Of a stretch of DNA of 64,000 bases, positions 1-64,000 are shown piece after piece; within the stretch, counting starts at the first letter, position 1, and every line of letters begins with the position of its first letter. The stretch comes from Candidatus Micrarchaeota archaeon (lineage in GTDB: Archaea > Micrarchaeota > Micrarchaeia > Anstonellales > Anstonellaceae). The stretch lies in assembly GCA_026396415.1 (NCBI GenBank), contig JAPLWX010000050.1, positions 15,783 to 79,782 on the forward strand. Direction: 5' to 3'. A program made the translations under genes and the position numbers. The notes beneath the pieces were generated by a model. The model did not search any database, was not told the DNA's origin, and worked only from the letters and a program-made list of their open reading frames with translations.

Positions 1-297
1 GCCCGAATATTCCACAAGCGAGCCATGCGGCACCAGTATTGCGTTTTTCTCAAGAAGCTCTTCGGATGGGATGTCCTTCAGGTCATCCACTTCGATGAAT
101 TCGTCCGGGCAGCCAAGCGGGAAAGCCTCGTAAACCTTGCGCCTGTTGTGCGTGCAGATGCCGATTGTCTTTATCCCCTCCGCGCGCGCGCCGTGGAAAA
201 TCTGGAGCGCGGTGTGCGAGCAGATGGTGGCGATTTTCAGCTTTTTCCTGTCGTAGGACTCAAGCGTCTGCGCGATTTTTTCACGTGTCATGTTCAT
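1..297 (-). CDS. PurP-like (FAICAR synthetase family) N-terminal fragment; gene continues beyond the window start
   Basis: Minus-strand translation from an ATG at 291/297 reads MTREKIAQTLESYDRKKLKIATICSHTALQIFHGARAEGIKTIGICTHNRRKVYEAF... This matches the conserved PurP N-terminal domain (the ATLGSHTAL-type motif). It lies directly downstream of a complete purP, so it is a tandem paralog. Confidence 0.55.
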   Translation of the reverse strand, partial: MNMTREKIAQTLESYDRKKLKIATICSHTALQIFHGARAEGIKTIGICTHNRRKVYEAFPLGCPDEFIEVDDLKDIPSEELLEKNAILVPHGSLVEYSG

Positions 298-307
298 GGA
301 ATCAACA

Positions 308-1438
308 TCAAGTCACGATTTCTTGCAGCCTTCCCTGCTTCGCCGCCTCCTTTACCTCGAGCGCAATCCTCTCCCCCACGCTCATGCTCCTGCCGTAAAG
401 GTAGTCCCCATACGGCGTAAAGCGCACGCCCGGCGAGCCTGGCACGCGGAAGGATACGTCGAAAATGGCAGGCACCTCTCCCTCATCTGAAGGCACGATT
501 GCCCCTTGCAGCGCAAATGGGCCGATGATGCCCGGCTTGTACTCGCGCCTGCAGGTCTCCACGAATTTTTCGCCGATGTCAAACACGCCCTCGAGGAGCG
601 ACTCGCGTATGGTGCAGGCAACATGGCCCACCTCTATGTTCTTCATGCGCGCATACTTGAGCACCTCGGACTGCTCAAGCGCCGTGAGCCTGAGGAGCCC
701 GTCCAGGTTGGTCTGCCTCCTAAAGTCCGTGCCCAAAAGCTCCAGTTCGCCAGTGAGGGGCGAGACGAAATAATTGAAGTTGAACTGCGCGCCCAGCATG
801 AATTCCTCTATAAGGGCGGTTTCAAGCCCTTCCTTTGTTATCATGCCCGCCTGCAGCATCTCCTTGCTCTTCCTCTCATACTCGCGCGCTGAGTTCACGA
901 TGAAAAACGCGCGCTCGTACTTGCGCCTTGCCTCGGATGCCTTCACTATCACCAGCCTGTCTATCTTGTCCGGCGTTGAAAATGTCTTGGGCACCCTCAC
1001 TCCCGCCTTTGTGAGGAGATAGTGCTGGTTCCTCTCGCAATTCCTCTCCTCCGCGCGCAAAAGCATCCTGTTGCCGAAGATTGGCACCGAAAAATCCTGC
1101 TCGATTTTGTCATAGCCCACATACACCGAGAACGAGCGGTGGGGCACGAATAGCGCCTGCTGTTTCACGAGATAGTCGCACCACTTCTTTGTTGCAATGT
1201 CCGAGAACTTGTCAAGGAGCACAAGCTCGTCTATGCAGCCGCGCGCCTCCCCCAGGGCTTGCCGCTTGGTGTAATATTTCTGGTAGGTGCGCTCCCTGCC
1301 TTTCTGGCAAAGCACGATTGACTTCATCCCGTATTTGCCCGCGCCAGATGCGATGTCCAGCGCGGAGTGCGAGCCGAGCACGGCCAGGGATGGTTTGGTG
1401 TAGCCTGCCGCGATTTTTCCCACGTCTGATAAGACCAT
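308..1438 (-). CDS. purP: 5-formaminoimidazole-4-carboxamide ribonucleotide (FAICAR) synthetase PurP, ATP-grasp type
   Basis: The 376-aa ORF starts at an ATG at 1438. The N-terminus reads LAVLGSHSALDIASGAGKYGMKSIVLC. Length and overall layout are typical of archaeal PurP. Confidence 0.75.
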   Translation of the reverse strand: MVLSDVGKIAAGYTKPSLAVLGSHSALDIASGAGKYGMKSIVLCQKGRERTYQKYYTKRQALGEARGCIDELVLLDKFSDIATKKWCDYLVKQQALFVPHRSFSVYVGYDKIEQDFSVPIFGNRMLLRAEERNCERNQHYLLTKAGVRVPKTFSTPDKIDRLVIVKASEARRKYERAFFIVNSAREYERKSKEMLQAGMITKEGLETALIEEFMLGAQFNFNYFVSPLTGELELLGTDFRRQTNLDGLLRLTALEQSEVLKYARMKNIEVGHVACTIRESLLEGVFDIGEKFVETCRREYKPGIIGPFALQGAIVPSDEGEVPAIFDVSFRVPGSPGVRFTPYGDYLYGRSMSVGERIALEVKEAAKQGRLQEIVT

Positions 1439-1553
1439 ATGAAGTTATGGAGGAGGGGGTTTAAAAAAGTTCGTCAGAACTTTTTCAGGCGTGGGAATGC
1501 GCGCACTCCCACGAAGATAAAAAAGTTGGGCAGCATGCGCTCCGTTAACCATC

Positions 1554-2675
1554 CTACCCTTTCCCGCCGGCATGCCTTAGCATATCCCGCTTCATACCAA
1601 GAAGGGGCGCATCCAGGTCGTCAAGAATGCGGTATATGATCGTGCCGTGGTTGACTTTGCGGCATGCCTTGTCAAAAATGGCATAGGAGCATTTCTTTGA
1701 GGCGAGGCAAACGTCCAGCTCAAGCTGCATAAGCTCGCTTGCTACGGGGCTGCCGGGGTCGCGGCTTGCCCGGACATATGGCGATTTGCCCCCGTAATCG
1801 ACCGTGATGCCGATGAACGCGTATTTTTGGGCGCTCTCTTCCCCCTGGCGTAAAATGTTCATGCAGTGGGTGCATAAACGTATGGCATTCCCCTTCTTTC
1901 TTATCAGGACAGGGTCTGTCTCGAATGGCGTCTGCGACCCGGCGGGGATTTTTCGCACGCTTTGCACATGCTGCCGCGCAGCCTCCACGGCTTCCTGGAA
2001 CGCAGCCGCCCCCTCCTTGCTGCGCCGCCATTTTGGGTAGAAAACCCACGGCATCCCGAAGATTTTCCTCTGGCGCGCCTCCAACTCAGGGTTGCTGAAG
2101 GGGATGTGCATGTCAAGCGAGCGCACATCTTCCCCGGGGTCGTAAATCTTGTTGAGACCTGCGATGCACCCACCATGCCTCCAGAGCGAATAGAACCCAG
2201 CCGCTTTGATTTCTTTTTGCCCCAAATCCCTGACAGGGATGCCAAAGCGCAAAGAAATGGCTTCAAGCGCGAAAACGGTGTTCATGAAGCCAAGAGGCCA
2301 GACGCTTGTCTGCCCGTTGTTGTTGTAAGCCAGGCAGTAGCTGCCGTCAGGCTGGCGGATGAAGCTCGGCTTGTGCGGCTCCAAATTTTCAATCTTGAGC
2401 TTTTCATTATTAGGCAGGGCGCCTTTCCACTTCAGAAAAGCCCTTGCCCGGGTCGGCTTGCCGGAAAATATCCTGCTGCAGGAGAAAGTGTCCCTCGGAA
2501 TCCGCACGTTTTCCCCTTTCACCCTGGCTAAGATGATGCTGCGTGCTTCGCCCTGGCTTGCCATTGGCATGGGGGAAATTCGGATAACATGTGATTTTAA
2601 ATGTTGGGGCGCGTTCGCCTCTGGCAGCTGCGCTTGCTCTGGCGTCATGCTGCATCCTGATCCGGAGCCTCTCAC
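1554..2675 (-). CDS. hypothetical protein with Cys-rich C-terminal region (CTHCMN ... CLASKKCSY ... ACRK)
   Basis: 373-aa ORF. Its GTG start overlaps the upstream stop (a GTGA overlap at 2672-2675), which suggests translational coupling. No family recognised by eye. Confidence 0.4.
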   Translation of the reverse strand: MRGSGSGCSMTPEQAQLPEANAPQHLKSHVIRISPMPMASQGEARSIILARVKGENVRIPRDTFSCSRIFSGKPTRARAFLKWKGALPNNEKLKIENLEPHKPSFIRQPDGSYCLAYNNNGQTSVWPLGFMNTVFALEAISLRFGIPVRDLGQKEIKAAGFYSLWRHGGCIAGLNKIYDPGEDVRSLDMHIPFSNPELEARQRKIFGMPWVFYPKWRRSKEGAAAFQEAVEAARQHVQSVRKIPAGSQTPFETDPVLIRKKGNAIRLCTHCMNILRQGEESAQKYAFIGITVDYGGKSPYVRASRDPGSPVASELMQLELDVCLASKKCSYAIFDKACRKVNHGTIIYRILDDLDAPLLGMKRDMLRHAGGKG

Positions 2676-3367
2676 TCCACGCTCTTTTCATGGCGGGTTA
2701 TCAGGCTGTCGATTTCCTTAAGGAGGAGTTTCATGGATTGCGTGCGGCTCTCGAATGTGTACTGCCCGCGGTCAAGATGCAGCACGAACGCGTACATTTT
2801 CTTCGCTGCTCCATGCGCAGCCTTTCCCCGCTTTTTCGCACTGCCCTGCTTTTTTTCAAAATTGTCCTTTGCGAAACTGAAGCCCGTTTTTCCAACGTGG
2901 TAATCCACTCTGACTGAGAATGGCTTTTTCATATATGCGGAAAACGCCCATCTCAAATAGTCCCCCACCAGCCTTCTGATGTCGTTTATGTTGTCGGTTT
3001 CCTTGAACGGAATCTCGGGGTTCCAGATGGCGTATTGCGCCTCTGGCCGGTGTATCTTCATCTTTTTCTCTTTTTTGGGCGCCTTTTCCCTGTCTGCCTC
3101 GGCTTTTGGCGCGTCTTTCGCCACCTGGACCTCGGCTTTCTTCACAACCTCCATATCTGCAGGCTTTGGCTTCTCCCCTGCCTTTCTTGGCGCTTTAGGC
3201 TTCTTTTCCTGCACAGTTTCTGCGCGCTGCACCCGGCGGAAGGCATGCAAATCCGGCAGCAAGAGCGCCGCTTCCCAATCCGTCAATACAATGCGCCTGG
3301 TAACCGGAGCAGCTTGCATGGCCTGCCCTTTGGCACCGAGCTTTTTTTGTTCGCTGGACATGGGCAA
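2672..3367 (-). CDS. hypothetical protein with Lys/Ala/Glu-rich low-complexity centre
   Basis: 231-aa ORF. It overlaps the downstream gene by 4 nt, consistent with an operon. The C-terminal half reads as ordered sequence (YLRWAFSAYMKKPFSVRVDYHVGK). Confidence 0.4.
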   Translation of the reverse strand: MPMSSEQKKLGAKGQAMQAAPVTRRIVLTDWEAALLLPDLHAFRRVQRAETVQEKKPKAPRKAGEKPKPADMEVVKKAEVQVAKDAPKAEADREKAPKKEKKMKIHRPEAQYAIWNPEIPFKETDNINDIRRLVGDYLRWAFSAYMKKPFSVRVDYHVGKTGFSFAKDNFEKKQGSAKKRGKAAHGAAKKMYAFVLHLDRGQYTFESRTQSMKLLLKEIDSLITRHEKSVE

Positions 3368-3440
3368 ACTGGTGATAGTATATGGTTATAAAGGTATCTA
3401 TGCGGCGCGCTCCCATTTCCCGCCGCCCGGGCAAGAAGCC

Positions 3441-4208
3441 TCACTTTTTTTCCAGGGCGGAGATTTTTTCGTTGATTTCGCCCATCGCTTCCTTCAGGTT
3501 GCTTTCCAGCAGCGCTCCTTCATCCGGCCCAAACGCCTTCCTCAAATCCGCCAGGTGCTCCCCTGCCTTCTTGCAGGCATCAAGGGCATTGCCGTAGCTG
3601 GCCATTGCACTTTCCTTTGCATCTTCGCCATTGCCAGCATTCTGCGCGTTCCCCATATTCAGGCAAGTCCGTGCGATATTGATTTGGGAGAGGAAAAGAT
3701 CCTCCTGGCTCAAAAACTCGCGCCTTTCCTTCTTTTCGTACGAGATCTTATACTGCTCTGCAGACGCCTTGAAGTATCCGATTCCCTTCGGGTAGTCGTA
3801 TATCTTGCTTTTGTCAATCGGCACCGCACTCAGCATGTCTATGGTTTTCGTTTCCGGAGCAGTGTAAAGGAGGCCAAGCTGATAATATGTCACTGCCAGC
3901 GCGTTCTCATAGCGTCCATCATCGGACGCCTTGCCGGCAAGCTCAAGCGCCTTTTTCAGGTATTTTTCCGAGTCCAGGAGCCTCGGCTCGCGCATCGTCG
4001 GGTCGCTATAATTCGCCGCGCCGTTGCAAAGCGCCTCCCCGAAACGCCTGAGCTGCTCGGGGGAAAGATTGGGGATATTTTTGTTCAGCCAGAAGTCATT
4101 CCGGTATTCCTTGTTGCTTGTGTCCCACAGCATCTGCGTGAATATGCTCTCTGAAACCCCTGCCACTGCACCAAGTGACGCTGTTTTCTGGAAAATGAAC
4201 ATTCCCAT
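3441..4208 (-). CDS. hypothetical protein (helical, possibly TPR-like)
   Basis: 255-aa ORF, codirectional with and upstream of the 2672-3367 gene. No recognisable motif. Confidence 0.35.
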   Translation of the reverse strand: MGMFIFQKTASLGAVAGVSESIFTQMLWDTSNKEYRNDFWLNKNIPNLSPEQLRRFGEALCNGAANYSDPTMREPRLLDSEKYLKKALELAGKASDDGRYENALAVTYYQLGLLYTAPETKTIDMLSAVPIDKSKIYDYPKGIGYFKASAEQYKISYEKKERREFLSQEDLFLSQINIARTCLNMGNAQNAGNGEDAKESAMASYGNALDACKKAGEHLADLRKAFGPDEGALLESNLKEAMGEINEKISALEKK

Positions 4209-4371
4209 CCCTCCTGCGCAGCCTATTCTGCCGGAAAAACATAATAAAGCGCACCGGAACCACTGGAATGCCGCTTGGGAAGCGCTTATATCCCTCCTTT
4301 GCGCCAGCCTTTCCGCCTTTTGCAGGCGTTGCGCGCAAGCATTATAAGTTTAATGATACTTTAATGCAATG

Positions 4372-4383
4372 TTAATGCATTAA
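4372..4383. promoter_or_regulatory. perfect 12-nt palindrome TTAATGCATTAA with repeated TTAATGCA half-sites; candidate operator upstream of the RHH antitoxin gene
   Basis: Seen directly in an AT-rich leader. A GGTGAGG Shine-Dalgarno-like element lies at 4394-4400, before the ATG at 4403. Confidence 0.35.
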
Positions 4384-4402
4384 TATTGCAAAAGGTGAGG
4401 AA

Positions 4403-4663
4403 ATGAACGTGAACCTCCATTTGGCCGGCGACGTGGAAGCCTACATAGATTCCCTCGTGCGCCGCGGATTGGCGGCAAGCAAGACCGAGGCAGTGCGCCT
4501 CACAATCGTGCAGGCCCGGCAGCGCGAGCTTGAGCTGGAAAGCGAAAGGCGCGGCACGGACAGGCTCAACCAGATGACAATGGAGCTCGCATGGAACAAT
4601 CCAAAGGACGACGAAGCTGCGAAATTCTATGAGAAAAGGTATCTCCGTGGCAAAAAGATCTGA
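4403..4663 (+). CDS. ribbon-helix-helix (CopG-like) antitoxin
   Basis: 86 aa. Starts MNVNLHLAGDVEAYIDSLVRRGLAASKTEAVRLTI. Small size, and it overlaps a downstream MazF-like gene. Confidence 0.55.
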   Translation: MNVNLHLAGDVEAYIDSLVRRGLAASKTEAVRLTIVQARQRELELESERRGTDRLNQMTMELAWNNPKDDEAAKFYEKRYLRGKKI

Positions 4664-4970
4664 CATAGTGGTAGCAAAGGTCTATTTTTCGGATTCGCCA
4701 GATGGCAAGCTGCGCCCCTGCATTGTCCTTTCGGATGAGCGCTACAATTCCAGCGGCTTTGCGCTAGTGGCCCCCATCACAACCTCCGGCGACGAATACT
4801 GCCTGCCAATCGGGAAAAGCGACTGCGATTGCGACCTTGCGGGCGGAAGCGGCGCGCGCTTTGATGGAATCGCAAAAATCCCGCTTTCCCAGATACGGCA
4901 CAGGATAGGGCGGACAAAAGACGGGTTCTATTGGAAGCTAGCATCAAAAATCAGGGAACTTATCGAATGA
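4629..4970 (+). CDS. mazF: MazF/PemK family toxin (endoribonuclease)
   Basis: Motifs RSDIVVAKVYFSDSPDGKLRPCIVLSDE ... ALVAPITTS are typical of PemK/MazF. The start may instead be the GTG at 4647. It overlaps the antitoxin by 17-35 nt. Confidence 0.7.
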   Translation: MRKGISVAKRSDIVVAKVYFSDSPDGKLRPCIVLSDERYNSSGFALVAPITTSGDEYCLPIGKSDCDCDLAGGSGARFDGIAKIPLSQIRHRIGRTKDGFYWKLASKIRELIE

Positions 4971-5092
4971 GAAATGGCAGGGGAACCACCGGCATCCTGC
5001 TTGGAAAGCGTTTATATACCCGGCAAGCGGCAAGGATACGCTAAATTTCACCAAACGGGAGAAATCCCGGATGAATTTAGTGGAGTGAGAAT

Positions 5093-5383
5093 ATGGGTGG
5101 CTCTGGCGATGGTGAAATGCCAGGCAAGGAGGCGACTCCTGCTGAAGAAGAAGGCAAGGTGGCTGGGCAAAAGCCTGATTTCCGGATTGTCCAGCCTGAG
5201 TATGTGCCTGCGCTTGGCAAGACCATCTACAAGGACGTGGGCGCCATGTGGCGCAACGTCAGCAAGGCAGGCAACGAATTCTACACGTTGAAGATTGGGA
5301 AGCTCAAGCTTCTCGTTTTCCAGAACATCCAGTCGCCTATGGCGACTGTCTCTCAGGGGGCGCAGCCCCCGAAGACGAAGTGA
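5093..5383 (+). CDS. hypothetical small protein (96 aa)
   Basis: ORF between mazF and radA. The sequence is not low-complexity. No family recognised. Confidence 0.25.
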   Translation: MGGSGDGEMPGKEATPAEEEGKVAGQKPDFRIVQPEYVPALGKTIYKDVGAMWRNVSKAGNEFYTLKIGKLKLLVFQNIQSPMATVSQGAQPPKTK

Positions 5384-5408
5384 GTGGGAGCATTGCGGGT
5401 TGATATAT

Positions 5409-6404
5409 ATGGCAAGGAAAAAGGAGAGCGATTCTATGGCTGAGGAAGTTGTTGAGGAAAAGAAAAAACTAGTGATAAAAGAACTGGAAGACCTGCCCGG
5501 GGTGGGCGACGTTTCCGCGGAAAAGCTGCGGAAAGCTGGCTATGACATAGAGAAAATAGCCGCAAGCTCCCCCCACGAGCTTGACGAGATTGCCGACATC
5601 GGGGTGGAAACCGCAAAGAGGACGATTGCAGCGGCGCGCGACTCGCTTGAGATGGGCTACGAGTCAGCGGACAAGATACTGGAAAGGAGAAAAGAGATTG
5701 GCAGGATAACCACGGGCTCCAAGGAACTTGACGCGCTCATAGGCGGCGGCGTGGAGACAATGTCCATCACAGAATGCTACGGCAAGTTCTCATCCGGAAA
5801 ATCGCAGGTCGGCTTCCAGCTCGCGCTCAACGTGCAAAAGCCCGTCGCGCAGGGCGGGCTGGACGGCAACACGCTGTTCGTGGACACTGAAAGCACTTTC
5901 CGGCCCGAGAGGATTGCCCAGCTTGCGGAAAGCGCCGGGATGGACCCTGACGCGGCGCTCAAGAGGATATTCGTGGCAAAGGCGATAAATTCCGACCACC
6001 AGATGGTGCTTGTGGACAAGGCGGAGGAGATGGTGAAGGAGAAGAACATCCGCCTCATCGTGATAGACTCCATGACCGCGCACTTCCGCGCGGATTACAT
6101 AGGACGAGGGGCGCTAAGCGACAGGCAGCAGAAGCTCAACAAGCACGTGCACGCGCTCCAGAAGCTCGCGGACAAGCACAACATCGCAATCTACATCACC
6201 AACCAGGTGATGGACAACCCGGGCATCATGTTCGGCGACCCCACCACGCCGATTGGGGGCCACGTTCTCGCGCACGCCGCGACCTACAGGATATACCTGC
6301 GCAAGGGCAAGGAGGAGAAGAGAATCGCGCGCCTTGTGGACTCCCCGAACATGCCCGAGGGCGAATGCGTATTCAAAGTCACGCCAAAGGGAGTGACGGA
6401 CTAG
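5409..6404 (+). CDS. radA: DNA repair and recombination protein RadA
   Basis: Has an N-terminal HhH region (LEDLPGVGDVSAEKLRKAGYD). Walker A reads GKFSSGKSQ. The sequences LFVDTESTFRPERI and NIAIYITNQV are classic RadA/Rad51. The ATG at 5409 is chosen over the upstream GTG ORF start. Confidence 0.9.
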   Translation: MARKKESDSMAEEVVEEKKKLVIKELEDLPGVGDVSAEKLRKAGYDIEKIAASSPHELDEIADIGVETAKRTIAAARDSLEMGYESADKILERRKEIGRITTGSKELDALIGGGVETMSITECYGKFSSGKSQVGFQLALNVQKPVAQGGLDGNTLFVDTESTFRPERIAQLAESAGMDPDAALKRIFVAKAINSDHQMVLVDKAEEMVKEKNIRLIVIDSMTAHFRADYIGRGALSDRQQKLNKHVHALQKLADKHNIAIYITNQVMDNPGIMFGDPTTPIGGHVLAHAATYRIYLRKGKEEKRIARLVDSPNMPEGECVFKVTPKGVTD

Positions 6405-6460
6405 CCTCTTTTTTTTCCTTTCTTTTTTCCACGTTTTCCCCTTTACACTGCTTTTTTAAT
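6405..6460 (+). terminator. pyrimidine/oligo-T tract after radA (cctcttttttttcctttcttttttcc)
   Basis: Archaeal terminators are oligo-T runs, and this one follows the radA stop directly. A TATA-like tttttaataca follows, about 35 nt before the next ORF. Confidence 0.35.
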
Positions 6461-6491
6461 ACATTTCCACCAGGAAAAGCCCGGTGGTGGG

Positions 6492-6962
6492 ATGGGCTTT
6501 TTCGCTGTAAAACCAGAGGTTGCTGCATACAAGAATTTCGCCAAGGATGATGGATTCAAGAGAGTGGCGCTTCTTTCGCGCGAAATCAAGGTGCTTGAAG
6601 TGAAGCAGGGCGCTGCGCATGCCTTTGGGCAACGTGGGAAAGAGGCAAGATTGGAAACAAGAATCAACGCAAAGACCGTTGAGATAAAGACCCTGAAGCA
6701 AGGCCTTGCTGAAAAATACAATTTGCAGACGGTGCTCGCAGGATTTGAAGAATACAGCAAGGGCTTTGCCTCTGGCATGAAGGTTGCCGGCGGGATTCTC
6801 AAGGTCTTAGTGCCGACACTCACGATAGGCGCGGGGCTGTTTATCCTAACCGCGGCTGCCTTGCAGCCTTCATTTGCCCAAGCTTGGCTGTCTATGCTGC
6901 CCTCAAAGCGTCTGCAATTGCCTTTGTTAGCGGCGCCGGGAGCTTTGGATACCTGTTTTTGA
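6492..6962 (+). CDS. hypothetical protein with C-terminal hydrophobic segment
   Basis: 156-aa ORF with plausible K/E-rich composition. A competing antisense ORF (6443-7036) exists. Weak call. Confidence 0.3.
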   Translation: MGFFAVKPEVAAYKNFAKDDGFKRVALLSREIKVLEVKQGAAHAFGQRGKEARLETRINAKTVEIKTLKQGLAEKYNLQTVLAGFEEYSKGFASGMKVAGGILKVLVPTLTIGAGLFILTAAALQPSFAQAWLSMLPSKRLQLPLLAAPGALDTCF

Positions 6963-7513
6963 CAATAGCCACCCGCCCGTCTCACAAAGATGTGGTGGAG
7001 ATGGCTGCCACTGACGAACCTCGGTGCGGGAGCCACTTGCCTTCAGGCAGTGGAGGAGCACCGAGGCGCGTGGCTCCCCCTTCTGTTCCAGAAGCCTCGG
7101 CCTTCAGGCCGAGGTTCGTCACGCCTGGCAAAGCAAGAATCGACATGCCGCTGTGAAGTGCCTGGATTATAGAAAAGAGGATGGCGAAAAGGCGCATCAG
7201 TGGTCAGTTCAGCCTCGCACAATGAAAGAGCCTGCCGCACCACCATTTGGTAATATTTATAAAGACGTGTTAGCATATAATGCCCATAAAGAGGCCACAT
7301 CATGTCCGATTCCAAAAAACTCAAGAACCCTTCGGAAGCGCAAAACGAGAGGGAAAAGATAAGCATGGCGATTGGGAAGAGAAAGCACCCGCCTTTCAAC
7401 TGCGAATACAGCAGCAGGCAGAAGGAGCGGGGGAGCCAACGCTATCACTCGGGAAGGCACGGCTGATTCTCCCTCGTTCTCTTTTCTGCCTGTGTCTTCT
7501 CAGCAACAAATAT

Positions 7514-7526
7514 GTTTAAAAAACCG
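7514..7526 (+). promoter_or_regulatory. TATA-box-like tgtttaaaaaacc about 30 nt upstream of the 7557 ATG
   Basis: Position and sequence are typical of an archaeal TATA box with an upstream purine-rich BRE-like context. Confidence 0.35.
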
Positions 7527-7556
7527 TCGTGGTAGATTCCGCGCCAAGGTGAATAG

Positions 7557-9266
7557 ATGTCTAAAACTGCTGAGCTTCTGATGCCGAATAGTCCTCTGGT
7601 CAGGAATTTTGTAAATAAAAATCTACAGGCTGCGCTTGAGCGTGGAAGAAAGCCGATAGATATAAATGCGAGCAGGCTGCTCCTCGATATCAATTCCGAT
7701 ATTGGGCGGCTGCAAATCACACCTGAAGAAGCCAGGAAAAATCTTCAATGGCTGGAAGCTAATCATAAGGCGAATCTTCAAGAAAAAGATGCGAAAACAA
7801 TGATTGAAGCGCTGCTGCTTAAGACCGGCTGTCCATTCAATGCAGAAGCCATCAATGTGCTTGTCAATCTTCTCACGGACTCTGGCACGTCTCAGCTGAC
7901 CCCAAGGCAGGAAGCTTTCAAAAAGCAATGGCAATCCCTTGTGGCTGATGAATATACTGTTGCATACAATCGCCCTGCCACAAGAGACCCGCTGGATTTT
8001 GTTTTCCAGACAATGCTGGGTGAGCAGTTTGATTTCTATCTTACTCCCCAATGCAGGGGTGCTGAATTCGTTGGACTCAAGTCGCTGCTGGCAAACGGGG
8101 TTATAGAAGCCGAAGACTGGGTCCTGACAAACCACCCTTTTGATACTACAAAGGGGCATATCCTGTTGGCACTGCTCAATATCGCCATCTGCGGAGAAAA
8201 TATTACTCCTGAAAGATACGAGAAGGATCCCGACGGGTTCCATGGCAATATCAATATGGAAAAGTTGGCGGAAAATTACGAGAAAAGCGGCGGAAGGTCA
8301 AAAATCATCCTGGCCACGGTGACCGATAATGCGGATGGAGGCCAGCCTGTTTCAATGGAGAATCTGCGCAAAGTCTCTGAGTTTGCGCGTCCGCGCGGGC
8401 TCCTGGTGTGGCTGGACTCTTGCCGCATATTTGAAAACGCGATGCTCATCAAGCTGCACGAGCCTGGCTACCAGGACAAGACCGTGCATGAAATTGCAAA
8501 GGAAATGGCATCTTACGCGGATTTCGGCACAATAAGCTTCAAGAAGATATACTCGCACGAGGGAGGGGGCTTTTTTGTAAACCGCAATTCAGAGCTTCTC
8601 GCGGGCAAGATTGAGGCAATGGGCAGGTCTTTGCAGGAATACATCACCATATACTTTGGCTGCGGCTTTAAGTCTTATTCCGGAAAATCTGGAATGGCAA
8701 TGGTCGAGATGATGTCTGGCTTGTTTGAGGCTGTTGACCCAGAAATACTGATGAAGCGCATAGGCCAGGTGAAAGGCGCATACAAAGCTGTGCATCGACA
8801 TAGCAATAGCTGGCTGCCTGGTGCCCATGCGCTATACGCAGCGGCTGACAAGATTCTGTATAACGTGCCTAGGGAAAATTGCCGGGCAGAGACATTCCAG
8901 ATGGTAAACTTCGCGGCTCTTGGGATGCTTGGCTGCGCTTTGGGCGACAGGCTCAATGGCAAGTGGGAGAAGGATGGACAACTCTGGACACTAAAAGTTC
9001 CTGCTTCTGCGGATTGGATGAGGTACGCATTTCCAAGGGAGCGCTACATTGGTGCGAAACTCGCGTTAATCGAAATAGTGGGTATTGCTGAAAAAGAAGG
9101 CGTTTATTCGCAGATTAAGGATGGCTTTGAAGCCTTGGACTTCAACCCATTTGGGTTTTGGCATTTTGGATCAAGATTCAAGGCAATATCTCCTGCGGAG
9201 ATACAAAAAGCAATACTCTGGATCTATGATATCGCTGTCGCTTACTTGAAGGAGCGGATGGGATGA
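7557..9266 (+). CDS. beta-eliminating lyase family PLP enzyme (tryptophanase / tyrosine phenol-lyase-like) with about 90-aa N-terminal extension
   Basis: Aligns by eye to TnaA across the whole core. LLTDSGTSQLTP matches LLTDSGTGA, PQCRGAEF matches HQGRGAE, NHPFDTTKGH matches NYFFDTTQGH, and ILATVTDNADGGQPVS matches IVATITCNSAGGQPVS. A PLP-lysine context SFKK matches SAKKD. The gene is visibly lower in GC than its neighbours. Confidence 0.7.
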   Translation: MSKTAELLMPNSPLVRNFVNKNLQAALERGRKPIDINASRLLLDINSDIGRLQITPEEARKNLQWLEANHKANLQEKDAKTMIEALLLKTGCPFNAEAINVLVNLLTDSGTSQLTPRQEAFKKQWQSLVADEYTVAYNRPATRDPLDFVFQTMLGEQFDFYLTPQCRGAEFVGLKSLLANGVIEAEDWVLTNHPFDTTKGHILLALLNIAICGENITPERYEKDPDGFHGNINMEKLAENYEKSGGRSKIILATVTDNADGGQPVSMENLRKVSEFARPRGLLVWLDSCRIFENAMLIKLHEPGYQDKTVHEIAKEMASYADFGTISFKKIYSHEGGGFFVNRNSELLAGKIEAMGRSLQEYITIYFGCGFKSYSGKSGMAMVEMMSGLFEAVDPEILMKRIGQVKGAYKAVHRHSNSWLPGAHALYAAADKILYNVPRENCRAETFQMVNFAALGMLGCALGDRLNGKWEKDGQLWTLKVPASADWMRYAFPRERYIGAKLALIEIVGIAEKEGVYSQIKDGFEALDFNPFGFWHFGSRFKAISPAEIQKAILWIYDIAVAYLKERMG

Positions 9267-9309
9267 AAGAGTAGATACGAATAAAAGCGCGCTAGCTTCC
9301 AAGCTTTGC

Positions 9310-10320
9310 ATGGAAAAGTCCACCTGGCTCGCCACGCCCAACATCGCCGTGGTGAAATACTGGGGCAAGCGCGACTCCGCGCTCAACCTCCCCTACAATG
9401 GCAGCGTGAGCGTGACAATGGATGAGGCTGTGAGCACGCGCACCACGGTGGAGTTTGATGCGCGGCTTTCTCACGACTTGTTTTGCCTCAATGGAAAAGC
9501 TGCAAGACCGGAGGAAACGGTGCGCGTTTCCCGTGTGCTTGATGCGGTAAGAAAGAAGGCCGGGATAAAAACGCGCGCCAAAGTTCATTCGGAAAACAAT
9601 TTTCCCACCGCGGCAGGCATTGCCTCGTCTGCATCAGGCTTTGCCGCGCTTGCCTGCGCAGCTGCCGATGCGGCAGGAATGCGCGCGGGCAGCGCCTCGC
9701 TTTCACGCTTCGCGCGCATGGGCTCAGGGAGCGCGTGCCGTTCCGTTATTGGGGGATTCGCAGAATGGAAAAAGGGCGTGAAGGCTGACGGCTCTGACTC
9801 CTATGCTGTGCAGATTGCGCCCGCCTCGCACTGGCAGAAGCTTCGAAACGTCATAGCAATCACCGATGCGGGAAGGAAGCTTATAGGCTCTGACCTTGGC
9901 ATGCAGATGACCGTGCAGGGAAGCGCGCTTTACAAGGAAAGGCTGCGGAAGATGCCTGCCCTCATAAGAGGCATGAAGCACGCCATACTCGCGTGCGACC
10001 TTCCCTCGTTCCTCTCTCTTGCCATGAAAGAATCGTCCAACATGCACGCGGTGATGCTGGATTCCACGCCGCCAATAGTGTACCTGAATGACATTTCATA
10101 CGCCATAATGCGCGCGGTGCACGAGTTCAATGCGCAGCAGGGCAAGGTGGCGGCAGGATACACTTTTGACGCAGGCCCCAACGCGCACGTCTACACAGCC
10201 GAGCGGCATGCAAAAGCGATAGCGCGCATGCTTGAGGGAATAAAAGGCGTGAAAAAGACGATTGTGTGCAGGCCTGGCAACGGGCCGAGGCGCCTGCCAG
10301 AAAAAGAAGCGCTGTTCTAA
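9310..10320 (+). CDS. mvaD: mevalonate-pathway decarboxylase of the GHMP kinase family (diphosphomevalonate / phosphomevalonate decarboxylase)
   Basis: The motifs IAVVKYWGKRD and NNFPTAAGIASSASGFAALA are hallmark MVD motifs. 336 aa. Confidence 0.8.
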   Translation: MEKSTWLATPNIAVVKYWGKRDSALNLPYNGSVSVTMDEAVSTRTTVEFDARLSHDLFCLNGKAARPEETVRVSRVLDAVRKKAGIKTRAKVHSENNFPTAAGIASSASGFAALACAAADAAGMRAGSASLSRFARMGSGSACRSVIGGFAEWKKGVKADGSDSYAVQIAPASHWQKLRNVIAITDAGRKLIGSDLGMQMTVQGSALYKERLRKMPALIRGMKHAILACDLPSFLSLAMKESSNMHAVMLDSTPPIVYLNDISYAIMRAVHEFNAQQGKVAAGYTFDAGPNAHVYTAERHAKAIARMLEGIKGVKKTIVCRPGNGPRRLPEKEALF

Positions 10321-10345
10321 TTCACTATCTTCTTTTCTTAACGTC

Positions 10346-10624
10346 CTATTTGCGCTTTTTCACATCCCAGATGAACTTTTCGCAGCGGACAGGCGTCACA
10401 GTTATCTCGAACCCATAGCCGTTTTCTGACAGGAATGCGCGCATCTTGTCATTTATGCCCTCTGAAACAGGGTCGTTGTTCATCCACGAGGTGGACTTGC
10501 CCACATTGAGGCAGTCCGCGACCAGCCCAGCGTCAAGGTCCGACACGCCCATGGACATCACCCTGTCATGCACTTCCTTCGGGGTGAGCTTCGCTAGTGA
10601 AACTTGCTGCGCAATGACTTCCAT
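10346..10624 (-). CDS. hypothetical protein (92 aa)
   Basis: ORF convergent with mvaD and divergent from the NUDIX gene. No motif recognised. Confidence 0.3.
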   Translation of the reverse strand: MEVIAQQVSLAKLTPKEVHDRVMSMGVSDLDAGLVADCLNVGKSTSWMNNDPVSEGINDKMRAFLSENGYGFEITVTPVRCEKFIWDVKKRK

Positions 10625-10688
10625 CCCATCTCCTCCTCGTGCAGCGCGCGCATTTCCCGGCTCGCCGCATTGGTCGCCTGCTGGGGTA

Positions 10689-11156
10689 TTGCCAAAAAAG
10701 GTTTATCAAGCTTTTGTGCGCGAACACTGTGTGGCAATCGAAAAATCCTGCGGCGCGCTCATTTTCCGGCAAGAGGGCGGAAGGAGGCTCTACCTGCTCC
10801 TGCATTACGCAGGCGGGCACTGGGATTTCCCCAAAGGGCACGTGGAAAAAGGCGAGAGCGAGGAGCAGACTGCCCTGCGCGAAATCAAGGAGGAAACCGG
10901 GCTGGCATCGCTCGAGTTCATCCCGGATTTCCGCGAGGAAATCTCATACTCGTTCCGGCACAACACCGGCGAGACTGCTGAAAAGCAGGTGGCATTCTTC
11001 CTTGCAAAAACAGGGGAAAAGCTGGTGCGCCTGTCAGACGAGCACATTGGCTTTGCCTGGCTGTCCTATCCGTCTGCCCTGAAAAAAGCCACCTATGAAA
11101 ATGCGCGCATGCTTTTGGAAAAGGCGGAAAAGAGGCTGTCAGAGGCGCCTGCCTGA
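10689..11156 (+). CDS. NUDIX hydrolase
   Basis: The Nudix box GHVEKGESEEQTALREIKEETGL is clear. The start is uncertain: TTG at 10689, or GTG at 10716 or 10731. Confidence 0.75.
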   Translation: MPKKVYQAFVREHCVAIEKSCGALIFRQEGGRRLYLLLHYAGGHWDFPKGHVEKGESEEQTALREIKEETGLASLEFIPDFREEISYSFRHNTGETAEKQVAFFLAKTGEKLVRLSDEHIGFAWLSYPSALKKATYENARMLLEKAEKRLSEAPA

Positions 11157-11169
11157 AAATGCATGGCAC

Positions 11170-11967
11170 TTACTTTCTTCCCCTCTTCCTTGGCGCGCGA
11201 AGCCAGGATTTCCCCTTCCCTGCTGCACGCGCCCGTTTTGCTTTTGCCTGTGCGCCTTTCTCCCTCCATTCAAGAAGCACGGCAAGCAATTTCTTCAGCT
11301 TCCTTGACCTGAAGTTCCTCACAACTAGTGCAGCCCTGCCTGTAAGCTCGCGCGCCCGCATTGTCGTGGTGAGCGCCACGCAGGGCATCCCTGCAGCAGC
11401 GGCAGCCTCCACGCCGGAAAGCGAGTCCTCGAAAACAATGCACTCGGACGGCTTCACCCTTATCTTTTTTGCCGCGCGCAGGAAAATTTCAGGGGAGGGC
11501 TTCCCATTCTTCACATGCTCTATCGCCACGAATGGAACGCCCTTCAGGCCGGCGGAGCGCAGCGACTCCTCCACATGGTTGGCATGCCCCCCTGATGCCA
11601 CTGCCTCCTTGATGCCGTTCTCCACAAGCAGATGGTGCACCTCTGCAAAGCCCTTGATTATTGGGAGCTTGTTCTTCCGAATCTCAGCAAGGTAAATGGC
11701 ATTCCTCCTCTTCACAAGCGTCCGCGCATCCTCCTTTATGCCATATCTCCTTATCAAATCCTTGAAGATGGCAGGTGAGCCGATGCCCGTGTACGCGCGC
11801 TTCCAGTGCGCGTTGTTGATTTTCACTCCGTATTTTGCAAGCGCGCGCTCGAATGTCCGCGGGTGCACCATCTCGGAGTCCACGATGACTCCGTCAAGGT
11901 CGAAAATAACCGCCTTGAAGCTGGAAAGGGCGGATAGCGGGACGGGCTTGAAATTCTTTTTTCGCAT
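11170..11967 (-). CDS. HAD-superfamily hydrolase (beta-phosphoglucomutase-like subfamily IA) with K/R-rich C-terminal tail
   Basis: Motif I is FKAVIFDLDGVIVDSE. The downstream motifs EDSLSGVEAAAAAGMPCVALTT are present. The start is placed at the internal ATG (MRKKNF) of a longer 594-aa open frame. Confidence 0.65.
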   Translation of the reverse strand: MRKKNFKPVPLSALSSFKAVIFDLDGVIVDSEMVHPRTFERALAKYGVKINNAHWKRAYTGIGSPAIFKDLIRRYGIKEDARTLVKRRNAIYLAEIRKNKLPIIKGFAEVHHLLVENGIKEAVASGGHANHVEESLRSAGLKGVPFVAIEHVKNGKPSPEIFLRAAKKIRVKPSECIVFEDSLSGVEAAAAAGMPCVALTTTMRARELTGRAALVVRNFRSRKLKKLLAVLLEWREKGAQAKAKRARAAGKGKSWLRAPRKRGRK

Positions 11968-12383
11968 GCCCCTGCTGTTTTTCCTGCTTCCATGGCTTGC
12001 GTATTCGAAATTCTTATTGCCAGGCATCCTGTTTTTTCCCTCTTGAACTCGAATTCTGCCTGTCTCTTGGCTTGCTCCTGCCTGCTTCATCCGGGAGCTT
12101 TGATATCCTGAGGCTGCTGCGGCAATTCCTGCAATCGCATCCTGGCGGGAATTCCCACATGCATCTGTCCTCACGTTTTCTGCAAGCACTGGCATTTGTG
12201 CAATCAATGCCGCCACGTCATCGACAACGTGGCAGCCAATGCCTGCGCCAAACCATTCCTGGTTTCCAATGTTTGGTCCTGCAATAGCGCTTTCGGGCGC
12301 ATTTGACGGCGCCTCCGCTCGAAATTTCCCCTCTGGCACTGAGAAAGAGAATGCAAAACCGTCAAAAGAGAAAACAGAGGGGA

Positions 12384-12954
12384 TACGGGCCGGCTTTCTT
12401 GCCGCATCTGCAATCGCCTTTGCACGGAGCTGAAGGAAAAGGAAGCGGTAATCCTCTCTCATATCTCCCATATAATGCCTGCGCATCATCTTTGCAAAGT
12501 CGCTCATGTTCACGTCTGCCTCTGTGAATTCGTCAAGCTGGAATGAGGCATGCACCCCGTCATAACGGGTTTTTATCGTATTGTCCAAGTCTCGGTGGTC
12601 GTAAACGAAGAAAATCTCAATCGCTTTGTCCCGCATGAATTCCGGGTCAAATAGCATGTTCCTGAAGTCGAGATAAATCTTTTTTCTCTCCCCATCCTCG
12701 CCATCAACTTCAACATATGGCATGTATTTTCTGCCGCTCTTTTTGTCTTTTATCACAAAATGATAGTATTTTGAGCGCTTGCCATCGACTTCAATCAGCT
12801 GCCACCCAAGCTCATGCCGCTTATCCCATTTGATATTGAGAGCCGGAGTTATGCCGTCCACAATCGGCATATTCTTTTCAAATTCAATGTTCTTTTTTTT
12901 AGGGCCGCCTCTGCCATTAACAACTACTGCTTCCGTTACGTATTTTTCTGGCAC
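12384..12954 (-). CDS. unknown protein domain (lower GC), in-frame with the downstream HAD ORF through a low-complexity linker; possibly an independent gene, a fusion or a pseudogene
   Basis: The first about 190 aa (MPEKYVTEAVVVNGRGGPKKKNIEFEK...YRFLFLQLRAKAIADAARK) read as ordered protein. About 140 aa of Ala/Gly/Ser-rich sequence then follow before the HAD start. Confidence 0.3.
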
Positions 12955-13022
12955 TCACACACCCGCAAGGAAGGCAGATTGGCTGGGCAACGTTTAAAAT
13001 GAGTCCTACCTCCTGCCGGGAA

Positions 13023-13598
13023 TCAGTAGTCTATCCCGCAGCGCGAAACGATGCCTTTGTCAAACGGGTGCTTTTCCTTTTTGACATAGGTGACATAGTC
13101 CGAAGCTTCCTCTATCGCGCGCGTGGCGCCCCTTCCTGTTAGGATGAGCTCGCAGCCCAGCGCGCGGGACTTGATGAGCGAAAGCACGTCTGCCTCGCTC
13201 ACCAGCCCCTCCTTCATCGCCCAGAATATCTCGTCAAGCACTACAAGCCCATACTCGCCGCCTGCGCACATCCTTTTTGCTTTCTCAAATGCGGCGGTGA
13301 CCAGCACCCTGTCCATGCCGTTGATTGCGAAGCAGTCCCGGCAGAATGTTACGTGCCCTTTTTCCAAAAGCATCGCCTCATGCTCCTTCTGGTGCAAGCA
13401 GTGCTTGGTGCAGCTCACCACAGCGACTCCCAGCTTCTCAAGCGCAGGCAGCTCAGAGGACAGCCCGCCCTTCAGGAACTGGATGAACACGACTCTCATT
13501 CCCCTGCTTGCCGCGCGCACCGCTATCCCTACCGCCGAGGTGGTCTTGCCATTGCCGTCACCTGTGATGACATGCACCAGCCCCTCTTTCCTTGTCAT
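13023..13598 (-). CDS. cobO: cob(I)yrinic acid a,c-diamide adenosyltransferase (CobA/CobO/BtuR family)
   Basis: The P-loop HVITGDGNGKTTSAVGIAVRAASRGMRVVFIQFLKG is typical of the family. The start is placed at the ATG (MTRKEG) rather than the TTG at 13619. Confidence 0.8.
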   Translation of the reverse strand: MTRKEGLVHVITGDGNGKTTSAVGIAVRAASRGMRVVFIQFLKGGLSSELPALEKLGVAVVSCTKHCLHQKEHEAMLLEKGHVTFCRDCFAINGMDRVLVTAAFEKAKRMCAGGEYGLVVLDEIFWAMKEGLVSEADVLSLIKSRALGCELILTGRGATRAIEEASDYVTYVKKEKHPFDKGIVSRCGIDY

Positions 13599-13650
13599 AT
13601 ATGCGTTAGGCAGGGGCAATATTATTACCCCTTTCCCCGAAAATCAACTC

Positions 13651-14667
13651 ATGCGCGAGGCAAGCCTGTACAAGAGCATGCCGCAGCATGCTGTTTCCTG
13701 CTTCCTATGCCAGCGGAGATGCTATCTTAGGGATGGCGAAAAGGGCTTTTGTCACGCGCGGCAGAATATCGGAGGCAAGCTCCAGTCGCTCAACTACGGG
13801 AAATGCGTCTCGTACTGCAACGACCCGATTGAGAAAAAGCCCTTCTACCACTTCATGCCAGGCTCCCAGGTCTTCTCGTTCGCGGCTGCAGGCTGCAATT
13901 TTAATTGCGATTTTTGCCAAAATAGTACGATATCTCAGCCTGCGCAAATATTCGGGCAGGAACTCCCCCCCGAGAAACTGCTGGAGCTTGCGCTCGCGCA
14001 CAACTCGCAGGGGATTGCATATACCTATACCGAGCCCACCATATTCTACGAGTACGCGAAGGATACCGCGCTTCTTGCGCGCAAGAAGGGGTTGTACAAC
14101 GTTTTCGTGACAAACGGCTACATGACGCCTGAAACAATAGAGGATGCAGCCTGGCTCGACGCGGCGAGAATCGACCTCAAGGCGTTCACCGACAAATTCT
14201 ACAGGGAAGTGTGCGGCGACGCGCACCTTGAGCCGGTCCTCAAGTCCATCAAGCTCCTCCACAGCAGGATGCATATCGAGGTAATCACCCTGCTCATCCC
14301 CACGCTCAACGATTCCGACGAAGAGATACGCGCGCTTTCAGAGTGGGTGGCAGGGCTTGGCAAGGACATACCGCTCCACTTCACTGGCTATTACCCATCG
14401 AACCGCATGACGCTGCCGCCAACCCCGGGCGAGACTCTTCTTCGCGCGCGCAAAATCGCCATGGAGGAGGGGCTGAACTACGTTTACACGGGCAACAGGC
14501 CTGGCGACGGGGGCGAGAACACGGTTTGCCCCAAGTGCGGCGCGGTGGCAGTGGAGCGCTTTGGCTTTGAGGTGGTGGCAAATAACCTCGGAAAAGATGC
14601 GCGTTGCGCGAAATGCGGCGCCTCGCTTCCGTTCGTTCTTGACTGGAAAAAAGGGAGGAAAAAATAG
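13651..14667 (+). CDS. AmmeMemoRadiSam-system radical SAM enzyme (PFL-activase-like)
   Basis: Has an N-terminal CFLCQRRC and the radical SAM motif GCNFNCDFCQN. A C-terminal CPKCG...CAKCG zinc-ribbon pair is present. The layout is typical of the AMMECR1-associated radical SAM family. The first 528 nt of the track ORF are antisense to cobO and were excluded. Confidence 0.7.
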   Translation: MREASLYKSMPQHAVSCFLCQRRCYLRDGEKGFCHARQNIGGKLQSLNYGKCVSYCNDPIEKKPFYHFMPGSQVFSFAAAGCNFNCDFCQNSTISQPAQIFGQELPPEKLLELALAHNSQGIAYTYTEPTIFYEYAKDTALLARKKGLYNVFVTNGYMTPETIEDAAWLDAARIDLKAFTDKFYREVCGDAHLEPVLKSIKLLHSRMHIEVITLLIPTLNDSDEEIRALSEWVAGLGKDIPLHFTGYYPSNRMTLPPTPGETLLRARKIAMEEGLNYVYTGNRPGDGGENTVCPKCGAVAVERFGFEVVANNLGKDARCAKCGASLPFVLDWKKGRKK

Positions 14668-14676
14668 CGCAGATTC

Positions 14677-16437
14677 TTACTTGATGCCCCGTTCCTTCTT
14701 TATCTCTTCATATGCTTCATTCAGCACGCCGAACTGGTGGCCCAAGCTCCTCTTCTCGTCTTCGCTTGCGTTTGGGTGCTTGTCAGGGTGGAATTCCATC
14801 GCCTTGGTCCTGTAAGCCTTCTTTATTTCCTCATCGCTTGCTTCCCGCGAAACTCCGAGAATGTCGTACTTGTCCCTGTAGCTTGAGGCTGGGCTTTCTG
14901 CAGATTGGTAATCGCCTTCATGCGTCCCACTGCCTTCATCCTGCTTTGTTTCCCTGCCATGCCCTGCGCCCCTTCCCTGCCCGAAGCCACCCTCCCATTC
15001 GCTTTTGAAGCCTGAAAAGAATGAATCGTAGTAGCTGTCATAGAATTTGTCCGAGCTCCCGAATGCTTCCTTGCACCTATTATACATCTCGGAAATCTCA
15101 GCCATGCGCTCAGGGGCGTATTCCATGAAGAAGTTGTACAGGCTGCGCGAATAGTCGTGCCTGTCCGCAAAAAATCCGATGTCGTCTTTGCCAAGAAGCA
15201 TGGCCTCCAGGGTTTCGATTATGGAGTCCCCCGCCTGCTTTTTCACTTCGCTGTAGACCCAGTTTGGGAGGAAGCCAGGGTATGCATCGAACAGGTTCAT
15301 CATCATTGTCAAATAGGGCCCATCCCCTAAGTTGTCGTTGAATTCGTCAGCCCATCCCCGTGTTATGCAGCTTTTTATCTCCTTCTTGCAATGGTCGGCA
15401 AATTCGTGCATCAGCTTGGCTTCATTCTTCCTGAAAGCGACTGGCGCAAGCTCAGCAATATCATGCAGCCGCCTGAGGACATATGCCAGGTAAATAGTTT
15501 CGTTCATGTCTTCCCGGAAGTGCCCGTAAGTCCATTTGTAGACCAGGTTTTCCTTCTCCACCCGTATCTCCTTGTAAACGGCACCGAAGTCTTCCTTTAT
15601 CTTGTTTGATATTAGGACAGCATCCCTAATCCTGTTCTCGCGCAGGGAGAAGTACCCCTGCTCATTCTCCTTCAAGTCTTCATTTATTCTCAGGCTGCTT
15701 CGCAGGAATTCAAGGGCAAAAACTTTCAGGTTTTCGTGGATTTCCCGCCGTTCTGGCATGGAAGCGAGGAATTCCTTCGGGATGTTCGATTCAGTGAGCT
15801 TCAGGAACTCCAAATAGCGGGATAGGATGCAGTAATCGTTCATGTCCAGCGTTTCCCTGTTGTCAAACAGGTAGGAAACCTTCTCCTTGCCCACATTCCA
15901 CACCAGGAGTGCAACCTGCCTTTTGCCCTCCTCACTGCAGACAATATATGCCTTTTTGACCGGTTCTTTAGCCCTGTCAAACCAGTTCAATGCATAATAG
16001 CCACCGTTTAGCGCCTGCCGCACTTCTTCAATCATCTGCCTGTCAACGCTATTCAGTTCCTGTTGCTCGCCGTTCGCAGCTTGTTTTCCTGAAAGGCACG
16101 CCTGTTGCTCGAGGTTGCACGTCCCAGTTCGTGTTTTTGCCGATTCCTGGCCGATTCTGCCCGTCCCGCCCTCGCTGCGCCTCTCTTCAATCAGGTCCCT
16201 TTTCTGGAATGCCAATGTGCTGTTGCCCAGGTATTTTTCAGGGTCAATGCCTCTGAGCTTGCAGTAGGCAATGAATATTTTTGTGTATTCTTCGCCCCTG
16301 CTCCTGTCCAGGCCGGCAAGCTCGCGGATAAGCTTGGCAGCCACATCCAATTTCTTTGAGACGATGCATTCTGGAATAAGGAGCTCAAGCTCAGTTACTC
16401 TCTGGCTTTTTTTGGCTTCTTGGAACAACGGTGCCAC
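14677..16437 (-). CDS. large protein with C-terminal DnaJ (J) domain and unknown N-terminal region
   Basis: The C-terminus reads DKYDILGVSREASDEEIKKAYRTKAMEFHPDKHPN, which includes the HPD tripeptide. The start is a GTG at 16437, and an internal ATG is possible. Confidence 0.65.
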   Translation of the reverse strand: MAPLFQEAKKSQRVTELELLIPECIVSKKLDVAAKLIRELAGLDRSRGEEYTKIFIAYCKLRGIDPEKYLGNSTLAFQKRDLIEERRSEGGTGRIGQESAKTRTGTCNLEQQACLSGKQAANGEQQELNSVDRQMIEEVRQALNGGYYALNWFDRAKEPVKKAYIVCSEEGKRQVALLVWNVGKEKVSYLFDNRETLDMNDYCILSRYLEFLKLTESNIPKEFLASMPERREIHENLKVFALEFLRSSLRINEDLKENEQGYFSLRENRIRDAVLISNKIKEDFGAVYKEIRVEKENLVYKWTYGHFREDMNETIYLAYVLRRLHDIAELAPVAFRKNEAKLMHEFADHCKKEIKSCITRGWADEFNDNLGDGPYLTMMMNLFDAYPGFLPNWVYSEVKKQAGDSIIETLEAMLLGKDDIGFFADRHDYSRSLYNFFMEYAPERMAEISEMYNRCKEAFGSSDKFYDSYYDSFFSGFKSEWEGGFGQGRGAGHGRETKQDEGSGTHEGDYQSAESPASSYRDKYDILGVSREASDEEIKKAYRTKAMEFHPDKHPNASEDEKRSLGHQFGVLNEAYEEIKKERGIK

Positions 16438-16526
16438 CTATGCTGTGTTATTTTGTAATACCCTATGTATTGCTATTTGTGGTAGTATTTATAAATATAG
16501 CGCAGTTTGCAGAAGAGCGGCAACGA

Positions 16527-17870
16527 TTAGGCCGTGCCAATCTCCTTCATATGCGCTGTGCGCCTTTTCAAAAGCCCGGGCGTGCCGATGTCGCGCCTGT
16601 GCCACACTTTGCCCGTGATTGCGCCGCATGCGCTTTCCGCGATTCTCTCGGCTGCGCCAATGGTGTCTGCAACTCCCACCAGGCCAATGGAGCGGGACGA
16701 CTGCGTGCAGATGGCGCCTTCCTTCTCATGCACCGAGGCATAGAAAACGCGCGCGCCAGTTTTCTCAAGCGCAGCGTTGTCAATCGATAGCGGCTGGTCA
16801 GTTATCGACTTGCCAGGGTAGCCCTCAGGCACCAGGTACTTGCACACTGTCGCCTTTTTCTCAAATTCCGGCGCTTTTTTTATCTTGTGCGCAGCCATCT
16901 GCTCGAATATGGAGTAGAGGTCTGATTTGAGGATGCACAGCACATTCATAGCCTCGGGGTCGCCAAAGCGGGCATTGTACTCAATGAGCTTCACCCCCTC
17001 TTTTGTTGCCATGAAGCCGCCGTAAAGCACGCCAACAAAGGGCTTGCCTGTCTTTTTCCTGAAAGCCTCGATTGTTTTCTGCATGATGGCAAGCGCGTCG
17101 TCCTTGTGCGCTGCCTTCAGGAAGGGAAGCAAGTGGTTTGCATCGGAGTACGAGCCCATTCCCCCTGTGTTTGCGCCAATATCTCCTTCGTACGCGCGCT
17201 TGTGGTCCTGGACAAGGGGCATGCCATGCACTTTGCTGCCATCTGAAAACGCCTGCAGCGAAAATTCCTCGCCATCCAGCTTTTCCTCAATCACGATGCT
17301 CACATTTCCGCCAAGCCTGGATGAAAGCAGCTCGGACGCATACTGCTTTGCCTCAACCCCGTCATTGAGCTGGAAGCCAGTCACTTTCACTCCCTTGCCC
17401 CCTGTCAGGCCCGAAGGCTTGACCGCCACCTGCCCGCTGCACGAGCCGATGAACGAGTGCGCCTCAGCCTCGTTGTCGAAAATGCCGAACTTCGGCGAGC
17501 CAGGCACGCGAAAGTCGCGGAGAAGTTCCCTGCAATATGCCTTGTCCCATTCCAGGCGCGCAGCCTCGCGCGTGGGCGCGGCGCAGGGCACGCCTGCAAT
17601 AAGAAGCGCGTCTGTCACCCCTGCCGCAAGCACTGCATCAGGCGAGGGGAATGCAAGCGAAATGCCCCTGCCTTCGGCAAACGCCTCCACCTGCTGAGGG
17701 GAATGTATGTCGCCTATTGCCAGCTCCCCGCCTGATTTTCGCACAAGCCCGGAAATTCCGGGGTTGTTCGCGGACATGAATGCGAACAGCCGCACATCCG
17801 CGTTCCTGCAGATTGCCTCGGCTATCGCATGCTCGCGCGCGCCATTCCCGACAAGGAGGAAATTTTTCAT
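16527..17870 (-). CDS. purD: phosphoribosylamine--glycine ligase
   Basis: The N-terminus reads MKNFLLVGNGAREHAIA. ATP-grasp motifs are present throughout, and the C-terminus reads GAITGKVWHRRDIGT. The ATG is at 17870. Confidence 0.9.
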   Translation of the reverse strand: MKNFLLVGNGAREHAIAEAICRNADVRLFAFMSANNPGISGLVRKSGGELAIGDIHSPQQVEAFAEGRGISLAFPSPDAVLAAGVTDALLIAGVPCAAPTREAARLEWDKAYCRELLRDFRVPGSPKFGIFDNEAEAHSFIGSCSGQVAVKPSGLTGGKGVKVTGFQLNDGVEAKQYASELLSSRLGGNVSIVIEEKLDGEEFSLQAFSDGSKVHGMPLVQDHKRAYEGDIGANTGGMGSYSDANHLLPFLKAAHKDDALAIMQKTIEAFRKKTGKPFVGVLYGGFMATKEGVKLIEYNARFGDPEAMNVLCILKSDLYSIFEQMAAHKIKKAPEFEKKATVCKYLVPEGYPGKSITDQPLSIDNAALEKTGARVFYASVHEKEGAICTQSSRSIGLVGVADTIGAAERIAESACGAITGKVWHRRDIGTPGLLKRRTAHMKEIGTA

Positions 17871-17944
17871 CCAACCACCACACCGACTGATGACGTATAT
17901 TTGTAAAGAGTGTTTATAATGTTTGAAGCCCACTTTCCCATCAG

Positions 17945-18913
17945 GTGGTATTGATGTCAGGCATACTGGTCATTGGCGCGGTCGGGCAGATAGGCACCGA
18001 GCTTACCATGGAGCTTCGCAGGCGCCACGGGGGCTCAAGCGTGGTGGCGGCGACACGAAAGACGCCGTTCCCGCCAGAGATGGAAAAGAGCGGGCCGTGC
18101 ATATTCTTCGACGTCTCTGACAAGGAGGCTATGAAAAAGGTGATAAAGGAGCACGACATCGGCACCATCTACCAGCTAGCCTCGCTCTTGTCTGCAACAG
18201 GGGAAAAAGACCCCGACCTCGCCTTCCAAATCAACCTCATAGGCCTGAAGAACACGCTTGACGTATGCCGCGAGTGCGGGGTGAAAAAGATTTTCTGGCC
18301 ATCCTCGATTGCGGCATTCGGCCCCACTACGCCCCGCGACAACACGCCGCAATGGACTGTGCTTGAGCCCACCACCATGTACGGCGTGACCAAGGTGTCA
18401 GGCGAGCTGCTTCTCCAGTACTACTACAAGAAATATGGACTGGACACGCGCTCGGTGCGATACCCCGGGCTCATTTCCTACAAGGCAGAGCCCGGCGGCG
18501 GCACCACCGACTACTCGGTCGCAATCTTCTACGAGGCAATAAAGCACAAGAAGTATACCTGCTTCGTAGGCGCGCACACCGTGCTTCCCATGATGTACAT
18601 GCCCGATGCCATACGCGGAACGATAGAGCTGATGGACGCGCCGCGCGAAAAGCTCAAGGTGGCGACCTCATACAACCTTGCCGCGATATCATTCTCGGCA
18701 AAGGAGCTTGCCGACGAGGTCGCGCGCATCATCCCGGGCTTCGTGTGCGACTACAAGCCCGACCACCGCCAGGCAATCGCGGACAGCTGGCCAAAGTCGA
18801 TAGACGACTCGCAGGCGCGGCAGGACTGGGGCTGGAAGCACGAGTACGACCTGAAGAGGATGAGCGAGGACATGGTCAAGAACCTGCGGCCCATGCTTGA
18901 AAATAAAAAGTAA
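17945..18913 (+). CDS. NAD-dependent epimerase/dehydratase family protein, L-threonine 3-dehydrogenase-like (short-chain type)
   Basis: The Rossmann motif is ILVIGAVGQIGTEL, and the catalytic YxxxK reads MYGVTKVSGE. The length and the C-terminal pattern resemble the UDP-Gal-epimerase-like TDH family. Confidence 0.6.
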   Translation: MVLMSGILVIGAVGQIGTELTMELRRRHGGSSVVAATRKTPFPPEMEKSGPCIFFDVSDKEAMKKVIKEHDIGTIYQLASLLSATGEKDPDLAFQINLIGLKNTLDVCRECGVKKIFWPSSIAAFGPTTPRDNTPQWTVLEPTTMYGVTKVSGELLLQYYYKKYGLDTRSVRYPGLISYKAEPGGGTTDYSVAIFYEAIKHKKYTCFVGAHTVLPMMYMPDAIRGTIELMDAPREKLKVATSYNLAAISFSAKELADEVARIIPGFVCDYKPDHRQAIADSWPKSIDDSQARQDWGWKHEYDLKRMSEDMVKNLRPMLENKK

Positions 18914-19105
18914 AAAGCGGGCGGAAAAGCATGAAAAGCAGCGCGAGCTTTGGAAAAAAGCGGGAAACTAGGGGCAGGGGAATCAGGAAAAAAAGGAAAA
19001 AGGTGAAAAAGTGCAAAGCCGTGCGGGGGAAGCATGAAAAAAGGGAAAAAAGCAAAAAGCGGGCGCAAAAAGAAAAATCAAAATAAAAAAAAGGAAAGTG
19101 CGCGC
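18914..19105. repeat. about 190-bp strand-asymmetric purine-rich (A/G) low-complexity tract between convergent genes; includes the oligo-T terminator (minus strand) of the DUF350 gene
   Basis: The plus strand is almost entirely A/G, with repeated aaaaag(c)g and ggaaaaa units. On the minus strand a T-run (ccttttttttatttt) sits directly 3' of the stop at 19106. Confidence 0.6.
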
Positions 19106-19639
19106 TTACGCCCATCCGAGCGACATTGCCACGCCCTGCGGGGAGAGTGCGCTTGCCATGCTTCCCACTGCGCCGCGAATGACAAACGACACTGCAAAGA
19201 GCACGGCAGCCATCATTATCGCGACCGCGACGTTTCCGCGCTTGAGCTCCTTGAATTCGTCGATGCCCACTGTTATCTTGTCAAGCATGATGATTGCCAC
19301 GTAGATGGACAATATGGCAAGCACTACTCCCACGATGAGGTTCACAACGCCTATCAAAAGCGCGGCTGAAAGCTCCATCGCGGTAAGTCCCGGCACGATG
19401 CTTTGCGCAAGGCCATACACGCCCCCCTCCACCACATTCGCGATGGAGAGGATGATGGCGCCAAGCAGGATGGCAACCGCGACATTGCCCCTCTGCAGCT
19501 CTTTCATCTCGTCTATCCCTTCAGTCAGCTTGTCAAACATCCGTATGCCAAGGTACACCGAGCCCATTGCAAGGAACAGCCCGATTGTAAGCTGCGCAAC
19601 GGCAATCCCTATGCCTATAAGCAAATTCTCAACACCCAT
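19106..19639 (-). CDS. DUF350-family membrane protein with internal duplication (two DUF350 repeats)
   Basis: Two homologous halves each contain FDK(L/I)T(E/V)GIDE(M/F)KEL(Q/K)RGNVAVAI, flanked by hydrophobic helices. Confidence 0.55.
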   Translation of the reverse strand: MGVENLLIGIGIAVAQLTIGLFLAMGSVYLGIRMFDKLTEGIDEMKELQRGNVAVAILLGAIILSIANVVEGGVYGLAQSIVPGLTAMELSAALLIGVVNLIVGVVLAILSIYVAIIMLDKITVGIDEFKELKRGNVAVAIMMAAVLFAVSFVIRGAVGSMASALSPQGVAMSLGWA

Positions 19640-19779
19640 CCTATCCCTCCTGCAACGCAGGCGAAGGCAGGGTTTAAAAAGAATGCGCCGCTTCGCAGGC
19701 TGCCTGCCATGCCCCGGGCGCTACCCATCGCAGGCAGCGAATAATATATAAGGTTTCACAGGCCAATGCCCAACGGGAG

Positions 19780-20184
19780 ATGGATATGAAGCAGCTTACC
19801 GTGGTTGTCGCAGACAAAGTCGGAGTGCTGGCCGAGCTTTCCTACCTTCTTGGCAAGGCGCGCGTGAACATAGAGGCCATATCCGCCGAGGTCCAGGGCG
19901 GGAAAAGCGTGATAAGCCTCGTGGTGAGCGACGAGAAGAAGGCAGAGATGATACTGAAGTCGAACGGCTACCATGTCCTTGCCGGCGAAATACTTGTGGT
20001 GAAGGTGAAGGACGCGCCTGGCGCCCTTTCGGAAATCTCGAAAAAGCTCCAGAGAGCGAAGATAAACATCGAGAGCATCTACCTTCTCACGCGCGGCGAG
20101 GGCTACTCGCTTGACGCTCTCATGGTGGACAAGCCAAAGAAGGCGAAAAAGGTGCTTGCCGGGTATCTCGTGGCTGCGCAGTAG
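19780..20184 (+). CDS. ACT domain-containing protein
   Basis: 134 aa. Pattern LTVVVADKVGVLAELSYLLGKARVNIEAISAEVQGGKSVISLVV fits the ACT fold, and the pattern is duplicated within the protein. Confidence 0.55.
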   Translation: MDMKQLTVVVADKVGVLAELSYLLGKARVNIEAISAEVQGGKSVISLVVSDEKKAEMILKSNGYHVLAGEILVVKVKDAPGALSEISKKLQRAKINIESIYLLTRGEGYSLDALMVDKPKKAKKVLAGYLVAAQ

Positions 20185-20212
20185 GGCGCGCAATTCAGGC
20201 GCCTGGTCATGT

Positions 20213-20623
20213 TTGGGTGATTTTATCAAGCAGATAACCGTGGTTGCAGAGGACAAGGTCGGCCTCATTGCCGACATCTCCTACATACTTGGCAAGGCGA
20301 GGATAAACATAGACTCCCTCTCGGCCGAGGTCCAGGGCAACAAGTGCTTCATCGACATATCTGTAAAGGACGAGGCAAAGGCGGTTTTGCTCCTGACCAG
20401 CAACGGCTACCAGGTGCTGAAAGCAGACATGCTGGTGGTGAAGATAAAAGACGAGCCTGCGCAGATGGCCCAGTTCACCTCCAGGCTCGCAAAGGAGAAA
20501 ATCAGCACACTGTCCATGCACCTTATCGCAAAGGAGGGCGGGTATGACACCTATGCGCTCCAGGTGAACCACGCTGCAAAGGCGAAGCGCGTGCTTGCTT
20601 CTTACATGAAAAAAGCGCAATAA
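20213..20623 (+). CDS. ACT domain-containing protein (tandem paralog)
   Basis: Close paralog of the preceding gene (ITVVAEDKVGLIADISYILGKARINIDSLSAEVQGNKCFIDISV). A TTG start at 20213 is inferred. Confidence 0.5.
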   Translation: MGDFIKQITVVAEDKVGLIADISYILGKARINIDSLSAEVQGNKCFIDISVKDEAKAVLLLTSNGYQVLKADMLVVKIKDEPAQMAQFTSRLAKEKISTLSMHLIAKEGGYDTYALQVNHAAKAKRVLASYMKKAQ

Positions 20624-20652
20624 ACCAAAAGGCGCTGCATAACGGGCGGACG

Positions 20653-21525
20653 TTAAACTTCGACCTCTAGCTCTGCCCCCTTCACGCTTGCCTTGTAAGC
20701 GGCAATCGCCTGGTTGATGCCCTCCTCGCTTGCGCCCTCCTTTTTCATCTTCCTGACAAGTGCCAGCAGCCCCTCCAGCATGTCGAAGTTCCTGCTGACT
20801 TCCTCGGCCGCCTTTTTCACTTCCGCGCGCTCCTTATCTATCCTCGCAAGCGCCTCCTCCTGCGAGGCAAGCCTTTGCTGGAGCTTTTCCATCCTCTCTT
20901 CCGCAGCCTTCTGCGCGCCGCTTTCCTCCCTCTGGTTGGCATAATAGTAGTCCAGAGCCTCGCAAAGCGCGGCAAACCGCTTCCCGCCTTTTGCAGAGTC
21001 TATGGAAAACGAGACAGGCTCTCCCTTCGCGTTCTCCTGCACGCAAAAAGCAACCTTCTCAGGAGTTTTTTGCACAAACAGCGTTGCTTTCGGGTACTCA
21101 TACCTCTCCCCGCGCGCCACCATTCTTCCGCCAGCATCGTCCTTCTGCAGGCAGGCATAGACGAGCCCATCTTCGCCAACAAGGATGAGGTTTCCCTTCC
21201 TGAAAAGCTCGAACACCAGCTTCTCCTTGCTGCGCGTGGTTATCTCCACTATCCGTTCGCCTGGCACCCGCGCTATCTCCTGTGCAGTCTTCCCCTCAAG
21301 ATTTTTCCTCAGGAAGCCCACAAACCCGTCAGGCGCGTCCGTGGCCTGCAGCGCCTGCCTGGTGAGGTGCAGCCGCACGCCAGGCTGGAAAAGCACCTCT
21401 TCCGAGCCAATCTTGAAAAGGAAAATCCCCTCGGGCGTCTTCCTTATGCGCGCTATCCTTTTCCCCTGCAAGCGGGCAAGCTCCAGCAGCACATAAGCGA
21501 GGTCAGCGCCAGACATTTTCTGCAT
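20653..21525 (-). CDS. NFACT-N/FbpA-N-like domain protein with C-terminal coiled coil (possibly a short Rqc2/NEMF-family relative)
   Basis: The N-terminus MSGADLAYVLLELARLQGKRIARIRKTPEGIFLFKIG resembles the NFACT-N domain. Full-length archaeal Rqc2 homologs are about twice as long. Confidence 0.35.
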   Translation of the reverse strand: MQKMSGADLAYVLLELARLQGKRIARIRKTPEGIFLFKIGSEEVLFQPGVRLHLTRQALQATDAPDGFVGFLRKNLEGKTAQEIARVPGERIVEITTRSKEKLVFELFRKGNLILVGEDGLVYACLQKDDAGGRMVARGERYEYPKATLFVQKTPEKVAFCVQENAKGEPVSFSIDSAKGGKRFAALCEALDYYYANQREESGAQKAAEERMEKLQQRLASQEEALARIDKERAEVKKAAEEVSRNFDMLEGLLALVRKMKKEGASEEGINQAIAAYKASVKGAELEVEV

Positions 21526-21546
21526 ATTTCTCTCTTGCCGACCATC

Positions 21547-21560
21547 TTTAATATATCTTC
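21547..21560 (+). promoter_or_regulatory. TATA box ctttaatatatctt about 27 nt upstream of the ahcY ATG
   Basis: The spacing is canonical for an archaeal TATA box and the sequence is AT-rich. Confidence 0.4.
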
Positions 21561-21585
21561 CTTTCGAAACCCTATAGGTGTTCCC

Positions 21586-22881
21586 ATGTCAAAAGTAAAA
21601 GATGCCTCTTTGGCGAAAAAAGGCGCTGCCGAGCTTGTCTGGGCGCGCGCCAACATGCCCGTGCTTGCGCAGATAAGGAAAAGGTTCGAGAAGGAAAAGC
21701 CATTTGCAGGGCTTACCATTTCAGTTGCGCTTCACCTCGAGAAAAAGACAGGCATACTGCTCGAGACGCTTGCCGCGGGCGGCGCGCGCGTATTCGCATC
21801 GTCCTGCAACCCCATGAGCACCAATGACGCCGCCGCCGCAGCGCTGGCGGCTGGGGGAAAAATAGAAGTGTTCGCATGGGCGAACCAGACAAGCGAGGAA
21901 TACTATTCCTGCCTGAATGCGGTGCTGGACGCCAAGCCTGACATCGTGATTGACGACGGCTGCGACCTTATCAACTTATTGCACACCAGCCGCAAGGGCG
22001 AGATGAAAAAGATAATCGGCGCGTGCGAGGAGACGACAACCGGCATAAACAGGCTATTTGCAATGCAGAAGGCAGGCAAGCTCCTCTTCCCGGTATTCGC
22101 AGTGAACAATGCGCACTCCAAGTTCCTGCTGGACAACCAGTTCGGCACCGCGCAGTCCACGGTGGATGCCATTTCCCGCGCCACCAATGTAATCCTGGCA
22201 GGCAAGACTGTGGTGGTGGCAGGGTATGGCTGGTGCGGCAGGGGTGTTGCCTCGCGCATGAAGGGGATGGGTGCAAACGTCATTGTGGTTGAAATAGACG
22301 GCACGCTGGGGCCGCATGAGAGCGGGCTGCATCGCGCGCTTTTGGCGCACTACGAAGGCTACCGCGTGATGGACATGCCTTCAGCCGCGCGCATCGGAGA
22401 CATCTTCATCACGGCAACAGGCAACAAGAACGTGATTGGCAAGGAGCATTTCGCCCTCCTGAAGAACGGCGCCATGCTCTCCAACACAGGCCACTTCAAC
22501 GTGGAGATAGACGAGCCGGCGCTCCGTGCAATTTCCAAGCGCGTGTTTGATGTAAAGGAAAACGTGGAGGGCTACGAGCAGAAGGACGGGCGCATCATTT
22601 ACCTGCTGTCCGAAGGCAGGCTGGTGAACCTCGCGCAGCCCTCAGGGCAGGGGCACCCCATCGAGATAATGGACGGCTCATTCGCGCTCCAGGCGCTCTG
22701 CTGCGAATTGCTTGCGAAAAGCGCAAAGGCAAAAGGCAAGATGAAGCCTGGCGTGATGCCTGTTCCCAAGGATGTGGACGATGCAGTCGCGCGCATGCTT
22801 CTTGCCTCAAAGGGCGTAAAGCTTGAGGCGCCGACCGCGGAGCAGAAGAAGTACGCCGAAAGCTTCGAGGAAGGAACTTAA
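21586..22881 (+). CDS. ahcY: adenosylhomocysteinase (S-adenosyl-L-homocysteine hydrolase)
   Basis: Motifs LHLEKKTGILLETLAAGGARV, GYGWCGRGVA and HFNVEID are hallmark SAHH. The ATG at 21586 is used. The upstream 711 nt of the track ORF is antisense to the neighbouring gene. Confidence 0.9.
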   Translation: MSKVKDASLAKKGAAELVWARANMPVLAQIRKRFEKEKPFAGLTISVALHLEKKTGILLETLAAGGARVFASSCNPMSTNDAAAAALAAGGKIEVFAWANQTSEEYYSCLNAVLDAKPDIVIDDGCDLINLLHTSRKGEMKKIIGACEETTTGINRLFAMQKAGKLLFPVFAVNNAHSKFLLDNQFGTAQSTVDAISRATNVILAGKTVVVAGYGWCGRGVASRMKGMGANVIVVEIDGTLGPHESGLHRALLAHYEGYRVMDMPSAARIGDIFITATGNKNVIGKEHFALLKNGAMLSNTGHFNVEIDEPALRAISKRVFDVKENVEGYEQKDGRIIYLLSEGRLVNLAQPSGQGHPIEIMDGSFALQALCCELLAKSAKAKGKMKPGVMPVPKDVDDAVARMLLASKGVKLEAPTAEQKKYAESFEEGT

Positions 22882-22884
22882 TTC

Positions 22885-23382
22885 TCACTCGAAAACCAGC
22901 TTCACGTCCTGCTCCACAAGCGAGCGCAGCACAGTCTCCAGCGAGCCGATGTCAAGGGGCAGGTGCGCGATGTCCGCGCGCGCAATCCTCACCTTTGTTA
23001 TCTCCTTGCCCTCGTGGAATGCGTGGTTTATGCCAAGCAGGCGCGCGGGCGTGATGATGTCCGCAATTGTCTTCTTCACGTCCCCTGTCGCCTCGGCAAT
23101 CCTCACCTTCTTGCCAAGCGAGGAGGAAATCTCGGAAACTATCTTCCCCTGCTTTCCTATGAGCAGCCCCGCCTCCCCTTTCGTGAGTATGAGCACCACC
23201 CTTCCCAGGTCGATTGCCTTGTAGAAAGAGGCATTGGAAATGTTGTACCTGTCGTTTATCTTGTAGAGTATCCGCGCGACCTCGAAATCAAGCTTCGTCA
23301 TCCTGCCATCCGCGATCTTTTTCTCGCACGAGGGGCAAAGCTCGCCTGACTTGAGGTCTGAGTCGCAAACAGGAGTTTTCAT
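22885..23382 (-). CDS. KH-domain RNA-binding protein with N-terminal Cys4 zinc ribbon (archaeal NusA-like)
   Basis: A CDSD...CPSC ribbon is followed by a GXXG KH motif (GLLIGKQGKIV). The start is placed at the ATG at 23382 (MKTPVCD). Confidence 0.5.
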   Translation of the reverse strand: MKTPVCDSDLKSGELCPSCEKKIADGRMTKLDFEVARILYKINDRYNISNASFYKAIDLGRVVLILTKGEAGLLIGKQGKIVSEISSSLGKKVRIAEATGDVKKTIADIITPARLLGINHAFHEGKEITKVRIARADIAHLPLDIGSLETVLRSLVEQDVKLVFE

Positions 23383-23419
23383 CCAACCACCTTCTGTTTT
23401 TGGAAAGGCGGCGGCTGGA

Positions 23420-23743
23420 TCACTTTGCAAGCTTGATTTCGATAGCCGAGACTTTCGACTTTGTCCCGTCCTCGGAGTCAAGCTCCTCTGTCTTTGTGAG
23501 TATGCCCTCTATCTTCGCATCAGGCAGGAACCTGTTCCTGACTATTTCCGCAACGTCCACCGCGCGCGAAATCGCCTTGCCCCTTGCCTTGATGAAGACC
23601 TCCCGCTCGCCATGGTTGAACTGAGTCACTACAGCAAGTACATATCCCATCACGCTTTTCTTGCCAATGTAAATGACATTCCCGTCCGTCCGCTCTGCCT
23701 GCGGCACCATCTGCCCTGCAGGCGCAGCTTCGTTTTGCGGCAT
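23420..23743 (-). CDS. albA: DNA/RNA-binding protein Alba
   Basis: The sequence [50 protein letters not shown] is almost canonical Alba. The start is MPQNE or MVPQ. Confidence 0.8.
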
Positions 23744-23794
23744 TGTCCCTTCCATGCATCCACCCCTTTCCATTCCGCGAATATTATGCCTTAT

Positions 23795-24724
23795 TTACCG
23801 CCTTGCTTTCCGGTATTCTGCCACCAGCCTTTCCAAGTCCAACTCTTGCTCGCCCAAGTTATTTATTTGTTCGCTTTCAGCAGCGGGCTTTGCCTCTTTC
23901 TTCCTGGGCTCCTCATTTTTCGCGGGCGCCTGGTAGTGCGCAGTCCCCTTTTTCTTCCTCCACGCGAGCCTGTTCATGGCGTTTTGCAGCTGGAAGCGCA
24001 GCTTCCTGTACTCGGAATCGCGGACCACGGACTGCCTCACCCCGTTTTCCAGCAGCCTAAGCCTCTGCAGGAGCGCGGCCTTTTCCTCCTCCAGCCTTTC
24101 AAGCGATATCCTCAGGTTGGCGTTCTCGCGCGCAAGCGACTCCAGCCTTGAGCGAAGCTCGTCTGAAGAAGCGGCTTTCATGTGCGTATTTGCTTTCGCC
24201 GCATATGCCTCGGGCTTGGCATCAGGCTCGCGAAGCATCATGAAAGCATCCTGCACGCGCACCCCCCTCAGGAGCATATGTTTTATCCTGTCTTTTTCCC
24301 CGTGTTCCAATCCTTCAAGCGCGTCAATCTGGCGCAGCTTGTTGGCATGCGCGCGGTATGCGAACACTGCGGCGCAGTAGGCGTCGCGCTCGTGCGTGTT
24401 TTGAGTGCCCGCCCCGCGCGCCACAAGGCGCTTGTCCTCCTCCCTCACGCTCTGCCTCGGGACAAAGAGCCTGCAGGAAAAGTACGATGCAAGCCTCAGC
24501 GCTGCCTCGGGCGCAGGATTGGTGTCGCACGCGACCAGCGAAGGCGTGCCTAGTGCCTCGATAATGCGCGCAGCGTCCGAAAAACCGCCCATTGTGGAGC
24601 GCGTGGCGATTTTCCTGCCGTCCAGCCCCACCGCTGCTATGCCAAATGTAGAGCCAGGGTCAAGCCCCACAATAACATGCCTTTTTTCCGACAAGCAGCC
24701 ACCAAAATCAGTCGCTTCCCGCAC
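23795..24724 (-). CDS. DUF460-like archaeal protein (RNase H-like N-terminal domain plus coiled coil)
   Basis: The N-terminus reads VIVGLDPGSTFGIAAVGLDG. The C-terminal heptad-repeat region reads LRSRLESLARENANLRISLERLEEEKAALLQRL. Confidence 0.5.
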   Translation of the reverse strand: MREATDFGGCLSEKRHVIVGLDPGSTFGIAAVGLDGRKIATRSTMGGFSDAARIIEALGTPSLVACDTNPAPEAALRLASYFSCRLFVPRQSVREEDKRLVARGAGTQNTHERDAYCAAVFAYRAHANKLRQIDALEGLEHGEKDRIKHMLLRGVRVQDAFMMLREPDAKPEAYAAKANTHMKAASSDELRSRLESLARENANLRISLERLEEEKAALLQRLRLLENGVRQSVVRDSEYRKLRFQLQNAMNRLAWRKKKGTAHYQAPAKNEEPRKKEAKPAAESEQINNLGEQELDLERLVAEYRKARR

Positions 24725-25970
24725 CGGCTTCCCCGCTTCCGAGCTTCTTCTTCGTTATAGCCTGGTGCAGCACCACGTGCGTGTTGCGCTCAATATTTTC
24801 TTTTACCACCACGCTCGCGTCTATCCAGCACCCGTCGCCTATCATCTTGCCGGGCATCACCGCGCAAAGCACGCCCATTTTCGTGTTGTCGCCTATTATC
24901 GCGCCAAGCTTGTTCCTCTTCGTGTCGATGACGACGTCGTTCACCACTGCGTGGATGTGCCCTGCGTCAAAGCGGTAGTTCGCAATCTGCGTCGCGGCTC
25001 CGAAATTGCAGTTGCTTCCAACAATGGAGTCGCCGATGTAGGTGAGGTGCTTGGCATTCACATGGTCGAACAGTATGGCGTTTTTCAGCGTGGTGGAGTC
25101 GCCTATGCCGCAGTCCCTGCCAATCGAGGTGGTGCCCCGAATATATGCATGCGGGCCCACCTCGGTCTTTTCGCCGATGTAGACATTTCCCTCAAGGTAG
25201 GAGTCATACACCACCGCATCCTTCTCCATGATGACTTTCCCCTTCACCGTGCAGTTCTCAAGCTTGCCCTTCTTCTCAGGCAATTTTGAAAGCAGGAACT
25301 CGTTTGCCGAGAAAAGCTGCCAGGGCATGCCCATGTCAAGCCAGAAGCCGCCCACCTCCACTGCGGTGGCGCCGAGCAGCAGGTCGGTTATCTCATATTC
25401 CCCGCGCGCTGACTTTTTCACATTCCTAATTTTTTTGAAAATGGACGGCTCGAAAACGTACAATGAACAGTTGGCAAGGTTGCTTTTGGGCTTTTCCGCT
25501 TTCTCCTCAAAGCCGGAAATCCTGCCTGCCTTCACCACCGCGGTGCCGTACTCGCGCGCATCCTCCACGGCGCGCAGCGCCGCGGTTGCCTCTCCCGATG
25601 CGCCCTCAGCCAGTTTTTTGAGCGCCTCAGGCTCTGATATGATGTCCCCTGCCACCCCGAAAAACTGGTCCGTGGCAAAGGATTCGGCATAGCCGAATGC
25701 CGCGGCAGTGCCGTAATTCTCGCCCTGCTCGATGAATGACAGCTTCATGCCTGGCACAGGGTGCGCTGCAAAGTAGTCGGATATTGTCTCCTTCCTGTAC
25801 TTGACCACCACGGCTGCCTCGGAAACGCCTACGGACTTGAGATTCTCAAGCACGTGCGCAAGTATGGGCTTTCCAGCAAGCTGTATCATGCACTTGGGGC
25901 GCGTGTAGGTGAGCGGGCGCAGCCGCCTGCCCTCGCCAGCAGCCAGCACCACTGCCTTCTTGATTGCCAT
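24708..25970 (-). CDS. bifunctional sugar-1-phosphate nucleotidylyltransferase / left-handed beta-helix acyltransferase (archaeal GlmU-like)
   Basis: The N-terminus AVVLAAGEGRRLRPLTYTRPKCMI is a nucleotidyltransferase motif. The C-terminal hexapeptide repeats read IGDSIVGSNCNFGAATQIAN... The ATG at 25970 is used. Confidence 0.8.
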   Translation of the reverse strand: MAIKKAVVLAAGEGRRLRPLTYTRPKCMIQLAGKPILAHVLENLKSVGVSEAAVVVKYRKETISDYFAAHPVPGMKLSFIEQGENYGTAAAFGYAESFATDQFFGVAGDIISEPEALKKLAEGASGEATAALRAVEDAREYGTAVVKAGRISGFEEKAEKPKSNLANCSLYVFEPSIFKKIRNVKKSARGEYEITDLLLGATAVEVGGFWLDMGMPWQLFSANEFLLSKLPEKKGKLENCTVKGKVIMEKDAVVYDSYLEGNVYIGEKTEVGPHAYIRGTTSIGRDCGIGDSTTLKNAILFDHVNAKHLTYIGDSIVGSNCNFGAATQIANYRFDAGHIHAVVNDVVIDTKRNKLGAIIGDNTKMGVLCAVMPGKMIGDGCWIDASVVVKENIERNTHVVLHQAITKKKLGSGEAGAGSD

Positions 25971-26037
25971 GCTGCCCTTTTGCCCATGCCACTTTATTAA
26001 ATTTCGCGAGTCTGCCAGCCGCAAGGCAAAAACAAGG

Positions 26038-27369
26038 TCAGGCAATCGCTGCCAGTATGGCTTTTTCAGCAGCAGCAACCGTTTCGTCCAGCTTTTTCTT
26101 GCCCTTAAACTCGCATGTAAGGCGCATGGCGGGCTCGGTGCCGGAAGGGCGCACAAGAAGCCAGCCATCGGAAAAATCATAGCGCAGTCCGTCTATGGTG
26201 GAAAGCTTTGCTTCAGGGAACGCCAGCCCCCCTGCCAGCTCCGCCATTATCCTTTCCTTGCTTTTTCCCCCGCACCCGTACTTGCGCCTCTCTATGGGAT
26301 ATGTTTTCACGCCGTCTGCAAGCGCGGAAAGCCTGCCTTTTGTGCAGAATATCTCAGCAAGGCAAAGCGCGGAGAGGAGCCCGTCCGCGCAAGGCGTGGA
26401 GGACGGGAAAACATACTCCCCGCAAGGCTCGCCGCCAAAAACCGCGCCCTGCTTTTTCACCTGCTCGGCAACAAACAGGCTGCCAACAGGGGTGATAGAA
26501 AGCCTGCCGCCCGCCTTCTCCACAGTCTCCTTAACGCAAAGCGAAGCCTCCACCGTGCTGACAATCGCGCCTTTTTTCTTTTTCAGGAAATGCGCGCAGA
26601 AAATGGCAAGCTGCACATCCAGCGCAAGCACCCTTCCTTTCTCGTCAATGCCGATTGCGCGGTCCCCGTCCCCGTCGAATGCAATCCCAAGGTCGCACCT
26701 GTTCTTCTTCACGGCCTCTGATGCCACGGTAAGTGTTTCTGCTTTTGGCTCCAAATCCCTCCCGGGCTTTCCAGGCTCGCTGCAGTACAGCTCCACCACC
26801 TCGCAGCCGGCAGCCCTCAAAAGCGCAGGGGCTAAAATGGAGGCAGCGGCATTCCCAGCATCAACCAGCACGCGCGGCTTCCTGCCTGCAATGGATGGCG
26901 TGTCCACCTGCGGGAGCAGGAAATGGGCATACTCCTGCGCATAGTCTTTGCTCTCCTTCTGCCCGGCCTCATTCCAGGCAACCGCGCTTTCCTTGCCTGC
27001 AATTGCCGCTTCCACTTCGGCTTCCTGGCTGCGCGTGAATTCCGAGCCGCATGAAAACAGCTTTATGCCATTGTATTCCGGCGGATTGTGCGATGCCGTG
27101 ACCATGGCGCCATTGCACTTCTCGCGCGCGGTGGCATATGCCAGCAAAGGGGTGGGCGCCATGCCGATATCAACAACGCCTGCTCCCGAAAGCATGGCCC
27201 CCGCGGCAATCGCATTTGCAAGAAGCGGGGAAGTGGAGCGCGCATCGCGCGCAATAATGAGTTTTCCCCCTTTCTTCCCAGCCGCGCCTCCTGTGCGCAT
27301 GGCGAGGGAAGCAGTGACCTCCTTGCCGTAAATGCCCCGTATGCCTGATGTCCCGAACAAGCCTGCCAT
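26038..27369 (-). CDS. glmM: phosphohexomutase (phosphoglucosamine mutase / phosphomannomutase family)
   Basis: The N-terminus reads LFGTSGIRGIYG. The active-site serine loop is TASHNPPEYNGIKLF. The C-terminus is GWLLVRPSGTEP. Confidence 0.85.
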   Translation of the reverse strand: MAGLFGTSGIRGIYGKEVTASLAMRTGGAAGKKGGKLIIARDARSTSPLLANAIAAGAMLSGAGVVDIGMAPTPLLAYATAREKCNGAMVTASHNPPEYNGIKLFSCGSEFTRSQEAEVEAAIAGKESAVAWNEAGQKESKDYAQEYAHFLLPQVDTPSIAGRKPRVLVDAGNAAASILAPALLRAAGCEVVELYCSEPGKPGRDLEPKAETLTVASEAVKKNRCDLGIAFDGDGDRAIGIDEKGRVLALDVQLAIFCAHFLKKKKGAIVSTVEASLCVKETVEKAGGRLSITPVGSLFVAEQVKKQGAVFGGEPCGEYVFPSSTPCADGLLSALCLAEIFCTKGRLSALADGVKTYPIERRKYGCGGKSKERIMAELAGGLAFPEAKLSTIDGLRYDFSDGWLLVRPSGTEPAMRLTCEFKGKKKLDETVAAAEKAILAAIA

Positions 27370-27422
27370 GCTTTGGCTTGGGGCAAATAGCCTTTTAAAG
27401 TCTTAATCTCACAGACCTCGAT

Positions 27423-27599
27423 ATGAGCGTGGACAGGCTATCCGTGGCAGGCCCGCAGTCCGCTGCGGGGATAATGGGGATTTCCTCCAACACCAACCTT
27501 GGCGGCATCAAGTTCAACCCGCGCGGGGTGGTGCTCTTCTCGGCAGTCTTCATAGTGGTCGTGAAAATCATCGACACGCTGCTGAGAGGCAGCGCCTGA
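27423..27599 (+). CDS. secG: preprotein translocase subunit Sec61-beta (SecG), 58 aa; below the ORF-track length cutoff
   Basis: The manual translation is MSVDRLSVAGPQSAAGIMGISSNTNLGGIKFNPRGVVLFSAVFIVVVKIIDTLLRGSA. This has the G-rich N-terminus and the single C-terminal TM helix typical of archaeal Sec-beta. The overlapping minus-strand track ORF (27395-27613) is judged spurious. Confidence 0.55.
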   Translation: MSVDRLSVAGPQSAAGIMGISSNTNLGGIKFNPRGVVLFSAVFIVVVKIIDTLLRGSA

Positions 27600-27639
27600 G
27601 CCAGGCTAAGCAAACCATTTTCCTTAGCGGAAGCCCTCT

Positions 27640-28209
27640 CTATGCAGATTTAGGAGCTGGCGGTTGGCTTGGAATGGCTTTTTCCACTTGCCGGTTCCAC
27701 TGGTAGATGTCGAGGCGCATGCTTACATTTGCCCCGCTGCCGTCGCTCAGGTTCCTTACAAATCCCAAGCCGGTGTAGAACTTAAGCTGGGCCGGGTAAG
27801 CATCCACTGTTACGAACCTGCAGCCGACTTCCTCAGATATGGCTATCGCCTTTCCGATGATGTATTTCACTAGAAATGCCCCCACTCCGCGATTTTGGTG
27901 TGGCGTTGCTGTTGCCAACCGGGCCACCTTGATTCCAGGGTAATCCGCGTGGGGCTTTTCTTTTCCGAACTCATCCTTCCGTTCTTTCATGCCCAGCCGG
28001 ATTGCATCCGTGCACACGCTTATGAACGCAATCGGCTCATTTTTATAAAGAGCAATGAATGTCTGGGCCAGCTTCTTTTCTGCGTATACAAATGCGTCAT
28101 TTCTGATAAAATCGTTCAGGTCCGGATCGTTGCAATCAAATTTCTCAACTGATATGCCTGGCTTGAGGCGAACAATCGTAAGTTCTTCCACTGGGAATGG
28201 CTCTGGCAT
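27640..28209 (-). CDS. GNAT-family acetyltransferase of the TacT/AtaT-like toxin type
   Basis: Has the KFDCNDPDLNDFIRNDA motif (the FDCG-xxxLNxFL signature of GNAT toxins). The acetyl-CoA loop is QNRGVGAFLVKYIIGKAIAISEEVGCRFVTVDAY. GC is lower than the flanking genes. Confidence 0.55.
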   Translation of the reverse strand: MPEPFPVEELTIVRLKPGISVEKFDCNDPDLNDFIRNDAFVYAEKKLAQTFIALYKNEPIAFISVCTDAIRLGMKERKDEFGKEKPHADYPGIKVARLATATPHQNRGVGAFLVKYIIGKAIAISEEVGCRFVTVDAYPAQLKFYTGLGFVRNLSDGSGANVSMRLDIYQWNRQVEKAIPSQPPAPKSA

Positions 28210-28221
28210 AAAAGTCGGCGC

Positions 28222-28374
28222 TCATACCTTGAATTTTTGGTATATGTCGAAGCATTCGTGCAGGAATTTTGCCTTCTTCGGATTAACCGCAGACTCTTCA
28301 ATCCGTGTCTGCTCAAGGAAATTCTCCGCATTCTTCCCTTCAAGAACCGGCGTCGGTTCAATTGGTTTTGCCAT
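28222..28374 (-). CDS. 51-aa ORF immediately upstream of the GNAT gene (12-nt gap); candidate cognate antitoxin
   Basis: The manual translation is MAKPIEPTPVLEGKNAENFLEQTRIEESAVNPKKAKFLHECFDIYQKFKV. It is not in the ORF track because it is under 60 aa. Position and size fit the antitoxin slot of GNAT-toxin modules. Confidence 0.3.
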   Translation of the reverse strand: MAKPIEPTPVLEGKNAENFLEQTRIEESAVNPKKAKFLHECFDIYQKFKV

Positions 28375-28696
28375 TTGTTCCACCACTGCTGTCTCAGCTA
28401 CTGTTCCTACTGACCTTATTGTTGCGAGAATATATAGATTTACTGACCCACCGAAGATAGTTTAGTGCCAAATTCACTGTCTTTGGTTTACCATCATGGT
28501 AGTTTGTTTATAAATAAAATCAGATACGGCTGCCAATCCGCGCGCAATTTCTGGAAAAGGATAGGTCGAAAACAGAACGTAGCTGTAGGCGAATATCGCG
28601 CTGCTAAAATAGAGGCTTCGGAAGGTTAGCCTTTATTGGTTGTTCATATTTTGGGAATAAAACATAGGTTTATAATACTGTATAACATAATGTTAC

Positions 28697-28894
28697 ATGG
28701 GAATGTATATGGTCAAGATATTGATTGATTTGTCAGACGAAGAGGACAAGATTGCCGAAGTCTACAAGGTTGTCAATGGTCTGAAAACGAAACAGGAAGC
28801 CGTGAAGCGGATGGTGAGGCACTTTAAGGTCAGCATAACTCCAACTAATCTTGACAAGCACGATGAATACTACAAGAAAACTGTGAAATTCTGA
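28697..28894 (+). CDS. small protein (65 aa), possibly RHH/CopG-like
   Basis: The sequence VKILIDLSDEEDKIAEVYKVVNGLKTKQEAVKRMV resembles RHH-type small regulators. It is AT-rich, and its stop abuts the LemA start. Confidence 0.3.
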   Translation: MGMYMVKILIDLSDEEDKIAEVYKVVNGLKTKQEAVKRMVRHFKVSITPTNLDKHDEYYKKTVKF

Positions 28895-28895
28895 G

Positions 28896-29447
28896 GTGAT
28901 GTGCGTGGACTATATGATATACGTTGTTAGCGGAGTAGTCGTGATTGGAGGCATATATTGTATCATTACATACAATCGACTTGTCAATCTTAGGATAAAC
29001 GTAGACCGACAGGCAAGTCATGTTGAGGTTCATCTCAAGAAGAAATTCGACTTGATACCCGCCATTGTTGAGTGTGTCAAGGGCTACGCCAAGCACGAGA
29101 AGGGAACTCTGGAGGAGGTCACGCACTTGAGGTCGCAGTGGGCGGAGAGCAAGACCAAAGATGAGAAGATTAAGAATGCCAACATGCTCGAAGCAGCGCT
29201 GTCCAAGTTACTCATTGTTCAGGAGAATTATCCGCAACTGAAAGCCGACAGGAGTTTCATCAGGCTTCAGAATGAAATCACCCATGTGGAGAATGAACTG
29301 GCACATGAGAGGAAGGTTTTCAACAAGAGGGTGAGTTGGTATAATGTGAAGCTCCAAGAGTTTCCTTCGGTGTTGGTTGCCAAGGCACTTGGATTTCAGG
29401 AGAGGGAGTTCTTCACGTTCGGGAAGGGCAGTATGGATATCGAGTAG
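28896..29447 (+). CDS. lemA: LemA family protein
   Basis: An N-terminal TM is followed by YNRLVNLRINVDRQASHVEVHLKKKFDLIPAIVECVKGYAKHEKGTLEEVTHLR, which closely matches the LemA family. Confidence 0.75.
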   Translation: MMCVDYMIYVVSGVVVIGGIYCIITYNRLVNLRINVDRQASHVEVHLKKKFDLIPAIVECVKGYAKHEKGTLEEVTHLRSQWAESKTKDEKIKNANMLEAALSKLLIVQENYPQLKADRSFIRLQNEITHVENELAHERKVFNKRVSWYNVKLQEFPSVLVAKALGFQEREFFTFGKGSMDIE

Positions 29448-29465
29448 TGGTTCAAGAAAAATGAT

Positions 29466-29822
29466 TTGGTGATATATGTGGGGTTCCTCGATTGGATTCA
29501 CAAAACGTTTTTCAGTGATAAACGAGCAAGAACATTCCATTGTTATGTGAAAATAATTCATCGTAGAAATTATGTCTATATTTTCAAAGATAATTCAGGT
29601 GATGATAACGACCATTGGATAAACAAGATGACAGTCAAACATGGGAAAGTAAAGACGAGAGTTCTGAAAAGATGGAAAAACGCTCGTTCAAATTACGACA
29701 CCAAGTATCTGGTCTCGCCTATTACAAGAACTGCCACCATAAGTATATCTGATTATGACTACTATCTCGGTGGGCGCACAATAGACAGAGAAAAATTGAG
29801 AGTAGTTCTACATAGGACGTGA
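29466..29822 (+). CDS. hypothetical protein (118 aa), AT-rich
   Basis: An ORF in a very AT-rich stretch. No motif recognised. Weak call. Confidence 0.2.
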   Translation: MVIYVGFLDWIHKTFFSDKRARTFHCYVKIIHRRNYVYIFKDNSGDDNDHWINKMTVKHGKVKTRVLKRWKNARSNYDTKYLVSPITRTATISISDYDYYLGGRTIDREKLRVVLHRT

Positions 29823-29891
29823 AACGATCACGCGGAAATTCACAATTGAAGACGTGCGCGTTAGCTCTCCAAGAAAAGCAAAATCTCTTTC

Positions 29892-31001
29892 CTATCCAAA
29901 CAGCCTTTTCGCCGCGCGCGCAACCTTCTTGACATGCCTCTCATCGCACATGACAAGCGCCTCCAGCCTGCGCGACTGCATGGAGACGAGCGCGGAGACA
30001 AGCTCGCTCTCGCGCGCGAGGGGAAGTATCTTTCCGTCCTTTTTCTCAAGGAGTATGTGCGCTTTGGCTGACAGGTTGGGGATGTCCACAAGCACAGGGC
30101 AGCCGCACGCGTCCGTAAGCTCCTCCTCTGCCTTGCGCGCGGGCATCCTCATCTTTGACATGGGCACGGAATAGGCTTTCTTGAAAAGATGGCGCTTCTT
30201 TATCCTTGCCGCATATTCATGCGCGCGGGGCGAGGCGCCAAGCGCGTCCAATGCCTGCGAATCGCCAAAGGAAAGGAAGTCCTCCTCGCAAAGAGTGCCG
30301 TCCTCAAGGGCAAGCATAATCGCCTGCTGCAGCATGCGCGAGGCAATCCTCACAGTCTTGTGGAGATAGACCGTGGAGAACATGGTGATGCGCGCGACCA
30401 GCAGGCTTTCCGCGGCCTCAAGCCCGCGCTCGCGTATGAGCAGGCCCTTCCTGCCAAGCGACACGCTGGTGCAAATCCTCTGCGTGTCTATCACGCCATA
30501 GGCAACCCCCGTATAGTGCGAATCGCGCAGCAGGTAGTCCATCCTGTCCGCGCCAATGTCGGATGTTATCACGCTGCCAATGGTGGTGTCGCAGACATCT
30601 GCGATTTCGCGCGGGGAGAACTCGGATGACAGCGCATCCGCCACTTCCCCGTGGAGCGCCAGGCGCTTTCCCACCTCCTCGTGCGTGCCAAGCCTTGCCT
30701 TGAGCACTGCCTCGGACTCATGCGAGAATGCGACATGCCCTATGTCGTGAAGAAGCGCAGCCGCCCTCACCTTCGATATCCTCTCCTCCGTCATGCCCAT
30801 CTCGCGGCACATCCTGTCCGCAAGGAAAAGCGTGCCGATGGAGTGCTCGAAGCGCGTGTGGTTTGCGCCTGGATACACAAGATAGCCCGTGGCAAGCTGG
30901 CGTATGCCCCGAAGCCTCTGCATCTGGCAGCAGTCAAGCAGCCTCTCCTCGGTGCCTGTCAGCGCAATGGTTCCGTGCAGCGGGTCCCGAATCCTGAACA
31001 T
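29892..31001 (-). CDS. HD-domain phosphohydrolase (dNTP triphosphohydrolase-like)
   Basis: The N-terminus IRDPLHGTIALTGTEERLLDCCQMQRLRGIRQLA and the HD motif RFEHSIGTLFLA...LLHDIGHVAFSHESE are consistent with the dGTPase/SAMHD1-like subfamily. Confidence 0.7.
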   Translation of the reverse strand: MFRIRDPLHGTIALTGTEERLLDCCQMQRLRGIRQLATGYLVYPGANHTRFEHSIGTLFLADRMCREMGMTEERISKVRAAALLHDIGHVAFSHESEAVLKARLGTHEEVGKRLALHGEVADALSSEFSPREIADVCDTTIGSVITSDIGADRMDYLLRDSHYTGVAYGVIDTQRICTSVSLGRKGLLIRERGLEAAESLLVARITMFSTVYLHKTVRIASRMLQQAIMLALEDGTLCEEDFLSFGDSQALDALGASPRAHEYAARIKKRHLFKKAYSVPMSKMRMPARKAEEELTDACGCPVLVDIPNLSAKAHILLEKKDGKILPLARESELVSALVSMQSRRLEALVMCDERHVKKVARAAKRLFG

Positions 31002-31013
31002 AATCTCCCCTTG

Positions 31014-31823
31014 CTAGGCAAGCGCAAACTTGCCCTTGCTTTTCTCAAGAAGCTCCCCTTCCTCTGCCATGTGCAGAAGGATTGCAAGGCATGCCTCTGG
31101 CAAAAGCCCAAGCACGCGCGAAAGCTCCTCCGCAGTCTTGTCGCCCTTTCCAAGCGCGGACATTATCTTTGGCTGGTGCGCTGTTGCAAAGTCTTTCCTG
31201 ATGAAATAGTATTTCCTGTCAAAGGACCGCAGGCCTGCCACTTCGCCTGCCTTTATCCTTGCCTCAAGAGAGCCTGAAAGCTGCCTCGCGTCGCCCTCGT
31301 TGTCAAGCACCAGCCAGCCGCGCGCAAGCGGGTCGCGCTGCGGCATTGCCGAAGTGCCTTTGGCAGCCGAAGGGGCGGCTGCGCGCTGCGCGGCGCCTGT
31401 TCCCGCTGCCGATGGGGCGCCTGCGGCATGCTGCACAGCGCCCAATACGTCCCTTGTCTGCCCGAAAACGGCATCGGAGACATTGTACACTCCCTTCTCG
31501 TACTTGCCGCTTCGGAAGACATTGACCATATTCCTTGCCACAAGCGAAGCAAGGGTTGCCTTCTCCTTTTCGGAAAGCGTCTTATCCACGTCGGTTGGCG
31601 TGCGCCTCTCAAATTTTATCGCAAGCAGCTTTTTCACAAGCGCAAGCTCGGGCTCGGAAAGGGGGCCTGCTGCCTTTTGCCCGCCTATTGCCCCTCTGGC
31701 GGAAAGCAGGTAAATGCCGTCGCGAAGAAGGAAAATCTCAAGCGCGGACGCATTCGCAATCTCAAGGGGCACGCTGCCGAAAAGCTCCACGCCCTCCTTT
31801 GTTTTCCTCACTTTCACTTCCAT
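31014..31823 (-). CDS. hypothetical protein, C-terminal winged-helix-like segment
   Basis: It sits 12 nt upstream of and is codirectional with the HD gene, so they probably share an operon. The C-terminus reads AEELSRVLGLLPEACLAILLHMAEEGELLEKSKGKFAL. Confidence 0.35.
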   Translation of the reverse strand: MEVKVRKTKEGVELFGSVPLEIANASALEIFLLRDGIYLLSARGAIGGQKAAGPLSEPELALVKKLLAIKFERRTPTDVDKTLSEKEKATLASLVARNMVNVFRSGKYEKGVYNVSDAVFGQTRDVLGAVQHAAGAPSAAGTGAAQRAAAPSAAKGTSAMPQRDPLARGWLVLDNEGDARQLSGSLEARIKAGEVAGLRSFDRKYYFIRKDFATAHQPKIMSALGKGDKTAEELSRVLGLLPEACLAILLHMAEEGELLEKSKGKFALA

Positions 31824-31832
31824 AAAACCAGC

Positions 31833-32444
31833 TTAGCGTATCAGCTTTTTCTGCTCCGCGGAACCGCCCGGGGTTTTTTCCGAGAATATCTGCGCGCCAA
31901 AGGAGCTGATTTTCGCAGAGGGCGACTGCCACATGTTGCGCGGCAGGCCCGCTTTCTCGCACACCTGGCAGAGGAACTCCTCCTCGTTCCAGTTCCATTC
32001 TATCGGCACCTGCGGGAGCAGCAGGCCTGACGAATACCCGTAGTGGATGATAAGCCCGTCCCTGCCAACTTTTATCTTCTTCAGGTATTCCTCGGGTTTC
32101 TTTACCTTTATCTCCTCGGGCACAGAAAGCACGCTTACCTCTATCACGAGCCTGCCAAGCTCGCATTTCTCCACAGGCGGGAAGCGCGGGTCATCGAACG
32201 CCGCGGAAAGCGCGCAGTCAACGGTAGCAAGCGCAAGCTCCTTTATGGGCAGGGGATAGCCTATGCAGCCGCGCAGCTCGTGCTTGGGATATGTCTCCAG
32301 CGTCACGAAAACGCCCCGCTTCTCCAAAAGCGCCCCCCCGGAGCGTGAGGGCGACACCTTCTTGCCGTTTGCCAAATATCCTTCTATGGCCTGCCTAGCA
32401 AGCGAAACAAGATATTGCCCTTGAGAAATCGGTACTTCCGCCAT
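31833..32444 (-). CDS. AMMECR1 domain protein
   Basis: The sequence GVFVTLETYPKHELRGCIGYPLP contains the conserved RGCIG motif. The start is placed at the ATG at 32444 (MAEVPIS). Confidence 0.75.
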   Translation of the reverse strand: MAEVPISQGQYLVSLARQAIEGYLANGKKVSPSRSGGALLEKRGVFVTLETYPKHELRGCIGYPLPIKELALATVDCALSAAFDDPRFPPVEKCELGRLVIEVSVLSVPEEIKVKKPEEYLKKIKVGRDGLIIHYGYSSGLLLPQVPIEWNWNEEEFLCQVCEKAGLPRNMWQSPSAKISSFGAQIFSEKTPGGSAEQKKLIR

Positions 32445-32569
32445 TCTCCCACCGCATGCATTTTGGCGGCTAGGTTTAAAATGGCAAGCACGCGCTGGGC
32501 AGGCTTGCAGCCCTGCAGAAGCCCGGCGATGGCAATGATTTTTATGGAGTTGCAAGCAGATAACCAAAC

Positions 32570-33871
32570 ATGACTGCGGAGCCTCCGACCTTGCCTGAAA
32601 TGCCGCATAAGGAAAAGCCAGCTCTCAGCGCGGGCCAGATGAAGCAGATTGCAGAGTTCTCCCAACGTTATCTCTCAGATGCATCAGAGGCGGTGGCATT
32701 CTCAGAGGTTGACTTTCTCTCCAACCTGGGGCGGCTTTACATGATTTCCAAAAAACAAGGAAGCAATGTCAGCCTCAGGCACGCGAAAAGGATAGAAAAG
32801 CTCGCAATGACGGCATTTTCGGCATTCGGACCAAGCAGGCTTCCTTCTCACATAGCGGACACCGCCGGCAGTGGTGTAAGAAAGGGCAAAAGCCACATCA
32901 AAGCCTTCGTAGCCCGCAGCCTGCCAAAAGAATCCCAGCCTGCCATTGCCGCGCCTGCAATCAGTTTATCTGGCATATGCATAGGTGCGCGCAGGCTTGA
33001 GATTGAATTCGAAGACCCGAACCTTGTCAAGACGCTATTCGAAGCCCACAACATTGGCGGGCAGCCGCCGACACTTGCGGAAATGGTTGAAAAATACACC
33101 GGACTCGCCGAATCAATATCGCAAATCCTCAAGGACGGGCTTGGAATAAAACCAGACCTGAAAGGCGGCAGGTTCAGCAGCAAAATGCAGGAAAGCTTCA
33201 TTAGCGGGATATGGGGCGTCATGAACGGCAACCTTGAAATAAAATATGGCGAAAACAAGCATGGCATGCTCTGGGAATCGCTGCTCACGAAAATTTATGA
33301 CTGCGACAATTCCGCTTTCCTTGTTTTCGATGTTGCTGCAAGGCTTGGCATGCCATTATGGATTCTTACTGTCCCGGAGCACGCGCTGGTGCGCACGAAA
33401 AGCCTGTTTTTCGAAACCACATCCGGCATATACTCTGATTCGAAAAGCCTGCGCGAATACTATCCCATCATTTATATCGAAATTTCCCAGTCAGATGCAG
33501 CATATGCTGATGCGTTATCCTACGAAAACCGCGGCTTTGCAAAATCCAGGCTAAAAGATTATGAAGGTGCGATAGCGGACTACGGCGAAGCAATACGCCT
33601 GAGCCCAAAAGACGCAGGCGCCTTCCAAAACCGCGGCATTGACAAACTCCATCTCGGCGACCCAAAAGGCGCAATAGAGGACTGCAGCATGGCAATCAGC
33701 CTCGATCCTTTCAATGCAGACGCCTACTTCAACCGCGGCAATGTCAAGCAAGCCTTAGGCGATAAAAAAGGCGCGAAAGAGGATTATCTTCGGGCAGCCG
33801 AACTTTTTGACAAGCAAGGCAGAGCAGGGCGTTACAATGTGGCAATGGGGGCTGTATTCTCCGTTTACTAG
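32570..33871 (+). CDS. TPR-repeat protein with unknown N-terminal domain
   Basis: The C-terminus has 3-4 TPR-like repeats: AYADALSYENRGFAKSRLKDYEGAIADYGEAIRLSPKDAGAFQNRG...AYFNRGNVKQALGD. Confidence 0.55.
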   Translation: MTAEPPTLPEMPHKEKPALSAGQMKQIAEFSQRYLSDASEAVAFSEVDFLSNLGRLYMISKKQGSNVSLRHAKRIEKLAMTAFSAFGPSRLPSHIADTAGSGVRKGKSHIKAFVARSLPKESQPAIAAPAISLSGICIGARRLEIEFEDPNLVKTLFEAHNIGGQPPTLAEMVEKYTGLAESISQILKDGLGIKPDLKGGRFSSKMQESFISGIWGVMNGNLEIKYGENKHGMLWESLLTKIYDCDNSAFLVFDVAARLGMPLWILTVPEHALVRTKSLFFETTSGIYSDSKSLREYYPIIYIEISQSDAAYADALSYENRGFAKSRLKDYEGAIADYGEAIRLSPKDAGAFQNRGIDKLHLGDPKGAIEDCSMAISLDPFNADAYFNRGNVKQALGDKKGAKEDYLRAAELFDKQGRAGRYNVAMGAVFSVY

Positions 33872-33880
33872 CCCCACCAT

Positions 33881-34390
33881 TCAGTCCTGCTCCTTGTGCT
33901 CGCCGCGCCTGCCGTAAATCTTTTTCCTGCGCGCTTCGCGGAAAATGGGCGCGCCGTGGCGTTCCTCCTCCCCTCCCTGCGAGGACAGCTTCTGCTCAAA
34001 CCTGTCCCACTCGAAGTTCACGCGCAGGTGCCGCCCCGTCTCGATGTCGATAAGCACGTACTTCTGCTTCTTTATCTCAAAGTTGCGGAGCAGCAGCCCC
34101 CTTGCCTCCTCCAGCCTCATGGTATGCGCGCGGGAGCTTGTCACCATGAAGCAAAGCTCCGCGCCTGATTTCACCAGCCTCGAAAATGATGACTTGAACT
34201 CGCTGATGTTCCCGAACTGGACCTCGAACGCGGCGCATCCGCTTCCCTTCCTCATGAAGTAGAGCCAGCACGGGGACTGCGCCTCCAGGTAGCCGAACCT
34301 GAAGGCAATCGCGGAATACTGCTCGGCAAGCGTGTCTATCAGCCTTGCAGGGGGCTTTTTGACGCGCACCACTTCGTCCACGAATTCCAT
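33881..34390 (-). CDS. hypothetical protein (170 aa)
   Basis: The start is placed at the ATG (MEFVDE). No family recognised. Confidence 0.3.
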   Translation of the reverse strand: MEFVDEVVRVKKPPARLIDTLAEQYSAIAFRFGYLEAQSPCWLYFMRKGSGCAAFEVQFGNISEFKSSFSRLVKSGAELCFMVTSSRAHTMRLEEARGLLLRNFEIKKQKYVLIDIETGRHLRVNFEWDRFEQKLSSQGGEEERHGAPIFREARRKKIYGRRGEHKEQD

Positions 34391-34496
34391 GGTGCCAATT
34401 GCTCGGCTTAAATTAAAAAGAACAGTTACTGCTGCCCTGCAGGCTGCCCCCTGGCAAGCGCCGGGAGTGACGAACCATGTAAAGTTATAAAAAACC

Positions 34497-35267
34497 ATGC
34501 ATATAGAAGCCTGCACAGGTGGTATCGTGGGCATGGTTCCTGGTCTTGGCGCAAAGATGATTTATCCGCTTGTCCCGAAAAAGGAGTTCGCGGTTGCTCC
34601 CGGCGTTTCCGTCTCTTGCAGGGACATTTTCAAGCTTGCCGAAAACACCCGCCGCGACCCTGAATTGGTCAAAAGGACGAAAATCCGCGTATTTTGCGAA
34701 AAAATACTTGAGAAACAGCCCGCTTATGGAAACTTTACGAGGGAGCAGAAAGATTCTTTCTTGGATGGCATGGTACCATATATACGCCATAATCTGTATT
34801 ATGGCGACACGCGCTTTTCGGGAAATGTTGAAAGAAAAGAGATGTCTTATACATCAGAGGATAAATTGGTTAATGCCGGCTTTATAGTGGCTGGTGCTTC
34901 CACGGTATTATACGGCCTTGACAAGCTTTTCCTTGGCAATCTTATCGGTCCCATCGCGGACTTCGTTGCATTTGCAGCAGCCGTTGAGATTGGCTTGGCA
35001 CCAGGTATAGATAGTGCAGCGAGCAGTATCTTCGGAGGCTCTGGCAAACTAGACACCGTTGTCAATCCCGTCTGCAACTTCTTCTACAACCTCGTGCACG
35101 CGCCGCTGGAGACCTTCAGGTTTTTCCTCGAGGGCAACCAATATCTGAAGTCAGGCAAGGAGATGCTGCTGGTCTACACTGAGAGCTTCGCAGAGCACCT
35201 GAACGCGGAGAAGCAAATTCCCAAATCATTGGCGTTCAGTGCCATGCTAGGGGCAAAAGCCAAATAG
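34497..35267 (+). CDS. hypothetical protein (256 aa)
   Basis: Long ORF with lower GC than neighbours. Hydrophobic central segment. No motif recognised. Confidence 0.3.
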   Translation: MHIEACTGGIVGMVPGLGAKMIYPLVPKKEFAVAPGVSVSCRDIFKLAENTRRDPELVKRTKIRVFCEKILEKQPAYGNFTREQKDSFLDGMVPYIRHNLYYGDTRFSGNVERKEMSYTSEDKLVNAGFIVAGASTVLYGLDKLFLGNLIGPIADFVAFAAAVEIGLAPGIDSAASSIFGGSGKLDTVVNPVCNFFYNLVHAPLETFRFFLEGNQYLKSGKEMLLVYTESFAEHLNAEKQIPKSLAFSAMLGAKAK

Positions 35268-35299
35268 CTTGCCCCACCTGGGAGTTCCGCAGCGCTTCT

Positions 35300-35998
35300 T
35301 TACCAGGGCACCTTCTTCAGGCCAAGCCTGTTGGCGACCACGTTTGCGCCCACATGGACAAAATAGGTGAGCACGGCAAGGAAAAGCACAGCCTCAACCG
35401 TGAGAAGCTGCTGCGCAAGGGGATACACAAAGAGCAGCGCAAGCGCGAGGAAAAGCAGCTGGTCCATCACAAGCGAGGGCTTCCCGCGCGCGAGGCCCTG
35501 CCTGCGCTTTATGAAGCTTCCAAGCAAATCGCCTGCCATTGCCCCGCAGCCAAGCAGCAGGCCTGCAAGCACATACGCTGCGCCGCCTGCCCCGAGTGCC
35601 TGAAGCGCGCCTGGGATGGCAGCGCCCCACGCCTGCAACGCGCCGCTGCCGCCTGCAAGCGCATGGGCTGTGCCTGCGGCGCCTTGCGCAAGGAATGCGC
35701 TGCCGCCCCCTGCGTAGATGTCCCACGAGGTGCCTGTCAAGAGCGCGCCCTCCAAAGCGCCCACCGCCGCCCCTGCAAGCACGCCTGCAAAAAAGCCCCT
35801 CACGGTCTTCCCATCGCCGAACACGCGGTTCCCGTCGGCCATTTTCCTTCCGCCGTCAATCGCCGAGCCGCCGCCAAGCAGCACGGGTATGGAGTTTGCA
35901 AAATAGGCTGGAAGTATGAGAAGCACAAGCTCGATTACCCACACGGCGGCGTCCATATCAAACTTTTCAGCAAGGAAGTTTATTAATTCTTCAAGCAA
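35300..35998 (-). CDS. carS: CDP-archaeol synthase (CarS/DUF46 family) with Ala/Gly-rich insertion
   Basis: The sequence LPAYFANSIPVLLGGGSAIDGGRKMADGNRVFGDGKTVRGFFAGVLAG matches the CarS consensus. The start is TTG at 35998 or ATG at 35956. Confidence 0.65.
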   Translation of the reverse strand: MLEELINFLAEKFDMDAAVWVIELVLLILPAYFANSIPVLLGGGSAIDGGRKMADGNRVFGDGKTVRGFFAGVLAGAAVGALEGALLTGTSWDIYAGGGSAFLAQGAAGTAHALAGGSGALQAWGAAIPGALQALGAGGAAYVLAGLLLGCGAMAGDLLGSFIKRRQGLARGKPSLVMDQLLFLALALLFVYPLAQQLLTVEAVLFLAVLTYFVHVGANVVANRLGLKKVPW

Positions 35999-36019
35999 AT
36001 ACAGCGCGGGAGGGAAAAT

Positions 36020-36931
36020 ATGGCAGGCAAAGCAAACGAGCCAAACTATCTTGCGGCAGTGGTGGGCGGGATTTTCCTGCTCGCAGTCCTGGTGCTTGCA
36101 GCATATTCATTTTTTCCCTCCGAGGGCTGCATTGGCGTGGTGGAAATAAGCGGGCCCCTCGTTACGCAGGACATTCCATCCTCCCTATTCACAGACGAGC
36201 AGAAAGGCTCGCAAACCATTGCGGACGAGCTTGGGGAGGCAGGCGGCAGGCAGGATGTCCGCGCGGTGCTGCTGCTGATAGACTCGCCTGGCGGCTCGGT
36301 GATTGCAAGCCAGGAGATATACTCTGCGGTGCGCGCAATGAACAAGACGTCGGTGGCATTCATACGCGAGATGGCCGCGTCAGGGGGCTACTATGCAGCT
36401 GCAGGCACGGATTACATCGTGGCAAACCCGGATGCGCTCACGGGAAGCATTGGCGCGCGCGCCACGCTTTCCGACTACAGCGGGCTCATGGAAAAGCTCG
36501 GCATAAACAGTACAACGTTCAAGACAGGCGACCTCAAGGACATGGGCTCATCCGAACGCCCTATATCGGAAAAGGAGCGGGCAGTATGGCAGTCCATCGT
36601 GAATGAGAGCTTCCAATCCTTCCTCACCGCTGTCAAGGAGGGGCGCGCAGGGAAGCTCGACAGGGCGGGTTTCGAGGAAGTGCTGGATGCACGCATACTC
36701 ACGGGAAGGCAGGCGAAAAAAATAGGCCTGGTGGACGAGCTTGGCAGCAAGGACGCGGCCATTGCAGCGGCGGCGCGCCTGTCCAGCATGCCCCTTGCGC
36801 CCGGGGGCGAGCCGCGCCTCTGCGAAATATCCTCAAGCCAGAAGCGCGGCACATTGTTTGGCTCGCTTTCGGCCCAGGCGCTGCAGCTCCTGCTGCAGGG
36901 CGCGGGCGGCTTCCACGTTTCCTACAGGTGA
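36020..36931 (+). CDS. sppA: signal peptide peptidase SppA (36K type)
   Basis: An N-terminal TM is followed by DSPGGSVIASQEIYSAVRAMNKTSVAFIREMAASGGYYAA (Ser-Lys dyad region). A GGGAGG Shine-Dalgarno sequence is present. Confidence 0.8.
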   Translation: MAGKANEPNYLAAVVGGIFLLAVLVLAAYSFFPSEGCIGVVEISGPLVTQDIPSSLFTDEQKGSQTIADELGEAGGRQDVRAVLLLIDSPGGSVIASQEIYSAVRAMNKTSVAFIREMAASGGYYAAAGTDYIVANPDALTGSIGARATLSDYSGLMEKLGINSTTFKTGDLKDMGSSERPISEKERAVWQSIVNESFQSFLTAVKEGRAGKLDRAGFEEVLDARILTGRQAKKIGLVDELGSKDAAIAAAARLSSMPLAPGGEPRLCEISSSQKRGTLFGSLSAQALQLLLQGAGGFHVSYR

Positions 36932-37563
36932 ATAGGAACGGCGCCAATGCGGGAAAAAACAGGCATGAAAAGATGAAACATATGGCAAGGCAAATCGCGC
37001 TTGCATTCCTCCTTCCCATTCTCCTAGCGTGCGCTGCAATCCTGGCGGCATATTTTTTCCTCCAGGCGCAGGATAATGGCGCCATGCAGGGCGGGGAAAT
37101 TTCCATGTCATTGCCCTCCGGGCCCCTGGTATCCGGCAACACCGCCGCCCTTCGCGCGGTTTCCACCTGCGGCGCGTTTCATGTCTCATTGGACGGCTCA
37201 TGGTTTGGAAGCGGAGAGCCTTTGATTTCCAAGGGGTTTTCGCTTGAGGAAGGCAGCCACTCGTTTTTTGCGCAGGGAAAGGGCTGCAACGCCACGCTTG
37301 TGTTTTTTGTGCTTGCACGCGAGTGTGCCGGGAATGAGGCAAAGGAATGCGAAAAGAACGGCTGCCCCGGCGCGCAGGAATGCGCAGGCGGCATATTCTC
37401 GGATTGCGCGCTTCCGAAAAAAGTCTGCTCGCCAGGGGAAAAGGTGGGCTGCAGCATAAACGGCTGCTCATTTGGCTATATTACGTGCAACCCGTGCGGC
37501 ACGAGCTTCGGCAAGTGCACAGCCGGCTCTAAAAAGGAAAATGCGTCGTGCGCCGGCAATTGA
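36928..37563 (+). CDS. membrane-anchored/secreted Cys-rich protein
   Basis: Has an internal signal/TM (MARQIALAFLLPILLACAAILAAYFF) and a C-terminal Cys-rich module (CAGNEAKECEKNGCPGAQECAGG...CNPCGTSFGKC). Confidence 0.35.
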   Translation: MNRNGANAGKNRHEKMKHMARQIALAFLLPILLACAAILAAYFFLQAQDNGAMQGGEISMSLPSGPLVSGNTAALRAVSTCGAFHVSLDGSWFGSGEPLISKGFSLEEGSHSFFAQGKGCNATLVFFVLARECAGNEAKECEKNGCPGAQECAGGIFSDCALPKKVCSPGEKVGCSINGCSFGYITCNPCGTSFGKCTAGSKKENASCAGN

Positions 37564-37577
37564 GGGCAATCACTGCT

Positions 37578-39119
37578 TTACTTTTTGCGGAATTTTTGCT
37601 TGGCTGATGGCTTTGCCGCTGCCTTGCTTGCGGACGCCGCTGCCTTTGCAGGCGTGGCTGCCTTGCTTGCGGACGCCGCTGCCTTTGCAGGCGTGGCTGC
37701 CTTGCTTGCAGGCGCTGCCGCCCTTGCCGGGGGCTTTGGCTTCCTTGCAGGCTCCTCCGCCTCACCGCCTCTCCCGCCTGCTTCGCCATCGGGCTTGGCG
37801 CTCCTTCCCGCGCGCAGCTTGTTCCGTATGTCCTCAAGCTGGGTGAGCATGCTCTCCACTTCCTTCTCCTGCTCCGCCACCTCTCCCGCTATGCGCGCGT
37901 TCCTCTCAAGCTCGACAAGCTCGCTGTCCATGTCCCCGTTCGTCACCGTGCTTTCCGACCCGTCCATCTCCTGCGCGCTGAATACTTTTTCCTCGTTGCG
38001 CGCGGCTTCCTCGATTTCTGCATCAGCCTCCTCGTGCTCTTCAGGGGGCTTCGGCCCGCTTTCCTGAATGCGCCTCTTGCGGCTGTCCACCATGCGGCGG
38101 GTGGTGTCATCCAGGTTTTTTTGGTGCTCGTCTTCCGTGCCGAACGTGAACTTCTGGGAATAATTCATGCCCGGCTCGCCTTTTGCCTGCTCTTCGGCAA
38201 GCTTGGGCGCCGGCCCGGACACATCCTCCTCCTCGCGCCTTGCAGAGAGGAAATTGTAGATGATGAGCGCCACCACCGCCGCTGCAAAAATCCCCGCGAA
38301 TATCGGGAGCACGCCCAGCACCATCGGCAGGATGCCCGGGTCGGATGCGCTTGCGGCGGTTGCGGGCACACTGCCCTGCGTTGCATTCTTCCCGTATGCG
38401 ATTGTGGACACCATCTGGTAGAGCCTGTAGCCCTCTGCCGAGTAGGTGTAGCTTCCCACGCGCGTCGCCATCAGGCTCGCCGCGCCTGTGCTGCCTGTGC
38501 GCACGGCCTGGCTGCTCCCGTCAGGGTAGCCCACCACTATTTTTGCGCCAGTTATCGGCGTGCCATCCAATGACTTGAGGGAAACGGTAAGCGTGCTGTT
38601 CGCCTGGACTTGGGAAGGCGCCGAAAGCACCGCCGTGCTTGGCGCGGCAATTGCCGCCGCGTCGGGTATCCTCCCGACCGCAGCCTCGCTCACGGACGCG
38701 CCAAACTCATAGGTGACATTCCTTGTTTCCCCGCGCGAAAGTGCGGCGACTTCCCACACCGCCTGCCTTCCGTCGAACTGCGACGGGCTTGGCGAAAATG
38801 AAACCGCTGCGCCGGCAGGCACAAAGGAGAGGCTCTCGCCGATATTCACATAGTTCCTGTCAATCGAGCCGATGTTTCTCAATGAAAGCGTGACTAGCGT
38901 AAAAACAGAGCCTGACCCGCCCGCCTGCGACGTGCCGCTGTTCGCGCAGACGTCGCTGATGCCTATCTGGGAAAGCGGGCACTGCCCCGCCTTGCCGGAC
39001 TCTATGGTGCGCGTCACCTCGAGCCAGCCGTCCGAGACGTATTTCTTGGAATAGGTTTCCGCGAAAGGCATGGAAATGAATAGAAGCATGCCTATGAACA
39101 ATGCAAAAGGTTTCGCCAT
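37578..39119 (-). CDS. surface-exposed membrane protein with a cytoplasmic acidic coiled coil and a C-terminal tandem-repeat Lys/Ala tail
   Basis: Has a signal peptide MAKPFALFIGMLLFISMPFAETYSK. An Ig-like beta-rich ectodomain has N-x-S/T sequons. A TM helix reads ILPMVLGVLPIFAGIFAAAVVALIIY. A Glu-rich coiled coil follows, and then a repeat tail (ATPAKAAASASKA)x2. Confidence 0.5.
   Translation of the reverse strand: MAKPFALFIGMLLFISMPFAETYSKKYVSDGWLEVTRTIESGKAGQCPLSQIGISDVCANSGTSQAGGSGSVFTLVTLSLRNIGSIDRNYVNIGESLSFVPAGAAVSFSPSPSQFDGRQAVWEVAALSRGETRNVTYEFGASVSEAAVGRIPDAAAIAAPSTAVLSAPSQVQANSTLTVSLKSLDGTPITGAKIVVGYPDGSSQAVRTGSTGAASLMATRVGSYTYSAEGYRLYQMVSTIAYGKNATQGSVPATAASASDPGILPMVLGVLPIFAGIFAAAVVALIIYNFLSARREEEDVSGPAPKLAEEQAKGEPGMNYSQKFTFGTEDEHQKNLDDTTRRMVDSRKRRIQESGPKPPEEHEEADAEIEEAARNEEKVFSAQEMDGSESTVTNGDMDSELVELERNARIAGEVAEQEKEVESMLTQLEDIRNKLRAGRSAKPDGEAGGRGGEAEEPARKPKPPARAAAPASKAATPAKAAASASKAATPAKAAASASKAAAKPSAKQKFRKK
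37618..37730. repeat. 39-bp perfect tandem direct repeat (2 full copies and a degenerate third) inside a coding sequence
   Basis: The unit gctgccttgcttgcggacgccgctgcctttgcaggcgtg occurs at 37618-37656 and again at 37657-37695. Divergent copy follows. Confidence 0.8.
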
Positions 39120-39267
39120 GAACACACCCCTGTGGTATGCCTTTATGGTGCGTCCAGTATTTAAATCTTTGTATTTTATGGATATTTGTGGTGATGCTTC
39201 GCTGTCCCTTCCAATGGCTACCCCTCTATTTAAAATCCTTATTCGCAAAAGGATGACAGGTGCGACA

Positions 39268-39609
39268 ATGAAAGTTGACAAGGCAATGCTTTTCGTTTTC
39301 ACGCTTTCCCTGCTTGCAGGCTATGCGTTCGCAGACACCCCTACCAGCCAGCTCAAGGCAGCGCTTTCCGCGCTTTGCTGGGGGCTGAGCCAGATGGTGC
39401 CTGTTGCCGCCATGCTCATGGTGCTTCTTGCCTCTGTCATCTACGCCACCGGCCAGATGATGGGCGCGGAGACGAGGGCGCGCGCGAACGTCTGGGCGAC
39501 TTCTGCCCTCACAGGCGCCATCATAGGCATACTCATTTCGGTGATTGCGCCGTCTGTGCTCTATATAATCGCGGGCAACACCCCGATATCATGCGGGCCC
39601 GCGCCATAG
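39268..39609 (+). CDS. small secreted two-TM protein (pilin/VirB2-like architecture)
   Basis: The signal peptide is MKVDKAMLFVFTLSLLAGYAFA, followed by two hydrophobic helices. It is divergent from the surface-protein gene. The intergenic region has TATA-like tttaaat/tttaaaat elements. Confidence 0.35.
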   Translation: MKVDKAMLFVFTLSLLAGYAFADTPTSQLKAALSALCWGLSQMVPVAAMLMVLLASVIYATGQMMGAETRARANVWATSALTGAIIGILISVIAPSVLYIIAGNTPISCGPAP

Positions 39610-39652
39610 CCGCATCCAACCGCTTTTAAATTTAGGCTGCTTTTAGCCATGC

Positions 39653-41392
39653 ATGGAGCCGGCATTAGCGGTAGGGATAAGCATCACGGTCATCATGCTC
39701 TCCGCGCTGATTTTCAACAGGCTCCGCCTTCCGCACATACTGGGCGTGCTTGCTGCGGGAATACTCGTCGGCCCCTACAGCCCGATTGCAGGCCTGAGCC
39801 TCTTCGGGCTCAATTTCGGCACCATAATCATCACGGACCCGTCCCTCGTGGAAACATTCGCGGTGATGGGCGCCGCCCTCATCCTGTTCGGCATCGGGCT
39901 TGAGTTCTCGGTCATACGCCTGTGGAAAATGGGCTGGTTCACCTTCCTTGCCGCCCTCCTGAAAATAGGCATAGTGTATTTCGCGGCGCACTTCTGCCTT
40001 GCGGCAATGGGCTTTGGCACGCAGGCGGCGGTGCTCGTGGCAGTGGCGCTTTCATTCTCATCCACGCCCATAATCATAAAGCTCCTCGAGGACTCCGGCA
40101 GGATAAAGCGCCCGGAGGTGAGCTTCATAATCTCGGTGCTGGTCATCGAGGACCTGCTCGCCGTCTTCTTCCTCGGCCTCATAGCAAACCCCGTCTCCCC
40201 GGGCGAATACTCGCTTGCAGTCGCGGTGCTGCGCGTGGTGCTCACGTTCATATTCGCCTATCTCGTGCTTTCGCGCCTCATCAACAAGTTCCTCGACCTG
40301 TTCGCGCACTCCGACGAGCTCATCATCCTGTCAACCGTGAGCCTGGTCCTCGTCATCGGCTACCTCTCATCCGCAATCGGGCTTTCCTTCTCGGTAGGGG
40401 CCTTCCTTGCCGGAAGCACCATCGCCGGCTCGCCCCATTCCCGCAGGATAGAGGAGAAAATCCGGCCGTTCAACTCACTCTTTGCGTCGTTCTTCTTTTT
40501 CTCCATAGGCCTGATGGTCAACATGTCCGGAGTGCTGTCCGACCTTCCCCTGCTGTTCCTTTTCCTGGCAATAGGCATCATCGTGCGCTTTGCCGCATCC
40601 GGCTTCTCCTCGTACATGGCCGGCTTTTCCGGCAGGAATGCCTGCTTCTGCGCCGCGGTGTTCCTTTCCATGTCCGAGCTGTCGCTCCTGCTCATAAGCC
40701 AGGGCGCATCATCGGGCATATTGCAGAGGGACTTCCTGGGCAGCTTTGCATTCGCCATAATCGCCACTTCCTTCCTTTCGGCCTGGCTCATAAGCCGCGA
40801 GAACGAGGCGTACAATGCCATCCAGTCCGTGGTGCCCCAGATAGTGATAAAGAACCTGCGCCTGCTGCGCTCCACCGCGCTTGGCATGCGCCGGGCGGTC
40901 TCGGAGTCATCCCGCTATTACAGGGTGGTGGAGAAGCTGCCGACAATCGCGCACCACACCGACCAGTTCTCGGTGCGCGAGCAGCTGGTGCTCACGTCGA
41001 AAAACGCGGTGCTTCTCGGCATCGCATCCCTTGTGTGCTACCTGGGCATATTTTTCGCGCAGACCCCGGAATGGCGCTTCCTCGACCCGTTCTTCGTCTA
41101 CTTCTTCGGGGTGTTCTTCATCGCGTCCGCGCTGTTTTTGGTGAACGTGAAGTCCGCGCAGGTGTCGCTCCTCAAGATGATTGCGCGCTCAAGCTCGGGC
41201 GCTCGCTATGCCGCAATAGGGCATTTTGTCTCCATGGCATTCTTCTTCTTCCTGTGCGCGGCATACTTCTGGGCATACCTCCTTGCGCCTGCCTCGCTCT
41301 CGGTGATACTGGTGCTCCCCGCGCTCGCATTCGCGCTGCGCAGCATGCTTTCCACCTTCAAGGCGGTCTCGTCGGGCGGCGGGCGGCTGTAA
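39653..41392 (+). CDS. cation:proton antiporter (CPA2 / Na+-H+ exchanger family) with extra C-terminal membrane domain
   Basis: Contains 12 or more TM helices. Typical sequences include LAAGILVGPYSP, GLEFSV and EDLLAVFFL. 579 aa. Confidence 0.8.
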   Translation: MEPALAVGISITVIMLSALIFNRLRLPHILGVLAAGILVGPYSPIAGLSLFGLNFGTIIITDPSLVETFAVMGAALILFGIGLEFSVIRLWKMGWFTFLAALLKIGIVYFAAHFCLAAMGFGTQAAVLVAVALSFSSTPIIIKLLEDSGRIKRPEVSFIISVLVIEDLLAVFFLGLIANPVSPGEYSLAVAVLRVVLTFIFAYLVLSRLINKFLDLFAHSDELIILSTVSLVLVIGYLSSAIGLSFSVGAFLAGSTIAGSPHSRRIEEKIRPFNSLFASFFFFSIGLMVNMSGVLSDLPLLFLFLAIGIIVRFAASGFSSYMAGFSGRNACFCAAVFLSMSELSLLLISQGASSGILQRDFLGSFAFAIIATSFLSAWLISRENEAYNAIQSVVPQIVIKNLRLLRSTALGMRRAVSESSRYYRVVEKLPTIAHHTDQFSVREQLVLTSKNAVLLGIASLVCYLGIFFAQTPEWRFLDPFFVYFFGVFFIASALFLVNVKSAQVSLLKMIARSSSGARYAAIGHFVSMAFFFFLCAAYFWAYLLAPASLSVILVLPALAFALRSMLSTFKAVSSGGGRL

Positions 41393-41573
41393 GGAAAATG
41401 GCGCGCGCATTCCTTCCACCGGCACAGTCAAATCCAGAAGGATTTGGCGTGCAGTGCACTGAAAGTGCACCGGCATCCTGCCCTGCGCATATTTTTAAGC
41501 CATTTTTCCGTTATTTTCGCCATGAACAACCCACCCCGTAATGTGCAACCATTAAATATCCAGCATATCATTG

Positions 41574-41583
41574 AATGTACATT
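41574..41583. promoter_or_regulatory. 10-nt palindrome AATGTACATT upstream of the second RHH antitoxin; candidate operator, with GGTGAG Shine-Dalgarno-like at 41585-41590
   Basis: Seen directly. The arrangement is the same as at the first RHH locus. Confidence 0.3.
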
Positions 41584-41593
41584 GGGTGAGCAT

Positions 41594-41824
41594 ATGAATG
41601 TAAATTTGGGCGAATACTACCAGGCAATAATCGGCAAGGCGATACAAAAAGGGCTTGCCGGCAACCAGACCGAAGTGATACGCCAGGCGCTCCTTGACTA
41701 TGGGCGCAAGCTTGACGATGAAGAGGCGATGCTTGTCGAGCGCGGCGTGCGCGCTGAAATGGAAAAGATGAAGGGCAAGAAGTGGACTTCGCAGGCGCAG
41801 CTGAAAAAGGAACTGGGTCTTTGA
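41594..41824 (+). CDS. RHH-like antitoxin (paralog of the 4403 gene; shares MNVNL N-terminus)
   Basis: 77 aa. The sequence MNVNLGEYYQAIIGKAIQKGLAGNQTEVIRQALLDY is followed by a charged tail. Its stop abuts the relE ATG. Confidence 0.5.
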   Translation: MNVNLGEYYQAIIGKAIQKGLAGNQTEVIRQALLDYGRKLDDEEAMLVERGVRAEMEKMKGKKWTSQAQLKKELGL

Positions 41825-42085
41825 ATGGAAATCGACTGGTCTGACGAGGCAAAAAAAGACGTCAAGGCATTTGAAAGGAAGCTACAAGGCTTCTTCCTTT
41901 CCCATATTGAAAAGCTCGCCTGCATGCCGCCTCGCCGCCACCTGAAGCACGGCCTCCCCTGGAACGTGGAAGATGTTACAAAACAGGCACGCCTCGTCTA
42001 CTTGGCAGACGGTGATGTCCTTCGTGTCATCCGCTGCTTTGCCACGCACAAGGAATACCAGAGATGGTACCAGTCGTACAGGTGA
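41825..42085 (+). CDS. relE: RelE/ParE family toxin
   Basis: The sequence MEIDWSDEAKKDVKAFERKLQGFFLSHIEKLA...RLVYLADGDVLRVIRCFATHKEY fits the RelE/ParE fold pattern. Confidence 0.65.
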   Translation: MEIDWSDEAKKDVKAFERKLQGFFLSHIEKLACMPPRRHLKHGLPWNVEDVTKQARLVYLADGDVLRVIRCFATHKEYQRWYQSYR

Positions 42086-42099
42086 TGCTTGCGCTTCCG

Positions 42100-42149
42100 C
42101 TAATTTTCCTGAAAAAATAAACAACGCGCAGAAGCCTCAAGGCTTCTGC
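42100..42149 (-). terminator. hairpin (gcagaagcc-tcaa-ggcttctgc) followed on the minus strand by a T-run; terminator-like
   Basis: A 9-bp perfect inverted repeat lies at 42128-42149. It overlaps the stop of the 42137 gene. The minus strand reads ttgtttattttttcagg downstream of it. Confidence 0.35.
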
Positions 42150-42526
42150 GGCCCGAGCTGTATCTTGGGCGGCACGATGGGCGGCGACAGGTTCACCGGG
42201 CGCGCGACGAACACGCCGTTCGTCCCGCACGCGTAGTTTATCGCGTTGAGCATTATCTCGGCAAATGCATCCGGGAGCTTCTTCTCCTTTTCCCACCTTG
42301 CCATGATGTCCTTGGTGAGCTTGGCGTCCTCGCGCGAGGTTATGGTGCCCTTCATGTTGATTTCCCCGACACCCTCGGTGTAAACCACCGAGTAGTTGAA
42401 CGAGATTGCAACCTCGCCGTTCACAAGCGCCACAGCGTCAAGCCCGATGTTGACATTGAGGCCCGTCATGTCCTCGTCCTTGTCGCGCCTTGCCTCGACC
42501 TTCACTATCTTTATCCCGGTTATCAT
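42137..42526 (-). CDS. hypothetical protein (129 aa)
   Basis: ORF with ordered sequence. No family recognised. Confidence 0.3.
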   Translation of the reverse strand: MITGIKIVKVEARRDKDEDMTGLNVNIGLDAVALVNGEVAISFNYSVVYTEGVGEINMKGTITSREDAKLTKDIMARWEKEKKLPDAFAEIMLNAINYACGTNGVFVARPVNLSPPIVPPKIQLGPQKP

Positions 42527-42579
42527 GTTTACGCACCTCTGGTTGTCATTTCTTGCAATATGATATGAATAAAAAGCCT

Positions 42580-43251
42580 TCAGATGCGCAACTCCTGCCC
42601 TACCCGCAGCGCCACGCCCTTTGTAATCCCGCCCAGGTCGGTCACGAACTCGTTGGGATCCTGGCTAATCTTTTCATATGTGTTATAATGCATGGGCACG
42701 GCGGCCTTTGGCCGCATCTCCTTCACTATGCTGTTCGCGGCAAACGGGTCCATCACCGACCCCCCGCCGATGGGGACAAGCGCCACGTCGCACTTTATCC
42801 TTGCCATGTCCGTGAAGCTGTAGGTGTCCCCTGTGTGGTAAACCGACAGCCCGTCGCCCTTCACGACAAAACCGACCGGATATTCGGACTGCGGGTGGAT
42901 GGCTTTTTGCACCTCCACCTCCACGCCTTTCATGTTGAACTTGTCTCCGGTCCTGACATCCACCTTGAACCTGTCCGAGACGTCTATTTTTGAAAGCGCA
43001 GGGCGGGAAGCCACCACGCTCGAATAGCACCTGTCGGAAATCTCCTTGACCGTGGCAGGCTCGCAGTTCCCCGGCTCTTCGTTGGACAGGAATATCATGT
43101 CGCACTCCCGCACCGCGTGCACGTCCAGCGAGCTTTTGATGAGCCTGCGGTTCCCTGCTATGGTGTCCGAGACCACGGGGTTGAAAAGCATCACGGCATT
43201 CCCCAGCACCACGCGGAACGAGGAATGGCCAAGATAGGTGATTGACCTCAT
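42580..43251 (-). CDS. metal-dependent hydrolase of the metallo-beta-lactamase fold (UPF0173-like)
   Basis: The N-terminus MRSITYLGHSSFRVV and the C-terminal HTGDTYSF...ALVPIGG...VPMHYNT pattern are typical of the archaeal UPF0173 MBL family. Confidence 0.65.
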   Translation of the reverse strand: MRSITYLGHSSFRVVLGNAVMLFNPVVSDTIAGNRRLIKSSLDVHAVRECDMIFLSNEEPGNCEPATVKEISDRCYSSVVASRPALSKIDVSDRFKVDVRTGDKFNMKGVEVEVQKAIHPQSEYPVGFVVKGDGLSVYHTGDTYSFTDMARIKCDVALVPIGGGSVMDPFAANSIVKEMRPKAAVPMHYNTYEKISQDPNEFVTDLGGITKGVALRVGQELRI

Positions 43252-43272
43252 AACCCCGGATTTGCCTCCTCA

Positions 43273-43281
43273 TATTTAAAT
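43273..43281 (+). promoter_or_regulatory. TATA box atttaaata about 25 nt upstream of the 43305 ATG
   Basis: Canonical archaeal TATA sequence and spacing. Confidence 0.4.
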
Positions 43282-43304
43282 AATGTGTGCCCCCAACCCC
43301 CACC

Positions 43305-44162
43305 ATGGGCAATTCCTACGCCGTCATGGCAGCCGTGCTCCCGCTTTTGCTTTTGGCAGGCATGCCCCATTCGGACTTTTCCATGAAATCGCTCTCCGTC
43401 TTCGTCAACATCAACCTTGACGGGAGCGCGAACATAGACGAGCAGCTGGAGATGGTGATAAACGGGAACTCCTCGCGCGAGCTTTACGAGACCACCCGCG
43501 CGGCATATTCCGACCTTACCACCTGGAAGACCCTGACAGGGCTTCCCGAGATGCGCCACCACGTCACGCGCGCAAAGACGGACGTTGCCGACCTGAGGAT
43601 CATCCCGCAGGCAATAGAGCGCTGCAACTCGTTTCTGGGCACCTGCTATGCAACCGTGGCGATAGACTACAAGATTCCCGCCACCCAGAACGGGTCGGGG
43701 CTTATCCAGGTGGACCGCTACAAGCCGCGCACATTGCGCTATTCCCTCCAGCAGGACGCACTCTCGTTCGAGCAGACCGAGACGGGCGACCTGATACTGC
43801 CGACCGGCACCGTGATATCGATTGCCATCCCGCAGAACTCCGAGAAGATATTCTTTTCCACAGTGCCGACCAACCTGGCAGGCGATCCCGATGAGGATTT
43901 CAAGTACGATTCGACCTCCAACATGCGCTACTACATAGGGCAAAAGCGCATCTTCAAGTGGTCTGGAAATGCGCTTTCAAAGTTCCAATTCACCTACGAG
44001 GTGGAGCTGCCGCTTGAAACAGAAGTGGTGGATTTTTTCGTGGGAAGCCAGAATGCCGTGTCCGACCTCATTTTCGGCCCGCAGGGCTTGGCTGCGCTTT
44101 TCATCATCCTCACTGCAGCCGCCTCATTCTACTACATGAACAGGATAAACAGCCAGGGATAG
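43305..44162 (+). CDS. secreted, C-terminally anchored hypothetical protein
   Basis: The signal peptide is MGNSYAVMAAVLPLLLLAGMP. A C-terminal TM reads LAALFIILTAAASFYYM. No family recognised. Confidence 0.4.
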   Translation: MGNSYAVMAAVLPLLLLAGMPHSDFSMKSLSVFVNINLDGSANIDEQLEMVINGNSSRELYETTRAAYSDLTTWKTLTGLPEMRHHVTRAKTDVADLRIIPQAIERCNSFLGTCYATVAIDYKIPATQNGSGLIQVDRYKPRTLRYSLQQDALSFEQTETGDLILPTGTVISIAIPQNSEKIFFSTVPTNLAGDPDEDFKYDSTSNMRYYIGQKRIFKWSGNALSKFQFTYEVELPLETEVVDFFVGSQNAVSDLIFGPQGLAALFIILTAAASFYYMNRINSQG

Positions 44163-44169
44163 GGATAAA

Positions 44170-45660
44170 ATGCTCCACCAGATAGAGTCCAAGATGCTTT
44201 CAGCGCTTTCGGGCAGGATGTCCTCCGAGGAGCTTTCGCAGAAGGCAGGCATACCCCTGTCATCCGTGCTCTCGTTTTCGCAAAGCCTGAAGGAGAAAGG
44301 GCATGTTTCCATCGAGCAGACAGAGGAGAGGAAGCTTTCCCTCACTCCTGAAGGGCAAGGCTATGCGGCAAAAGGGCTTCCCGAGCAGTCCGTGCACCGC
44401 GCTGCGCAGTCGGGAGCATTTGTCTCGTCACTTTCCCAGCTTGAACGCTCTGTGGGGCTTCCCTGGGCAAGCAGGAACGGATGGGTGAAAATAGAGGGCG
44501 GGAGGCTCACGTCGCTCTGCTCCCCCGAGCCTTATTTCCTGCAGGAAGCCCTGTCAAGAATTTCCCGCCATGAAGAAGTGGACGACGCCACGGTTTCCAC
44601 GCTTCTCAAGCGCAGGCTTGTTTCCCAGGCAGCGGTGAAAAAAACATACATAGAGCCCACCGCGCTGCAGCCTGAAAGGGCATCCGGCACAGAAGCCATC
44701 GGCTCGGCAGAAGGCGGCAAGGCTTCTGCATCCGGCGCAGCAGGGGCAGCAGCCCTCGCAGGCGCGGCAGCCGCCCCGCTAGAGGTAAACTCCCTCACGC
44801 GCGATATGCTCCTCTCGGGCAGCTGGCGAGGCGCGCTTTTCCGTTCCTATGACGTATCGGCCCCGGCCGAGGTCCCCTCCCCCGCAAAAAGGCATGCCAT
44901 CTCCCGCCTGCGGCACCGCATTTCCAGGATTTTCACCGAAATGGGGTTTGAGGAGATGGAAGGCCCTGAGGCGCAGTCAGCCTTCTGGAACTTTGACGCG
45001 CTTTTCCAGCCCCAGGACCACCCTGCGCGCGAGCTTGCCGACACTTTCTACCTCAAGCAGGGGATCCCCCTGCCAGATGATGCCGGGCTTGTATCGCGCA
45101 TCAAAAAGGCGCACGAGAAATGCTGGGGCGGCGCCTGGAGCGGGGAGGTTGCGGAAAAGGGGGTGCTCCGCACCCACACCACCGCAGTATCCGCCAGCTA
45201 CCTCTACAACGAGTGCCGCAGCCGCGAGCCGAAGAAATACTTCTCCATCGGCAAGGTCTACAGGAACGAGGCCACGGACTACAAGCACCTCGCGGAATTT
45301 TTCCAGGTGGAAGGCATTGTGGTGTGGGAAGGCGCCACTTTCCGAGACCTCTTAGGCTTGCTGCGCGAATTCTACAGGAAACTTGGCTTTGACAAGATAC
45401 GCTTCCAGCCGTCATATTTCCCCTACACCGAGCCATCGCTTGAAATCTCGGTCTTCTTCGAGAAGAAGTCCCAGTGGCTCGAGCTTGGCGGCGCAGGCAT
45501 TTTCCGCCCCGAGGTGTCCATTCCCCTCTGCGACCGCTATCCTGTCCTCGCCTGGGGCCTCTCGCTTGAGCGCCCGCTCATGCTGCTCAATGATATGGAT
45601 GACATACGCGACTTCTACAGGGGCAATGCGGGGTGGCTGCGCAAGCAGAAGGTGCAGTAG
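44170..45660 (+). CDS. pheS: phenylalanine--tRNA ligase alpha subunit (archaeal/eukaryal type)
   Basis: The class II motifs FRSYDVSAP...RTHTTAVSA...GKVYRNEATDYKHLAEFFQVEG...LAWGLSLERP are unmistakable. 496 aa. Confidence 0.9.
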   Translation: MLHQIESKMLSALSGRMSSEELSQKAGIPLSSVLSFSQSLKEKGHVSIEQTEERKLSLTPEGQGYAAKGLPEQSVHRAAQSGAFVSSLSQLERSVGLPWASRNGWVKIEGGRLTSLCSPEPYFLQEALSRISRHEEVDDATVSTLLKRRLVSQAAVKKTYIEPTALQPERASGTEAIGSAEGGKASASGAAGAAALAGAAAAPLEVNSLTRDMLLSGSWRGALFRSYDVSAPAEVPSPAKRHAISRLRHRISRIFTEMGFEEMEGPEAQSAFWNFDALFQPQDHPARELADTFYLKQGIPLPDDAGLVSRIKKAHEKCWGGAWSGEVAEKGVLRTHTTAVSASYLYNECRSREPKKYFSIGKVYRNEATDYKHLAEFFQVEGIVVWEGATFRDLLGLLREFYRKLGFDKIRFQPSYFPYTEPSLEISVFFEKKSQWLELGGAGIFRPEVSIPLCDRYPVLAWGLSLERPLMLLNDMDDIRDFYRGNAGWLRKQKVQ

Positions 45661-45722
45661 CCGATATTTTTCAGGCAGCGCCCCCTGCAATAGTTATATA
45701 CTTCTCCTTCCATTTCCTCCCC

Positions 45723-46508
45723 ATGGCGGCACAGCTTGCGGCATTTGCGCTCACCTACCTCCTGTCAGTCGCATTCACTGACGAGATTTCCTTCAACCTC
45801 TCATCCATCGAGAGGCTGGTCACCTACCATCAGGACATGGGCTTCACAGAAATCATTCCCGGCGCGCTTTACAACGGGTCAATAACCGCCAACTGGGCGG
45901 TCCCGCCATCCGCGCTTTCCGGCATTGGCACAGATTCCCTGATTGTGAAAGTAACCGCCACTGCCCCTGAAAACTCCAGCGTGTATTTCCCCCTCGGGGC
46001 TTCGCAGGCAAAGGAAACCTCGGTTTATCTGGAGTGCAAAATAGTCGGAGGCGTGTGCGCCAACGGCTCCGTGCTTTCAGTTGACATACCGGTTGCCGCA
46101 TCGGCAAAGCCGGATGCCGCAAGCGAGGCGAAAATATCGCTGCGCTCGGAAATAGTCCCGTCCATCCCTGCGTCCTATTCCGCCACATTGCAGGACGCGG
46201 GCAGCGCCTTTGACTCGCTCAAGAGGCTCTTCCTGCAGAACTCCACGGATTCCGCCCAGGCGAACGCCAGCGCAGCGGGCGGCAATTCCACTGCAGGCCG
46301 GATAGAAATCGGCGGGCTCAATTTCTCGCTTGGCGCGCAGGGGGCATCCGCGCAGAACGGCAGCGGGAACTTCCTGGACTCGCTCAAGCCGGAAGGCGAC
46401 TCCAGCGACCCGCTGCTCTTCCTTCGCCAGAACCCGCTCATCTCGATTTCCGCGCTTGTCGTCGTTATTGTGATAACCGGCGCGTACCTGCTCAACTCGA
46501 AGGACTAG
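45723..46508 (+). CDS. surface (glyco)protein-like: signal anchor, Ser/Ala/Asn-rich ectodomain with many N-x-S/T sequons, C-terminal TM
   Basis: The internal ATG (MAAQLAAFALTYLLSVAFT) is used. Sequons include NGS, NSS, NST, NAS and NFS. The C-terminal TM reads LISISALVVVIVITGAYLL. Confidence 0.4.
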   Translation: MAAQLAAFALTYLLSVAFTDEISFNLSSIERLVTYHQDMGFTEIIPGALYNGSITANWAVPPSALSGIGTDSLIVKVTATAPENSSVYFPLGASQAKETSVYLECKIVGGVCANGSVLSVDIPVAASAKPDAASEAKISLRSEIVPSIPASYSATLQDAGSAFDSLKRLFLQNSTDSAQANASAAGGNSTAGRIEIGGLNFSLGAQGASAQNGSGNFLDSLKPEGDSSDPLLFLRQNPLISISALVVVIVITGAYLLNSKD

Positions 46509-46524
46509 GCATAGCCCTGCCTCA

Positions 46525-47721
46525 TTATTTCTCGAATGCTTTCTCATCTGTCCTCAGCTTGAGCGCGAAAAATAGCGTGATTGCGCCGAGAACAAGGAAT
46601 GCGCCTTGCAGGGAAACATCTGCCACAAAGCCAACAATCGGGTAAAGAACAGCCACCACCACACGCTCGGATGCGCTGATTGCGGAAAGTACAGTTGCCC
46701 GCTCGCTGCTTTTTATCTGGAAATTCAGGTAATGCTCAAACACCGGCTGGCGGATGGTGCGCGCGCACACAGCAATGGTTACAGCAAGCATTGCAAACCA
46801 AAGGGAAATATTTGCCGCAAGCCCGAGATAGGCAAGCGCTATTGCAAGCGCGGAGAGGAAAAGCAACTGGCTTGTGCCCAGCCATTTTTCCAGCCTGGCA
46901 AGCTTGGCAAGCACCAGCATGCTGATAATGTTGAATGCCGCCGAGAAGATGCCGTAAAGCGACAGGTCAACATAGTTTGCCCTAAGCACGCTTTGGTAGA
47001 ACCAGAAAACAAAGAATGCGGCAGCCGACATGGAAACATAGTCAAAGGAAAGGCTTTGCAGCCGCTTGTTGCGCCGCAGCTCATCAAATCCTGCCATGGC
47101 CAGCGCAAACCCGCCTTTCTGGGGCTTTTCCCTTTTCGGCTCCACCATGGTGAGGCATGCGAGGAATGCAAGCCCGAACGCTGCGACAGTCATGAAAAAA
47201 GGCAGGGTGAGGCTGCCCGGATAGCTGCCCATGTTTGCAGCCACCCAGGAGCCTGCAGGAGCTGCAATCACAATGCCAGCCGTATCGGCTATCTTCATGT
47301 TTGCGAAAACCTTCTTCGCCCTCTTTTCCTGCCCTGCCTCAACAAGCGAATCAAAGACCAGTGCGCGGTCAGCCCCTGATATGAATGCGGCCGAAATCCC
47401 CCATATTATCTCTGTGGCAAAAAACACCCAGAAATCCGCGCCCAACGCCAAGAACAGCAGAATGCCCATGGTCTGGAGAAATATCCCGACAAGAATGGAA
47501 TTCTTCCTTCCATATTTGTCTGCAAAGACGCCGGTCGGCACTTCGGAAAGCACAATGGTGATGGAAAACGCGGCTTCCAGCGTGAAAATGGCGGCGTAAT
47601 CCAATTTTCCCCAATCCAGGAAGAACGGCACCACGATTGCCCCGAAAAAAGTGAGCCCCAGAAGAAAAGAAGTAATGTACACCTTTGGTATGTTGCCCAG
47701 CACATTGCGTTTTTCCGCCAT
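46525..47721 (-). CDS. MFS transporter
   Basis: Has 12 predicted TM helices. The sequence GVFADKYGRK is present in loop 2-3. Confidence 0.8.
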   Translation of the reverse strand: MAEKRNVLGNIPKVYITSFLLGLTFFGAIVVPFFLDWGKLDYAAIFTLEAAFSITIVLSEVPTGVFADKYGRKNSILVGIFLQTMGILLFLALGADFWVFFATEIIWGISAAFISGADRALVFDSLVEAGQEKRAKKVFANMKIADTAGIVIAAPAGSWVAANMGSYPGSLTLPFFMTVAAFGLAFLACLTMVEPKREKPQKGGFALAMAGFDELRRNKRLQSLSFDYVSMSAAAFFVFWFYQSVLRANYVDLSLYGIFSAAFNIISMLVLAKLARLEKWLGTSQLLFLSALAIALAYLGLAANISLWFAMLAVTIAVCARTIRQPVFEHYLNFQIKSSERATVLSAISASERVVVAVLYPIVGFVADVSLQGAFLVLGAITLFFALKLRTDEKAFEK

Positions 47722-47780
47722 GCTCCCGCCGCCCACATATCCCTGCCAACCTTTTTATACAGAGTCGCGCAAATCAATCC

Positions 47781-48644
47781 ATGTTTGAAATCACCGTGCT
47801 AGGCACATCATCCGCAATGCCCACGCCCGAGCGCAGTCTTTCCTGCATTGCGATGAGGCGCGACGGCGACATTTTCCTTTTCGACTGCGGGGAGGGCAGC
47901 CAGCGCCAGATGATGCGCTTCGGCGTGTCCTACATGAAGGTGCGCGCGATTTTCATATCGCACCTACACCTCGACCATTTCCTGGGCGTGTTCGGGCTTC
48001 TTGAAACGCTTCGCCTGAATGGCAGGAAGGAAAAGCTCACTATTTACGCGCCGCGCGGCGCAGAGGGCGTGTTCGGCAGGAAAGAGTTTCTCGAGGTAAA
48101 GGAAATAGACGGTAAATGGAGCGAGGACTTTGGAAGCTTCAACGTGAGTGCATTTGCCACCAAGCACGCAGGCACGAGCTTCGGCTTTGCTATTTCGGAA
48201 AAGGAAAAAGTGCGCTTCCACGAAGAGAAAGCAAAGGGAATGGGCTTGAAGGGGCCGATGTTCACGGAGATTCAGAAGAAGGGCTCGCTGAAAGTGGGCG
48301 GCAAGACAATCAAGCTCAAGGATGTCACCTACACCCAGCCCGGCAAGAAAATAGTGTACAGTGGCGACTCCGCTCCCTGCGCAACACTTTCGCGCGCGGC
48401 AAAAGGAGCAGACCTTCTCATACATGAAAGCACATTCGGCTCGGATAAAGTTGCCGAGGCAAAGGAGACGCAGCACTCCATGGCAACAGATGCCGCCACC
48501 TGCGCGAAAAAGGCAGGGGCGAAGCGCCTCATCCTCACGCACTTTTCCGGAAGGTATGCGGACACTTCTCAGCTTGTCTCAGAGGCGAAAAAGATATTCC
48601 CGAACGTGGAAGCGGCGAAAGATGGGATGAAAATCGTTGTGTGA
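47781..48644 (+). CDS. rnz: ribonuclease Z (tRNA 3' endonuclease)
   Basis: The sequences MFEITVLGTSSAMPT...FLFDCGEGSQRQ...ISHLHLDHFLG and the C-terminal LILTHFSGRY are conserved RNase Z / MBL motifs. Confidence 0.85.
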   Translation: MFEITVLGTSSAMPTPERSLSCIAMRRDGDIFLFDCGEGSQRQMMRFGVSYMKVRAIFISHLHLDHFLGVFGLLETLRLNGRKEKLTIYAPRGAEGVFGRKEFLEVKEIDGKWSEDFGSFNVSAFATKHAGTSFGFAISEKEKVRFHEEKAKGMGLKGPMFTEIQKKGSLKVGGKTIKLKDVTYTQPGKKIVYSGDSAPCATLSRAAKGADLLIHESTFGSDKVAEAKETQHSMATDAATCAKKAGAKRLILTHFSGRYADTSQLVSEAKKIFPNVEAAKDGMKIVV

Positions 48645-48707
48645 GCACGGGCTGCTCCACACGCTCATTATTATTACCTTTCCGCCCAAAATCCGTTCGG
48701 TGTTTTT

Positions 48708-50003
48708 GTGGGATATCGCACTCATTACATATCCGAGGCAAAGAAGCTCATCGGCAGCGAAGTCACTCTTGCAGGCTGGGTGCACGAGGTGCGCGACTTA
48801 GGCAAGCTCAAGTTCGTGCAGCTGCGCGACCAGACAGGCATAATACAGGTCACTGCAAAGCTTGGGCGCGAGCCAGATTCTGCGCTTGCCGCCATGAGCC
48901 AGCCCAAGGAAACCGTGGTGATGGTGAGAGGAAAGGTGGCGGAAAGCAAAATGGCGGAATCGGGCTGCGAGTTCATCCCATCCGAGTTTATAGTGCTTAA
49001 CGAATTGTCCGCAAAAGTCCCATTCGAGGTGACAGGCAAGGTGCCTGCCGAGCTTGATGTGCGGCTTGACAACCGCTCGGTTGACCTGAGAACGGCAAAA
49101 ACAGCCGCAATATTCCGCATACGCTCGGTCATTGCCAGCGCCTTCCGCGAAAAGGCGCTGCAGCTTGGCTGCACTGAGATACAAACCCCTTGCATAGTAG
49201 AAGCGGCAACCGAGGGCGGGGCAGACTTGTTCAAGGTGCAGTATTTCGAGAAGGAAGCATATCTTGTCCAGTCGCCCCAGCTTTACAAGCAGCTTTGCGT
49301 GATTGGCGGCATGGACCGCGTTTTCATGACAGTGCCGGTTTTCCGCGCGGAAAAGCACAACACGCTCACGCACCTGAATGAAGCAACGCAGATGGATATC
49401 GAGGCGGCTTTCATCACACCTGAGGAGGCAGTGGACATGCTGGAAGCGGCAACGCTCCACTGCCTGTCGCGCGTAAAAGAGAAGTGCGCAGCAGAGCTTG
49501 CCATTCTGGGCAGGGACCTGCAGGTGCCTTCCAAAATCCCCCGCCATACCTACACCGAATTGGTGGAAAAGCTCAATGCCGCAGGCGAGAAATTCGAGTG
49601 GGGCGAAGACTTTTCGCGCGAGACCGAGGCAAAGCTAGTTGAAGTGCTGGGCTATGCAACGTATTTCATAACAAAGTGGCCCACTGCAATACGCGCATTC
49701 TACTCCATGCCCTGTGAGGACGACCCGAAGATTTGCAATGCATACGACCTGAACTACGAGGGGCTTGAAATCTCCTCGGGCGCAGAGCGCGTTCACAAGC
49801 CTGATGTTCTCATTAATCAGCTCAAGAGCCGCGGGCTCAACCCCGAAGACTTTTCGTTCTATGTCAACGCCTTCCGCGTGGGCGCGCCTCCGCATTGCGG
49901 CTGGTCCATTGGGCTTGACAGGCTGACAATGAAAGTGTGCGGCTTGCACAACATCCGCGAGGCGGTGCTCTTCCCGCGCGACCGCGTGCGCGTCAAGCCG
50001 TAG
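48708..50003 (+). CDS. aspS: aspartate--tRNA ligase, archaeal type
   Basis: The OB-fold N-terminus reads VTLAGWVHEVRDLGKLKFVQLRD. Class II motifs FRAE, GLEISSGAERVH and GAPPHCGWSIGLDRL are present. Confidence 0.9.
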   Translation: MGYRTHYISEAKKLIGSEVTLAGWVHEVRDLGKLKFVQLRDQTGIIQVTAKLGREPDSALAAMSQPKETVVMVRGKVAESKMAESGCEFIPSEFIVLNELSAKVPFEVTGKVPAELDVRLDNRSVDLRTAKTAAIFRIRSVIASAFREKALQLGCTEIQTPCIVEAATEGGADLFKVQYFEKEAYLVQSPQLYKQLCVIGGMDRVFMTVPVFRAEKHNTLTHLNEATQMDIEAAFITPEEAVDMLEAATLHCLSRVKEKCAAELAILGRDLQVPSKIPRHTYTELVEKLNAAGEKFEWGEDFSRETEAKLVEVLGYATYFITKWPTAIRAFYSMPCEDDPKICNAYDLNYEGLEISSGAERVHKPDVLINQLKSRGLNPEDFSFYVNAFRVGAPPHCGWSIGLDRLTMKVCGLHNIREAVLFPRDRVRVKP

Positions 50004-50063
50004 ATAATACATACAAATCCACAAATATAAACATTTATAACCCCTTCGCCACATATCTTCAGT

Positions 50064-51107
50064 ATGTCTATTCGAAGTGCTGCGAAAAAAGCCGTGCTCT
50101 ACACTCTAATCGGGGCAATGGGGCTCACCGCCCTCTCAACAATTCCCCTGGCTGAAACCATTCTTAATAGAAAGACTGAGAAGCAGACTGAACTGCAGGT
50201 TGCAAAAGCGAAAGAAGGCAGCGGGATTGGGAAAGAATTGGGGAATCACGAGAAAGGGCTGATTTTCTGGGGCAAAATGCATGGGCTTGGGCAAAACTGC
50301 ATCAAGCGCTCACATGCGGAGGGGAATCTGGACAGCGACGTTGCACAGGCAACTGCTGAGCTGGAGAACGATACTCTTAGGGCGAATCTTAGGGCGGCGA
50401 TACTGTTGTTGAAAGGCACAAAATGCAGCCTGCTGGATAACAACCAAAGCTGGTTCGATGCAGTTTCACGCGGAACCGCCAAGTTCAAGGTTTATTCTGA
50501 TTGGGCAGATAGCGGCGGATATTCCAACTGCGACACAACATTTCTTTCAAAAAACATCCTGCGCTCCAATCCAGCCTATATCGCAGCAGCCATAGTCCAT
50601 GAAAACGGGCACGCCATTTCAACGTCGGAAGAAAGCTCATCATTCTCCATCAACTTAATCAGAATCATTAAAAAAATAATCGACTGGGAATCGGCAGCTG
50701 TTTTATACCTGCTACAAAAGCCTGTTTTGCCCATAATGCAGACTAACCCTGAGCAATGGATAAGTGGCAGTTTTTTTGGCTGGCAAAGTGCTTCAGAGAA
50801 GACTGCAAATTATTATGCCATCCGATTCATGAGCGATGCAAAGCAAGGCGACCTTCTGGCTGCCAGCGAAGGCATTTTGGCAAGAAAGAAGCTCCTCAAC
50901 TATACTTACGGTTTGGAATTGCAAGATGCGAATTATGAAAAAATTGCATCAGGCGTGGCTGGCGTTTTCTGGGGCGGTGCTCTCCTGCTTCACGCGCTGG
51001 CCGCAGGCGCGCTTCTGTCACTCGGCAGGTTTTTCTCAAAGCTTGCTGGCGCAGCGGTCAAAGGGCTTCGAAACGAAAACCCGCAGCTGCCGGCGTCACC
51101 TATTTAA
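50064..51107 (+). CDS. HExxH-motif protein with N-terminal signal anchor; putative secreted zinc metallopeptidase
   Basis: The sequence IVHENGHAIS is an HExxH motif. The N-terminal TM reads LYTLIGAMGLTALSTI. GC is lower than neighbours. Confidence 0.4.
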   Translation: MSIRSAAKKAVLYTLIGAMGLTALSTIPLAETILNRKTEKQTELQVAKAKEGSGIGKELGNHEKGLIFWGKMHGLGQNCIKRSHAEGNLDSDVAQATAELENDTLRANLRAAILLLKGTKCSLLDNNQSWFDAVSRGTAKFKVYSDWADSGGYSNCDTTFLSKNILRSNPAYIAAAIVHENGHAISTSEESSSFSINLIRIIKKIIDWESAAVLYLLQKPVLPIMQTNPEQWISGSFFGWQSASEKTANYYAIRFMSDAKQGDLLAASEGILARKKLLNYTYGLELQDANYEKIASGVAGVFWGGALLLHALAAGALLSLGRFFSKLAGAAVKGLRNENPQLPASPI

Positions 51108-51380
51108 ACCTTTCTCCTTATACTAGAGCCTGCGAGTTTTGTCCCCTGGCGATGCGGGGACGAGTCACGTTTGCTGATGCCACGGTGGCATACCGGAACT
51201 GAATTGACCTTAGATTCGGTCATCTCGCGCGCAGGCACGCCGAACAAATGGAAACGCGATCCTTTCGCGTTCGACGCACGCTTCAGGCAACTACAAGGAA
51301 AGAGCGATTAGAGTGCTAAACCGCTGATCATTAAGATCAGCCAATGAATGCGGAAAAAATAAGGATTAAGTCTTCTATGA

Positions 51381-52948
<1,568 letters not shown>

Positions 52949-53278
52949 ATATAATCAATGATTGGATGTCTATCCTGACGATTCGTCGTCGGAATGGAAT
53001 AACAGTGTTGATTGGAGAACCTTAGAGGAATTAGTGTCGCAAGGTGTAGGCTTTTGTCTCTCTTTCCCAGTTAAGACCTGAAGCGCGCAATTTTATTTTT
53101 TGTTGCCCTTAGCGGAAGCCCTGCGCGGCTCCGCAATATAATTTCCCTTAGCGCGAGCCCGAGCGTCCATGCCCGTCCAATAGCCACCGGTTACCATTAT
53201 TAACCTTCATAATCCAAGCGGGGGCTCCCCAGCCATAAGGAGCATCTTGGCGCGTGTGCATTCTTTTTTATTTGCCAT

Positions 53279-54289
53279 TCAACGCGCCTTCTTTTCCAGG
53301 AAGAACCTGAAGGGATTTGGCGAGTACTCGCGGTAGACAATGAGCGTTTCGTATTCCAAGATGACATCCGAGAATTTCTCCTTTATCTGGGAAAGCAATT
53401 CATGGAACTCCACCGAGCTTTTCGCGTCAATGCCGAACTGCGCGTCCCACGCGCCCACCATGGAGGAGACGAAGAAGCACGGCTCAAACGAGCCTAGGAA
53501 GGCAAGGAAGCGCGCAATTCCCTCGGGATTCTGCTGGAAGCGCACGAACACCTGGTTGTGCCTGTAGCCTATCTTTTCGCGGCTGAAGTTGGACTTTATA
53601 TTGATTATCGCGCCGTCAGCCATCAGGTGCCGAAGCCTGTACTGCACTGCATCTGGCGAGAGACTGGTGCGCCTTGCGATTTCCACTGTGGGCAGCCTTG
53701 CATTCTCGATAAGCTCAGCAAGTATCCTCAAGTCCTTGCTGTCATGCTTCACTACGCGCGCCTCTTTGGGCACCTCGTGCTTCGGGGTCTTTTCTGGCGC
53801 AGAGGCGCCCAGCCCGTAGGTGGAGGGCCACCATGTGTGCCTCAGCTGCACAGTTACCTCTTTTTGCCGTATGAACTTGCCGTACTTTTCCAAAAAAGCG
53901 CCCATCATCCCGTTAAACTCAAAGATGTTGCGAGCAGAAATCCTTGCAATCAGGTCCCACCTTCCGTCGCATACTCCCAGCCACTGGCAGGGCATGCTGC
54001 CCCTCACATAAGTGATTATCTCCTCTTCCTGTGCCGAGGTGGTGGCGCGGAATTGCAGGTATATCCTGTATGTTGTGAAGCCCAGCCTTTCGAAATTCGG
54101 TATTGCGAAAAATTTTTCAATGAGCCCGGAGGACAGGTATTTCTTTATCCTGTAGTTGACCACCTGCTCTGAAATGCGCGCCTTCTTTGCGATGACCGAG
54201 GCGCTCTGGCGCGCGTTTGTTTCCAGCTCCACCAGTATTTTCCCATCAACTTTATCGAGTTTAAATGACAATATGGCACTCATATTCAT
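53279..54289 (-). CDS. tandem (fused) Lrp/AsnC-family transcriptional regulator, two HTH-RAM modules
   Basis: The N-terminal module reads KLDKVDGKILVELETNARQSASVIAKKARISEQVVNYRIKKY. The second module reads HDSKDLRILAELIENARLPTVEIARRTSLSPDAVQYRLRHL. 336 aa. Confidence 0.7.
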   Translation of the reverse strand: MNMSAILSFKLDKVDGKILVELETNARQSASVIAKKARISEQVVNYRIKKYLSSGLIEKFFAIPNFERLGFTTYRIYLQFRATTSAQEEEIITYVRGSMPCQWLGVCDGRWDLIARISARNIFEFNGMMGAFLEKYGKFIRQKEVTVQLRHTWWPSTYGLGASAPEKTPKHEVPKEARVVKHDSKDLRILAELIENARLPTVEIARRTSLSPDAVQYRLRHLMADGAIINIKSNFSREKIGYRHNQVFVRFQQNPEGIARFLAFLGSFEPCFFVSSMVGAWDAQFGIDAKSSVEFHELLSQIKEKFSDVILEYETLIVYREYSPNPFRFFLEKKAR

Positions 54290-54436
54290 TATTTCACTAT
54301 AAAAATAAATAAAGATTGCGTTTTTTCATGAAAAAGTTGCCTAAAGTTATATATAAAGCATTGTGCTTAATGGTAGCATGTGGATTTGCATGGTTAAGCA
54401 TGAAACAGCTGAAAATGCGGCATTGGAGGTGGAAAA

Positions 54437-54874
54437 ATGAAGTCAGGCATCAGGACAATCTCGCTTCGCACCGGAGAAGGGACAACCATAACCAACATAA
54501 CCGGCAAAATAGCATGTATTTTGGATGAATCGGGGGTGAAGCAGGGGCAGCTGGCAGTTTACACCCGCCACACCACCACGGGCATAGTCATAAACGAATG
54601 CGAAGAGCGCCTGATTGGGGATTTTGTTTCCCATCTTGAGCGCATTGCCCCGAAAAGCCTGCACTACATGCATGACGACCTGCACCTGCGCATCTGCCCC
54701 CAGGAGGAGAGGAAGAACGGGCATTCCCACATGAAGGCACTGTTCGTCCCGTCCAGCCAGGCAATACCTGTGAATGACGGCAGAATGCTTTTGGGAAAGT
54801 GGCAGTCAGTGCTTTTCATAGATTTTGACGGGGCGCGGGAAAGGGAAATCGTGGTGCAGTGGATTGGTGATTGA
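54437..54874 (+). CDS. yjbQ: YjbQ/UPF0047 family (secondary thiamine-phosphate synthase-like)
   Basis: The sequence TGKIACILDESGVKQGQLAVYTRHTTTGIVINE...MKALFVPSSQAIPVNDGRMLLGKWQSV is typical of YjbQ. Confidence 0.75.
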   Translation: MKSGIRTISLRTGEGTTITNITGKIACILDESGVKQGQLAVYTRHTTTGIVINECEERLIGDFVSHLERIAPKSLHYMHDDLHLRICPQEERKNGHSHMKALFVPSSQAIPVNDGRMLLGKWQSVLFIDFDGAREREIVVQWIGD

Positions 54875-54875
54875 C

Positions 54876-55232
54876 ATGAAAATGGGCAACATAAGCGAGC
54901 TGGAGATGTCCGAGAGGTTCACATACCTGAAAAACATCCCGTTTGACAGTGCGGCTCTGCGCTCAGATGGCGCAAAGTTCCAGGTGGTTACCTTCCTACC
55001 GGGGGGCAGCGTGAGGCCGCACCACCACGAGAAGACATGCGAAATATTCTTTGTATATGGCGGGAGCGGCGAAATTTCAATGAACGGCAAGCCCCATGCC
55101 TGCGCGCGCGGGGACTTCTTCCTTTGCGAGCCAGGCGATATCCACTCATTCAAGAACACCGGCAAGGAGGATTTTGTGATACTGATCTTCAAGACAAACG
55201 AAGCTGAAAACGATATTTTCTGGGACGGGTGA
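54876..55232 (+). CDS. cupin domain protein
   Basis: The sequence VTFLPGGSVRPHHHEKTCEIFFVYGGSG...GDFFLCEPGDIHSFKN carries the cupin two-motif His/Glu pattern. The ATG lies 2 nt after the yjbQ stop. Confidence 0.6.
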   Translation: MKMGNISELEMSERFTYLKNIPFDSAALRSDGAKFQVVTFLPGGSVRPHHHEKTCEIFFVYGGSGEISMNGKPHACARGDFFLCEPGDIHSFKNTGKEDFVILIFKTNEAENDIFWDG

Positions 55233-56152
55233 ATATTCAGGTTCGTATGCTTAGCGGCAGCAGGGTAGTTTGCATGATTAAAAATAAAACAGCCGCATCG
55301 GTCAACCAGAACGCGCAGTGGCTTCTGGGCAAGGAAATTGCCGTGGGGCAAAAAAGCAGGCGTGAGCCCCTGATTAGCGTTCTTAGAAAAAGTTCGCTCT
55401 CAGATGGAATTGCGCTTGAAGCAATCAAATACGTTGTTGCAAGCATGGGCGCAACAGACTCAGCTCTTGCCAAGGACCTGCTTGCGCTCATGAACCGCCT
55501 TGCAAAGTCTGGGGAAGGATTGAAAGCAATCGAGCAAGGCTGCAAGGCACTACTTTCTTCCAGGGTGGCTTGCCTGCAAGAGGGCAGGAAAAATGCCCTG
55601 TCAGCCCGCTCGGATCTTATTTTCAGCCAAACCGCTTCCTATTTGGCTGGAAAGTCAGTGCTTGATTTAGGCTCTGGCGACGGGCAGGTCGGCTGGCGGC
55701 TTAAGCAGGAAGGCTATGCAGTCACGCTTTGCGATGTCATGGATTTCAACACAGCTCCCATGTCTCTTGTCAAATACAATGGAAAAACCCTGCCTTTCGA
55801 GAGCAAAAACTTCGACACCACTCTTTTGCTTACTGTCCTTCATCATTCAGAGAACCCGCTTGCTGTGCTGCGTGAGGCAATGCGCGTGACAAAAGAGCGT
55901 ATCATTGTGATTGAAAGCATATGCTTCAACCAGGAGCACAGGCGGTTAAATATGCTCATTGACTGGTTCTACAACCGCGTGGTGCACACGGGCGTGTTCT
56001 GCCCGTTCAATTTCCAGACGCCTTGGGGGTGGGAAAAGACATTTGCCAAAAATAGGCTTAGGCTGGCGCCAATCACCAACTCCGATCTTGGCATAGACCA
56101 GCAAGTGGTGCCAGAATACCACTGGCTTTATGCGCTTGAGGTGCCGAAATGA
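55229..56152 (+). CDS. class I SAM-dependent methyltransferase with N-terminal extension
   Basis: Motif I is VLDLGSGDGQVG. The acidic loop CDVMDF and motif post-II LLLTVLHH are present. Confidence 0.55.
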   Translation: MNIQVRMLSGSRVVCMIKNKTAASVNQNAQWLLGKEIAVGQKSRREPLISVLRKSSLSDGIALEAIKYVVASMGATDSALAKDLLALMNRLAKSGEGLKAIEQGCKALLSSRVACLQEGRKNALSARSDLIFSQTASYLAGKSVLDLGSGDGQVGWRLKQEGYAVTLCDVMDFNTAPMSLVKYNGKTLPFESKNFDTTLLLTVLHHSENPLAVLREAMRVTKERIIVIESICFNQEHRRLNMLIDWFYNRVVHTGVFCPFNFQTPWGWEKTFAKNRLRLAPITNSDLGIDQQVVPEYHWLYALEVPK

Positions 56153-56157
56153 AAATC

Positions 56158-56190
56158 ATTTGCAAAAAAGCGCGCCATGCGCTTTTTTAT
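56158..56190 (+). terminator. inverted repeat aaaaaagcgcg...cgctttttt followed by a T-run; terminator-like hairpin after the methyltransferase gene
   Basis: Seen directly, just 3' of the 56152 stop. Confidence 0.3.
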
Positions 56191-56213
56191 TCCCTCCCTT
56201 CCCCTACTTTCCC

Positions 56214-56714
56214 ATGAAATTCACCATGTCGCCCTCGCGCGCCTACCTCCTTGGCCTATGGAAGGGCCGCAGGACTGCAAGCGGGGTGGGCGTGGAGGGC
56301 AGGCGCGAGCTTCTTGAGATATTCATCAAGCTCTGCCTTGACGAGAAATTCGCGCAGCCCGACAAGATAAAATTCTCGGAAGGAAACGCGGAGGAATACG
56401 GCAGCTGTTATTTCTTCCACTCCGCGCTTCGCGCGTGGCTGGATTCCGAGATGAAAAAACGCGAGGAGAGGCTGCGCTTCAAGAACGAGTTTGCGGCAAG
56501 CTACTTTGCAGGCGTATTCGACGCGCGCGGCGGCACCATGCAGGTTAAGGGCAAGGAGTACTGCTATTTCCTTGGCGATGACGTTGATGAAATGGTGCTT
56601 TTGCGCCTGGGCTTCCGCGCGAAGAAGGAAGGGAACAGGATAGCAGTGCTCTCAAGCGACTTCTACGGATGGCTGCACCCGCACCTGAAGATGGACAGGA
56701 GCAAAAAATTCTAG
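56214..56714 (+). CDS. 166-aa protein with two LAGLIDADG-like motifs (first degenerate); putative homing-endonuclease-derived protein
   Basis: The first motif is SRAYLLGLWKGRRTAS at residues 8-23. The second, AASYFAGVFDARGGT, lies about 95 residues later. Spacing and N-terminal position match single-chain LAGLIDADG proteins. Confidence 0.3.
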   Translation: MKFTMSPSRAYLLGLWKGRRTASGVGVEGRRELLEIFIKLCLDEKFAQPDKIKFSEGNAEEYGSCYFFHSALRAWLDSEMKKREERLRFKNEFAASYFAGVFDARGGTMQVKGKEYCYFLGDDVDEMVLLRLGFRAKKEGNRIAVLSSDFYGWLHPHLKMDRSKKF

Positions 56715-56816
56715 CGCCTGGCCCGTCTCACTTCCACGTTTGCCTACTGACTGTCCATTTAATAAACTTTAATCGATAGAAAAACAACCGCGGGCATAAG
56801 CCTGCGGGGGAAGAAC

Positions 56817-57596
56817 ATGTTCTTGTTCCAGACGAATAATAAAAGTGGTAAAGAAGTGGTTCTAATCAGCCCGCAGCTTGAAAAGCAAATGCTAAACAAC
56901 GCAGTGACGCTTAAAGATACGGAAATCAACGAAAAACTGGCAGTCTATCTGCAGGGCGAGAAATTTCCGTCTGTCAAACAATCGCTGATAAAGGAGTCCG
57001 TGCACCGCGCTTATTATTCTTATTATGACGTGGAACTGTCTAAGCTGCCTTCGAAGGGATCGGCATTTGTCCGTGAGCTGACCGAGTGGGAAAAGAACAC
57101 GATGGACCCGCAGACCAAGCTAAACACGATAAAGACCATCAAAAAAGAGAGCCCCGTGGTTGTTTTCTATTCCGGCACTTCGGTAGTGGATATTGGCAAT
57201 TTTGCCCATCCTGACTGGTTGAAGAATTCCTCCCCGCAAAACAGCCCAATCAACCACACTGATGCCAAAGCCACATATTTTTGCCTTGAAAATACGTGCG
57301 GCGCAAGCGTAAATCATGTACGTGCCCTGGGCAATTTGGTCGGCATTGAGAATTTGGAAGGGGTCAATGTCAAACTGACACTGAAAAACGGGAAAACAAT
57401 CGAGGGCGAGTGCGGAACGATGGAAGGCGGGCCAAACAACAAGCAGCTCCTCCTTAAGGTAAAAACCGCGAAGGGGACTGAAAAGGTGCCTGACAGCGAG
57501 ATAGTCATCATTTTCTACCACTCGAAAAACCTTGACAGGGATGTAACCGTCAAAACCACGAATTATGAGGAAAAAATACCCCTGCCCAAGAATTAG
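56817..57596 (+). CDS. hypothetical protein (259 aa), lower GC
   Basis: Long ORF with no recognisable motif. Confidence 0.3.
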   Translation: MFLFQTNNKSGKEVVLISPQLEKQMLNNAVTLKDTEINEKLAVYLQGEKFPSVKQSLIKESVHRAYYSYYDVELSKLPSKGSAFVRELTEWEKNTMDPQTKLNTIKTIKKESPVVVFYSGTSVVDIGNFAHPDWLKNSSPQNSPINHTDAKATYFCLENTCGASVNHVRALGNLVGIENLEGVNVKLTLKNGKTIEGECGTMEGGPNNKQLLLKVKTAKGTEKVPDSEIVIIFYHSKNLDRDVTVKTTNYEEKIPLPKN

Positions 57597-57676
57597 CGGA
57601 GTGCCGCAGTTTTTTTCATCTTTTTTTCCTTTGCCTACTTTTATAAGAAGTCAGCCGGTTCGCCCTCGCGCGTATC

Positions 57677-58927
57677 CTACTTATACACAACCACTGCGCT
57701 CTTCGTTCCCACAAGCAGCACCACTTCGCTTTTCTCCACGATGAAGTCGGCAGCCACCTTTTTCGCAGCCACGCGGTCGTTTGTAGTGATGCCAGCTGCG
57801 CGCTCGCGCGGCACAAGGAGCGCCATTTCCCTCTTTCCGTCAAACAGCATGATGCGCGCGTAGGGCTTCCTTTTTGGGCCGTAGGCAATCTCTGTGATGG
57901 AGGATATCTGCATTTCCGAAAACGACAGGTTTTTCATGCCAGGCTTCACGCTTGAGAACGTGGCACAGCCCTCCTCGCGCGCCTGCTCAAAGGCAATCCT
58001 GAAGGCAAGCTCCACCTTGCGCCGAAAGTCGCTTATCATCCTGTTTGACTCGCGCTTCAGGTCCGCCTTTCCCATGCCGGGCGTGGTTGCAATGCGGAGC
58101 GCATAATGGTAAATGTCATCCGGCTCCTCAAGCCCGGTGCGCTGCGCCTCCCCCTCCCCCTGCGAAGAGAGCATCTCCCCCACCACCTCGGTGTCTTCCT
58201 CTGACACTTCCACCTCATGCTCCGCCCTGCGGGGCAGCTCGCGGGGCTCCTCGTGCTTGCCGAACGGGAAGTTGGCTGCGTTTTGCGGCGCACCCTCCTT
58301 TTCCGCAGCCTCGCGCGCAGACTGTCTCTGCAGCGAGCCTGCCCTTTCCAACTCGCGCGGCTGCTGGCTGCCGCTTATCTTGTCAAGTTCGCGCAGGGGG
58401 TCAAGCTCCTCCGGCCTAAAGCCGAAAAGCTTCTGGAGCGAGGGCAGGAGCTTCCTTTTTGCGCTCTCGCGCTTCTTGGGCTCGTAGTGCGCGAACAGCC
58501 TTTCGATGGCAGGCATCATGTTCGCATGCGCCGTCTGCTGCGCAGGTGTCTGCTGCTGCGGGGCGCCTGCCGCATTCTGCATGGCGCCGGGCTGCGCCTT
58601 CCTCTCTGAAAGCAGCTTGCCGATGGATACGATTTCCTCCTTTTCATCCTTGAAGTTGCCAAGCGAGCGCTGCGCGGCCCCCTTCACTGCCTCGTCCTTG
58701 TCGGCAGACAGCTCAATGAGCGCGAATATCGCGCGCGGGTCGTCTGTCTTTGAAAGCGCGTTCGCAATCCTCAGGCGCACCGCGGGGTCCGAGTCGAATG
58801 CCTGCGCCACCATCCTGTCCAGGTCGTCAGGCTTGTCCTCTGCCGCGTCCAGGAGGCTCACCTGGCGGGGCGTTTTGGCTTTTGGCTTGTCCGGCATGGG
58901 AATCAACTTTGCCACTTTGGAGGGCAA
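57677..58927 (-). CDS. HEAT/PBS-lyase-repeat protein with long disordered Gln/Glu-rich linker and ordered C-terminal domain
   Basis: The N-terminus DSDPAVRLRIANALSKTDDPRAIFALIELSADKDEAVKGAAQRSLG is a PBS-lyase HEAT-like repeat. Confidence 0.45.
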   Translation of the reverse strand: MPSKVAKLIPMPDKPKAKTPRQVSLLDAAEDKPDDLDRMVAQAFDSDPAVRLRIANALSKTDDPRAIFALIELSADKDEAVKGAAQRSLGNFKDEKEEIVSIGKLLSERKAQPGAMQNAAGAPQQQTPAQQTAHANMMPAIERLFAHYEPKKRESAKRKLLPSLQKLFGFRPEELDPLRELDKISGSQQPRELERAGSLQRQSAREAAEKEGAPQNAANFPFGKHEEPRELPRRAEHEVEVSEEDTEVVGEMLSSQGEGEAQRTGLEEPDDIYHYALRIATTPGMGKADLKRESNRMISDFRRKVELAFRIAFEQAREEGCATFSSVKPGMKNLSFSEMQISSITEIAYGPKRKPYARIMLFDGKREMALLVPRERAAGITTNDRVAAKKVAADFIVEKSEVVLLVGTKSAVVVYK

Positions 58928-58960
58928 AGGATAAAAACAGTAATATGCGCCATACCTGCA

Positions 58961-59503
58961 ATGGATATCGCACAGCTTTTCACGGACGCATTCGGCCTGG
59001 TGCGCCCCGAGGCCCGATTCGCCTCGATTGCGCTCAATGACACGGCATTTGCCGTGCTTTTCTCAATCGCGCTCATCATCACCCTTACCTGCTTTTTCAA
59101 GGAGCAGAAGCTGCTTCCCTTCATGGTGGCATCCGTGGCAATCGCGCTTTTGCTCGGCGTTTCCTTCAAGGCATTCCTGCAGGAGGAGCGGCCGTGCGTG
59201 GAAACCCCTGGCAAAATCCCATGCCCTCTTGACTTTTCCCTGCCTTCCCTGCATTCCCTCCTCACATTCACCATTGCCATCGTGGCAATCGGCAACCGCT
59301 CGTTCGCCTTTTACCTCATCTACGCGCTTTTTGCGGCATTCTCGCGGGTGTACCTGGGCGTGCATACCATCACCGAGGTGGCAGCCGGGCTTGCGCTTGC
59401 CTTCCTCGCATGCGTGCTTTGCGAAATGCTCTGGCGCAGCCTCAAGCTTCCCCTCCCGCCGGGCGTGCATATCAAGCACAGCGCGGCAAGGCTCCAGGCA
59501 TAA
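58961..59503 (+). CDS. PAP2-family (type 2) lipid phosphatase
   Basis: The PAP2 motifs are present: KxxxxxxRP-like (FLQEERP), PSLHS and SRVYLGVHTITEV. Confidence 0.7.
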   Translation: MDIAQLFTDAFGLVRPEARFASIALNDTAFAVLFSIALIITLTCFFKEQKLLPFMVASVAIALLLGVSFKAFLQEERPCVETPGKIPCPLDFSLPSLHSLLTFTIAIVAIGNRSFAFYLIYALFAAFSRVYLGVHTITEVAAGLALAFLACVLCEMLWRSLKLPLPPGVHIKHSAARLQA

Positions 59504-59586
59504 GGTGCCAATATGGACAAAGACGAACGGCCCGCGCGGCAAAATGAGCGAGGGCCTATGCGCCCGCGCAGCAAGGCAGTGGTTTT

Positions 59587-60147
59587 ATGAACGAGGACGA
59601 ACGGCAAATATTCCACCTCTCGCTTGGCATCTTCTTGATTGCCATGGTGCAGCTCACCGGCGTGGAGCTTTCAGCCTACATTGTGAGCGTTTCCCTTATA
59701 GTTGGCCTGGTGCTCGTGCACATCAAGCTCTCCTACATGCGCCTTGGCAGGCCAATCGAGTGGCTTATCGAGCGCTTTGAGAGGCCAGGCGCCGTGGCGG
59801 GCTACGGCGCCATGACTTTCACCGCGGCAGTGCTTTGCATCCTCACCCTTCTCGCGCACAAGGAGCAGATTCTCGCCTCGCTTGCCATCCTGGGCATCGG
59901 GGACGCGGCAAGCACCATTGTGGGGCGCAGGAGCAAGCGCAAGCTTTCCTATAACGCGCGAAAGACAGCGGGCGGCACGTTCGCGTTTTTCCTGTCATCC
60001 GCGCCGTTTGCCTTCTTCTTTGCAGGCCCGGGCGCGCTTGTCGTTTGCGCGGCAGCCGCGCTTGCGGAAAGCGCAGAGGCAAAAATAGACGACAACCTCA
60101 TAATCGCGGTGGTGTGCGTGGTGGCATTCAGGCTGATTGGCGGATGA
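59587..60147 (+). CDS. polyprenol/dolichol kinase-like membrane protein (CTP-dependent; DUF92/Sec59-like)
   Basis: The sequence GIGDAASTIVGRRSKRKLSYNARKTAGGTFAFF matches the C-terminal catalytic motif of dolichol/phytol kinases. Six TM helices. Confidence 0.55.
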   Translation: MNEDERQIFHLSLGIFLIAMVQLTGVELSAYIVSVSLIVGLVLVHIKLSYMRLGRPIEWLIERFERPGAVAGYGAMTFTAAVLCILTLLAHKEQILASLAILGIGDAASTIVGRRSKRKLSYNARKTAGGTFAFFLSSAPFAFFFAGPGALVVCAAAALAESAEAKIDDNLIIAVVCVVAFRLIGG

Positions 60148-60194
60148 TGAAACAAATATAAGCACTTCGTATCACCAATGCCTGAGGTGGTGGA

Positions 60195-60839
60195 ATGAAC
60201 TTTCTGAAGAATGCCTTTGCCAAAAATGAGGCAAAGCCCAGGATCCTTAGCTACGTTTTCCTTAACAGGATGCACAGGCTAAATAAGTTTCTTCCGAAAT
60301 CGGAGAAATTCCATCAGAAATATGAATACCACTTGGATGCTGCAATGAAATTCATGGAGAGCGACAAATGGACTGCAATGTTCCCCATCCCGTGGCATTT
60401 CTGCAGCATGAAATACTATGAGAACAAGCACCTATCCGTGAATGGGAAGATCGCTGATTTGAGCTACAGGGTTTCGAATGAGAAAAAGCTAGCCTCGTTT
60501 GTGGAAAAGCAGGTTGAAGTGAATAAACTTGGATACTGGAAGAAGGAGCTGAGAGACATGTTGAGGATGGCCATAGAATGGCCAGTTATGCTGATTTCCG
60601 CCTTGGTATTCGATGCAGTGGCAATGACAGGGCTGCACAGGTTAGCCCCAGAGTTGTTTTCGCATTCGTCGAAGTTTGGGGACGTTTTCTCGAGTCCGAC
60701 GATGATCACATTGACACTGGTTTCTTTGGCAATCGGGCTGGCAAGCAAGAATTTCATTTCCAGGGCAAAAGATGCACTTGAGCTTGGCCGCGATAACGCC
60801 CAAAAGCTCGTTGAAGATGTGAAAAGGCTTGCAGCCTGA
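60195..60839 (+). CDS. hypothetical protein (214 aa), lower GC
   Basis: An ORF with a hydrophobic segment near the C-terminus. No family recognised. Confidence 0.3.
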   Translation: MNFLKNAFAKNEAKPRILSYVFLNRMHRLNKFLPKSEKFHQKYEYHLDAAMKFMESDKWTAMFPIPWHFCSMKYYENKHLSVNGKIADLSYRVSNEKKLASFVEKQVEVNKLGYWKKELRDMLRMAIEWPVMLISALVFDAVAMTGLHRLAPELFSHSSKFGDVFSSPTMITLTLVSLAIGLASKNFISRAKDALELGRDNAQKLVEDVKRLAA

Positions 60840-60908
60840 GGCAAGCGAAAATGACGCCTGCCCTGAATACCTTTTAATACCCTTTCGGGGCTAATCTGTG
60901 CGATTTCT

Positions 60909-61394
60909 ATGATAGTGCCCGGCTCAAAGTCAATCGCGTTCATAACTGAAACAGTGGGGGAGGGGCAGCTCCAGCCCTGCGGGGTGGACATGACGCTTCG
61001 CGAGGTGCATGCGCTAACGGATGCGGGCGAAATAGATTTTGACAACTCCAAAAGGAAGATAAGCAAATCGGCTGCGCTGGCATTTGACTCCAACGGGAAG
61101 CTGCATCTTGCTCAGGGCTGCTACAAGATAGTGTATAACGAGTACGTTTCCGTTCCCATCGACGCGTGCGCGTTCGGCTTCCCCCGCTCGTCGCTGCTGC
61201 GCTGCGGCGCGGACGTGAGGTGCGCGGTGTGGGACCCTGGCTACCACGGCAGGAGCGAATCCTTGCTCGTGGTGCACAGCGCGCACGGGATAACTCTTCA
61301 CAAGAACGCGAAAGTGATGCAGCTTGTCTTTGTGCGCCTGGAAAGCGCGGCGCACAAGGGATATGAAGGGCAGTACAAAGGGGAGAATAAGTAA
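60909..61394 (+). CDS. dcd: dUTPase/dCTP deaminase superfamily protein (short form, likely dUTP diphosphatase or dCTP deaminase)
   Basis: The sequence PRSSLLRCGADVRCAVWDPGYHGRSESLLVV...VMQLVF matches the conserved dUTPase-fold motifs. Confidence 0.7.
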   Translation: MIVPGSKSIAFITETVGEGQLQPCGVDMTLREVHALTDAGEIDFDNSKRKISKSAALAFDSNGKLHLAQGCYKIVYNEYVSVPIDACAFGFPRSSLLRCGADVRCAVWDPGYHGRSESLLVVHSAHGITLHKNAKVMQLVFVRLESAAHKGYEGQYKGENK

Positions 61395-61404
61395 GGTGCA
61401 AATC

Positions 61405-63171
61405 ATGCCAATCCGACAGCCTATTGTTGTGGTGATGGGTCACGTAGACCACGGTAAAACCAGCTTATTGGACGCCATACGCAACACCAAGGTGGCAAAG
61501 AAGGAGGCAGGCGCAATCACCCAGCACATAGGCGCGTCGGAAATCTCGCTCGATGACATACGGAACTCCTGTGCTGCCGCAACCGGCGGCAAATTGCCTT
61601 CATTCACCATCCCCGGGCTTCTTTTCATAGACACGCCCGGGCACGCGTCGTTCACGCACCTGCGCGAGCGGGGCGGGAGCATCGCGGACATCGCGGTGCT
61701 TGTGGTGGACATCATGCAGGGCTTCCAGCCGCAGACAATCGAAAGCATAAGGATACTGCGCGAGTTCAAGACGCCCTTCATCGTGGCTGCGAACAAGGTG
61801 GACCTGATATCGGGCTGGCGCAGCAGGACTGACGAGCAGGGCGCATGCAGCGTGCTGACCAACGTCAACTCCCAGCCAGAGCACGTTCAGACGCGCCTGG
61901 ACGAGCTCCTCTACGGCCTTGTCGGCAAGCTCTCGGAGCGCGGGATAGAAAGCGAGCGCTTTGACCGCGTCACGGACTTCACCAAGCAGGTGGCAATCAT
62001 ACCCGTCTCCGCAAAGACGGGCGAGGGGCTGCCCGAGCTTCTCCTCTCCATCGCAGGGCTTTCCCAGAAATTCCTGGAAGCCGCATTGAAGACCGATGTG
62101 GAAGGGCCAGGCAAGGGAACGGTGCTTGAGGTGAAGGAGGAAAAGGGCCTGGGCACCACCATAGACGTGATACTGTACGACGGCACGCTTAGGAAGAACG
62201 ACGAGATAATATTCGCGACATTGAACGGGCCTGCCAAGGCGCGCGTGCGCGGGCTTCTCAAGCCCAACCCCCACCCCACAGGCGATGGCGACAAGTACGA
62301 GTACGTGGACGAGGTGCACGCAGCAGCAGGCGTGAAGGTCTACTCGCCTGGAGTGGAGGGCGCGCTTTCAGGCTCCCCACTCATTGTGGATGACGGGAAG
62401 GAGAACAAGGACGAGCTTGCGGAAATGTACGAAATGCTCAAGAAAATCATGTTCGAGTCCGAGAATAGCGGCGCAATCGTGAAGGCCGACACATTAGGCT
62501 CGCTCGAGGCGCTGTGCAAGCTCCTGGCAACCCAGGGCGTGGATATACGGCGAGCCTCGATTGGCAAGGTGGCGAAAAAGGACGTGTCGGACGCGTCGGT
62601 GGTGGCGGGCTCCGAGCCTTACAAGGGCGTGGTGCTCTCCTTCAACGTGGACGTGGCGGATGACGCGGCGGACGAGGCTGCGCGCCGTGGCATAAGGATA
62701 TTCTCCTCCCGCGTCATCTACTCGCTCTGCGACGATTATGCGGCATGGGTGTCAGAGGAGAAGAAAAAGGCAGCGGGAAGCGCAGCCGAGCGGCTGCCCC
62801 TGCCTGCAAAGATACGCGCGCTTCCGGGATGCACCTTCCGCGCCTCCAAGCCGGCAATACTGGGCGTGGAGATAATCGAGGGCAGGCTGAAGAAAGGCGT
62901 GCGGCTCATGGACAGGAAAGGCGAGATAATAGGCGAGGTGCGCGAGATACAGAAAGACGGGAAGCCTGTCAAGGAAACGCACGCGGGCGAGCAGCTCGCC
63001 ATCTCCATCGAGGGCGCGGTGTGCGGCAAGAACGTGTGCGAAGGCAGCGACTATCTCGTCTACATCACGCGCGACGAGGGCAAGGAGCTGCTTTCCACTG
63101 CAGCGCTGCCGCCAGGCGAATTGGCTGTGCTTGGCGAGATACTTGCAATAACGGACGCGAAAAGGATCTGA
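61405..63171 (+). CDS. infB: translation initiation factor aIF5B (IF-2 homolog)
   Basis: The G-domain is IVVVMGHVDHGKTSLLD...FIDTPGHASF...NKVD. The C-terminal beta-barrels are present. 588 aa from the ATG at 61405. Confidence 0.9.
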   Translation: MPIRQPIVVVMGHVDHGKTSLLDAIRNTKVAKKEAGAITQHIGASEISLDDIRNSCAAATGGKLPSFTIPGLLFIDTPGHASFTHLRERGGSIADIAVLVVDIMQGFQPQTIESIRILREFKTPFIVAANKVDLISGWRSRTDEQGACSVLTNVNSQPEHVQTRLDELLYGLVGKLSERGIESERFDRVTDFTKQVAIIPVSAKTGEGLPELLLSIAGLSQKFLEAALKTDVEGPGKGTVLEVKEEKGLGTTIDVILYDGTLRKNDEIIFATLNGPAKARVRGLLKPNPHPTGDGDKYEYVDEVHAAAGVKVYSPGVEGALSGSPLIVDDGKENKDELAEMYEMLKKIMFESENSGAIVKADTLGSLEALCKLLATQGVDIRRASIGKVAKKDVSDASVVAGSEPYKGVVLSFNVDVADDAADEAARRGIRIFSSRVIYSLCDDYAAWVSEEKKKAAGSAAERLPLPAKIRALPGCTFRASKPAILGVEIIEGRLKKGVRLMDRKGEIIGEVREIQKDGKPVKETHAGEQLAISIEGAVCGKNVCEGSDYLVYITRDEGKELLSTAALPPGELAVLGEILAITDAKRI

Positions 63172-63179
63172 AGCGAGCA

Positions 63180-63389
63180 TCACAAGTCGTCTTCTGAAAT
63201 CCCGGTCTGCTTCATTATGTGGCGCAAAAGCCCTCTCTTGAGTTCACGGTGCAAAGGCACTGTGACCGGGGGCAGGAACCTATGGACCAGATTGACATGG
63301 CTTCCCTTCCTGCTCCTCACGACATAGCCTTTTGACTTGATGAGCGCGGATGCAAGCTTCTCCCCGGACACAACAGGAAGCTTAGCCAC
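63180..63389 (-). CDS. hicA: HicA-family toxin
   Basis: The sequence SGEKLASALIKSKGYVVRSRKGSHVNLVH...VTVPLHRELKRGLLRHIMKQTGISEDDL is a near-consensus HicA. Confidence 0.75.
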   Translation of the reverse strand: MAKLPVVSGEKLASALIKSKGYVVRSRKGSHVNLVHRFLPPVTVPLHRELKRGLLRHIMKQTGISEDDL

Positions 63390-63603
63390 TCAGCAACACC
63401 GTTGCAACCTGTGCCCTCTGCGAGCCATTCTGCGCCCGGTAAGAGCCAAGCGATTCGAGGTGCAAAAGAAGCGCCTCCCTGATATTCTGCAAAGCCTCGC
63501 CCCGGGTCTCGCCCTGTGAAACGCACTCCGGCATGGAAGGGACCTCCACCCAGTAGCCCCCCTCGCTTGCCTTGTGCAAAAGAACGCTCACTTTTATTGC
63601 CAT
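63382..63603 (-). CDS. hicB: HicB-like antitoxin (UPF0150 family)
   Basis: The sequence KASEGGYWVEVPSMPECVSQGETRGEALQNIREALLLHLE matches the HicB N-domain. It overlaps hicA by 8 nt. Confidence 0.6.
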   Translation of the reverse strand: MAIKVSVLLHKASEGGYWVEVPSMPECVSQGETRGEALQNIREALLLHLESLGSYRAQNGSQRAQVATVLLSG

Positions 63604-63634
63604 AATGATAGTTCACCGTTCACAATTTTTATAT

Positions 63635-64000
63635 CTACTGCCTCACAGCCACTTTCCCGAATTTTGCATAGGGCTTGCCTGTAGGCGAATCGAGCCTCTC
63701 GAAGATGATTTGCGATATCCTCATGCCCTCGCGTATGGTGACTGGGAAAGGCGCGAAATTCACGATTTCCAGCACCTGGTGGTTGCGCGAGCCGGGCATC
63801 ACAAGCGCGGATGTCACGTGCACCGCCAAGCCCATGCGCGCGTACCTGCTCCTTCCCTCCAGCGTGCCAATCATGTCCGGCGGCATGAGTATCTTTTCGC
63901 GCGTGATGCCAAGGCACATGCCTCCGGGCGCAAGCGTGATGGACTTTTCCTTGTGCGCCTCAGTGGCCTCCAAAAAGCCCACGCGCGAGAGGTCCACTGG
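63635..64000 (-). CDS. dCTP deaminase / dUTPase family protein, C-terminal part (gene probably continues past the window end)
   Basis: The sequence LEGRSRYARMGLAVHVTSALVMPGSRNHQVLEIVNFAPFPVTIREGMRISQIIF matches the dCTP deaminase C-terminal motifs. The expected N-terminal region is missing. Confidence 0.55.
   Translation of the reverse strand, partial: PVDLSRVGFLEATEAHKEKSITLAPGGMCLGITREKILMPPDMIGTLEGRSRYARMGLAVHVTSALVMPGSRNHQVLEIVNFAPFPVTIREGMRISQIIFERLDSPTGKPYAKFGKVAVRQ

Follow-up and report, generated by a model that had tools for sequence, protein, structure and literature searches.

A predicted surface protein with an acidic-then-basic cytoplasmic part and its VirB2-like neighbour in a Candidatus Micrarchaeota chromosome

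Micrarchaeota are host-dependent, ultra-small archaea, and little is known of their cell-surface biology. Among the closest described systems, head-to-tail cyclisation occurs in the TrbC and VirB2 pilins, and the S-layer protein SlaB has an extracellular coiled coil and an ectodomain longer than ~240 aa. Membrane-to-nucleoid and membrane-to-chromatin tethers are exemplified by Noc of bacteria and the lamin B receptor of eukaryotes, respectively, neither of which is known to have an extracellular Ig-like module. In CPR/Patescibacteria, VirB2-like pilins are encoded in arrays of 2–11 copies with an average identity of 25%, near virB4 in many genomes, and these arrays were reported to be essential for epibiotic growth (PMC12102498). 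The S-layer protein of Ca. Micrarchaeum harzensis shows no clear anchor, and a second TM ‘stalk’ protein may be needed (10.1101/2021.04.28.441871). For the locus studied here, the explanation that we favour as a whole, and hold with moderate confidence, is that of an envelope protein with a polyanion-binding tail, which carries a recent repeat and neighbours a separate unit.

The window, i.e., the whole 64-kb stretch of DNA that was analysed, is a chromosome segment of a Candidatus Micrarchaeota (a DPANN archaeon), with a GC content of 55% and an archaeal 16S rRNA gene at 51380–52948. Its large and small proteins are each 100% identical to NCBI MAG proteins (NTX79_08510 and NTX79_08515, respectively). 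The large gene (37578–39119, minus strand; ATG at 39117–39119, stop codon at 37578–37580) encodes a type-I membrane surface protein of 513 aa, and the N-termini of 25 homologues align on the methionine of this ATG. The first-pass annotation identified a real ORF here but gave it 514 aa, one codon too long because 39120–39122 is a Phe triplet upstream of the ATG. The small gene (39268–39609, plus strand) encodes a secreted two-helix membrane protein of 113 aa, VirB2/TrbC-like according to its homologues, AF2 model and profiles. Longer readings of both ORFs (574 aa from a GTG at 39302 for the large one, 179 aa from an ATG at 39070 for the small one) were rejected, as homologue N-termini, Shine-Dalgarno-like sites and TATA positions suit the shorter starts.

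The two genes are separated by 148 bp (39120–39267), a region in which TATA-like boxes had been noticed in both orientations; indeed, two are present, one per gene, and both are conserved at related loci. The box of the large gene (~39158–39166, read on the minus strand) lies inside a near-invariant promoter/upstream block of 48 nt (39146–39193, minus strand), defined by invariant alignment columns and found at 24 loci with at most 9 mismatches. That of the small gene belongs to the promoter block TTTAAAATCCTTATTCGCAAAAGGAT (39229–39254, plus strand; conserved in 17 loci), followed by a Shine-Dalgarno-like GGTG site at 39259–39262 and the ATG at 39268. Downstream lies the gene of a CPA2-type Na+/H+ (cation/proton) exchanger of 579 aa (39653–41392, plus strand; Pfam PF00999, E 2.6e-42; TIGR00932). 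On the other side, an ORF convergent with the large gene (36928–37563, plus strand) encodes a Cys-rich, membrane-anchored secreted protein of about 195–211 aa, which matched no Pfam family and no NCBIfam model; it overlaps the 3′ end of the gene for the signal peptide peptidase SppA (S49; 36020–36931, plus strand; PF01343, E 4.6e-40; TIGR00706 above cut-off), a member of the syntenic block. PADLOC defence models matched neither the large, the small nor the Cys-rich protein.

The earlier description of the small protein as pilin-like (VirB2/TrbC) was supported at the level of weak homology, through consistent matches in profile libraries and in the PDB. At E ≤ 0.05, PF18895 was matched by 31 of 35 family members and PF04956 by 23 of 35 (best E 5e-7). 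The window protein itself matched PF04956, PF18895 and NF033899 with E-values of 0.017, 0.095 and 7.7e-4, all under the curated cut-offs (15.7 vs 27.9, 13.2 vs 26.6 and 19.8 vs 100 bits), and TrwL was its top match both in the PDB (8s6h; E 0.064) and in NCBIfam. The AF2 model (helices 3–20, 26–63 and 67–101; mean pLDDT 85) consists of the helix of the signal peptide and a hairpin of two helices. As in the VirB2/TrbC/TrwL pilins (PF04956, PF18895, NF033899; 8s6h), a cleavable Sec-type signal peptide precedes a mature protein of ~90 aa with two hydrophobic helices and a short Arg-containing loop, both termini being predicted outside the cell. In contrast to these pilins, the loop, GQMMGAETRARANVWATS, is invariant among 35 aligned members, which is unusual for pilins, and clustering of the neighbouring ORFs revealed no gene of ATPase size and no recurrent T4SS-like one. 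Cys37 and Cys109 are likewise invariant in these 35 members, and by analogy the pair might replace the head-to-tail cyclisation of TrbC/VirB2.

Within a multi-copy family of Micrarchaeota, for which 517 homologues were collected, the window gene represents the ‘class A’ copy. Its paralogues form tandem arrays of 2–7 genes elsewhere in Micrarchaeota and adjoin PAC2-family and superoxide dismutase genes. In its genomics, with tandem arrays and no T4SS-like genes alongside, this family resembles the CPR VirB2 arrays (PMC12102498), chromosomal VirB2-like tandem arrays occurring in both cases in an ultra-small, host-dependent lineage; however, the Micrarchaeota copies are 50–76% identical, lie beside PAC2/superoxide dismutase genes and have no gene of T4SS ATPase size nearby. 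Clustering of the ORFs within ~5 kb of 62 loci yielded housekeeping genes only, with no ATPase-sized or recurrent T4SS-like gene (VirB4/VirB6/VirD4 size class), and the ten largest window ORFs likewise include no T4SS ATPase-sized or T4SS-like gene. A tblastn search of 72,556 plasmids with the small protein returned nothing, and a literature search brought up no relevant publication on VirB2 or type IV secretion in Micrarchaeota.

These surroundings give some weight to an alternative that we consider unlikely, yet worth keeping in view, namely that, instead of a pilin, the small gene encodes a membrane-resident accessory subunit of the adjacent CPA2 antiporter, or of another housekeeping membrane complex, its VirB2 likeness being that of any two-helix hairpin. 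The exchanger adjoins the small gene downstream on the same strand, at 36–190 nt, in ~25 GTDB loci across Micrarchaeota and in L004–L006, the invariance of the cytoplasmic loop hints at a protein partner that is itself conserved, and the lack of T4SS-like genes in the loci and window ORFs just described fits as well. Fold searches were uninformative, helical hairpins being indistinguishable. Nevertheless, VirB2-type pilins ranked first in three independent libraries (PF04956, PF18895, and TrwL in PDB/NCBIfam), the paralogue arrays adjoin a PAC2-family gene and not a transporter, and the exchanger has an apparent TATA box of its own, read from the sequence ~26 nt upstream of its ATG. Moreover, since the wider region is syntenic, a conserved order of genes may be all that keeps the small gene and the exchanger adjacent.

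Regarding the large protein, the proposed layout (signal peptide, beta ectodomain with sequons, one TM helix, Glu-rich helix and tail) was borne out by hydropathy, charge and AF2 modelling. The signal peptide (residues 1–20, MAKPFALFIGMLLFISMPFA then ETY; 39060–39119, minus strand) has its hydropathy peak at residues 1–6; an N-terminal hydrophobic stretch with a small residue at its end is kept across the family, and the first modelled beta-strand follows it directly. The first ectodomain beta-sandwich (residues ~21–157; 38649–39059, minus strand; AF2 pLDDT >90 except in the loop 50–70) is DUF11-like, with an E-value of 0.029 against Pfam DUF11 (PF01345; 15.1 bits, under the cut-off of 24.6), and its C47 and C58 are invariant in the family alignment. 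The second (residues ~161–242; 38394–38639, minus strand; pLDDT 91–97) is CarboxypepD_reg/transthyretin-like, with an E-value of 0.0012 against PF13620 (19.6 bits, under the cut-off of 32.3). Several homologues have precomputed PF13620 or PF01345 matches, and NCBIfam gave no match for the large protein. With Foldseek, the model retrieved Gram-positive pilin and integrin Ig-like domains; since these matches are weak (E ~3e-4, TM-score ~0.1 over the whole model), the resemblance is generic. What is shared with Ig-like/CnaB-type domains (BcpA 3rkp, EbpB 9m00; DUF11/CarboxypepD_reg) is the presence of two tandem extracellular beta-sandwich domains, whereas the large protein differs from such pilins and adhesins in being anchored by a TM helix that is followed by a long cytoplasmic part. 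The ectodomain, the best-conserved part of the protein, contains three sequons, two of which are kept in 17/26 and 19/26 relatives. The single TM helix (residues ~262–292; 38244–38336, minus strand; Kyte-Doolittle >2.0 at 262–276; AF2 helix 265–297), which has a conserved YNF..R motif, is followed by Arg-Arg and then by an acidic run.

Because the protein has a signal peptide and one TM helix, with Arg-Arg after this helix and with the Cys pair and sequons confined to its N-terminal side, we infer that the tail faces the cytoplasm, in agreement with the first-pass annotation. Past the membrane, an acidic cytoplasmic segment (residues ~293–394; 37938–38243, minus strand), delimited by net charge and conserved motifs, contains a variable Glu/Asp linker and the motifs YSQKFSFG and TR..VESRKRRMQE (helix ~329–353), which are kept in family alignments; residues 294–440 contain 20% Glu and have a net charge of −17. 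Then comes a conserved amphipathic, heptad-patterned helix (residues ~395–438, ending in ELERNARIAGEVAEQEKEVESMLTQLEDIRNKLRAGR; 37806–37937, minus strand; AF2 396–439, pLDDT 83–91), in which L428, E429 and R432 are invariant in members down to 20% identity. This helix probably forms a coiled coil, as suggested by its heptads and by its profile, which matches a laminin coiled coil (E 1.6e-3). Note that an ESCRT MIM-like reading of the helix was dropped because the residue register mismatches the consensus. The cytoplasmic helices modelled by AF2 are 330–354 and 396–439, and the basic Ala/Lys/Pro C-terminal tail (residues ~440–513; 37581–37802, minus strand) is disordered (pLDDT <50). Its residues 441–513 (73 aa) consist of 36% Ala, 18% Lys and 12% Pro, with a net charge of +12.

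The large gene is chromosomal and single-copy. The protein has 30 close homologues, and its profile gave 377 matches at E ≤ 1e-3 (62 at E ≤ 1e-30) among 1.84e9 representatives; among the top 50 matches listed, most cover nearly the whole profile, and the architecture persists down to 20–25% identity. The family looks restricted to Micrarchaeota, inasmuch as all annotated hits belong to this lineage, the representative library carrying no taxonomy. Comparison of 55 members showed that the tail sequence is not conserved, with lengths of 17–155 aa, but that the charge pattern is: the segment between the TM and the conserved helix is acidic in all of them (net −5 to −34, median −18), and the last 30 aa are basic (net +1 to +15). 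The window tail is the most Ala-rich (36% Ala), and at 78 aa it compares with 30–59 aa in its other close relatives, except for P0015 and P0016 (69–74 aa).

As for the histone-H1-like character proposed for the tail, a loose compositional likeness stands, but Pfam and PDB searches revealed no sequence homology. Indeed, the isolated tail and the isolated acidic/coiled-coil segment gave nothing meaningful in Pfam and the PDB, and no homology of the cytoplasmic part to known DNA-, RNA- or lipid-binding domains was found in Pfam, PDB and NCBIfam searches. The likeness to the H1 C-terminal domain, HMGA AT-hooks, AlgP and mycobacterial HupB lies in a disordered, Lys/Ala/Pro-rich basic tail built from repeats, with TPAK motifs. 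However, the window tail is less basic than histone H1 (18% Lys against roughly 40%), and in contrast to H1-like proteins it sits on a membrane protein, behind an acidic block. In divergent members, R-G-R-P-type cores recall the HMGA AT-hooks: 22 AT-hook-like GRP[RKPS] motifs occur in the tails of 13/104 of them (e.g., KRGRPPKKKR, and GPGRPPKK four times in P0237), against 2.7 ± 1.6 motifs (maximum 9) in 2000 shuffles. The members with GRP motifs occupy the positionally equivalent locus, and the window’s clade has no such motif. The GRP motifs of these tails went unreported by the Pfam AT_hook model, so their assignment rests on the motif and the shuffle test. The family-wide basic C-terminus and the AT-hook-like motifs of divergent members suggest polyanion or DNA binding, and that the tail binds nucleic acid in particular is a tentative proposal, for which we would claim somewhat less than even confidence.

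In the mechanism that we propose, a Sec signal peptide would export the two Ig-like beta-sandwich domains, with the single TM helix as membrane anchor. On the cytoplasmic side would follow an acidic disordered segment, the heptad-patterned helix (a probable coiled coil) and a polycationic disordered C-terminus. The protein may thus link an item of the cell surface (S-layer, other envelope protein or contact partner) to a cytoplasmic polyanion, most likely nucleic acid (nucleoid), anionic lipid head groups and the protein’s own acidic block being the alternatives. Noc and the lamin B receptor offer a functional analogy only, as membrane proteins that bind nucleic acid through a basic, disordered segment on the cytoplasmic side, as we propose here; they show no homology to the large protein, whose proposed function is read from composition and motifs.

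Alternatively, the large protein could be a purely structural envelope part, e.g., an S-layer stalk or anchor of the SlaB type, with a tail that fixes topology or binds anionic lipids, as basic tails near membranes often do. The high conservation of the ectodomain and the position of a single-copy gene among housekeeping envelope genes, with those of SppA and CDP-archaeol synthase nearby, are what such a part would lead one to expect, and the apparently anchorless S-layer protein of Ca. Micrarchaeum harzensis may need a stalk of this kind. We nonetheless judge it rather unlikely: the ectodomain, at ~240 aa, is short and lacks an extracellular coiled coil such as that of SlaB, and ~220 conserved cytoplasmic residues, with an invariant helix motif and, in some members, AT-hook-like motifs, exceed the needs of a topology determinant.

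Beyond the envelope protein with a polyanion-binding tail that we prefer, it is a speculative and improbable extension that the large family is an undescribed archaeal membrane–nucleoid tether and that the VirB2-like family builds a filament or conduit at the surface with no classical T4SS. If the former were true, an Ig-like receptor would be wired via its TM helix and coiled coil to a DNA-binding polycationic tail (H1-like in the window’s clade, AT-hook-bearing in others), and there would be a physical link between surface events and the chromosome in a host-dependent DPANN archaeon; if the latter were true, the multi-copy family would be analogous to the essential CPR pilin arrays. Two uncharacterised, apparently lineage-wide envelope families are defined: Ig-like surface proteins that cross the membrane once and whose conserved cytoplasmic part, acidic and then basic, may bind nucleic acid, and the highly conserved, multi-copy VirB2-like proteins. 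Confirmation of either function would provide a handle on DPANN envelope organisation or host contact.

The two genes had also been regarded as a functional divergent pair, a claim contradicted by the co-occurrence check, since the small gene is absent from deeper homologous loci. The head-to-head layout with its ~150-bp spacer was found in ~15 distinct contigs, all from the window’s close clade; the large protein is at least 56% identical wherever the pair occurs, and at 20–39% identity the pair is absent. In this clade the gene order is NaH<-small<- ->big <-cys-rich <-SppA ->CarS, against HD<-x<-AMMECR1<- ->p165 ->big in the deeper clades; at the ten deeper homologous loci whose upstream sequence extends over 1.8 kb or more, the place of the small gene is taken in every case by the p165 gene (~165 aa; ~33881–34390, minus strand, in the window). 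Conversely, 16 loci have the small gene followed by the exchanger without the large gene, and at L077 the genes are 2.7 kb apart and the 48-nt block stays with the large one. The Cys-rich gene adjoins the large gene in the loci of the window’s clade and of the clade at 32–39% identity (25/30 loci), is not beside it at the more distant L071, L101 and L102, and occurs without it at L049 and L067. Judged from gene order, the small gene and the exchanger are a unit separate from the large gene, and the adjacency is due to a rearrangement in the ancestor of the window’s clade. A single divergent module of VirB2-like and large surface proteins (e.g., a pilus with its anchor or adhesin), with a shared bidirectional promoter region, would account for the layout kept in ~15 contigs, for the strong conservation of both promoter blocks and for the export or membrane location of both products; it is nevertheless very improbable and largely refuted by this synteny, to which the further small-family paralogues and arrays elsewhere may be added.

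Finally, the tail contains a 39-bp in-frame tandem repeat encoding (ATPAKAAASASKA)n (37618–37727), delimited by TRF and unit-by-unit comparison. As originally reported, the direct repeats are perfect: units 37618–37656 and 37657–37695 are identical, and perfect period-39 identity extends over 37618–37709 (92 nt, 2.36 copies). The third unit is degenerate, with 9/39 positions different. TRF returned a period of 39, 2.8 copies, 92% matches and a score of 185, the next-best array in the window scoring 41. A perfect 39-bp tandem copy cannot be due to chance, and because the two units are perfectly identical, the event was very recent. The repeat arose by a recent 39-bp tandem duplication, in frame and within a length-tolerant, low-complexity tail, and is not a separate functional module; in itself it is ordinary. 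The suggested expansion and contraction by slippage is plausible, but no strain-level polymorphism was found: the 90%-identity cluster of the large protein has one member, with no second allele in public data, and a 32-nt repeat core had 0 exact matches in JGI metagenome contigs. Collapse of a longer array during assembly of the MAG is conceivable. A contingency locus, in which frequent slippage in populations would switch or tune the protein via copy number, is highly improbable despite the perfect identity of two units and the expansions at the same site in two other lineages, since a unit of 13 codons kept in frame near the 3′ end of the CDS, in a cytoplasmic disordered tail, changes length alone and neither expression nor a surface epitope, and since just 2.4–2.8 copies and no variant allele in these public data were found. 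Expanded tails occur among close homologues only in the window protein, P0015 and P0016, and the latter two have their own 21-bp tandem repeats at the equivalent site, so that, as read from these sequences, the tail is expanded independently in three lineages. The 39-bp unit is itself built on sub-periods of 21 and 18 bp, according to TRF.

The perfect 39-bp tandem coding repeat reported by the first-pass annotation in the tail of the putative surface protein was confirmed, with two identical units (37618-37656 and 37657-37695), a period-39 identity that remains perfect over 92 nt (37618-37709), and by far the strongest TRF array of the window (period 39, 2.8 copies, score 185). The next (third) unit differs at 9 of its 39 positions, and TRF also finds periods of 21 and 18 bp beneath the 39-bp unit. 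A chance origin can be ruled out: the repeat arose by recent duplication, in frame (13 codons), of a degenerate and older Ala/Ser/Lys motif of 6-7 residues. Among close homologues, expanded tails occur only in the window protein and in two family members, P0015 and P0016, and the tail is a recurrent site of tandem duplication, since P0015 and P0016 each have separate tandem repeats, of 21 bp, at the equivalent tail site. Public data hold no strain-level repeat alleles (the protein cluster has one member, and a 32-nt core of the repeat gave zero exact matches in JGI metagenome contigs). The duplication is recent and ordinary, and lies within a length-tolerant disordered tail.

The large gene (37578-39119, minus strand) encodes 513 aa and the small gene (39268-39609, plus strand) 113 aa, and both products are identical to MAG hypothetical proteins at NCBI (NTX79_08510 and NTX79_08515, respectively). 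The large protein had been given as 514 aa, which is one residue too many, the triplet 39120-39122 being a Phe codon that precedes the ATG. Longer upstream ORF versions of both genes were rejected in favour of the shorter starts because the homologue N-termini, the TATA boxes and, for the small gene, a GGTG site 5-9 nt 5' of the ATG all agree with them.

The structural reading of both proteins proved largely right. For the large protein, hydropathy and composition agree with an AlphaFold2 model built on 26 homologues. The large protein begins with a signal peptide (residues 1-20), followed by two beta-sandwiches (residues ~21-157 and ~161-242, both with pLDDT >90), a TM helix (~262-292) with Arg-Arg after it, an acidic segment of net charge -17 (294-440, with helices at ~329-353 and ~395-438) and a disordered tail (441-513; 36% Ala, 18% Lys, 12% Pro, net +12). 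Pfam returned only DUF11 and CarboxypepD_reg, both sub-threshold, and Foldseek generic Ig-like matches (e.g., Gram-positive pilins and integrins). Two ectodomain sequons are retained in 17 and 19 of the 26 relatives, and the Cys pair of the first domain is invariant across the closer family. We infer that the tail would face the cytoplasm, since a signal peptide is combined with a single TM helix and positive charges directly after it, and since the Cys residues and sequons are confined to the N-terminal part.

The more interesting by-products of this analysis are two uncharacterised Micrarchaeota envelope families. The large-protein family is much wider than the word-indexed search (30 proteins) indicated: an exhaustive scan with a profile, over 1.84 billion cluster representatives, gave 377 matches at E<=1e-3 (62 of them at E<=1e-30), and among the best 50 of the 377 the majority align over nearly the whole profile. 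The same protein plan is retained at 20-25% identity, and divergent members keep the helix motif (I/L)xELExIRxKLR, in which L428, E429 and R432 are invariant. In the tail, charge is conserved and sequence is not: over 55 members, the TM-to-helix segment has a net charge of -5 to -34 (median -18) and the final 30 residues one of +1 to +15 (median +10), and tail length varies from 17 to 155 aa. In this comparison the window tail measures 78 aa, against 69-74 aa in P0015 and P0016 and 30-59 aa in its remaining close relatives, and its Ala content is the highest of the 55.

The tail had been described as histone-H1-like, a likeness that is only compositional; its homology searches found nothing, and Lys reaches only 18%. 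The comparative data nevertheless go in the same direction, namely a cytoplasmic polycation binding a polyanion. DNA binding is established for the Ala/Lys/Pro tails of H1, AlgP and mycobacterial HupB, and also for R-G-R-P cores with basic flanks, which bind the minor groove. AT-hook-like motifs (e.g., KRGRPPKKKR, SRGRPSKKK) were found in the tails of 13 of 104 family members, every one divergent from the window protein (including P0198, P0200, P0208, P0216, P0223, P0230 and P0237, the last with four GPGRPPKK), and such members occupy the positionally equivalent locus (L101 2766-4688; L102 5001-6683). These tails contain 22 GRP[RKPS] motifs versus 2.7 +/- 1.6 after shuffling with preserved composition (never more than 9 in 2000 shuffles), i.e., an enrichment of ~8-fold, and the Pfam AT_hook model reported none of the GRP-motif tails. 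Alternative partners are anionic lipid or, within the same molecule, the acidic block; among these candidates nucleic acid would be the most likely ligand, a preference that we hold only tentatively.

The large and small genes had also been described as divergently paired; a functional pairing is not supported by the comparison of gene contexts at ~100 loci. In the window clade (large protein >=56% identical, ~15 distinct contigs), the genes are arranged as Na+/H+ exchanger ← small ← → large ← Cys-rich ← SppA → CarS. In deeper clades (20-39% identity), the arrangement is HD ← x ← AMMECR1 ← → ~165-aa gene → large in all 10 loci whose upstream sequence reaches at least 1.8 kb, and none of these 10 contains the small gene. 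Conversely, the small gene precedes the exchanger without the large gene in 16 loci, and NFACT-R is its recurrent divergent neighbour where the large gene is missing (11 loci in the clustering). In the clade at 32-39% identity, the Cys-rich, SppA and CarS genes remain 3' of the large gene, and the most distant loci (L071, L101 and L102) have other genes there. The window carries the ~165-aa gene apart from the large gene, at about 33881-34390 (minus strand); therefore, the small/large adjacency was created by a rearrangement, which has separated this gene from the large gene in the window clade. The ~165-aa protein (MEFIDE...LNKSGAQIC) is conserved, without a Pfam family, and in all deeper clades its gene adjoins the large gene on the upstream side, in the same orientation (e.g., L088 2638-3147; L091 3327-3833; L101 2169-2657; L102 4428-4922). 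Note that the gene of a Cys-rich, membrane-anchored secreted protein (36928-37563, plus strand) overlaps the 3' end of SppA (S49; 36020-36931, plus strand) by 4 nt, and that both co-occur across Micrarchaeota whether the large gene is present or not; this suggests that the Cys-rich product is an envelope protein associated with SppA.

TATA boxes in both orientations of the 148-bp small/large spacer had been correctly recognised, one in each of two conserved blocks. The first block (39146-39193, 48 nt, TGGTGCGTCCAGTATTTAAATCTTTGTATTTTATGGATATTTGTGGTG) shows almost no variation across 24 loci, and is thus more conserved than the coding sequence, the proteins of these loci being only 56-75% identical. 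It comprises the large-gene TATA box and reaches about 28 nt farther upstream, an extension that suggests a regulator-binding site. The second block (39229-39254) holds the small-gene TATA box. In one close relative (L077 1174-3941), ~2.7 kb are inserted between the two genes, and the first block remains with the large gene despite this gap. The spacer blocks are two independent promoters and not a shared regulatory unit. In the 43-nt small/exchanger spacer (39610-39652), TTTTAAATTT lies ~26 nt upstream of the ATG of the exchanger gene (39653-41392, plus strand), an arrangement that would fit a promoter of its own and a leaderless exchanger mRNA better than strict co-transcription.

For the small protein, 517 homologues were found, and the named matches as well as all 62 GTDB loci belong to Micrarchaeota or unclassified archaeal MAGs. 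The sequences are 60-85% identical and share the loop GQMMGAETRARANVWATS, Cys37 and Cys109 without exception; AlphaFold2 predicts a signal-peptide helix and then a two-helix hairpin. PF18895 matched 31 of 35 family members and PF04956 23 of 35 (best E 5e-7), and TrwL was the first match in both PDB (E 0.064, in register) and NCBIfam (E 7.7e-4), the window protein itself remaining under every curated cut-off; structure searches did not discriminate among hairpins. These weak but consistent matches point to a putative VirB2-like ancestry. Neither ATPase-sized nor recurrent T4SS-like genes were detected within ~5 kb at the 62 small-gene loci or, in the window, among its ten largest ORFs. In addition, many genomes carry extra small-gene paralogues, 2-7 in tandem and 50-76% identical within an array (L026 3919-5708; L028 3574-6241; L036 4177-5697; L046 4276-5796; L047 4600-5693; L048 4395-5876), which share an invariant cytoplasmic loop GQMMGAETRARAN and lie immediately 5' of a PAC2-family (PF09754) gene, behind which an Fe/Mn superoxide dismutase gene is usually found.

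No literature linking Micrarchaeota to VirB2-like genes was found. The closest analogue of the small-protein family is formed by the VirB2-like arrays of Patescibacteria, with 2-11 copies and essential in one cultured strain, but internally far more divergent than the Micrarchaeota arrays and often near virB4 (PMC12102498). Nanohaloarchaea are reported to have giant Ig-like surface proteins with a VirB4-like ATPase on the cytoplasmic side, encoded in a cluster beside a 'proteasome activator' (PMC10266531). The PAC2-family gene next to the Micrarchaeota arrays (L026-L048) is possibly an echo of this, and T4SS-related and PAC2-like genes may form a recurring link in DPANN. In Ca. Micrarchaeum harzensis, a TM 'stalk' protein may anchor the S-layer (10.1101/2021.04.28.441871), and the large protein is a candidate for such a stalk, a rival to the polyanion-binding explanation.

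The window is chromosomal DNA of Candidatus Micrarchaeota (DPANN) with a GC content of 55%. A ParD/RHH-type antitoxin-like gene (126-aa ORF) and then an 86-aa ORF (41444-42085, plus strand), missing from the equivalent place in loci L004-L006, look like a toxin-antitoxin pair inserted between the exchanger and conserved downstream genes. The archaeal 16S rRNA gene (51380-52948) is isolated, with no 23S rRNA, 5S rRNA or tRNA gene detected in the whole 64-kb window, consistent with unlinked rRNA genes.
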